Below, in pieces: positions 1 through 31,264 of a stretch of 31,264 nt of DNA. This DNA comes from Thermoproteota archaeon. GTDB lineage: Archaea; Korarchaeota; Korarchaeia; Korarchaeales; Korarchaeaceae. Location: positions 1 to 31,264 of the forward strand of contig JAOZFI010000024.1 in assembly GCA_027491395.1 (NCBI GenBank). The letters run 5' to 3'. A model generated the notes under the pieces. The model was not told the origin of the DNA. It was given only the letters and a program-made list of their open reading frames with translations, and ran no database searches. Each line of letters starts with the position of its first letter. Within the stretch, counting starts at the first letter, position 1. A program made the translations under genes and the position numbers.

Positions 1-2
1 TG

Positions 3-425
3 CCTCATTTCGATACTTGGAGGACGGTTCTCCTCCTCAATTCGATCAGGGAGATCGTGAAACCGGAAGGGGCCGTTCTGATACATCATCTAGATCAGGT
101 CTACTGGGAGGGCTACTTGCATCCCTCCGGAGATGTCTATCCGTTCTTCCTCGAAGGGGACCTCACCCTGAGCCTCTTCAAGGGATACGATGTGAAGAGG
201 GGATCCTCTAGGAGGGTAGTCGTATCCCCTAGGACCGGCGAGATGGCGGACTACAACGTTTACCAGTGGAACGTCTCGTTAATGGCTGCATTGGTATGGA
301 TCTTCTTTGAGGATGTGGAGTACTTCCCTATACTGGAGGATGGGAGCGCGGGTATCATAATGGGTATCGGGCCGAGGTCTAGCTGGCACGTCGGCGACGT
401 GGTTCTACCTCCCCTGCTGGAATGA
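3..425 (+). CDS. 3' part of a gene entering from outside the window; possibly class I SAM-dependent methyltransferase
   Basis: The frame of ORF 57..425 is open back to position 3 (PHFDTWRTVLLLNSIREIVKPEGAVLIH). HF...l..i...vKPeG.vli resembles the 'LKPGG' region of class I methyltransferases. The SAM-binding motif I is not in the window. Confidence 0.45.
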   Translation, partial: PHFDTWRTVLLLNSIREIVKPEGAVLIHHLDQVYWEGYLHPSGDVYPFFLEGDLTLSLFKGYDVKRGSSRRVVVSPRTGEMADYNVYQWNVSLMAALVWIFFEDVEYFPILEDGSAGIIMGIGPRSSWHVGDVVLPPLLE

Positions 426-515
426 TATACGTGAACTCGCTGATCCTCTTGAACACCCACCCAAGGTCTAGCGTTGTAAGCCTCCTCTGAATTTTTGCCC
501 GAAAAGATGCGGATA

Positions 516-869
516 TTATTCCTTTCCTCCCCTCTCTTCGATCTCCTCAATTATGGATTCTAGTAACTGCTTGGCATCCCTCACAGCGATCTTGGCTTCA
601 CCTTCAGAAGTCATCTTGGATCGATAATCAGCTCTCTTCCTGAACTCGTAAAGGGCCATCATCTTGATCCTGAACTCGTCCCCCATCAGGTTCCCCAGAG
701 CGTTGGCCAGTTTGTCGTCCCTCCTAGCCCTCGACCGGGTCAGAAGTTCAGCGGCCATTCTGACCGAGAAATAGGCCGCACTGACTGCTTTATCGAAGCA
801 GCTCAACTCTAAATCCCTCACAGCCTGCTCAATGAGGAGTTTTGCCTTCATCAATGACATGTCGGGCAC
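516..869 (-). CDS. HEPN domain protein (UPF0332-like)
   Basis: A..l.eqA..dl...f.kAvsaAYfs N-terminal helix pattern and C-terminal RKRADY (R-x4-Y) followed by 'seeEA...v..A'. The GTG start directly follows the stop of 870..1193. Confidence 0.85.
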   Translation of the reverse strand: MPDMSLMKAKLLIEQAVRDLELSCFDKAVSAAYFSVRMAAELLTRSRARRDDKLANALGNLMGDEFRIKMMALYEFRKRADYRSKMTSEGEAKIAVRDAKQLLESIIEEIEERGGKE

Positions 870-1193
870 CTAGGTAATCGAGTAAGTCATCCCTTCCTCC
901 TCAAACTCGCTAACCACCGGTTCGTCCGGAGTTGCCACCGTCGGGCTCAGGACCCCATGGACCCCAGCTTTCCTCTCAGCCCTCACAGCCGCTTCCATGA
1001 TCCTGAGCACGAGCTCGTAGCTATACTCCCTGACGACCACGAGGACGTTGCTCTCGTATATCCGATCGTCAGGGGATGGGAGGGCTATGAGCTTCAGGAC
1101 GCCTGGAATCCTCTCCAACTCCAGCAGGAAGATGGAAAGCATCTCCCTCCAGTTTTTATCTGTAGTTAGATCTATCATAAGGGCGAGGCTCAT
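870..1193 (-). CDS. Degenerate minimal nucleotidyltransferase (MNT)-like protein, partner of the HEPN gene
   Basis: Size, position upstream of HEPN and topology (helix, strand, 'YESNVLVVV' strand, helix, 'lSP.v.tPdE', 'eeeG') match MNTs, but GS and DxD are absent. Start uncertain (1178, 1193 or 1226). Confidence 0.6.
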   Translation of the reverse strand: MSLALMIDLTTDKNWREMLSIFLLELERIPGVLKLIALPSPDDRIYESNVLVVVREYSYELVLRIMEAAVRAERKAGVHGVLSPTVATPDEPVVSEFEEEGMTYSIT

Positions 1194-1321
1194 CTGCTTG
1201 ATTAGTCCCCACACGATTAATAACATTACCTTGAGCTCGCACGGACGGCGCTGAGCGGGAAATGCGAGTTTTTACCTGTCAACGGTTATATCTTCTCGGG
1301 GAATTGAAGCTGGGTGAAGGA

Positions 1322-1588
1322 ATGAGGGTAAAGGAGATAATCGGGGAAAGGGTCATTGCCCTAGATGGGGAGCTCATAGGGGAGGTAGAGGACTTGGAGC
1401 TGGATGACGACTGGAGGGTTACGGGGCTGATAGTGGGCCTAGAAAGGGGTGTGGCCAAGAAGCTAGGTTCCAAGTTCGGTTTCAGGGCTAAAGGGAAGAT
1501 TCCGGTGGAGATCGTGAGGGGAACAAAGAACTACGTGACCCTCTCGCTGGGGGGCGATGATCTCTATTCCAAGATAGAGAAACTCTGA
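1322..1588 (+). CDS. PRC-barrel domain protein
   Basis: MRVKEIIGERVIALDGELIGEVEDLELD..wrV.gliv...IP.eiV matches the PRC-barrel pattern. ATG 1322 is preferred over 1262 because GGGTGAAGG lies just upstream and a TTATAT box sits near 1286. Confidence 0.85.
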   Translation: MRVKEIIGERVIALDGELIGEVEDLELDDDWRVTGLIVGLERGVAKKLGSKFGFRAKGKIPVEIVRGTKNYVTLSLGGDDLYSKIEKL

Positions 1589-1634
1589 TCCCACCTAACG
1601 AATAAAAGTTCCTTTCTCCTCTATCATCCGGTGC

Positions 1635-4289
1635 ATGTCGTTGAAGAAGCTGGTATACACGTATGACGAGGCGGATCCCCGGAACCGGAAGCTGCTGGGT
1701 GGCAAGGGGGCTGGTCTAGTTTTGATGTACAAGCAGGGCCTCCCTGTGCCTCCCGGATTCACTATAACCACGGAAGCCTGCAGGGAGTTCTACAGGAGGG
1801 GTGAAAGACTCCCTGAGGGCCTGATGGATCAGGTAAGGGAGGCTATGAGGTGGCTGGAGTCCAAGACGGGAAAGAGGTTCGGTGACCCATCCAATCCCCT
1901 GCTGGTGTCGGTGAGGAGCGGCGCTCCGGTATCCATGCCCGGGATGATGGACACCATACTCAACTTGGGGATCAACGACAAGATCGTCGAGTCTTTGGCT
2001 AGGATGACGGGGGATGAGAGGTTCGCCTACGATGTTTACAGACGCTTCCTCCAGATGTTCGGTACCACGGTCCTCGGGTTGGATAAGAAGGTGTTCGACG
2101 AGATACTAGAAGAGGTCAAGGCCCGCAGGGGTGCGAAGAGCGATGCCGATCTGACCGCGGAGGACCTGAAGGAGGTGGTGAGGAGGTACAAGGAGGTGCT
2201 GGGTGACCGATTCCCACAGGATCCATGGAAGCAGCTTGAACTCGCCATAGAGGCTGTCTTCAGATCGTGGAATTCGCCGAGGGCAGTTTACTACAGGAAG
2301 GCCAACAAGATAACTCCGGATATAGCGGATGGAACTGCCGTGAATGTCGTTGCCATGGTGTACGGGAACATGGGCTGGGACTCTGGCACTGGCGTGCTGT
2401 TCACTAGGGATCCGGCTACTGGTGAGGACGTGCTGTACGGCGAGTTCCTGCCGAATGCCCAGGGAGAGGATGTGGTGGCGGGAATAAGGACGCCAAAAAG
2501 CATAGATGATCTGAGGAGGGAGAGGCCGGATCTCTACCAGCAGCTGTACGAGATGGCGAAGAAGCTAGAGAGGTTGAAGAAGGAGGTTCAGGATATAGAG
2601 TTCACTATAGAGAAGGGAAAGGTCTACCTGTTGCAGACGAGGAACGGGAAGATGACTCCGCTGGCTAGAGTCAGGACCGCGGTCGCGATGGTCAAGAAGG
2701 GCCTGATCACAAAGGAGGAGGCTCTAGCGAGGGTGAAACCCGAACATATAACAGGGCTCCTCTATCCCAGGATAGACGAGAAGTATTTGAGGGAGAAGGG
2801 TATTCAGCCGATTGCCAAGGGGTTGAACGCATCGCCGGGAGCGGCAACTGGTAGGGTGGTATTCGATGCCGACACTGCCGTCGAGTGGGCCGAGAGGGGA
2901 GAGAAGGTCATACTGGTCAGGAAGGAAACCAAGCCGGATGATGTGCATGGCTTCTACGCGGCTCAAGGGGTGCTCACCAGCAGGGGAGGGATGACGAGCC
3001 ACGCCTCGGTGGTTGCGAGGGCCATCGGGAAGCCGGCCGTGGTAGGCGCCGAGGACATAAGGATAGATCACGAGAGGAGGGAGTTCCGCGTCGGCGATGT
3101 CGTGGTTAGAGAGGGCGACGTCATAACAATAGACGGCTTCACCGGCAACGTCTACCTGGGGGAGATACCCACTGCCAAGACGGAGCTGCCCAGTGAATTC
3201 TTCGAGCTACTCGGATGGGCTGATGAGGTGAGGAGACTTGGCGTGAGAGCCAATGCCGACACGCCCGAGGATGCGAGAATAGCTAGGGAGTTTGGAGCGG
3301 AGGGGATAGGACTTCTCAGGACGGAGAGGATGTTCAGGCAGCCTGAAAGATTGGAGATCTTCCAGCGCGTGATAATGGCCAGGGATGAGAGTGAGAGAAG
3401 GGAGGCTCTGAAGGAACTCGTTCCCCACCTCAAGAGGGATTTCCTAGAGATATTCAGGGTCATGGAGGGATTGAAGGTTACGGTCAGGCTATTCGATCCA
3501 CCGTTGCACGAGTTCCTCCCCAGCCCGGAGGAGTTACTCGAGAGGATATGCGAGGCAAGGCTGAAGGGAGATGAAGACGAAGTGGAGAGACTGGAAGAGG
3601 TGTTGAAGAGGGTCAGGGAGCTCAAGGAGGCCAATCCCATGATGGGACATAGGGGCGTGAGGCTCGGCGTCACCAACCCCGAGATATACGAGGCTCAAAC
3701 TAGGGCCATAGCTGAGGCTTACCTCGATCTGAGGAGGGAGGGCAAGGACCTCCACCTCCAGATAATGATACCCCAAGTCTGCGACTTCAGGGAGATAAGG
3801 TACGTGAAGGAGCACGCTATTGAGCCTGTGCTGGAGGAGCTGGGCGTTAAAGCTGCGATAGGCACCATGATTGAGGTGGTCAGGGCCTGCCTCACCGCTG
3901 ACAAGATCGCCAAGGAGGCGGAATTCTTCAGCTTCGGGACCAACGACCTGACCCAGGGCACCTTCACCTTCAGCAGGGACGACGTGGAGAACAAGTTCAT
4001 GCACGACTACTTGGAGAAGGGGATACTGGACTTCGACGTCTTCCAGTCCCTCGATTTCGAGGGAGTGGGCGAGCTGATGAGGATAGCTGTGGAGAAGGGC
4101 AGAGGAGCTAATCCTAACCTGGAGATAGGTATATGCGGAGAGCACGGCGGGGATCCTAGAAGTATAGAGTTCTGCCACCGCATCGGCCTAGACTACGTGA
4201 GCGCCTCCCCTTACAGGATGCCTGTAGCCAGGCTTGCCGCGGCCCATGCGGTTTTGAGGGAGAAGGGAGTAGAGTTCCCCGCTTACTGA
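1635..4289 (+). CDS. ppdK: Pyruvate, phosphate dikinase
   Basis: 884 aa; LLGGKGAGL, PLLVSVRSGA.vSMPGMMDTILNLG, NAQGEDVVAGIRTP, phospho-His motif GGMTSHASVVAR, FFSFGTNDLTQ, GICGEHGGDP. Confidence 0.98.
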   Translation: MSLKKLVYTYDEADPRNRKLLGGKGAGLVLMYKQGLPVPPGFTITTEACREFYRRGERLPEGLMDQVREAMRWLESKTGKRFGDPSNPLLVSVRSGAPVSMPGMMDTILNLGINDKIVESLARMTGDERFAYDVYRRFLQMFGTTVLGLDKKVFDEILEEVKARRGAKSDADLTAEDLKEVVRRYKEVLGDRFPQDPWKQLELAIEAVFRSWNSPRAVYYRKANKITPDIADGTAVNVVAMVYGNMGWDSGTGVLFTRDPATGEDVLYGEFLPNAQGEDVVAGIRTPKSIDDLRRERPDLYQQLYEMAKKLERLKKEVQDIEFTIEKGKVYLLQTRNGKMTPLARVRTAVAMVKKGLITKEEALARVKPEHITGLLYPRIDEKYLREKGIQPIAKGLNASPGAATGRVVFDADTAVEWAERGEKVILVRKETKPDDVHGFYAAQGVLTSRGGMTSHASVVARAIGKPAVVGAEDIRIDHERREFRVGDVVVREGDVITIDGFTGNVYLGEIPTAKTELPSEFFELLGWADEVRRLGVRANADTPEDARIAREFGAEGIGLLRTERMFRQPERLEIFQRVIMARDESERREALKELVPHLKRDFLEIFRVMEGLKVTVRLFDPPLHEFLPSPEELLERICEARLKGDEDEVERLEEVLKRVRELKEANPMMGHRGVRLGVTNPEIYEAQTRAIAEAYLDLRREGKDLHLQIMIPQVCDFREIRYVKEHAIEPVLEELGVKAAIGTMIEVVRACLTADKIAKEAEFFSFGTNDLTQGTFTFSRDDVENKFMHDYLEKGILDFDVFQSLDFEGVGELMRIAVEKGRGANPNLEIGICGEHGGDPRSIEFCHRIGLDYVSASPYRMPVARLAAAHAVLREKGVEFPAY

Positions 4290-6461
4290 TCCTCCCTTTT
4301 CTTCCCGCCTGCTCTCCCACCTGCTTCTGATTCTCCCCTCAGGGAACTCTCCCCGTTTGGAGGCTGACCTGAGACGTAACCATGTACCCAGAAGGAAAGC
4401 CAGTAGCACGACACCCACGATCCCAAAAGCGGTGGGTATCCGCTCCCGCGATGCTAGCACCGACACCCGCGTGGGCCGCACCGTGGTGCCTGAACTTGGG
4501 AGCACTGCTTCAGACACGCCCCTCTCTTCAGCTTTCACTCCCGTTCCCCGTATCTCGATCTCCCCTACTGTCAAGAGCGCTAGGGCAGGTCCCCTTGGCC
4601 CGCAGAACAGGCCATCTATTCCCCCTTCCAGTTCCCTGACCTGCTTCAGGGAGCCGTCATTAGCAAGCGAGTACACCTTACCTGTGATGTCTCCCAGCAA
4701 CATTCCCTCCTCGCCCGCGCACAGTCCACGCCACCAAACTGGGTACTTATTTAGATCGAAATCCTTGGACCAGATGATCTCTCCTGTCGACATGTTCATT
4801 CGCAACAACTCAAAGGCGGTTCCACCGCTCCTGTAAATGTAGAGTAGTGCGTCATTCTCTCTGACGGGAATGAAATTTGAGAGGTTTCCATCGATCCTGA
4901 ACGACCTTACTATGGTGCCGTTTGTGGAGAGCAGGTAAGCTGTCCCCTCACCGGTTGACAGGAGGTATCGGTTGCGCAAGGTGACCAGCATGTTCGGATA
5001 TGAGTCCAGATTGAACTTCCACTTAATCTCGCCCCTCAGGGATGTGAGAAATACCTCCTTCCCGGAGGTGAAGATTATCTCCCGCCAGTCGGGTGAGGGA
5101 AGGGCCAATGGTTCGTCGCACGACTTAGCGAAGAGGGCTTCAGCGCTCCCGTTCGAGTTCTCGTAGACAAAAATCGTGTCATCGTCGAAGATGGCTAGGA
5201 GGTACCTAGCATCGTCCGATGAGAATGCACACTCGGGGGACGCGACCTCCCTATTTACCCTCCAGACGACTGATCCATCCGTCGAGTTAAGGACCAGAAC
5301 GGTGCCGTTTATAAGGGAGGCCGTCACCACCCCGCCCAAATATGAGAATCGAATCGAATTGGGAAAGTCGAAGAGCCCGTAGGGCAGGAGAAGGGACCAT
5401 TTCCTTCCATTGACATCGTAAACGGAGATCTTTCCTATGGAACCGACGGCTACCGCGACCCCCTCATCGTAGAGGAGCTCATCGACCTGCATACAGGGAT
5501 CCATGAGCATCCCCTCATCTCCGAGCTCCCTGACCGTCTCATCGAGGGAGTATATGGTTCTAGAGTCCCCCCACAGGATTATTTGGATCCCATCCGGCGA
5601 TGTCCTTATCCCTCTGACGAAAAACGGCTTCCTGAACTCCTCAACCGTGTCTCCTGATTCATCTAATATCAGAACTCGGGTGCCGTTCCCCGTGGGTATA
5701 GTGACGGCCATCCTCCTGTGATCGGGGAGGAAGGTTCCCCCGAGTATTATACCATGGAAACTCTGGGACCAGATCTCGTCTCATGAGGGGGGGTAAAGGG
5801 TCACCGTGTTCATTTGTATGATCGCGTAGTATCCCTCGTCGTCCACTAAGGGCTCCATGGTGAAAACCTCCTTGAAGTGAGGGTCCCTCTCACCTGTGGT
5901 GGTGTTGAACACCGTCAGCACGTAATCCTCCAGCACAGCCAGATACTTGCCCTTGGGAGAGTGATAAGCTCCGTCCACGCTTTTCAGGATCTTCTGCCAG
6001 AGGATCTTCCCGTCACCCCCGGAGAAGCCTGCTATGTACCTGTCTCCCTCCCAAGCGACGACAACGATGCGACCATCGGGGGATATCTTGATGGGATAGA
6101 TCATCCAGCAGTGCACTTTGTGGGGATTTTCCCTGCTCCAGATCACCTTTCCCTCCGGAGAGAGGACTGAAATCCTCTCCTCCGAGAGCACGGCCACCTT
6201 ACTGTCCTCGGATATATCTATGTAGGCGCACTTCGTCGCGTTAGTCACTTTGACCCTCCAGAGCTCCCTTCCGTCTGGCGATAGCAGGTGAGCGTAACCC
6301 AAGAAGTCTGTGTAGGCTAAGTACCCGGAGGAGGACACGGCAGCGCTGATCACCCTTCCCGTGATCTTAAGGGTGCTCGATCCAGCGTTGGCGGGAATGG
6401 GTGATATCAGCGCCATAAACGTCAAGGAAAGGAGGAAGTAGGCGTATATTTTCCCCCTCAT
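4188..6461 (-). pseudogene. Exported, C-terminally anchored PQQ/WD40-like beta-propeller protein, interrupted by one in-frame TGA (5781-5783)
   Basis: ORFs 5781..6461 and 4188..5711 share a frame, and the 23 intervening codons are open (DEIWSQSFHGIILGGTFLPDHRR). N-terminal signal peptide, repeated 'dG..lW' blades (SPDGRELW, SPEGKVIW, GGDGKILW, TDGSVVW, RGEIKW, TGEIIW), and a C-terminal TM helix followed by basic residues. Confidence 0.8.
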
Positions 6462-6502
6462 CGGATAAGCTGATCAGTTTTATCTTAAAAATCTTTACTG
6501 AT

Positions 6503-6539
6503 ATATGATGCTTCCGTTAATCAAAAGGAAGCCTCATAT
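6503..6539. promoter_or_regulatory. Inverted repeat in the divergent intergenic region
   Basis: ATATGAtGCTTCC-N11-GGAAGCcTCATAT, 12 of 13 positions complementary. Confidence 0.45.
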
Positions 6540-6626
6540 GTGAGCCTGGGGGAACGACCTAGCTGACCGACGTTCTAGAATGGGCGGGGTTTTAAGCTGA
6601 GATCTACAGACGGACGGGGGATCCAT

Positions 6627-7412
6627 CTGGACCTAATATGGGCCGCGCTGCTCGGTGCCTTGCAGGGAGTGACTGAGTGGCTGCCAGTGAGCAGCTCTGG
6701 ACACCTAGTCATAGTTCAGAGGGTGATATCCTACGAGTCCGTGTTCTTCGACGCCATGGTGCACGGGGGAACCCTCCTAGCAGTTATAGTGGTCTTCAGG
6801 GCGGAGGTGCTGGGACTCATGAGGGGTCTCCTCTCCTTACCCCTAGCAACTATCACTCACAGATCCCTTACCCCTGAGGAGAGGCTCGCTTGGTACACAT
6901 TGGTGGGCACCGTACCGATCGTTTTGGCTGGTCTCCTGCTTGCCGATGCGGTCGAGGCGATGTTCTCCAACCCCGAAATCGCGGGGATAGGCTTGTTCAT
7001 CACGGGATTCCTCCTGCTCGCCACCAAGCGCTCCAAGGAGGGTAAATCCTTAGATCTGAGGACCTCCCTGATCGTGGGGCTCGCCCAAGCCGCGGCGATA
7101 GTCCCGGGGATCTCGAGGTCCGGTAGCACGATTTCCGCCGGCATGATCAGTGGACTGAAGAGGGATGAGGCCGTCACATTCTCCTTCCTGCTGTCCGTCC
7201 CGGCTATAGCCGGAGCGTTGACTCTAGAGGTTATAAGATCTCCACTTAGAGAGGTGATGGCGCCCGCAAACCTCGTGGGATTCGTCAGCTCGTTCGCTGT
7301 CGGGGTGATCGCCATCAAGGCCCTGCTCGCGGTGATCAGGAGGAGGGAGTTCCACCTCTTCGCTTACTACTGCTTCGCGCTCGGATTGGTGGTTCTCCTT
7401 CTAATGAATTGA
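6627..7412 (+). CDS. uppP: Undecaprenyl/polyprenyl-diphosphate phosphatase (BacA/UppP family), probable CTG start
   Basis: QGVTEWLPVSSSGH, vHgGTLlAv, PGISRSGSTI, FSFLLSVPA. The family-like N-terminus continues upstream of the called TTG (6660) to CTG 6627: (M)DLIWAALLGALQG. Confidence 0.93.
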   Translation: MDLIWAALLGALQGVTEWLPVSSSGHLVIVQRVISYESVFFDAMVHGGTLLAVIVVFRAEVLGLMRGLLSLPLATITHRSLTPEERLAWYTLVGTVPIVLAGLLLADAVEAMFSNPEIAGIGLFITGFLLLATKRSKEGKSLDLRTSLIVGLAQAAAIVPGISRSGSTISAGMISGLKRDEAVTFSFLLSVPAIAGALTLEVIRSPLREVMAPANLVGFVSSFAVGVIAIKALLAVIRRREFHLFAYYCFALGLVVLLLMN

Positions 7413-7535
7413 GAGGATTTGGTGAATCGACACATCCACCCCCACGCGCGAGCAGCGAAGATCTCCGTCTCGAAATCCTCCTGGATCTAGTGAGCTGAAT
7501 AGTCGCCGACCGTTCTCCTTGGTTCAAGTCTACTG

Positions 7536-7568
7536 GTAAACAATAAATGTTAACACTTACAGTTAACA
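7536..7568. promoter_or_regulatory. Putative antitoxin operator array upstream of vapBC
   Basis: GTAAACA (7536), GTTAACA (7549) and GTTAACA (7562) at exact 13-nt spacing; includes the perfect inverted repeat TGTTAAC-N7-GTTAACA. Confidence 0.65.
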
Positions 7569-7580
7569 ACCGGTGTGGAC

Positions 7581-7805
7581 ATGAGCGCGGTGATAGGAGT
7601 AAGGGTTCCGAAGAAGCTCAAGGAGGAGCTGGAAAAGTTGGAGATCAACTATTCAGAGGAAATCAGGAAATTTCTGGAGGATTTAGTCAGGAGAAAGAGG
7701 GCAGAGAGAATAATGAGGAGATTAAGGGAATTGGAGAGGTCCGTCGGGAGGGTGGAGGGTAATCTATCCGTTGAACTCGTGAGAGAAGATAGGGAGGACA
7801 GATGA
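7581..7805 (+). CDS. vapB: VapB-type antitoxin, ribbon-helix-helix (CopG-like)
   Basis: MSAVIGVRVPKKLKEELEKL..NYSEEIRKFLE (strand-helix-helix) and C-terminal 'SVELVREDRE' typical of archaeal VapB; ATGA overlap with the PIN gene. Confidence 0.85.
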   Translation: MSAVIGVRVPKKLKEELEKLEINYSEEIRKFLEDLVRRKRAERIMRRLRELERSVGRVEGNLSVELVREDREDR

Positions 7806-8242
7806 ATGGAAAGAGAATCGTTGTCGACTCCAACATCTTGGTGAAATGGTTCATTCCGGAGGATTACCACGAGGAGGCAAAGGCCCTTCTGGAGGACCAT
7901 CTATACGGGAGGGTAGAGGTAGTCATACCACGATACGCTGTTCTTGAATTCGCGAATGTGTTGAGGAAGTACCGGGTCAGGGGGATCATTGGAGAAAGGG
8001 AAATGAGGGAGGCGTTCGACCTCCTCGTGGAGTCCGCCCCGGTGATGATAGAGGAGAACGAGGAACTCGTGAGAAAGGCGCTGGACTATTCCTTAGAGAG
8101 GGGTCTCACTGTGTATGATGCCTACTACATGGTGCTGGCCCGCGAGCTTGGGGCTATCCTATATACAGCGGATGAGAGGGTCGTTCGTCAACTGGTAGGG
8201 GAGGAATCCTCCCTTAAGCACATTAGTGAGTATGTAGATTGA
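7802..8242 (+). CDS. vapC: VapC toxin, PIN-domain ribonuclease
   Basis: IVVDSNILVKW, E(FAN), TVYDAYY, LYTADE: all PIN acidic residues present. Confidence 0.93.
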   Translation: MNGKRIVVDSNILVKWFIPEDYHEEAKALLEDHLYGRVEVVIPRYAVLEFANVLRKYRVRGIIGEREMREAFDLLVESAPVMIEENEELVRKALDYSLERGLTVYDAYYMVLARELGAILYTADERVVRQLVGEESSLKHISEYVD

Positions 8243-8379
8243 CCTTAAACACCCAAGAGGAAAGTTCACAAGGGTTTTCTCTGCATGCGGGATCCAAGAT
8301 ATTCTCGGTCGTGTAAGTCATCGTGGGAATCTGGCCTTGATGCATACTCCGACGGGAGCAGGGTGGCGCCTGCGTGGAG

Positions 8380-8394
8380 CGTAAAATATTTCAA
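8380..8394 (+). promoter_or_regulatory. Putative BRE/TATA promoter of the TPP riboswitch-thiB transcript
   Basis: AT-rich CGTAAAATATTTCAA in GC-rich surroundings, about 25-30 nt upstream of riboswitch P1. Confidence 0.5.
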
Positions 8395-8416
8395 GGTTTA
8401 CCGACGTTAAGGTATG

Positions 8417-8521
8417 GCGGGCACCGGGGGAGCTGGGGAGAACCCGGCTGAGAGGGCGGCTAGCCTGCCGCCGACCCCTCGAACCTGATCCGGGTAATGC
8501 CGGCGTAGGGAGCGTGCCCGC
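8417..8521 (+). ncRNA. TPP riboswitch (THI element) aptamer
   Basis: P1 GCGGGCAC 8417-8424 / GTGCCCGC 8514-8521; GGGG..GCTGAGA (8447-8453); stems GCTGGG/CCCGGC and GGCGGC/GCCGCC; ACCC; GAACCTGATCCGGGTAATGCCGGCGTAGGGA (8481-8511). Lies directly upstream of a thiamine-binding protein gene. Confidence 0.97.
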
Positions 8522-8543
8522 GGCAGCTCCTTATGCTGGCGGC

Positions 8544-8565
8544 CCCTCCAGTGCCCGCTGGAGGG
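8544..8565 (+). promoter_or_regulatory. Shine-Dalgarno-sequestering hairpin (riboswitch expression platform)
   Basis: CCCTCCAG 8544-8551 pairs with CTGGAGGG 8558-8565, which contains GGAGG (8560-8564), 9 nt before ATG 8574. Confidence 0.8.
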
Positions 8566-8573
8566 CGGCGGTG

Positions 8574-9677
8574 ATGAGGTGGAGTGGTAAGGTCATACTG
8601 GCCCTAGCCATAGTCATCATAGTGGTTTTGGGTATTTCTTACTGGTACCTGACCTCCAAGCCAAGTGGGGAGAGGAAGCTGGTAATATACACGTACGAGA
8701 GCCTCCTGAAGTGGGGGGACGATCCCAACGCGACGAGGCAAGCTGTCTTCGGCGAATTCGAGCGCAGATACAACTGCAAGGTGGAGATAAGGGAGTTCGA
8801 CGATGCGAGGACGGCCCTGCTGACGGTTATACAGGAGAGGGACAGGCCCAAGGCGGATGTCATAATAGGGATCGATAACGTTCTGATCCACGAGGCGTTG
8901 AAGGAGGGCGTTTTAGAGCAGTTCAAGCCCAAGAACGTGGGAGAGATCCACAAGTGGCTAGTGAAGTCGCTGGATCCCTCCTACCACGTGGTACCCTACG
9001 ACTACGGGCTGATAGCTCTAGTCTATGATAGTAAGAGGATGCCCGAGGATAAGATGAAGGAACTGACATTCGAGAAACTGGCGAGTAAGGAGTACGCCTC
9101 CAAGCTAGTCGCTGAGGACCCAACGGTGAGCAGCACCGGCCTGAACTTCCTCCTCTGGCAGATCGCTTACTACAAGGTGAAGGGCGGCGACTGGACCGAT
9201 TGGTGGAGAAAAGCCAAGGCCAACGGGCTGCTCGTCACCGGGAGCTGGGGCGACGCCTACGACGTCTTCCTCGACGAGAAGCAGGGCAGGCCCATAGTAG
9301 TCAGCTATGGAACCGATGGAGCCTACTCCTACCACTTCTACAATGAGACCAGATACAAGGCCGCGCTTATCACACTTAACGGTGAGGAGTGGGGGTGGCT
9401 ACAGATAGAGGGGCTTGGAGTGGTGAAGAACGCGCCCCACAGGGAGCTGGCCGAGAGGTTCGTGGAGTACTTCATCAGTGAGGACGTGCAGAGGCACATA
9501 CCCCTCAACAACTGGATGTATCCTGCTAACAAGCACGTAAAGCTTCCCGAGGAGTACGTGAAGTACGCGTTCGATCCAACCAAGATAAAGCTGCTGAACG
9601 AAGTCTTACCGCCCGAGGAGGTTGGAAAGAACCTAAAGATGTGGTTAGATGAGTGGAGGAGGGCAGTGGGCTCCTGA
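8574..9677 (+). CDS. thiB: Thiamine ABC transporter substrate-binding protein, N-terminally membrane anchored
   Basis: IYTYES, ADVIIGIDN, PYDYG, EDP..SSTGLNFL, W.DAY..F, VVSY.TD, QIEG, NWMYP. Start moved to ATG 8574 because GTG 8514 is part of riboswitch P1. Confidence 0.93.
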   Translation: MRWSGKVILALAIVIIVVLGISYWYLTSKPSGERKLVIYTYESLLKWGDDPNATRQAVFGEFERRYNCKVEIREFDDARTALLTVIQERDRPKADVIIGIDNVLIHEALKEGVLEQFKPKNVGEIHKWLVKSLDPSYHVVPYDYGLIALVYDSKRMPEDKMKELTFEKLASKEYASKLVAEDPTVSSTGLNFLLWQIAYYKVKGGDWTDWWRKAKANGLLVTGSWGDAYDVFLDEKQGRPIVVSYGTDGAYSYHFYNETRYKAALITLNGEEWGWLQIEGLGVVKNAPHRELAERFVEYFISEDVQRHIPLNNWMYPANKHVKLPEEYVKYAFDPTKIKLLNEVLPPEEVGKNLKMWLDEWRRAVGS

Positions 9678-9679
9678 TA

Positions 9680-9697
9680 CCCCTCCTCCTCTCTTTT
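9680..9697 (+). terminator. Pyrimidine-rich putative archaeal terminator after thiB
   Basis: CCCCTCCTCCTCTCTTTT just after the stop codon. Confidence 0.4.
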
Positions 9698-9935
9698 GAG
9701 TACGCCGCCTGCCGAACCCCAAATCGTGAGCTTACGCGTTAGGAGCTCTTACTGATCGGCATGGAGGAGAGCCCCTTCCTCTCCCTAGTGCCCGGATCCA
9801 CCCAGAGGTGAGAGGATCCAGCTAGAGATCAGAGCTCTCTACTCTATCTCATATGCTGTAGAGAGAATGTGCGAGGTTCCTCAAGGATTGACACGCTTAT
9901 CTTTTTTCCCTCTCTTATCGAGCGGTGCCTCGGGA

Positions 9936-11468
9936 ATGGGCGGGAGGAGGGAGCACCTAGCAGCACTGGCGTCAGCTTCACTAGCTCCCCTCCTGTGGGC
10001 GATCGCGTTCCTCCCGCTCATGGTCTCAGGCATCGCCCACATTCCCGAAGTGCTTACGGATCCCGCCATAATGTCTGCCCTTCTCTTCTCCCTCGAGCAA
10101 GCCCTCCTCGCATCTATCATCGCCATCGGCATCGGAATCCCTCTGGGATACGTCAACGCCACCTTCGACTACCCCGGCAGAAGGCTCGTTGAGGTGATTA
10201 CCCTAGCCCCCTTCACCATGCCGACGGTGTCGGTGGCCCTAGCTTTCCTCCTAATAGTCAGGTCCGGCCTGCTCCCTCCCGGTCTTCTGGCCATTTCCCT
10301 GGCCAACGCTTACTTCAACTTCGGCTTCTGCGCCTCCCTCGTCTCCTCCTCACTGTTATCGGTTGGTAAGCGCCTGGAGGAGGCTGCCGAAGTCATGGGG
10401 GGCAGTAGATGGATGGTATGGAGGAGAGTGGTAATTCCCCTAGCCATCAGGGGCGTCTCCTACGGGTTCGCCCTCACGTTCACCCTAAGCTTCACCAGCT
10501 TCGCCGTCCCCCTGCTGTTGGGAGGTCCCGGTTCCCGAACGCTGGAGGTGGAGATCTACTCCCTCTACAAGGTCTTCCTAGATGAGGGGAGAGCTTCTGC
10601 GGCTGCGATCCTCCAGCTTCTCGTGACCATGGCTCTTACCTTCCTGCTCACAGCGAGGGGAGTGAAGACTAGGTCGCTGGAGGTGAGGAGGCGCAAGTCA
10701 GCCGGGCCGAGCGTCGCCCTCCTCCCCTACGCGTTGGCCCTCCTCTCCTCCTACCCCATGGCCTACCTAGTTTTTCGATCCCTCTACAATCCCTTCACCG
10801 GCGAGTTCAACCCGTGGGTGTACCTGAGGCTGCTAAGCCCCTCATACGATCCCGCTCTAGGTGTCTCACCCTTGAGACCACTCCTGAACAGCGTTTACTA
10901 CGCGGTTATGACCTCCCTCATCGTTCTTACCCTCTCCTCCATCTTGCTCCTCTCGAGGAGGGCTGTGAGGCTGGCCAGCTCCCTTTCTATCCTCCCACTC
11001 GGGACATCGTCCATCACCCTAGCGTTAGGGCTGTTGCTGCTTAGCTACAGGGTGGGGATCTCCGGCTGGGTCGCGATAATCCTTAGTCACTTCCTCATCG
11101 CCTTCCCGTTCTCCCTAAAGGTGCTGGAATCTGGGGTCTCGGGGCTGTCGCCCCATCTCATGGACGCTGCCGAGACTCTGGGCCTGAGCAGGCTCGACAC
11201 AATCTTTAGAGTCGTCCTCCCAGCGGCGATGCCGGCCGTCCTCTCCTCAGCCTTCTACGCACTAGCCATATCCCTCTCCGAGACCTCAGCGTCTACCCTT
11301 CTATCCACTCCCGAGACCATGACCCTCACGGTCGCGGCGTTGAGGTATTCCGGTGCTAGGAGGTTCCAGCTGGCGTCAGCGGCCTCGGTCATCGTCATGG
11401 GGCTGACCTGGCTCTTCCTATGGGTGAAGGGCAGGATCGAGTCTGGGTTGAGGTGGATGAGGGAGTGA
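9936..11468 (+). CDS. thiP: Thiamine/iron-type ABC transporter permease with two membrane domains
   Basis: Two EAA loops (LEEAAEVMGGSRW, LMDAAETLGLSR); FSLEQA, PFTMPT, FTSFA.PLLLGGP..TLEVEIY. Start ATG 9936 inferred. Confidence 0.85.
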   Translation: MGGRREHLAALASASLAPLLWAIAFLPLMVSGIAHIPEVLTDPAIMSALLFSLEQALLASIIAIGIGIPLGYVNATFDYPGRRLVEVITLAPFTMPTVSVALAFLLIVRSGLLPPGLLAISLANAYFNFGFCASLVSSSLLSVGKRLEEAAEVMGGSRWMVWRRVVIPLAIRGVSYGFALTFTLSFTSFAVPLLLGGPGSRTLEVEIYSLYKVFLDEGRASAAAILQLLVTMALTFLLTARGVKTRSLEVRRRKSAGPSVALLPYALALLSSYPMAYLVFRSLYNPFTGEFNPWVYLRLLSPSYDPALGVSPLRPLLNSVYYAVMTSLIVLTLSSILLLSRRAVRLASSLSILPLGTSSITLALGLLLLSYRVGISGWVAIILSHFLIAFPFSLKVLESGVSGLSPHLMDAAETLGLSRLDTIFRVVLPAAMPAVLSSAFYALAISLSETSASTLLSTPETMTLTVAALRYSGARRFQLASAASVIVMGLTWLFLWVKGRIESGLRWMRE

Positions 11469-11603
11469 CGAAAAAGTATGCGTGGAACTTTAGGGGGCTC
11501 AAGGTAATGGTAAAGTTCGACATGTTGGGAATATGATGATCCGGATGGAGCGCCCTGACTGTGACCACCAATTGAGGTGCGCACGAGAGAACGGGTGATG
11601 TGC

Positions 11604-12620
11604 TTGGCGGAGATAAGGGTAATTAATGTGAGGAAGAGGTTCAAGGGTACCAAGGCACTGGATGGGGTCAATCTTACGGCTCCGGACGGGATGATAACCG
11701 CCGTTCTAGGTCCGAGCGGTTCAGGGAAGACGACCTTGCTCAGGGTAATAGCAGGGCTGGAGACGCCGGATGGGGGCAGGGTGTACTTCGACGGGAAGGA
11801 TGTGACTGATACGTCAGCCTCGGAGAGGGGGGTGGGAATGGTATTCCAAGATCTGGCGCTCTTTCCACACATGACGGTCTTGGAGAACGTGTCTTTCGGG
11901 CTGGAGGCTAGGGGACTATCGGAGAGAGAGGCCGAGTCTAGGGCTAGGGAGGTGCTGGAGATGCTCAGGTTAGAGGGCCTAGAGCACCGCTACCCACATC
12001 AACTGTCGGGCGGGCAGCAGCAGAGAGTAGCGATTGCGAGGGCTTTAGCCCCCGACCCCAAGATACTGCTTCTCGACGAGCCCTTCGGCTCGCTGGATGC
12101 CAAGCTGAGGGAGGAACTCCTGTGGGAGATGCGGAGATTGAAGGAGGAGAGCGGCTTCACCGCCATCCACGTTACCCACGATCAGTCGGAGGCCATGGCT
12201 ATAGCCGACAGGCTGGCCGTGATGAACGAAGGGAAGATAGTTAGGGAGGGGAGCGTGGAAGAAGTTGTGAGCGATCCTCAAACGGTCTTCGTTGCCTCCT
12301 TCCTAGGGGCCAATGTGGTGGAGCTGGTAGAAGTTTCCCCTGGAATCTACGGGGCTGATAGGCTCATGGTCAGGTACGAGGAGGGGTTGGGCAAGCTTAG
12401 GATCGGATTCTACCCTGAGGATGTGAGGCTGGGCGAGGGTCTGCTTGTGGTGGTCGAAGCGGTTTCCAAGTGGCGCTCCGGTTACAGGGTGAAGGTAAGA
12501 TCCGAGTTCTCCGAGGGAGAGATGGAGGTGTGGCTGCCCAAGGTTCCGGGGAGGAAGTTCGAGATAGAGGTGAGGAGGTGGTTCCCCCTTTCTGATACCC
12601 CTCCACAAATTCTCCCCTGA
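11604..12620 (+). CDS. thiQ: ABC transporter ATP-binding subunit
   Basis: Walker A GPSGSGKT, Q-loop VFQD, signature LSGGQQQR, Walker B LLLDEP, H-loop VTHD. TTG 11604 follows GGGTGA; ATG 11598 is also possible. The symbol is assigned from gene context. Confidence 0.85.
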   Translation: MAEIRVINVRKRFKGTKALDGVNLTAPDGMITAVLGPSGSGKTTLLRVIAGLETPDGGRVYFDGKDVTDTSASERGVGMVFQDLALFPHMTVLENVSFGLEARGLSEREAESRAREVLEMLRLEGLEHRYPHQLSGGQQQRVAIARALAPDPKILLLDEPFGSLDAKLREELLWEMRRLKEESGFTAIHVTHDQSEAMAIADRLAVMNEGKIVREGSVEEVVSDPQTVFVASFLGANVVELVEVSPGIYGADRLMVRYEEGLGKLRIGFYPEDVRLGEGLLVVVEAVSKWRSGYRVKVRSEFSEGEMEVWLPKVPGRKFEIEVRRWFPLSDTPPQILP

Positions 12621-12821
12621 CTCCTCTTGCAAGAGATTCCAGACGCACCAACTAACTACCCCGTTCGATGATGGTGGTTGAGAGAGGGGAGAATCTTAAG
12701 TCTTCAAAGTCTCGTCCGCCGTGGACTCAACAGAAGTATGGACAGGCAGCTCAACCGGTCGCAGGGGTCAACTTAGGCTCATTAACAGCTCAATGGTTGG
12801 TGGGCGACCCATCTAGGATAT

Positions 12822-12851
12822 GTGGGAAATTCTTTATAAGTGGGACCCACT
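12822..12851 (+). promoter_or_regulatory. TATA box flanked by putative antitoxin operator sites
   Basis: GTGGGA (12822), TTTATAAG (12833-12840) and perfect palindrome AGTGGG-A-CCCACT (12839-12851), ahead of a probably leaderless ATG at 12862. Confidence 0.6.
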
Positions 12852-12861
12852 AGAAAAGTAG

Positions 12862-13095
12862 ATGGAAGCGGTAGTGGATAGTAAGGGAAGAATAGTACTC
12901 CCGAAGAACGTGAGGAAGAAGCTCGGCTTGAGAGAGGGCGACAAGGTCATCATCATATTAGAGAAGGATGGTATCTTCATAAAGAAGCCTGAAGATCCGG
13001 AAAAAGTGTTGGAGGAGTTGCTAGGCGATCTGACATTCTCTAGGAAACTCAGGAGGATAGCCGAGCGCCAGGCCTTAAAGGAGGTATCTGTGTGA
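12862..13095 (+). CDS. AbrB/MazE/SpoVT-family antitoxin
   Basis: VDSKGRIVLPKNVRKKLGLREGDKV; GTGA overlap with the PIN gene. Confidence 0.92.
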   Translation: MEAVVDSKGRIVLPKNVRKKLGLREGDKVIIILEKDGIFIKKPEDPEKVLEELLGDLTFSRKLRRIAERQALKEVSV

Positions 13096-13502
13096 TAAGG
13101 GTTCTCCTAGAAACGGGCTTCTTAGTCTCCCTGAATCCCAAAGATAGGAACCACGAATGGGCCATGAACCTATTAAAGCGGGCAAAGGATCGCGAGATAA
13201 AGATCTTTATTTCCCCTGCATCGCTCGTAGAGCTTTCCTTGATACTGAAGTCCAAGGGGTTATCTGAGGAGGGAATCAACCGCGTTCTCACGGCTATGGA
13301 GTCGCTGATAACGAGGTATGTCAGACCAGCCTTCCCTGACCTAACATTCGAGATCGTATCCGGCGCCGCCAAGCTGAGAATGAAGTACCCTCAACTTTCC
13401 TTCTTCGATTCGATTCACACAGCGACAGCTCTTGCGAACGATCTGGATTATCATGACTTAGATGAGGTTATAAGGGACGTAATAAAGCGTGAAAGAGAGT
13501 GA
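13092..13502 (+). CDS. vapC: VapC toxin, PIN domain
   Basis: VLLETGFL (Glu in place of the first Asp), D.nH.wA, SLVE, LSFFDSIHTATA, DLD. Confidence 0.85.
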   Translation: MIRVLLETGFLVSLNPKDRNHEWAMNLLKRAKDREIKIFISPASLVELSLILKSKGLSEEGINRVLTAMESLITRYVRPAFPDLTFEIVSGAAKLRMKYPQLSFFDSIHTATALANDLDYHDLDEVIRDVIKRERE

Positions 13503-13722
13503 GTTCAGCACGATTACCTTCGCGTGCGATATCCTGTTTCGAATGTAGTCCAAATAAATTAAAGGAATTCTCGCTGATACGTGAGACAGCCAAAAACCAC
13601 GGGTTCATCTACTTCGGGCGTCTGCAGACCATCCTCAAGCTTGAAGTCCCTCTGAGACTTCCATAACACTGAGGCCAGTTCCCTTAGGTTTCATCCCTGA
13701 GGCTCTAGTTCCTATCGCATCC

Positions 13723-13733
13723 AAAAAAGAGAA
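13723..13733 (-). terminator. T-tract terminator after the 507-aa gene
   Basis: Minus strand TTCTCTTTTTT a few nt after the stop at 13739. Confidence 0.45.
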
Positions 13734-13738
13734 TACCT

Positions 13739-15262
13739 TCACTGATCCTCCTCGTCCTCATCCCTAGTAGTATAGTAGGGAGTCTCCGTTGAATCCTCGT
13801 TGTCTTGAGCTCCCCAACTGTAGTAACCGAACACAGCAGAAGGATCGGAGCTCTCCTGCTCCAGCCTCTCCATCTGCCAATCGTCGCTTATGGATGCATC
13901 GAGCCAGCCCAGCCTATCGCCTTCGTTGTCGTAAACGTAACCGTCCTCCACGTAGCCCACCTCATCCCCCTCCTCATCCCTTAGGATGCCTTCGCCATCT
14001 ATCTCATAGAAAGATACGTCCTCTCCTAGGTCCATGTCTCTAACTTGCCCATCGCTGTCCACGTAAAAGGTGTCCATGCCCGTCCCGGTAGCCACGTCAT
14101 CCCCTTCCCATTCGCTTTCATAACTGGAGCTGTCATAGCTGGAACTATCTAGCTCCCATCCACTGTAGCTGTCTTCTAAGCCGTACTCAGGCTGGTAGTT
14201 GTGGAATTGGCTGGTCTTCAGGGATCTCGCGATCTGGTCAGTGAGTCTGCTGGTGGACCTGATGGAGCTTAAGACGGACTTATAAGCCATGTCACTCTCC
14301 CTCTTTAGGGCTTTAGCCCATTCCTGTCTCATCTCGAAGTGTGCTGCTATGCTCTGGAGTATCCAGAGGGCGCTCCTTCCCTTGGAGAGGTAAAGATAGG
14401 CGGCCCATATCTGTGATCCCATGAAGTTCTCCCCAATGGTGGTGACCCAAGCGTAACCGTCCTCCAACTTAGCTATGGCTGAGCTAAACATTGGCTGCTG
14501 ACCTGTCGTTAGGGTAGACGCGAGTTTGGCCGTAACCAAGTGAGCTAAACTTCCGGGGATAGGTGCGGGCCTAACATCCTTCACCTTAATCCCCATAGGC
14601 GTCAAAGCCGTCCTCATGTAGCTGATAGCATCCATGTAGGGGCTGACCTTAGCTCCCATCATTAGGTAGGACTGGACTATTAACGGGTTCCCGTAAACGT
14701 AGGTACTGGGGGGAGTCATGGAGATCAGATAGTCCCTCCCCCGAATCTCCATAACGGGAGCCTCTCCTTGAGCGTAACACTTGACGTGAGATTGGTGTGG
14801 GACCGCTGTCTTGAAGGCGACGACTCCCCTCGCGGGATCAGGTACGTTGATCCTACTGGCCTCGATTGAGTTCAGGAGCTCTGGTTTCCCGTAATTCTCT
14901 AAATCTTTGCTTAGATACTGTACGTGAGATGCCCATCCCCAAGATGGTTTTCCCGGGTAGACCCTTATTACATACTCCCCCGGAGGGGTTCTCATGACCT
15001 GCTGCGTTAGTGTCCCTGGGAGGTAGCCCCTAGCCTCGATGAACTTCCCTCTTGACACTCTGGCATTCAAAGGAGCTCCTATCAATGCCTCTACGTAATT
15101 TACTATTTCCTTGATCAGAGAATCGGCATCGAGTCGGGATGAGAAGATCATCGTGGTGGGCACATGGGGGTGATGCGAAAAGAGGGTACTTTCACTGGCT
15201 AATACCAGCCACCCATCGGGGACGTGAGCGCGGATCCCTATGAACATATCCCTGTACTCCAC
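13739..15262 (-). CDS. Hypothetical protein with a strongly acidic C-terminal repeat region
   Basis: 507-aa ORF without signal peptide; the last ~150 aa are D/E/S/Y/G-rich with (V/I/Y)-D-x-x-G units. Confidence 0.8.
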   Translation of the reverse strand: MEYRDMFIGIRAHVPDGWLVLASESTLFSHHPHVPTTMIFSSRLDADSLIKEIVNYVEALIGAPLNARVSRGKFIEARGYLPGTLTQQVMRTPPGEYVIRVYPGKPSWGWASHVQYLSKDLENYGKPELLNSIEASRINVPDPARGVVAFKTAVPHQSHVKCYAQGEAPVMEIRGRDYLISMTPPSTYVYGNPLIVQSYLMMGAKVSPYMDAISYMRTALTPMGIKVKDVRPAPIPGSLAHLVTAKLASTLTTGQQPMFSSAIAKLEDGYAWVTTIGENFMGSQIWAAYLYLSKGRSALWILQSIAAHFEMRQEWAKALKRESDMAYKSVLSSIRSTSRLTDQIARSLKTSQFHNYQPEYGLEDSYSGWELDSSSYDSSSYESEWEGDDVATGTGMDTFYVDSDGQVRDMDLGEDVSFYEIDGEGILRDEEGDEVGYVEDGYVYDNEGDRLGWLDASISDDWQMERLEQESSDPSAVFGYYSWGAQDNEDSTETPYYTTRDEDEEDQ

Positions 15263-15713
15263 ATTACCCCACTATCCTCCATTGGGGATTCAAGATAAGC
15301 TTTCTTGGTTTACCAGTGCTGGGTGATTTACCCGGATATTTATTACCCGATGCTGGATCCCGGATCTTATCCAGAAGACTCTCGTACTCAACATCACGAT
15401 TACAACGATTACACCTTCGGGCCCTAGCGGGCCCTCTTCGAGCATGTCCCGCATAATTAACTGTAGTGCACTCCCCTAGGGATCAAAATCAAGGGTAAAG
15501 ATGTTCACCAGAAGGTCTGATGCTCACGGCCGATGGATATCCCCCTTCTCACAGAGAGCATTGGCTCGCGAGCATAACTGAACTGGAGTGAGGTCTCTGC
15601 TATAAAACACTGAAGTGCTGGTTACTCTTTTCCTAAGCTCCCTGAAGGATTTCAGCTGACTATAATAACGCTTTCCAGTAAGGTATTTTTAGGTAGAGTG
15701 TCCCGATGTCGCA

Positions 15714-16457
15714 ATGAAGCTGGTTAAATTGCTGGAGAGGTTGGAGGGGTATCATGAAGAATTCGTTGAGGCCCTCCGAAATTATCGATTGGGAGCGGAG
15801 AGCATTTATGCGGTCGAGCGGCTCGCTCAGCTGATATCTCAGGTGATTCTGGACTTCGCAGCAGTCCTCGTTTCCAAGAGGAGGGGTAAGAAACCGGAGT
15901 CTTACAGGGATCTAGCTAAATGGTTATCAGAGGTGACTGATCCTGGTTTCGAGGATTTTTTGGAGGGTGTAGCGGGTTTTAGAAATATTCTCGTCCATAT
16001 GTACGCGGATATAGACAGAGATCTGGAGATGAGGGCATTCGAGGAGCTGGCTGAAAGGGTTCCTGAGTTGATTAGGTATTTGAGGAAGCTGGCTGATGAT
16101 CCTTGTTTGGATCAGGTGAGGAAGATTATTCGAGATAAGGCTCCTGAGCTGGGTATAAGATTGGTCTACGTCTTCGGCTCTCTGGCGAGGGATGAATGTG
16201 GTAATGATGTCGACTTAGCCGTAAAGCTGGAGGAGAGGCCTAGGAGTATGCTGGACATTGGAAGGCTTCAGGTTGAGCTGGAAGCTCTGCTTGGAGCTCC
16301 AGTCGATCTAATCGTGCTGAACTTGGATGTAGACCCTGCCTTGGCTAAGACAATAGTCGATGAGGCGATCCTCATTTACGGCGATGAGGGGGAAGGAGAG
16401 GAGGAAATCCTCAAACTATACAAGAAGTCCTTAGATGCCCTAGCATACGGGAGGTGA
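15714..16457 (+). CDS. HepT-like HEPN RNase (DUF86) fused to an MntA-like nucleotidyltransferase
   Basis: N-terminal half: VER..Q...Q..LD, PESYRD, GFRNILVHMY (R-x4-H). C-terminal half: VYVFGSLAR, DVDLAV, VDLIVLN. Confidence 0.9.
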   Translation: MKLVKLLERLEGYHEEFVEALRNYRLGAESIYAVERLAQLISQVILDFAAVLVSKRRGKKPESYRDLAKWLSEVTDPGFEDFLEGVAGFRNILVHMYADIDRDLEMRAFEELAERVPELIRYLRKLADDPCLDQVRKIIRDKAPELGIRLVYVFGSLARDECGNDVDLAVKLEERPRSMLDIGRLQVELEALLGAPVDLIVLNLDVDPALAKTIVDEAILIYGDEGEGEEEILKLYKKSLDALAYGR

Positions 16458-16970
16458 ACCGTCTAATGGGGATTAACTACAGCGATCCTTCGAATCTTAG
16501 TGCTCTAAACAGATTTAAGTGGCGCCGATAGACAGCTGTAACTACCTCAATTGGGAGGGGTTGAGAGATTTTGGCTCCATGGATTTGGCCTCTCGAAACC
16601 ATGTTTACGGATTGATTGCAGCGCGCCGGGTAGTGGAGGAGATTGGAGCCCGACAGCCTCTTTCTCGTGATATAAGAGGAGAAGTCAGTAAGTTCCGTGC
16701 GAGTGCGGTGATCTATGGTCACCGTGGGGAGGAAGAAACCCGGTCGCCACTTTACTTCGTCGTCTTTGGGTGGAAGAATAGAGCTCCTCGTACCTGCCAT
16801 GTGAGAGACCCAAGCTGAGATCAGGGAGGAAGCCCAATCGATGGCCCCATTATCTCACTCAGGTGCATACCCCAGATGGGTAAGGGGGTTAAAATAACTC
16901 ATGCTTGACGAAGGTGCCGACTAGCGTCCGTAAAAGCAACTTTTTAGCTTTGTACAGTGAAGAAGACTCG

Positions 16971-17288
16971 GTGAGCAGGCTCAACAAGTATGAAGACCTC
17001 AGAGATGAGGTAGAGAGGGCCATAAGGCCCTTCATCAAAGTGAAAGTATATCTGAGGGACGAAGCAGAGCAGGAGAGATCGGAGGATCTTCTTAAGAACG
17101 AGTATTACTTGGAAAGGGTGGAGAGGCTGACACATCTCTTCTTAGAGAGGAATGGGGCGTCTTTCCTCATAATTCCCCTCGATATACCCGTCGAGTATGC
17201 GAGGAGGCTTGAGCAGGACGAGAATTTCCTGAGTAAGGTGGAGGAGCTGGCTAGATCGGCCGGGGAAGCGGATGGTCCAGCTGACTGA
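16971..17288 (+). CDS. Hypothetical protein, translationally coupled to the permease
   Basis: Charged soluble ORF overlapping the next start; GTG 16971 preferred to TTG 16905 because an AT-rich promoter-like tract lies at ~16931-16947. Confidence 0.6.
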   Translation: MSRLNKYEDLRDEVERAIRPFIKVKVYLRDEAEQERSEDLLKNEYYLERVERLTHLFLERNGASFLIIPLDIPVEYARRLEQDENFLSKVEELARSAGEADGPAD

Positions 17289-18525
17289 TCCTCAGCTCGC
17301 AATTTTGGGCGTCTTCCTACTATCGATACTCCTCCTAGTCACCGAGAAGTACCACAGGGCCACCTCAGCCATGGTCTCCGCTGCAATCATGGTGTACTTC
17401 GGGGCCTACGTCTACGGGCTCTTCTCGCCTGATGAGGTCTTCGACTTCATTGACTGGCACACCCTCCTCTTCATCGTGGGAGTCCTCATCTTGGTGGAGG
17501 GGCTCTCCGAGTCGGGGCTCTTCCAAGCAATGGGCCTTCTTGTAGCGAGGACCCTCGCTAGGAGGAGGAACCTTCTCTTCGTGTCCTTCATGTACTTAAC
17601 CTTGGCGGTCACCCTCTTCTTGGCGAACTTCCCGGCCATGCTGGTCATGGCTGCAATCACCACAAGCCTCAGGGACCGACTGGGCATCAATCTGAAGAAG
17701 TGGATCATCTACGAGGCCGTGATTGCGAACAGCGGGGCCATGGGCCTAATGATAAGTAGCATACCCAACCTGATCGTTGCGCTCAACTTCGGGATAGGCT
17801 TCAACGAGTTCCTGAGGGTGGCCCTACCCCTGTCCCTCCTCCTCACGACCGTAACTGCGCTAGTGGGGGTGGCGACCGGTGGCCTCTACCGAGAGGGTGG
17901 AGGTGAGCTCACCGCCACTAGGAGCTCCTTCGCGAGAGGGAAGCTCGTCAGGTCCTTCCTGATCTTCTCCGCCTTCCTAGCCCTTATCGTGGCCAACCTA
18001 CCTCAATTCCCCATGGACCTCGTCGCGTTCCTCATGGCCACTCTCATGCTCTGGATGGGTGGGGCCGATCCGGACGAGATATTCTCCAACGTGGACTGGT
18101 CCACCGTCTTCTTTCTAGCCTCCTTCTACGTGGTGGTGGGAGGCGTGGAGAAGGCTGGTCTCTTAAACTACATATCTTCCTACATGGGTGGGTTGAGGGA
18201 GGCTCCCCTCACCTTCCTGACCCTGACATTGTGGTCCTCTGGGCTGTTGAGCGGGTTCGTGGACAACATACCAGTGGCCCTCACCTTCACCTCGATACTG
18301 AAGGCGATGCCCTCCCTCACCAAGGTCCTCCCTTACGCGGTCGCGGTGGGAGCTAATATAGGAGGTAACCTGACCTACTTCGCCTCGCCCCCCTCCCTCG
18401 TGGCTGTTGGAGTCCTCCAGAAGGAGGAAGGACTCAACCCGATGGAATTCACCAAGTACGGAGCTCCACTAACCTTCCTCCACCTTGTCGTGAGCGAGAT
18501 TTACTTTCTCCTCCTCTTCCCCTGA
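17272..18525 (+). CDS. ArsB/NhaD (SLC13/CitMHS) family anion or cation permease
   Basis: Multiple TM helices; IDW.TL, SGLF, ANSGAM...I...PNL, VDWST..F, SGFVDNIP, GANIGGNLT. Confidence 0.9.
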   Translation: MVQLTDPQLAILGVFLLSILLLVTEKYHRATSAMVSAAIMVYFGAYVYGLFSPDEVFDFIDWHTLLFIVGVLILVEGLSESGLFQAMGLLVARTLARRRNLLFVSFMYLTLAVTLFLANFPAMLVMAAITTSLRDRLGINLKKWIIYEAVIANSGAMGLMISSIPNLIVALNFGIGFNEFLRVALPLSLLLTTVTALVGVATGGLYREGGGELTATRSSFARGKLVRSFLIFSAFLALIVANLPQFPMDLVAFLMATLMLWMGGADPDEIFSNVDWSTVFFLASFYVVVGGVEKAGLLNYISSYMGGLREAPLTFLTLTLWSSGLLSGFVDNIPVALTFTSILKAMPSLTKVLPYAVAVGANIGGNLTYFASPPSLVAVGVLQKEEGLNPMEFTKYGAPLTFLHLVVSEIYFLLLFP

Positions 18526-19059
18526 TCTCCCCGCCAGCTCCCTCCCTAGCAGTTCGGAAAGGGTCTCTACCAAGGATTCGAAGCTTATCTTGAGCATCGA
18601 GTACACGGTCTTCACCAGATCGTAGACGAAGAGCAGCGAGATCAGGATGAATAGGACGGAGATAATCCTGATCACCGTGTCCGGCAGCAACCTGAAGAAG
18701 GGAGAGAGGCCGAACCACGCTAGGGCCGTGGATAGCAGGTAGAGGAAGTCCAAGCCTGCCCTCCTCAAATTCCCCTTCTCCCCTAAACCGAACCTCCTAG
18801 CTAGGATGTCACTCAACAGGTCTAAGAAGAAGAGCGAGTCCCTTAGGATCCAATACCCGTAGTATATGATCGCTAGGAGCCTAATCCCTCCTAGAATCTC
18901 GCTGGTGTCCAGAAGGAGGCCGAAAGCCTCGAATTTCATTCCACCGAACATGGCATCGAGAGCAGCTAAGGCGATCATTGCAACGATGAGCTTTATCAGA
19001 GAGCCTAAGATCCTCCTTATCCTGACTTTAAGCTCCTCTCTGTTCATTTCTACCTGCAT
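18469..19059 (-). CDS. Hypothetical membrane protein (about 4 TM helices)
   Basis: Hydrophobic segments; TATTATAA box at ~19076-19083 on the minus strand favours ATG 19059 or 19047. The 3' end overlaps the permease by 57 nt. Confidence 0.75.
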   Translation of the reverse strand: MQVEMNREELKVRIRRILGSLIKLIVAMIALAALDAMFGGMKFEAFGLLLDTSEILGGIRLLAIIYYGYWILRDSLFFLDLLSDILARRFGLGEKGNLRRAGLDFLYLLSTALAWFGLSPFFRLLPDTVIRIISVLFILISLLFVYDLVKTVYSMLKISFESLVETLSELLGRELAGRSGEEEEKVNLAHDKVEEG

Positions 19060-19189
19060 ATATAGAAATTGGAGCTTATAATACTTGTAGAGGGTGCCTA
19101 AGGGGAACTCCAAGTTTTAGCTCGCGTCGTCGCTATCTTCGGGAGCACTACGCGTGCACCATCAGGTTAGCGGGAGAGGAAGAAGCTCA

Positions 19190-19980
19190 TCAAGAGGAGA
19201 TGCGCGAAGTTTCCGTGCCGTCACCCTCGTCCCCGAGAAGCCCCTTATTATCCTCGTAGAACTCCCTGCACAATCCCTCCCCCCTCGGATCCTCGGCCAG
19301 AAGGCAGGCGTGATCGTAGATGTCTTGGATCGTGAGCTTCCTCTCCGGCAGGGCGTACTCCCTCCTCGCTAACAGGGGTTTCATCCCGTAGAGGTGGAAA
19401 GCGGAGAAGGCGGTCAGCGGGAGATCGAGGTCCGCCTTAGAAGCTAGGATGGCCTGCCACCCGTTGGTCCACACCACGGCCCCCCTCACCTGAAAGCTAC
19501 GGGCCAAGTAGCTCATGTAGCCGCTCAGGAGCTCCCTGAGTGTTCCCCAAGAGCCCTCGAGTCTAACCCAAGGGCGAGCGACGTATCCCCTTTCCATCTC
19601 TACTAGGGCCCTAGCCTCCAAGAGCTTCGAGAACCACCTGTCGAAAGTCCTCCTCGGGAGGCCGGATTGCCTGAGTATCTGGCTCCTCGCCAGAGGCCTC
19701 CAGGCAGTGAGGGCTATCCTCACCCCGGCCTCGGTCAGGAGGAGCGAGGCCGACCCTCCCCACCTCATGTCCCTCATCACCAGCGAGGTCAGCATCCTGG
19801 CATGATGTAGGGGGGAGGGCGAGATCTCCCTTCCGGTGACCACGAGGCCGTGGGATCGCAACGCGGAGAGGTGGGTGTAGACGGCCCTCTCGCTGATCCC
19901 CATGGCGCGGGCTATCTCGGAGACCGTGGAGGCCCCCATCAACACTTCCCGGAAAACTCCTACCTCGATCTGGTGAGCAT
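19190..19980 (-). CDS. Tandem winged-helix DNA-binding protein, possibly frameshifted near codon 4
   Basis: STVSEIARAMGISERAVYTHLSALRSHGLV and RSQILRQSGLPRRTFDRWFSKLLEARALV are two HTHs. The uninterrupted frame starts at GTG 19945; ATG 19980 (MLT) is out of frame by one base. Confidence 0.7.
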
Positions 19981-20232
19981 TTCACTTCAACAGTCTACAC
20001 AACTGATGGAGGATAAAATCCGTAAGTCAGCAGGCGATGGTGGCCGCCCTTCTATTAACCTCCACCGCTCCAGAGGTCTACTACCCCCTCTCTAAGATCT
20101 CTGGGTCATCCATCACGTGAGATTCGCTAGTTCACTGAAGTTCAAGTGTGGCAGGGATCGAGAAGATCGCATGGATGGGGACCACTGGGAATGGAGCCTG
20201 ACGCCGATTTTGGGTGTGTGATCTGAAAGGGT

Positions 20233-21312
20233 CTAGCCGGATGAGAGGACCACAGGCACCTTTCCATGGTGCTCTGCCACCGTGACAACGCGAACTCCTT
20301 CTCTTTCAGCCAGCTCGTATACTTCCCTGAGCCTCTCCTTGAACCTAGGCTCCCTAGGGAGGTGGTGATCCAGCAGGATCAGATTGCATCTGGCCTCCCT
20401 GACTATCCTCTTCAGGTTCTCAACGGCCCTCCTCAGGTTTATCCGGTTCAACATGTAGCCCAAGGTGTAGGTGGCCGGTCCATCTATCAGCGCCACCTCT
20501 GGCCCTTCCTCTATCACCCAGTCAGCGTAGTCCTCTATTATGGGCCCGTTCACATCTGAAGTGTACAGGACCTTCTCGCCGGCCCTCTCCACTGTCAAGC
20601 CGATGACCCATCCGACCCTGCTGAACTCAATTCCGTGGAACATGGGCCGAGTGAACCTCAACTTGGTCTCGCCGAGGGTGAACTCCCTCCCATCAGCGAA
20701 CCTCAACCTGAAGGCCTCGCCATCGTGCTCCGGTACCCTATCATATCTCCTCCACCTCTCGACCCTCTTGGAGAACCACTTCATCCCCTTATCCATAAGC
20801 TCCCTCTTCCTCTCCGAGTAGTCGGCGTAGTCCAAACTCATGGCGTGGGGAATTTGCTCCAACGGATCCCCGATCTCCAGCCCAAAGGGCTCCTCCATAA
20901 CCTCATCGAGCTCTATCCCCTCCATGGAGAACAGATTGGTGAAGAAGTGCAGGGCCCTCTCCCTCTGAGAATCATTTATGTACTCGTTCGGGGACTTGGC
21001 TAGGATCAGTCTTCCCCTGTAGAAGGGCTCTTCGAAGTCCGTGTAGTGGTCGTAATGGTAGTGAGTTATGACTACCACGTTCGCATCCTTCACTGCCTTG
21101 GAAATGGCCTCATAGCCCTCAATCAGCCACTTCTCCTTCATCTCCCACGACGCGGGGAAGGAGGGGTGCATTATCGCGACTCCCGGGTCCACCACGATGG
21201 AGGCGTCGGAAGTTCTGATGAGGGTGCAGAAGGACTTGGCTCCCAGTGAGTCAGCCCATACCGGTATCAGCTCCATGTTCCTGAGTTTCAGTGCTCTTTG
21301 GGGGACCACCAT
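20233..21312 (-). CDS. Metallo-beta-lactamase fold hydrolase, UPF0282/COG2248-like
   Basis: ADSLGAKS, VDPG, ITHYHYDH, ADG, FHG, YTSDVNGP, DGP.TY, LDHHL.R. Confidence 0.9.
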   Translation of the reverse strand: MVVPQRALKLRNMELIPVWADSLGAKSFCTLIRTSDASIVVDPGVAIMHPSFPASWEMKEKWLIEGYEAISKAVKDANVVVITHYHYDHYTDFEEPFYRGRLILAKSPNEYINDSQRERALHFFTNLFSMEGIELDEVMEEPFGLEIGDPLEQIPHAMSLDYADYSERKRELMDKGMKWFSKRVERWRRYDRVPEHDGEAFRLRFADGREFTLGETKLRFTRPMFHGIEFSRVGWVIGLTVERAGEKVLYTSDVNGPIIEDYADWVIEEGPEVALIDGPATYTLGYMLNRINLRRAVENLKRIVREARCNLILLDHHLPREPRFKERLREVYELAEREGVRVVTVAEHHGKVPVVLSSG

Positions 21313-21423
21313 CTAGACAGATGAGTCCTACTACAAAAGTCCATTGACATCGATGGGACCGGACTCCTCACCCCCCCCACCTATCCAGAGATCACCACTT
21401 AGACCCACAGCAGGAATTTCCAT

Positions 21424-21798
21424 ATGTTGGACTCGTCCAGCAGGATCACGCTCTTCAGGTATCTCCTGTGCGGCTTTCCCGCCTTCACCTCTACCTTGAG
21501 ACCATCCGCCACCGAGATCCGGGAGATTTTTCCGTTCGACGACTTCTCCGATGTTAAGAGGGTCCCAGCCCTCCTCATAGCGGGCGATGAAGATAAGCTC
21601 CTAGATGGAAAGGCGGGTACCGATGGGATCAACCATCAGGCCGAGTGCTTCGCCTCCCTGCTGAGGTCCAGAGGAGTACACGTGAGGACGCTGCACTTGA
21701 GGGGAGGCCACAGTGCTCCAGTCAGGAGAATCGTCGCTGGCGATGATGAAGTCCTCTCAACGATCAATGAATTCCTTTCAGATTTGACAGGCGACTAA
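21424..21798 (+). pseudogene. C-terminal fragment of an alpha/beta hydrolase
   Basis: VPALLIAGDED (acid) and L..rGv.v....l.GGH (His) are present, GxSxG is absent; in-frame TAG at 21400 upstream. Confidence 0.6.
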
Positions 21799-21940
21799 TT
21801 GTCTTGGAGCTGCCGGGCGCTGATAAATCAGCTTCGAGCCTGAGCTGTGTTGAGTGAATAGTTCAGACCTTTTCTATTGAGGAGATTCTCGCATGGAGGT
21901 ATGCGATTAGGTTTTAAGTTCACCCTCCTAGATTATCTAG

Positions 21941-22285
21941 ATGCATTCTCTGAGCCTCCTAGTTAGGGGGACGGGTCTCTGGGGAAGATCCGTCCTGATC
22001 TTTGCTGAAAAGCTCTCCTCCAAGCTGGGTGATCGACTCGTCATGGTGGCGGCCCTCGATGAGGAGGAGCCCCTGCTCTACGAGAGCAACGTGCTGGTGG
22101 TAGTGAGGGAGAGGGATGAGGGCGTGGTCTCGGAGGTGCTGAGGGCGAAGAGGGAGGTGGAGAGGGAGTTCGGTGAGAGGGTCTCCATAAGTCCGCTGAT
22201 AACCACGCCCGATGATCCTATAGTGGAGGCCTTCATGGAGGAGGCAGGCCAGGTGAGGAGGTTTGAGCGTAGAGAAGGCCGCTAG
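21941..22285 (+). CDS. Degenerate MNT-like protein, paralog of 870..1193
   Basis: F.ekL..kLGdrl..v, YESNVLVVVRE, ISPLITTPDDP; TTTTAA box at 21912-21917 and probably leaderless ATG. Confidence 0.65.
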   Translation: MHSLSLLVRGTGLWGRSVLIFAEKLSSKLGDRLVMVAALDEEEPLLYESNVLVVVRERDEGVVSEVLRAKREVEREFGERVSISPLITTPDDPIVEAFMEEAGQVRRFERREGR

Positions 22286-22631
22286 ACTGCTAGAAGAAGC
22301 CAGAATGGACTTGAAAGTTGGAAATTACAATAAGAGTGCCTCAGCAAGCTATTTCTCGGCTAGGATGATGGTAGAGCTTTTCCTCAGGTCTAGAAAGCTC
22401 TCAATTCCTAGGAGAGACGATAAGCTTGCTAATCTATTCGAGAATCAAGGGTTTAAGGAGCTTTCCAACGATCTCAGGAAGCTTTATGACGTCAGGAAGA
22501 AAGCGGACTACTCGGGAAAGTTCGTCACTCAGGAAGAAGCTGAGATCTCCATCGAAAGGGCGAGAGGCATAGTGGAAGCGTTGATGGGTTATTTAGGACG
22601 TAGGACAGACGATACCACGTCAGAGACCTGA
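22263..22631 (+). CDS. HEPN domain protein (UPF0332-like), paralog of 516..869
   Basis: KA..LLEEA..DL..g.YnkSaSasYFSaRM, RRDDKLAN, LYDVRKKADY; TTG start after GGAGG. Confidence 0.85.
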   Translation: MSVEKAARLLEEARMDLKVGNYNKSASASYFSARMMVELFLRSRKLSIPRRDDKLANLFENQGFKELSNDLRKLYDVRKKADYSGKFVTQEEAEISIERARGIVEALMGYLGRRTDDTTSET

Positions 22632-22741
22632 TTGTCGTGTTTAAATGCCTGTGGGAGATCAAGCTTCCGGACACTCGGAGCATCCACCGGCTCGAAGCGG
22701 ATGGATCTGATAGTTAAATCATTCACCCGGTACCGTCCTAT

Positions 22742-24634
22742 ATGCCGCGGCCGCTGCTACTAGATGACTTCTCCAAGCTAGTCCTGATGGGACCGCCGAG
22801 GGTGAGGCACGACGGAAAGTTCGTTGCGTTCCGCGTGGGAAGAGCCCTTCTAGAAGATAACGAGTATGATTACAGGATATGGGGATACGATATCGTTTCA
22901 GGAAGGATCCTCCCGTTGACTGAAGGTCCTAAGGACGGAAATCCCTCGTGGGAGCCTGGTGGAAGCAGATTTCTCTTCGTCAGGGGTACTGATGATGGGA
23001 GCGAGCTCTACGTGTGGAGCGGCGAATTCCCCGATTACAAGGTGTTGAAGCATGAGAACAGCATAGAGGGAGCAGAGTGGGCGTTCAAGGATATCGGAGT
23101 TGCCCTGTTCGTTGAAGGAAAGAAGGAAGAGGATGTGAGGACCATAAGAGAGATCCCCTTCTGGTTGAACGGAAAGAGCTGGACCTACTGGTCGGTGAAT
23201 AGGCTGAGAGGGGTGGATCTGAACACGGGCGAGACGTGGCCCATTTCTCCTCCCGAGCTGCACGTGAAGGACTTCATGCCATCTCCCGACGGAAGAAGAG
23301 TAGCGTTCCTCGCCCTTAAGGACAAGTCCAAACAATTGGATGTAAGCCTATTCGTCTCCGATATTTACGGGGAGGATGTGAGGGAGATCGGGCCCGGAAA
23401 TTGGTACCTGACCTACGTGAGCTGGCGGGGCGACGGAAGGGCGCTTGCCGTGGTGGGTCACGACAAGAGGAGAGGCCTCGTCACCAACAGGCACTTGCAC
23501 GAAACACCAGTGGATGAATGGGCTCCTGTTGACCTCTCCCCCATGGACAGGAGCCTAGGAAATAGCCTGAACAGCGACGTGAGGGGTGGCATGGACACTA
23601 GGCCCAAGTGGGCGAACGGCAGGTGGTACTTCTTGGTCCACGAGAGGACGGCCGTTCACCTGTACGAAAGCGACGGTGATCCAAGACCTGTCATATCAGG
23701 GTCCATCTCCATAGAGGGCTTCGACATAAGAGGCGGGAGGGTTTTCCTGACTGCAATGCGGATAGATGAACCCGCCGAACTGTACGAGGCCTCTCTAGCA
23801 GCAGGAATGGGCTCCCTCAGGAAGTTAACGCATTTCAACGAGGAATTCTTGAGTAGAGTCGAGTTAAAGAAGCCAGAGGAGTTCAAATTCAGGGCCAGCG
23901 ATGGAACGGAGGTTGAGGGCTTCTTCTACAGGCCTGAAGGTGACCCGCCGTATCCCACCGTTTTATACGTGCATGGAGGTCCGGCAACCGCTTTCGGACA
24001 TGCATTCATGCATGAGCTCCACCTCCTCAGGGAAAGGGGTTACTCAGTCCTAGCAGTCAATCCGAGGGGAAGTGAGGGGTATGGCGAGGACTTCAGAGAC
24101 ATAAGGGAGGGATACGGGGAGAGAGACTACCAAGATCTGATGGAAGCCGTGGACGAAGCGGTATCCCGTGGCCTAGCGGATCCGGAGAGGTTAGCGGTGA
24201 TGGGAGGGAGCTACGGTGGCTTCATGACGAGCTGGATCGTAGGACACACCTCCAAGTTCAGGGCTGCGATTACGATGAGGGGTATAAGCAACTGGATTAG
24301 TGAGTACGGGACCACCGACATAGGGTTCTTCTTCAATCCCGATCAGATAGGAGGCCATCCATGGGAGAATTTCGAGACCTACTGGGAGAAGAGCCCCTTA
24401 GCTCACGTGGCCAATGTGAAGACACCAACCCTAGTGATACACAGCCTGAACGACTACAGGTGCTGGGTGGATCAGGCCCTCCAGTTCTTCACCGCCCTGA
24501 AGGTGCTTGGAGTGGAGACGGAGCTGGTCCTCTTCCCAGAGGAGGATCACGACCTCAGCAGGAAGGGGAAACCGAAGCACAGGGTCGAGAGGCTGAAGAG
24601 GATAATCAAGTGGCTGGATGATCACCTGAGCTAG
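22742..24634 (+). CDS. S9 family serine peptidase (acylaminoacyl/dipeptidyl peptidase)
   Basis: N-terminal beta-propeller; VHGGP, NPRGS.GYG, nucleophile GGSYGG, Asp in NDYRC, His in EDHDL. Confidence 0.95.
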   Translation: MPRPLLLDDFSKLVLMGPPRVRHDGKFVAFRVGRALLEDNEYDYRIWGYDIVSGRILPLTEGPKDGNPSWEPGGSRFLFVRGTDDGSELYVWSGEFPDYKVLKHENSIEGAEWAFKDIGVALFVEGKKEEDVRTIREIPFWLNGKSWTYWSVNRLRGVDLNTGETWPISPPELHVKDFMPSPDGRRVAFLALKDKSKQLDVSLFVSDIYGEDVREIGPGNWYLTYVSWRGDGRALAVVGHDKRRGLVTNRHLHETPVDEWAPVDLSPMDRSLGNSLNSDVRGGMDTRPKWANGRWYFLVHERTAVHLYESDGDPRPVISGSISIEGFDIRGGRVFLTAMRIDEPAELYEASLAAGMGSLRKLTHFNEEFLSRVELKKPEEFKFRASDGTEVEGFFYRPEGDPPYPTVLYVHGGPATAFGHAFMHELHLLRERGYSVLAVNPRGSEGYGEDFRDIREGYGERDYQDLMEAVDEAVSRGLADPERLAVMGGSYGGFMTSWIVGHTSKFRAAITMRGISNWISEYGTTDIGFFFNPDQIGGHPWENFETYWEKSPLAHVANVKTPTLVIHSLNDYRCWVDQALQFFTALKVLGVETELVLFPEEDHDLSRKGKPKHRVERLKRIIKWLDDHLS

Positions 24635-24647
24635 GGGAGGTGATAGT

Positions 24648-25898
24648 TTGGAGGCCCTGACCCTCTCCCTCATCGATCAGCTTACCCCCCTCCTCTATCT
24701 ACTAGGCTTGGGCGTAGTGCTCTCGTTACTCTTCTCCCTAGTGGAGATGTTCTCCATCGATAGAGTACTGAAGCTGGTCAGAGGGAGGAGGGCCTTCGTC
24801 TTCCTAGGCAAGGAGGCGCACTATGGCAGGCTTCACATCCCACCTAGGAGTAAGGGCGGGTTCGAGGTGTTCTACGAGGATGCTGCCGTTGAGAATCCCC
24901 TGTCCCTCGTCGCGTTCCTCGTGGAGAACTACCACGAGACCGGGAACGAGAGGTTCCTTGAGAAGGCAAGGCTTATTCTCAACTACTTGAAGGAGAAGGG
25001 AGCGTTAAAGCAGGATGTCGAGATAGAGGACGTAAAGATAGATCCCTGGGCCCCTCCCAGCCTCGTCTCTAGGAAGGTCTACCCCAACGAGCTAGGAGAT
25101 CTGTGGATGATAGCGAGTTTCGTGGACTTCATGAGCGATGAGGAGAGGAAGAGGAGGTGGAAGGAGTTTACCTCACTCTACAGCAGGCCCTTCCTCAAGA
25201 GGCTCAAGAGGAAGGTTTACAATGCCCTTAGCTACGTCAAGGACAAGGTGGCCTCGTCCCTCACATCCACGGTCAGCGTGGTGACTCCTGCGGTCCCCAA
25301 GGATCTGAAGGCCCACTTGGAGGAGGCAGAGAAGAAAGCTGTTACCTCTCTGATCACCCAGACCTACGATCCTCTATTAGAGAATAGCATAGGTAGGCTA
25401 GTTACGGTGAGGATTGACGATGTGGAGGGTGAGAGGAAGCTTTACCAAGGCGTGCTGGCCGAGTACTCCGACAAGTACCTGTACGTGCTGGATGTGGACT
25501 ACAGGCTCCAGATGATAGCCACCTTCTCGGGAACTGTCAGGAGTGCCCCTTTAGTGAAGGTGTTCGGCAGGTACCTGCAGCTGGGAGATCATTTGAGTGT
25601 GGGGATGAAGGGCGAGGAGGCGGTGCTGAAGAATATATGGGAGAGGCCGATCAAGGTTGAGAAGCTTGTGAGCGACAATCAGGAGGTTAAGCTAAACAAG
25701 GTGCTTTTCCCCGGGGAGGAGGTGCGTGCCAAGGTCCCCGCTAGCGAATTCGTGATACATTACGAGATATCCTTGGAGGCCGATGTGGTCTGGCCGAGGA
25801 GCAAGGCCGTTATCGTGGGCCTCGGAGACTACCCGCCGGACATACTCGGGAGTGTTTTAGGCAGCGTCAAGCTGAGGGACTTGAGGAAGATCGTCTAG
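24648..25898 (+). CDS. Hypothetical protein with N-terminal membrane anchor
   Basis: 416 aa; TTG start after GGAGGTGA; single hydrophobic helix at about aa 14-33; appears co-transcribed with the peptidase. Confidence 0.85.
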   Translation: MEALTLSLIDQLTPLLYLLGLGVVLSLLFSLVEMFSIDRVLKLVRGRRAFVFLGKEAHYGRLHIPPRSKGGFEVFYEDAAVENPLSLVAFLVENYHETGNERFLEKARLILNYLKEKGALKQDVEIEDVKIDPWAPPSLVSRKVYPNELGDLWMIASFVDFMSDEERKRRWKEFTSLYSRPFLKRLKRKVYNALSYVKDKVASSLTSTVSVVTPAVPKDLKAHLEEAEKKAVTSLITQTYDPLLENSIGRLVTVRIDDVEGERKLYQGVLAEYSDKYLYVLDVDYRLQMIATFSGTVRSAPLVKVFGRYLQLGDHLSVGMKGEEAVLKNIWERPIKVEKLVSDNQEVKLNKVLFPGEEVRAKVPASEFVIHYEISLEADVVWPRSKAVIVGLGDYPPDILGSVLGSVKLRDLRKIV

Positions 25899-25940
25899 CC
25901 TTAAAGGGGGTCGGATGGTTATGACCCCCATATCAACACA

Positions 25941-28079
25941 TTAAATACCAATTTCCAGCCTTACGGCACGATCGGGATGGACAAACCCGAGGCATGGGTT
26001 ACCCGCCTGTCCTCTACTGAATGAATCCTTGATGGAGGTCTTTCCGCTCAGGTCAGTTATATTTCTGGAGCCTGGCAGCCCTCCAATGCCGGGTGGATTT
26101 CCATCCCCACCATTCCCGCCGTTGGAGGCTGATTTCACTTCGACCGCCCCATCCTTCCCGCTCCCCAGTGTTCCAATACCGTGGCTTCCTGATTCAGCGG
26201 TCACATTGCCCCCTCTGCCTCCCTTGCCACCCTTCTTGAAGATCTCACTCTCGTAGATACATCCCGTTGCTCCGTCTCCCCCGTTCCCTCCGGATATGGA
26301 GGCGTTTCCTCCATTCCCTCCCTCGAAACCCGATGCCGGGACGATCCCGCTGGGCGCTGAAAGTACGGCATTACCGCCTTTACCCGCTATTGCCTCAGCA
26401 TTACCGCCCCTACCTCCATCGCAGGAAGTGGCGTTCCCGTCACCTCCATCGCCCGGTATGGCCCTAGCGTTACCTCCATCTCCGGCCATTCCTCCGCTTA
26501 TCGAGGGGACAGAACCTCTGAAACCACCTGATACCATCCGGTAGGATCCACCTCCACCATCTCCCGCCTCCGCCATCGCATTCCCGCCGTTACGCCCTGG
26601 GCAGCCGTCCTCTCCCTTGGCTCCTGAGGCCTTCGCATCACCTCCCCTGCCTCCTCCACCTAGGATTACCTTGTTTGTCCCCTTGAATTCCAAGTAGACA
26701 TCCACATCGATCAGGAACCCGCCTCCCCAGCCGCCTGGTCCACCTTTCGCCTTGGCGTTTCCATCCCTCCCGGGGAAGGCGATCGCGGTTCCGCCCTTCC
26801 CACCGTTACCGGTCTTGAAGGTCGTATCCTCCACTACCAAGTTCCCCCTCGGTCCTAGGCCGAGTTTGAAGCCCTCAACGAATATCGAGAGACCTACACC
26901 GTGCTCTCCGCTACCCGCCACGGCCTTATCATCAGCAGTTCTGTTACACCCGCTCCTACCGTCCCTCGACTTGAAGTAGCTGTTCTTGAGGTATATGTCT
27001 CCCCAAGCTGTGAGCACCCAGCTCTTCCTAGGTCTGAAGAGTCGCTGCCACACGCAGCCGCCCCTATCCTTCTGGACGAACTTCGAGTTCTTCACTACTA
27101 TGAAATTCCTGAACTGCTGTTGCTGTCTTACAGGGTTGGGCGGCACCCAAGGGAGCCATTTCGGCTTGTTTCCTTGATTGGGAGGTACGCGAGATGCCCC
27201 ACTGAGATTCTGACCGATCTCTAACCTCTTACCGACCTCCATCGGGTTCGGGCCGCTGGAAACCACTATCTCCCCGCTGGTGGTGATGTTCGCCTCTATC
27301 GTGACGTTCCCAGCTCCCCACACGAGTACACCGGGCAAAGTAACGTTCTCCGTGCTTTGATTCGACGATATCGCTTCAGGAGAGTGGGGCGGGCATGAGT
27401 TGTTCACCTTACCTTGTAGGGTGATGTTAGACGAGGAGATTAGGGCTAAAGCCGCGCATTCCCCCATGACCCTCCCCATCATCTCTAGGGGGCCCAAAGA
27501 GACGATCATCGTGTCTCCATCCAAGTGAACCGTCGCATCCGGACCCATTTTCAGGGACGAGGTGATTAACTTTCCCTTGATCCTGACCTCGCCGCTGAGC
27601 TGGAGACGCGGAGCTATCGTAGAGAGGATCCTATCGTACACCTCTTGATAGGCCCTCCTAGTGTCGTTTCTGTCACTGCCCATGGCGATCAAGACCGTCT
27701 GTCCCTCTTTCCAGACATCGTGCAACTCGAGCAGGAAACTCGCGCCTCGTTTCCTTACCGCTGACATCATTGAGGAGTTGAGGAGGGACCTCACTATACC
27801 ACCAGTTCCCTCGTAAGCATCTGGTCCACCCAGAATGATTACCAGATCGGCCATCCTCTGAGTAGAGAATTGGGAGGGATGGATGCTCACGACATCGAAT
27901 CCCAGCTGTCTCATCTCCTCCAGAAAGTCCCCAGCCAAACCCATATCGACCGAGTTACCCAAGATGACCAGTTCGGAGTTACTCTCCAAGATTTCCTCCT
28001 GTTTAGTAGGGAGCTGGTAAGGAAGGAGGAGCAGAAATGCCATCGTAACCACTAAGAAGATAGGACTTCGCGAATTCAC
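25941..28079 (-). CDS. Secreted protein: S-layer/cell-wall-binding-like N-terminal domain, beta-rich middle, glycine-rich PGRS-like C-terminal half
   Basis: Signal peptide; LGNSVD, VIILGGPDAYEG.G, DVW..GQTV....GSDR..T; then many G-x-G-G-x-G-G-x-A units. Confidence 0.85.
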   Translation of the reverse strand: MNSRSPIFLVVTMAFLLLLPYQLPTKQEEILESNSELVILGNSVDMGLAGDFLEEMRQLGFDVVSIHPSQFSTQRMADLVIILGGPDAYEGTGGIVRSLLNSSMMSAVRKRGASFLLELHDVWKEGQTVLIAMGSDRNDTRRAYQEVYDRILSTIAPRLQLSGEVRIKGKLITSSLKMGPDATVHLDGDTMIVSLGPLEMMGRVMGECAALALISSSNITLQGKVNNSCPPHSPEAISSNQSTENVTLPGVLVWGAGNVTIEANITTSGEIVVSSGPNPMEVGKRLEIGQNLSGASRVPPNQGNKPKWLPWVPPNPVRQQQQFRNFIVVKNSKFVQKDRGGCVWQRLFRPRKSWVLTAWGDIYLKNSYFKSRDGRSGCNRTADDKAVAGSGEHGVGLSIFVEGFKLGLGPRGNLVVEDTTFKTGNGGKGGTAIAFPGRDGNAKAKGGPGGWGGGFLIDVDVYLEFKGTNKVILGGGGRGGDAKASGAKGEDGCPGRNGGNAMAEAGDGGGGSYRMVSGGFRGSVPSISGGMAGDGGNARAIPGDGGDGNATSCDGGRGGNAEAIAGKGGNAVLSAPSGIVPASGFEGGNGGNASISGGNGGDGATGCIYESEIFKKGGKGGRGGNVTAESGSHGIGTLGSGKDGAVEVKSASNGGNGGDGNPPGIGGLPGSRNITDLSGKTSIKDSFSRGQAGNPCLGFVHPDRAVRLEIGI

Positions 28080-28146
28080 GGATTATTTAACCTTGAGGAA
28101 ATAAAAAGTTATTGATTAAAAATTCTCTCAGTGAGCGGATCAGAGG

Positions 28147-28563
28147 TTAGAAGATTATGGAGAACAGGGCTCCCTCCCCGTAGGCCAAGTCCTTTATAGA
28201 GAGGACTCCTTTAAGCTTTCCTTCCTCGTCTAACACCACGAGATGCCTTATGTTGTTCTCGCTGAGGAGCCTCGCTGCCTTGTATACGGTGTCGTCGTAC
28301 CTGACCGAGATTACATCGGTCTTCATCACGTCCCTGACCCTCGACTCCTCCTTTCCATAGCCGAAGGCATTTATTATGTCTCTCTCGGAGAGGACACCTA
28401 CAACCTTCTTGGGGTCGCTCGGATCCACCACAACGAGGAATCCTACCTTATCATCTGCCATCTTCCTAGCAGCTTCTCTCAGAGAGGCATCTGGGAATAT
28501 GGTAACGGGCTCGGCCCTTTTGATAAAACTTTTAACTTGCATCACGGGAATCGATTCGCTCAT
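28147..28563 (-). CDS. Tandem CBS domain protein
   Basis: ASLREAARKM...VGFLVVVD...GVLSERD and TVYKAARLL...IRHLVVLD...GVLSIKD; start ATG 28563 inferred. Confidence 0.93.
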   Translation of the reverse strand: MSESIPVMQVKSFIKRAEPVTIFPDASLREAARKMADDKVGFLVVVDPSDPKKVVGVLSERDIINAFGYGKEESRVRDVMKTDVISVRYDDTVYKAARLLSENNIRHLVVLDEEGKLKGVLSIKDLAYGEGALFSIIF

Positions 28564-28717
28564 ACTCTGCATCTGCAAATTAATGCCGTAATAGTATAAA
28601 AAGATCCCATTCGGCACGCTCATCTATTTTCTGATTAGATGAACCCCCCTAACGAAGGAGCTGAATACCTCCGGTACGCGAGGACTGTCCCAGTCGATTG
28701 GGAGAATCTGGGATGAT

Positions 28718-29467
28718 CTACTTAACGTCGTAAAAGAGACGTACCCCGCCCTCTATTTCCTCTATCCCAAGCAGCCTGATGCTGCCTATCTCGGAGGTGC
28801 TTTTCACGTGGGTCCCGGAGCAGGGGATGGCGTTAACTCCTTCTACCTCAACGACTCTATACCTGTCCATCTCGGGAAGCCTTCCCAAGTTTGGTGCTCC
28901 GTAAATCCTGCTGGGAAGCTCTTCCCTGCTTACCTCCAAGACCAAGACTCTCCTACCATCCAAGAGTTTATTCGCCCTCTCTTCTATCTCTCTGAGGAGG
29001 GAACTGTCTATAGGAGCTCCATACTCCACGTAAGCCCTCGGTGGGCCATGGAGAGCACCGAGCGTGCTAACCCTCTCACCTATAACGTCAGAGACAGCCC
29101 TGTCTATCACGTGACCGGCGGTGTGGAGCCTCATTATGTAGTACCTCCTCTCCCAGTCTAGTTCTTGGGTGACCTCCATGCCCTCGACCAGTTCCCCCTC
29201 CAGCAGCTTTCCGTAGAGGACGATCACCCTCCCGCCCTCTAGCGCCTTCTTGACTTCGAACTTCACCTCGCCCGTCAACCATCCCATATCGCTTGGCTGC
29301 CCTCCTCCCAAGGGATGGAATATCGAAGAGGTTGGGACCACGTAGTACCTGCTCCCCTTTTCCTTGACGACCCTGAGCAACCTAGTAGGTGCTCTCCTGA
29401 GGTATGAGTCCCTCAAATAAAGCTTCTCGGTTGGTGGGAGGCCCTCCACCACTTCAGCTATTTTCAT
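28718..29467 (-). CDS. alaX: Free-standing alanyl-tRNA editing protein (AlaX, medium type)
   Basis: LYL.DSYL, FHP.GGGQPSD.G, DWERR...MRLHTAGH (HxxxH), PCSGTHV (CxxxH). Confidence 0.93.
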   Translation of the reverse strand: MKIAEVVEGLPPTEKLYLRDSYLRRAPTRLLRVVKEKGSRYYVVPTSSIFHPLGGGQPSDMGWLTGEVKFEVKKALEGGRVIVLYGKLLEGELVEGMEVTQELDWERRYYIMRLHTAGHVIDRAVSDVIGERVSTLGALHGPPRAYVEYGAPIDSSLLREIEERANKLLDGRRVLVLEVSREELPSRIYGAPNLGRLPEMDRYRVVEVEGVNAIPCSGTHVKSTSEIGSIRLLGIEEIEGGVRLFYDVK

Positions 29468-29503
29468 CCCGCATGGGAGGCTGTCACTAGATTAAAACTT
29501 GGA

Positions 29504-30316
29504 CTATTGATAGGATCCCTTCGTCAGTGAGTTCCTCTCCCGCGCTTTGGAGAGATTTATTAGCTCCATGACGATCCTGTAAGCCCTTTCATCGATCTTC
29601 CTCCCCTCGACGAGTTGATCTACGGTAATCACCCCCATCGCCACTAGGGACTTCACCTCATCGTACTCTAGAATCCCCTCGAGGACTGTCACGGGGTAAA
29701 CGCCGCTGTCCTCCACGAGGACCTCCAATCCTCTCCCAGGAGGATACTTCCACCCGAGAAGATCAAGTCCGTAGCATTTGGAGAACTCTATCGCCTCACT
29801 AGAGAACTTCGTGTTCGTTATGAGGGTCACCCCCTCCAGCTCCTTGACCTCTCCAATGTCCAAGAACCTCATGTAGGTGTACATGGCCTCCTTCAGGCCA
29901 GTGTATATCCCTTTGGCGTTGTGGTACTTGCACTCCCCTATCCTGCTGCCATCTATCCAGAGGTCTATCTCATGGGTCACGCATTTACCCTTGATGAGAC
30001 GGTTGGTCTCCACCTCATGTCCCAATGCCTTAAGGATCCGAGCCACGTATTTCTCGAAGGGAAAGCCTGTTGGACCGAGCTTCACTATGGCCTCCTTCAT
30101 AGAGTACTTGGCAGCTGCAACTGGATACGTTTTCAGGAGAATTTTCCTTACAGCATCGTATATCTCCTTAGTGCTTTCCACTTTCCCGAGACTTTCAATC
30201 CTCAGAATAACCTTTTCAGCCTCCTCCTTGCTGAGTCCTGATGAGATCAGGCTGGATACGAGTTTCTCTCTGTCATACTCCTCGTACTCGCCGGATGCCT
30301 TCCTAATCCGATGCAT
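29504..30316 (-). CDS. ATP-cone domain fused to a Mrr-like PD-(D/E)xK endonuclease domain
   Basis: N-terminal I.KASGE.EEYDREKL..SL...G...ST.EI (ATP cone), then GPTGFPFEKYV, HEID, ECKYH, LITNTKFS..A, LLGW.YP. Confidence 0.85.
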   Translation of the reverse strand: MHRIRKASGEYEEYDREKLVSSLISSGLSKEEAEKVILRIESLGKVESTKEIYDAVRKILLKTYPVAAAKYSMKEAIVKLGPTGFPFEKYVARILKALGHEVETNRLIKGKCVTHEIDLWIDGSRIGECKYHNAKGIYTGLKEAMYTYMRFLDIGEVKELEGVTLITNTKFSSEAIEFSKCYGLDLLGWKYPPGRGLEVLVEDSGVYPVTVLEGILEYDEVKSLVAMGVITVDQLVEGRKIDERAYRIVMELINLSKARERNSLTKGSYQ

Positions 30317-30437
30317 CCCGAACCCATCTGGCAGTAAGATAATAGTTTAGGGAGATCTTGAGACGGGTAGATGTCCATAAGATGTCAGAGTATGTGTTCT
30401 ATTTTAGTCGCGTGAGCTAGCTTACTGGGCTCCCGAG

Positions 30438-30827
30438 TCATCGGTTCACTAAAATCCAGGTTCTTCCCTCCCGCCTGAACCTCCTCCTCACCTCATTGAA
30501 CTTGGCCATGACCTTCTGCAGGAAGTCTTCATCGGCGGAAAGGATCCTTCCATCCTCAAGCAGCTCCAAAATGAATGTGCTGCCCTCCTCAAGTCTCCTA
30601 AGAAAGGAAGATGTGCTCATACCAATCGGGAAGACGTTTGGATAATCTAGGTCGTAGAGACGATCGAACGCCTCCCTAGGGTCCTCGGGGAGTTCGTCGG
30701 AGACTACTAAGATGTCGTAGTCGCTGCTGTCGGTATAGTCTCCTCTGGCCCTAGACCCGAAGAGAATGATCAGCTTAGGCTTGAACCTACGGTATTTGGC
30801 CAGCAGACCCTCTAATCCTTTCAGCAA
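30438..30827 (-). CDS. Minimal nucleotidyltransferase (MNT)
   Basis: ILFGSRARGDY...SDYDILVVS: intact GS and DxD motifs. Confidence 0.93.
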   Translation of the reverse strand: MLKGLEGLLAKYRRFKPKLIILFGSRARGDYTDSSDYDILVVSDELPEDPREAFDRLYDLDYPNVFPIGMSTSSFLRRLEEGSTFILELLEDGRILSADEDFLQKVMAKFNEVRRRFRREGRTWILVNR

Positions 30828-31200
30828 TCTCCATCACCCATTCCAACACCCTCCTCGCGCACTCCAAGCATCTGTCAGCGTCCTCCCTAGTGTAATAGTC
30901 GCAAGGGGCTCCTTCATCGTAGACATCTGGATATCTCGTGGGGATGTAGTGCTTATCCAGATGCCTCAGGCACTTAAGTGTATCCTCGGGGATCTCCAAC
31001 CCGCTCTCCAACGCGAGGAACGAGGCCGAGTGGCCCCTCCTCTCCTTATTTAGGAGGTTGAGGAGGCCCTTTATCGCCTTCTCCGCTGCCTGATGGGCCT
31101 CATAGCACGCCTCCTCGTACAGCTCTGCGTTGTAATTAGCTATAGCGGACTTTAAATTCCTCTCAGCCTGTCTGATCCAATCCTCGAAGCGGGACACCAA
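30787..31200 (-). CDS. HEPN domain protein (COG2250-like)
   Basis: W..QA..nL..A, ACY.AHQAAEKAIK, GHS, LDKHYIPTRYPD; overlaps the MNT gene. Confidence 0.92.
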   Translation of the reverse strand: MVSRFEDWIRQAERNLKSAIANYNAELYEEACYEAHQAAEKAIKGLLNLLNKERRGHSASFLALESGLEIPEDTLKCLRHLDKHYIPTRYPDVYDEGAPCDYYTREDADRCLECARRVLEWVMEIAERIRGSAGQIP

Positions 31201-31264
31201 TGTCGATCCCCGGCAATCCTATGAGGAATTCTGTCTCCTGATTATTAACAGTTTGTGGGATGTA

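Follow-up and report, generated by a model that had tools for sequence, protein, structure and literature searches.

The importer genes and the TPP aptamer

The stretch of DNA that we have analyzed (the window, 31,264 nucleotides in length) carries on its forward strand a leader with a TPP riboswitch aptamer, followed by the genes of an ABC transporter. The first gene (8574..9677, beginning with an in-frame ATG and having an alternative GTG start at 8571) encodes a thiB-like thiamine ABC transporter substrate-binding protein of 367 amino acids. The product matches TIGR01254 with 198.4 bits against a cut-off of 93.4, and Pfam SBP_bac_1 also matches. The initial annotation had named this gene thiB. 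Its nature as a thiamine ABC binding protein is supported by TIGR01254, but it scores 137.1 against the stricter cut-off of 317 for the thiB equivalog TIGR01276, and the narrower name goes further than the match. An ABC permease gene (9867..11468, + strand) with two BPD_transp_1 domains in a ThiP-like layout lies 189 nt 3′ of the binding-protein gene; thiP models match its product below their cut-offs. It is followed by the gene for an ABC transporter ATPase (11577..12620, + strand; Pfam ABC_tran, 138.8 bits), whose NCBIfam matches are generic and all fall short of the cut-off. ThiC and CytX have no match in this genome, and therefore thiamine import is probably essential for this archaeon.

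The 1.716-Mb genome is a metagenome bin of 62 contigs, with an estimated contamination of 1.93%. A genome search found no SSU rRNA in it, and the assignment of the host rests on other archaeal markers and on genomes of the same genus. The bin contains an archaeal RNase P RNA (175.6 bits) and an archaeal SRP RNA (155.6 bits), together with RpoN, which among control genomes matches archaeal ones only. One single-contig genome of the same genus has an archaeal SSU rRNA (1418.7 bits) as well as a TPP riboswitch of the same family, and the closest relatives of the binding protein in the window are all titled as archaeal MAGs. The host genome is archaeal, in agreement with the origin supposed for the contig in the initial annotation. 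Going by the names of its relatives the phylum is Thermoproteota, and the organism probably lives at high temperature.

Upstream of the binding-protein gene there is a clear match to the TPP riboswitch family (Rfam RF00059) at 8416..8529 on the forward strand, scoring 64.6 bits where the gathering score is 54.3 (E 1e-10). The match spans the full model (positions 1-105 of 105), and is the sole Rfam match in the 31-kb window and the sole TPP match in the genome. The scores of related leaders lie in the range 55-77 bits. Within the fold constrained to contain P1 (8417-8424/8514-8521), the aptamer comprises P2 (8425-8430/8476-8481), P3 (8431-8437/8443-8449), a second hairpin (8455-8460/8467-8472), P4 (8484-8487/8506-8509) and P5 (8490-8493/8500-8503), all on the forward strand. 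The CUGAGA motif is found at the P3-P2 junction (8448-8453), and the conserved TPP core is present in P4/P5 as ACCUGAUC...GGGUAAU...CCGGCGUAGGGA at 8481-8511. A transcript of the aptamer only (8416-8521) has the aptamer structure as its minimum free energy (MFE) fold, with a P1 probability of 1.00. The Infernal search thus bears out the canonical TPP aptamer read from the sequence beforehand. The element is a member of the TPP riboswitch family, and as such would be expected to bind TPP.

An AT-rich BRE/TATA-like promoter box (the GTAAAATATTTC region, 8382..8393, + strand) lies 24-35 nt 5′ of the first base of P1. The box keeps a fixed distance from P1 across related loci, and each of the 27 distinct 70-mers compared from the upstream side has A or T at positions −33, −28, −27 and −26 relative to P1. 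As archaeal TATA boxes are situated some 26 nt 5′ of the transcription start, the transcript is predicted to begin near 8414-8417, at P1. A search of sequencing runs with 8250-9250 listed no RNA run containing this locus, and the 16 DNA runs that it listed have just a small part of their words in common with it. Between 8521 and 8574 there is no run of T longer than two, so that an oligo-T terminator is unlikely. An upstream ORF beginning at the ATG at 8533 was rejected as coding because its frame and length, compared by eye, are not conserved in relatives.

The same leader is found upstream of thiB-like, CytX-like and ThiC genes within a small archaeal phylum. The CytX-like genes behind it match TIGR02358 with 266-298 bits, just under the cut-off of 309.85, and the ThiC gene behind the leader in relatives scores 555 bits. 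The riboswitch is present in 16 of 20 genomes of the same genus and in 24 of 35 of the same family, including one-contig and two-contig genomes with archaeal 16S rRNA; two relatives have truncated copies. At least 120 metagenome contigs contain the 31-nt P4/P5 core letter for letter, and among the matches listed three have the platform of this lineage, near-identical to known leaders. A fourth regex match in the metagenome scan (L131) is of a different type. We also scanned 74 loci with homologs of the binding protein (from Desulfurococcales, Asgard groups and others) using a regex that can miss divergent aptamers, and obtained 12 matches of which two were false positives. The remaining 10 are all the riboswitches found in that scan. 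Seven of these accompany binding proteins whose identity to the query is 68% or more over the length of the protein, and the other three, which lie at contig ends or are partial, match in the same range.

Conserved pairings in the leader

Our main comparative alignment consists of 24 related leaders. P1 is paired in 98.4% of cells in these sequences, with two covarying pairs. Downstream of the aptamer there is a hairpin (8544..8565, + strand) of CCCUCCAG, a loop UGCCCG and CUGGAGGG, in which CCCTCCAG at 8544-8551 is complementary to CTGGAGGG at 8558-8565. It contains the Shine-Dalgarno (SD) sequence GGAGG (8560..8564, + strand), which begins 14 nt upstream of the ATG at 8574-8576, and the anti-SD within the hairpin is 8544-8549. 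The hairpin is paired in 86.8% of cells in the 24 sequences, and is present in all folds in which P1 is enforced. Each of the strings named in the initial annotation was located in the sequence. Its proposal that the SD of this gene is buried in the hairpin, and that the hairpin coexists with P1 in the OFF fold, is backed by the 24 related leaders.

The genome employs GGAGGUG Shine-Dalgarno sites. Upstream of 1232 long ORFs, GGAGG is most frequent at −12, with 40 occurrences over a background of about 5 (and 17 at −14), and GGTG at −9, with 92 over about 8. A core 4-mer is found at −18 to −4 in 523 of the 1232 ORFs compared with 330 in a control stretch. The 3′ ends of the 16S rRNA of two same-genus genomes are GGAUCACCUCCC, complementary to the SD. 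The GGAGG of the window, at −14, is two positions further upstream than the mode for the genome.

The 5′ strand of P1 is GCGGGCAC (8417-8424) and its partner is GTGCCCGC (8514-8521), which is repeated at 8551-8558 in the SD hairpin. GTGCCCGC occurs three times in the window counting both strands, all within the riboswitch, where 0.92 is expected and three of 100 shuffles reach three. We regard comparative conservation as better evidence against chance complementarity than such string counts in the window. The initial annotation had proposed an ON helix of 8417-8424 with 8551-8558. When this is lengthened by one flanking pair at each end (8416-8425/8550-8559), the resulting 10 pairs are formed in 90.0% of cells, compared with 38-43% when slid. 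The covariation score of this 10-pair helix was reached by none of 500 shuffles, a shuffle that ignores kinship. The proposed helix is therefore conserved and covaries but it is too short, as the comparison of pairing indicates that it extends to 8416-8430/8545-8559, taking in the anti-SD strand beyond the loop. The putative anti-sequestor is thus the 5′ strands of P1 and P2 (GGCGGGCACCGGGGG, 8416..8430, + strand), and its partner is the anti-SD strand with the hairpin loop (8545..8559, + strand). Pairing over these 15 positions amounts to 92.8% of cells and drops to 46-61% on sliding by 1-3 columns, and 13-15 of the 15 are paired in 22 of the 24 sequences. In the window itself there is one C-A mismatch (8425/8550).

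Compensatory changes are found at four column pairs of the ON helix, 6/158 (CG in 15 sequences, AU in 7), 11/153 (AU in 13, GC in 8), 13/151 and 4/160. Columns 6 and 11 of the 5′ strand each have two covarying partners, one in the P1 3′ strand and the other in the hairpin loop (columns 158 and 153). In one relative (L013) the loop carries the compensating change, and the 3′ strand of P1 retains a G-U pair. Since the covarying sequences sit in few clades, these changes amount to about four or five independent compensatory events. The covariation in relatives that the initial annotation had looked to is thus present, with the complementarities kept by compensatory changes in the 24 leaders. RNAalifold, given no structure, returned the ON helix together with P3, the second hairpin, P5 and the core of a further hairpin (columns 97-104 with 121-128).

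This further hairpin (8499..8540, + strand) is formed by 8499-8513/8526-8540 and 8515-8518/8522-8525, with a loop at 8519-8521. It recruits the 3′ strands of P5, P4 and P1, and the conserved sequence CUCCUUAUGCUGGC, and we term it the anti-aptamer hairpin. It lies within the unconstrained MFE fold at 37-85 °C, and has a probability of 0.96-0.99 in every transcript containing it. The hairpin is paired in 88.2% of cells, as against 41-53% when slid, and in six sequences U-to-C changes at column 131 convert a G-U pair to G-C. The aptamer side being invariant, the 24 sequences contain no informative covariation for it. The hairpin is replaced by another pairing in one genus (L002, L029). The anti-aptamer hairpin is conserved and energetically dominant in prediction, and most likely forms in the ligand-free leader.

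Predicted switching and alternative explanations

We have calculated the energetics of the competing folds. For the window sequence at 37 °C the aptamer with the SD hairpin has a free energy of −96.7 kcal/mol, compared with −99.1 kcal/mol for the ON helix with the anti-aptamer hairpin and −101.8 kcal/mol for the MFE fold. The OFF fold would therefore require ligand energy to win, as expected of a riboswitch. In a growing transcript the aptamer is the MFE fold at 8521, the probability of the anti-aptamer hairpin is 0.99 at 8541, and at 8559-8566 that of the ON helix is 0.87-0.88 with the SD fully unpaired. In the free ensemble of 8414-8596 the ON helix has a probability of 0.01 and the SD hairpin 0.82. 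The probability of the ON state flips with transcript length, being 0.23 for 8416-8580, 0.03 for 8416-8600 and 0.88 for 8414-8640. The MFE fold of the window leader retains the SD hairpin, and its freed 5′ strand finds another partner in 8463-8470. The probability that the SD is unpaired falls from 0.05 to 0.00 at 37 °C on enforcing the aptamer, and from 0.19 to 0.03 at 70 °C, values that depend on transcript length. The predicted equilibrium folding of the window's own leader is therefore ambiguous with respect to switching, and length dependent.

In 11 of the 24 relatives the ON helix reaches a probability of 0.8 or more in the free ensemble. On enforcing the aptamer the probability of an unpaired SD drops by at least 0.2 in 10 of the 24 (for example from 0.66 to 0.01 in L006). 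There is no clear predicted change of SD accessibility in the other 14, which include all five close thiB-type relatives, with the SD columns being misaligned in some. We rejected on geometric reasoning a pseudoknot formed by the loop and the 5′ strand with the SD stem remaining closed, as there would be no linker nucleotides left between loop and stem.

We propose that this is a TPP riboswitch located at the extreme 5′ end of the thiamine ABC importer mRNA, repressing translation when TPP is high, and assign this reading a probability of about three in four. What we infer within it is the binding of TPP and the direction of regulation, as well as the start of the transcript, the kinetic order of events and the formation of the anti-aptamer hairpin. 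Transcription would begin at or just before P1 from the conserved TATA-like box, and the aptamer (8416-8521) would fold once made. With TPP bound, P1 and P2 would hold 8416-8430, and 8544-8551 would pair with 8558-8565 to bury the GGAGG, giving the OFF state. Without TPP the next 20 nt (8522-8540) would invade the 3′ half of the aptamer to form the 19-bp anti-aptamer hairpin, freeing the 5′ strand. This could then form a helix of 14-15 bp with 8545-8559 (the anti-SD strand and the loop), leaving the SD and AUG single-stranded in the ON state. The ON partner 8545-8559 would be fully transcribed ahead of the SD.

Other explanations should be weighed against this. The initial annotation had an exact ON fold in which 8417-8424/8551-8558 is nested with a second helix of 8427-8435/8524-8532, with no anti-aptamer hairpin. 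Both complementarities are real in the sequence, with GGGGAGCTG at 8427-8435 matching CAGCTCCTT at 8524-8532 through two G-U pairs among others, and the 24 sequences keep the second helix paired in 94.2% of cells, compared with 48-78% when slid. However, no pair of the second helix has changed on both sides, its 5′ side being the invariant aptamer core, and for three of the nine pairs 7-10 sequences have a gap or lack the pair, with column 21/120 unpaired in eight more. When both helices are forced the energy at 37 °C is −70.4 kcal/mol, about 29 kcal/mol worse than the −99.1 of the first helix with the anti-aptamer hairpin, and constrained folding at 60, 75 and 85 °C leaves the gap in place. 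The second helix also competes for 8427-8430 with the extended ON helix and overlaps with the P3 hairpin, both of which RNAalifold retains, and leaves the conserved UUAUGCUGG unpartnered, which the anti-aptamer hairpin pairs. The conserved CUCCUUAUGCUGG is likewise better explained by its pairing with GCCGGCGUAGGGAG in the anti-aptamer hairpin. The second helix is probably wrong, clashing as it does with three stronger or conserved elements, and we hold the nested fold in that exact form to be quite improbable.

A somewhat less improbable alternative, albeit still unlikely, is that the aptamer is real and the SD hairpin constitutive, so that TPP acts on transcription, processing or mRNA stability and the match between 5′ strand and loop has no function. 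In equilibrium folds of the window leader the SD hairpin does persist ligand-free at some transcript lengths, and the accessible text of two papers (PMC8241225, PMC11549558) presents the action of archaeal riboswitches as largely unstudied. Against this, compensatory changes maintain the complementarity of 5′ strand and loop in different clades, which a functionless match would not explain, and predicted SD accessibility is strongly tied to aptamer folding in the 10 relatives noted above. The lack of an oligo-T tract 3′ of the aptamer and the use by the genome of SD sites at such spacing also speak against it. It is extremely improbable that the element is non-archaeal or non-functional, arising from a mis-binned bacterial contig or a decaying aptamer. 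In favor of this are the fragmented bin, with its estimated contamination and without its own SSU rRNA, the widely shared metagenome core that so seldom carries the lineage platform among the matches listed, and the truncated copies in two relatives. Yet the riboswitch recurs in most genomes of the genus and family, some with archaeal 16S rRNA, behind a conserved archaeal TATA-type box. It scores above the RF00059 cut-off across the full model length, and the nearest relatives of the binding protein are archaeal by title.

Building on the proposed translational TPP riboswitch, a wider proposal is possible, to which we give slightly less than even odds. The TATA box, aptamer, anti-aptamer strand and SD hairpin may constitute a portable cassette copied before three unrelated thiamine genes (the thiB-like importer, the CytX-like permease and ThiC). 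It would decide kinetically during high-temperature transcription by double strand exchange, with the 5′ end of the aptamer as anti-sequestor. If true, this would be the first natural archaeal translational riboswitch with an expression platform readable from covariation, and a ready-made thiamine-repressible expression cassette for hyperthermophilic archaea. A G+C-rich, heat-stable leader that is repressible by a ligand could serve as a genetic tool in thermophilic archaea. How archaeal riboswitches couple ligand binding to expression is an open question in the field. The leader offers a concrete, covariation-backed hypothesis, in which the nucleotides are named, the host uses SD sites and the transcript start is predicted. 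A probably thiamine-auxotrophic archaeal lineage would here place its importer under RNA control.

Comparison with known riboswitches

This is not a new kind of system, TPP riboswitches and SD sequestration both being textbook matter. Predicted archaeal TPP riboswitches (RF00059) share with this leader the aptamer class and the position before genes for thiamine transport or synthesis. The 2002 survey by Rodionov reportedly included predicted archaeal TPP riboswitches, as aptamers only. In the accessible text of the 2017 survey by McCown et al. (PMC5473149), riboswitch counts are 79 for Euryarchaeota, 6 for Crenarchaeota, and 1 each for Korarchaeota and Thaumarchaeota, and TPP and fluoride are the common archaeal classes. 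That survey, as far as this text extends, lists aptamers without expression platforms. We found no description of an expression platform for the riboswitch of this lineage in the literature, supplementary files aside, and with the same exception the word 'riboswitch' is absent from the Korarchaeota preprint.

The only native archaeal riboswitch named as experimentally validated in the accessible parts of PMC8241225 and PMC11549558 is the fluoride riboswitch of Thermococcus kodakarensis. This agrees with the statement in the initial annotation that it knew of no mechanistically dissected archaeal example. Within this literature, no archaeal example of an SD-hiding thiamine riboswitch has been worked out this far. 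The T. kodakarensis riboswitch is natural like our leader, belongs to a hyperthermophilic archaeon and is presumed to act on translation. It differs in having another ligand and aptamer class, and in being an ON switch for an exporter.

The TPP riboswitch of Escherichia coli thiM has the same aptamer family as the archaeal leader and the same translational OFF logic as we propose for it. In the available text of the thiM study (PMC2018614), the anti-SD strand pairs either with the SD when ligand is bound, or with an anti-anti-SD that P1 sequesters upon TPP binding. In the refined model given there for the ligand-free RNA, the platform and the P4/P5 part of the aptamer are joined in an extended 3′ helix, which resembles the anti-aptamer hairpin proposed here. 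The thiM riboswitch has been tested experimentally, while the archaeal leader is known from sequence and predicted folds. The anti-anti-SD of thiM (nts 83-86), going by the same text, belongs to the P1 3′ strand and has a local partner. In the archaeal leader, by contrast, the corresponding element would be the 5′ strands of P1 and P2, reaching over about 115 nt to form a 14-15-bp helix that encloses the whole aptamer, with a separate hairpin taking away the 3′ half.

The aptamer and its archaeal host

At 64.6 bits, above the gathering score of 54.3, the leader matches the full length of the Rfam TPP model RF00059 over 8416-8529, which bears out the TPP aptamer proposed in the initial annotation. 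TPP is the sole Rfam family matched in the window, and this is the single TPP match in the 1.716-Mb, 62-contig genome; several genomes of the same genus have two. The G+C content of the match is 75%, against 53% for the genome. On rereading 8200-8800 we found each named sequence where it had been placed. The P1 5' strand GCGGGCAC occupies 8417-8424, and its exact complement GTGCCCGC is present at both 8514-8521 and 8551-8558. Counting GTGCCCGC together with its complement, the window has three occurrences against 0.92 expected, and all three lie within the riboswitch. In the SD hairpin CCCTCCAG (8544-8551) lies opposite CTGGAGGG (8558-8565), with the Shine-Dalgarno (SD) GGAGG at 8560-8564, and the ATG at 8574-8576 opens a 367-codon frame. 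At least 120 metagenome contigs, spread over many habitats, contain the 31-nt P4/P5 core (8481-8511) without a single letter changed, and nearly all of those listed lack the expression platform of this lineage; the aptamer core is not lineage-specific.

The host had been taken as archaeal, and the genome bin contains archaeal RNase P RNA (175.6 bits), archaeal SRP RNA (155.6 bits) and RpoN, which among the control genomes matched only the four archaeal ones. SSU rRNA was not found in the bin itself. In a single-contig genome of the same genus the riboswitch stands alongside an archaeal 16S rRNA (1418.7 bits), and a bacterial contaminant contig is therefore excluded. The riboswitch family is present in 16 of 20 same-genus genomes, 24 of 35 same-family genomes and both genomes of a second family within the class, and in none of 23 genomes from other families. 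The phylum is small, with 32 genomes at least 80% complete, and 23 of these, including that of the window, have a riboswitch match. The loci with the closest binding proteins are labelled 'Crenarchaeota', 'Thermoproteota' or 'Nitrososphaerota archaeon'.

Two relatives have truncated forms of the cytX-type riboswitch (L108:149-260, at G016:C2:749598-749709, and L109:~100-190, in G007:C18). The 3' half is intact from the second hairpin to CUUCUCCUUA(U/C)GC, unrelated sequence stands in for the 5' P1/P2 strand, and the SD hairpin is absent on the 3' side; one copy nevertheless reaches 55.2 bits. Because both genomes have similar flanks, the remnant is conserved; the G016 copy is located 1.6 kb upstream of the intact riboswitch.

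Alternative pairings of the leader

We aligned 24 complete leaders, leaving out six loci truncated at contig ends. Pairing is kept in 98.4% of cells for P1, which has two covarying pairs, and in 86.8% for the SD hairpin, so the burial of the SD in a conserved helix is upheld. We scored the first ON helix of the initial annotation (8417-8424/8551-8558) with one flanking pair added at each end, as 10 pairs (8416-8425/8550-8559): 90.0% of its cells are paired, and sliding the partner by 1-3 columns leaves 38-43%. At alignment columns 6/158, 15 sequences have CG and seven AU; at 11/153, 13 have AU and eight GC. The covariation score was reached by none of 500 shuffles. The 5'-strand positions that covary with the loop are the same two that covary within P1; one strand thus follows two alternative partners. 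One relative (L013) has a compensating U-to-C change in the loop while retaining G-U at the P1 3' strand. The sequences group into a few clades, which reduces the independent compensatory events to some four or five.

The helix had been conceived as too short. It extends to 8416-8430/8545-8559, with GGGGG of P2 pairing with the CCUCC anti-SD; 13-15 of the 15 positions are paired in 22 of 24 sequences, and in cytX-type leaders 14-15 are paired with the inner 14 bp unbroken. RNAalifold, given only the alignment, returns the ON helix (columns 3-18 with 146-161), together with P3, the second and P5 hairpins and an 8-bp core of an anti-aptamer hairpin.

A second ON helix, 8427-8435/8524-8532, had been proposed to accompany the first. 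Its strands are complementary, with 94.2% of cells paired, but the 5' side is invariant and there is therefore no covariation; it also shares nucleotides with the extended ON helix and with the P3 hairpin, and forcing both ON helices gives -70.4 kcal/mol at 37 °C against -99.1 for the first alone. With the first alone forced, the fold spontaneously adds a hairpin at 8499-8518/8522-8540, joining the P5, P4 and P1 3' strands to conserved CUCCUUAUGCUGGC. This anti-aptamer hairpin belongs to the unconstrained minimum free energy (MFE) fold from 37 to 85 °C, with 88.2% of its cells paired, a figure that drops to 41-53% on sliding. It provides a partner for conserved UUAUGCUGG, which the second helix leaves unpaired, and within that pairing U becomes C opposite G in six sequences. 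On these grounds the second helix is probably wrong, and we conclude with moderate confidence that the anti-aptamer hairpin takes its place. In two thiC leaders of one genus (L002 and L029), the anti-aptamer strand GCCUUCUUAGCCGG has its partner in P3/J3-2, in the CCGGCUGAGAGGGC region, this CUGAGA region substituting for the P4/P5 3' strand; they would use the same switch logic with a different anti-aptamer partner.

Predicted transcription start, folding and SD use

An AT-rich box lies 24-35 nt upstream of the first P1 base, four positions being A/T in all 27 distinct upstream sequences; in the window it is the TATA-like GTAAAATATTTC (8382-8393). Archaeal TATA boxes keep a characteristic spacing to the transcription start, and from the position of the box transcription should therefore begin at ~8414-8417, at the foot of P1. 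A start downstream of the aptamer, which the initial annotation held to be incompatible with its switch, is not what this prediction gives. A PIN-domain gene (7802-8242, + strand), directly preceded by a possible small partner ORF (7547-7805), ends 140 nt upstream of the box.

In the regions upstream of 1232 long ORFs of the genome, GGAGG is most frequent at -12 (40, where the background is near 5) and GGTG at -9 (92, where it is ~8), and the 16S rRNA 3' end is GGAUCACCUCCC in two same-genus genomes. The GGAGG of the leader starts at -14 from the ATG, within the enriched zone and two positions upstream of the mode. A 13-codon frame (8533-8574) starts at an ATG in conserved CUCCUUAUGCUGG and ends in a TGA that overlaps the main ATG (TGATG). 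Both its frame and its length vary among relatives, L003 having it in frame with the main ORF; a conserved upstream ORF is improbable here.

At 37 °C the window leader has -96.7 kcal/mol with aptamer and SD hairpin, -99.1 with ON helix and anti-aptamer hairpin, and an MFE of -101.8, in which the anti-aptamer and SD hairpins are retained and the freed 5' strand pairs with 8463-8470. The equilibrium ensemble of 8414-8596 gives 0.01 for the ON helix and 0.82 for the SD hairpin. The MFE fold of transcript 8416-8521 is the aptamer; when the transcript ends at 8541 the anti-aptamer hairpin dominates (0.99), and at 8559 and 8566 the ON helix reaches 0.87-0.88 with the SD fully open. With longer 3' ends its probability is 0.23 (8580), 0.03 (8600) and 0.88 (8640). 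The outcome shifts with transcript length, and the states are therefore nearly degenerate in the model. Without constraint the ON helix has a probability of at least 0.8 in 11 of 24 leaders. Enforcing the aptamer lowers the SD unpaired probability by at least 0.2 in 10 of 24; no clear change is seen in the remaining 14, among them the five thiB-type leaders most closely related to that of the window. For the window leader, folding at equilibrium is ambiguous.

Putatively regulated genes and comparison with known riboswitches

The downstream ORF (8574-9677) encodes a thiamine ABC binding protein as annotated, at the level of subfamily TIGR01254 (198.4 bits against a cut-off of 93.4) and below the thiB equivalog cut-off (137 against 317). 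A two-domain permease and then an ATPase follow, with gaps of 189 nt (9678-9866, beginning with CCCCUCCUCCUCUCUUUUG) and 108 nt (11469-11576) that are unusually long for one operon. Related leaders precede thiB-like, CytX-like and ThiC genes. By N-terminal similarity, 10 of 30 loci are thiB-like and 14 CytX-like permeases; no ORF was called for five, four of which end at contig ends. We checked assignments with NCBIfam and Pfam on the window binding protein, three CytX-like proteins (266-298 bits, slightly below the cut-off of 309.85) and one ThiC from relatives (555 bits). ThiC (PF01964) and CytX (TIGR02358) had no match in the 98.4% complete genome of the window, in agreement with the loss of thiamine metabolism deduced for part of the Korarchaeaceae in a preprint (10.1101/2023.09.28.559970). 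The organism probably depends on imported thiamine.

Elsewhere in the window, a 247-aa ORF (15714-16457, + strand) combines a HepT-like RNase (residues 28-125) with an MNT/Pol-beta nucleotidyltransferase (132-224), which are usually two separate toxin-antitoxin genes. Three long ORFs, 13739-15262 (- strand, 507 aa), 24648-25898 (+, 416 aa) and 25941-28079 (-, 712 aa), had no Pfam match at E <= 0.001.

Since no run of more than two T residues occurs between the aptamer and the start codon, oligo-T termination is unlikely. As the best reading we take a translational OFF switch of the thiM type. The 5' strand of P1/P2 would act as an anti-anti-SD across the whole aptamer, while a separate hairpin would remove the 3' half of the aptamer. 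In sequence order the 3' strand of the ON helix is made before the SD, an order that would favor the ON helix kinetically whenever the 5' strand is free.

TPP aptamers in archaea are already known; our literature search turned up no account of the expression platform seen here. McCown et al. list six riboswitches for Crenarchaeota and a single one for Korarchaeota (PMC5473149), and papers from 2021 and 2024 list the fluoride riboswitch as the only validated native archaeal one (PMC8241225, PMC11549558). The value of the present riboswitch is a testable, covariation-backed platform in an archaeon. In thiM the anti-SD has two possible partners, the SD itself and an anti-anti-SD located in the P1 3' strand, and in the ligand-free RNA the platform also forms an extended helix with the P4/P5 region (PMC2018614). 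The two are alike in an anti-SD with two alternative partners and an anti-anti-SD within the aptamer. They differ in that the anti-anti-SD here would be the P1/P2 5' strand rather than the P1 3' strand, with a hairpin removing the 3' half.
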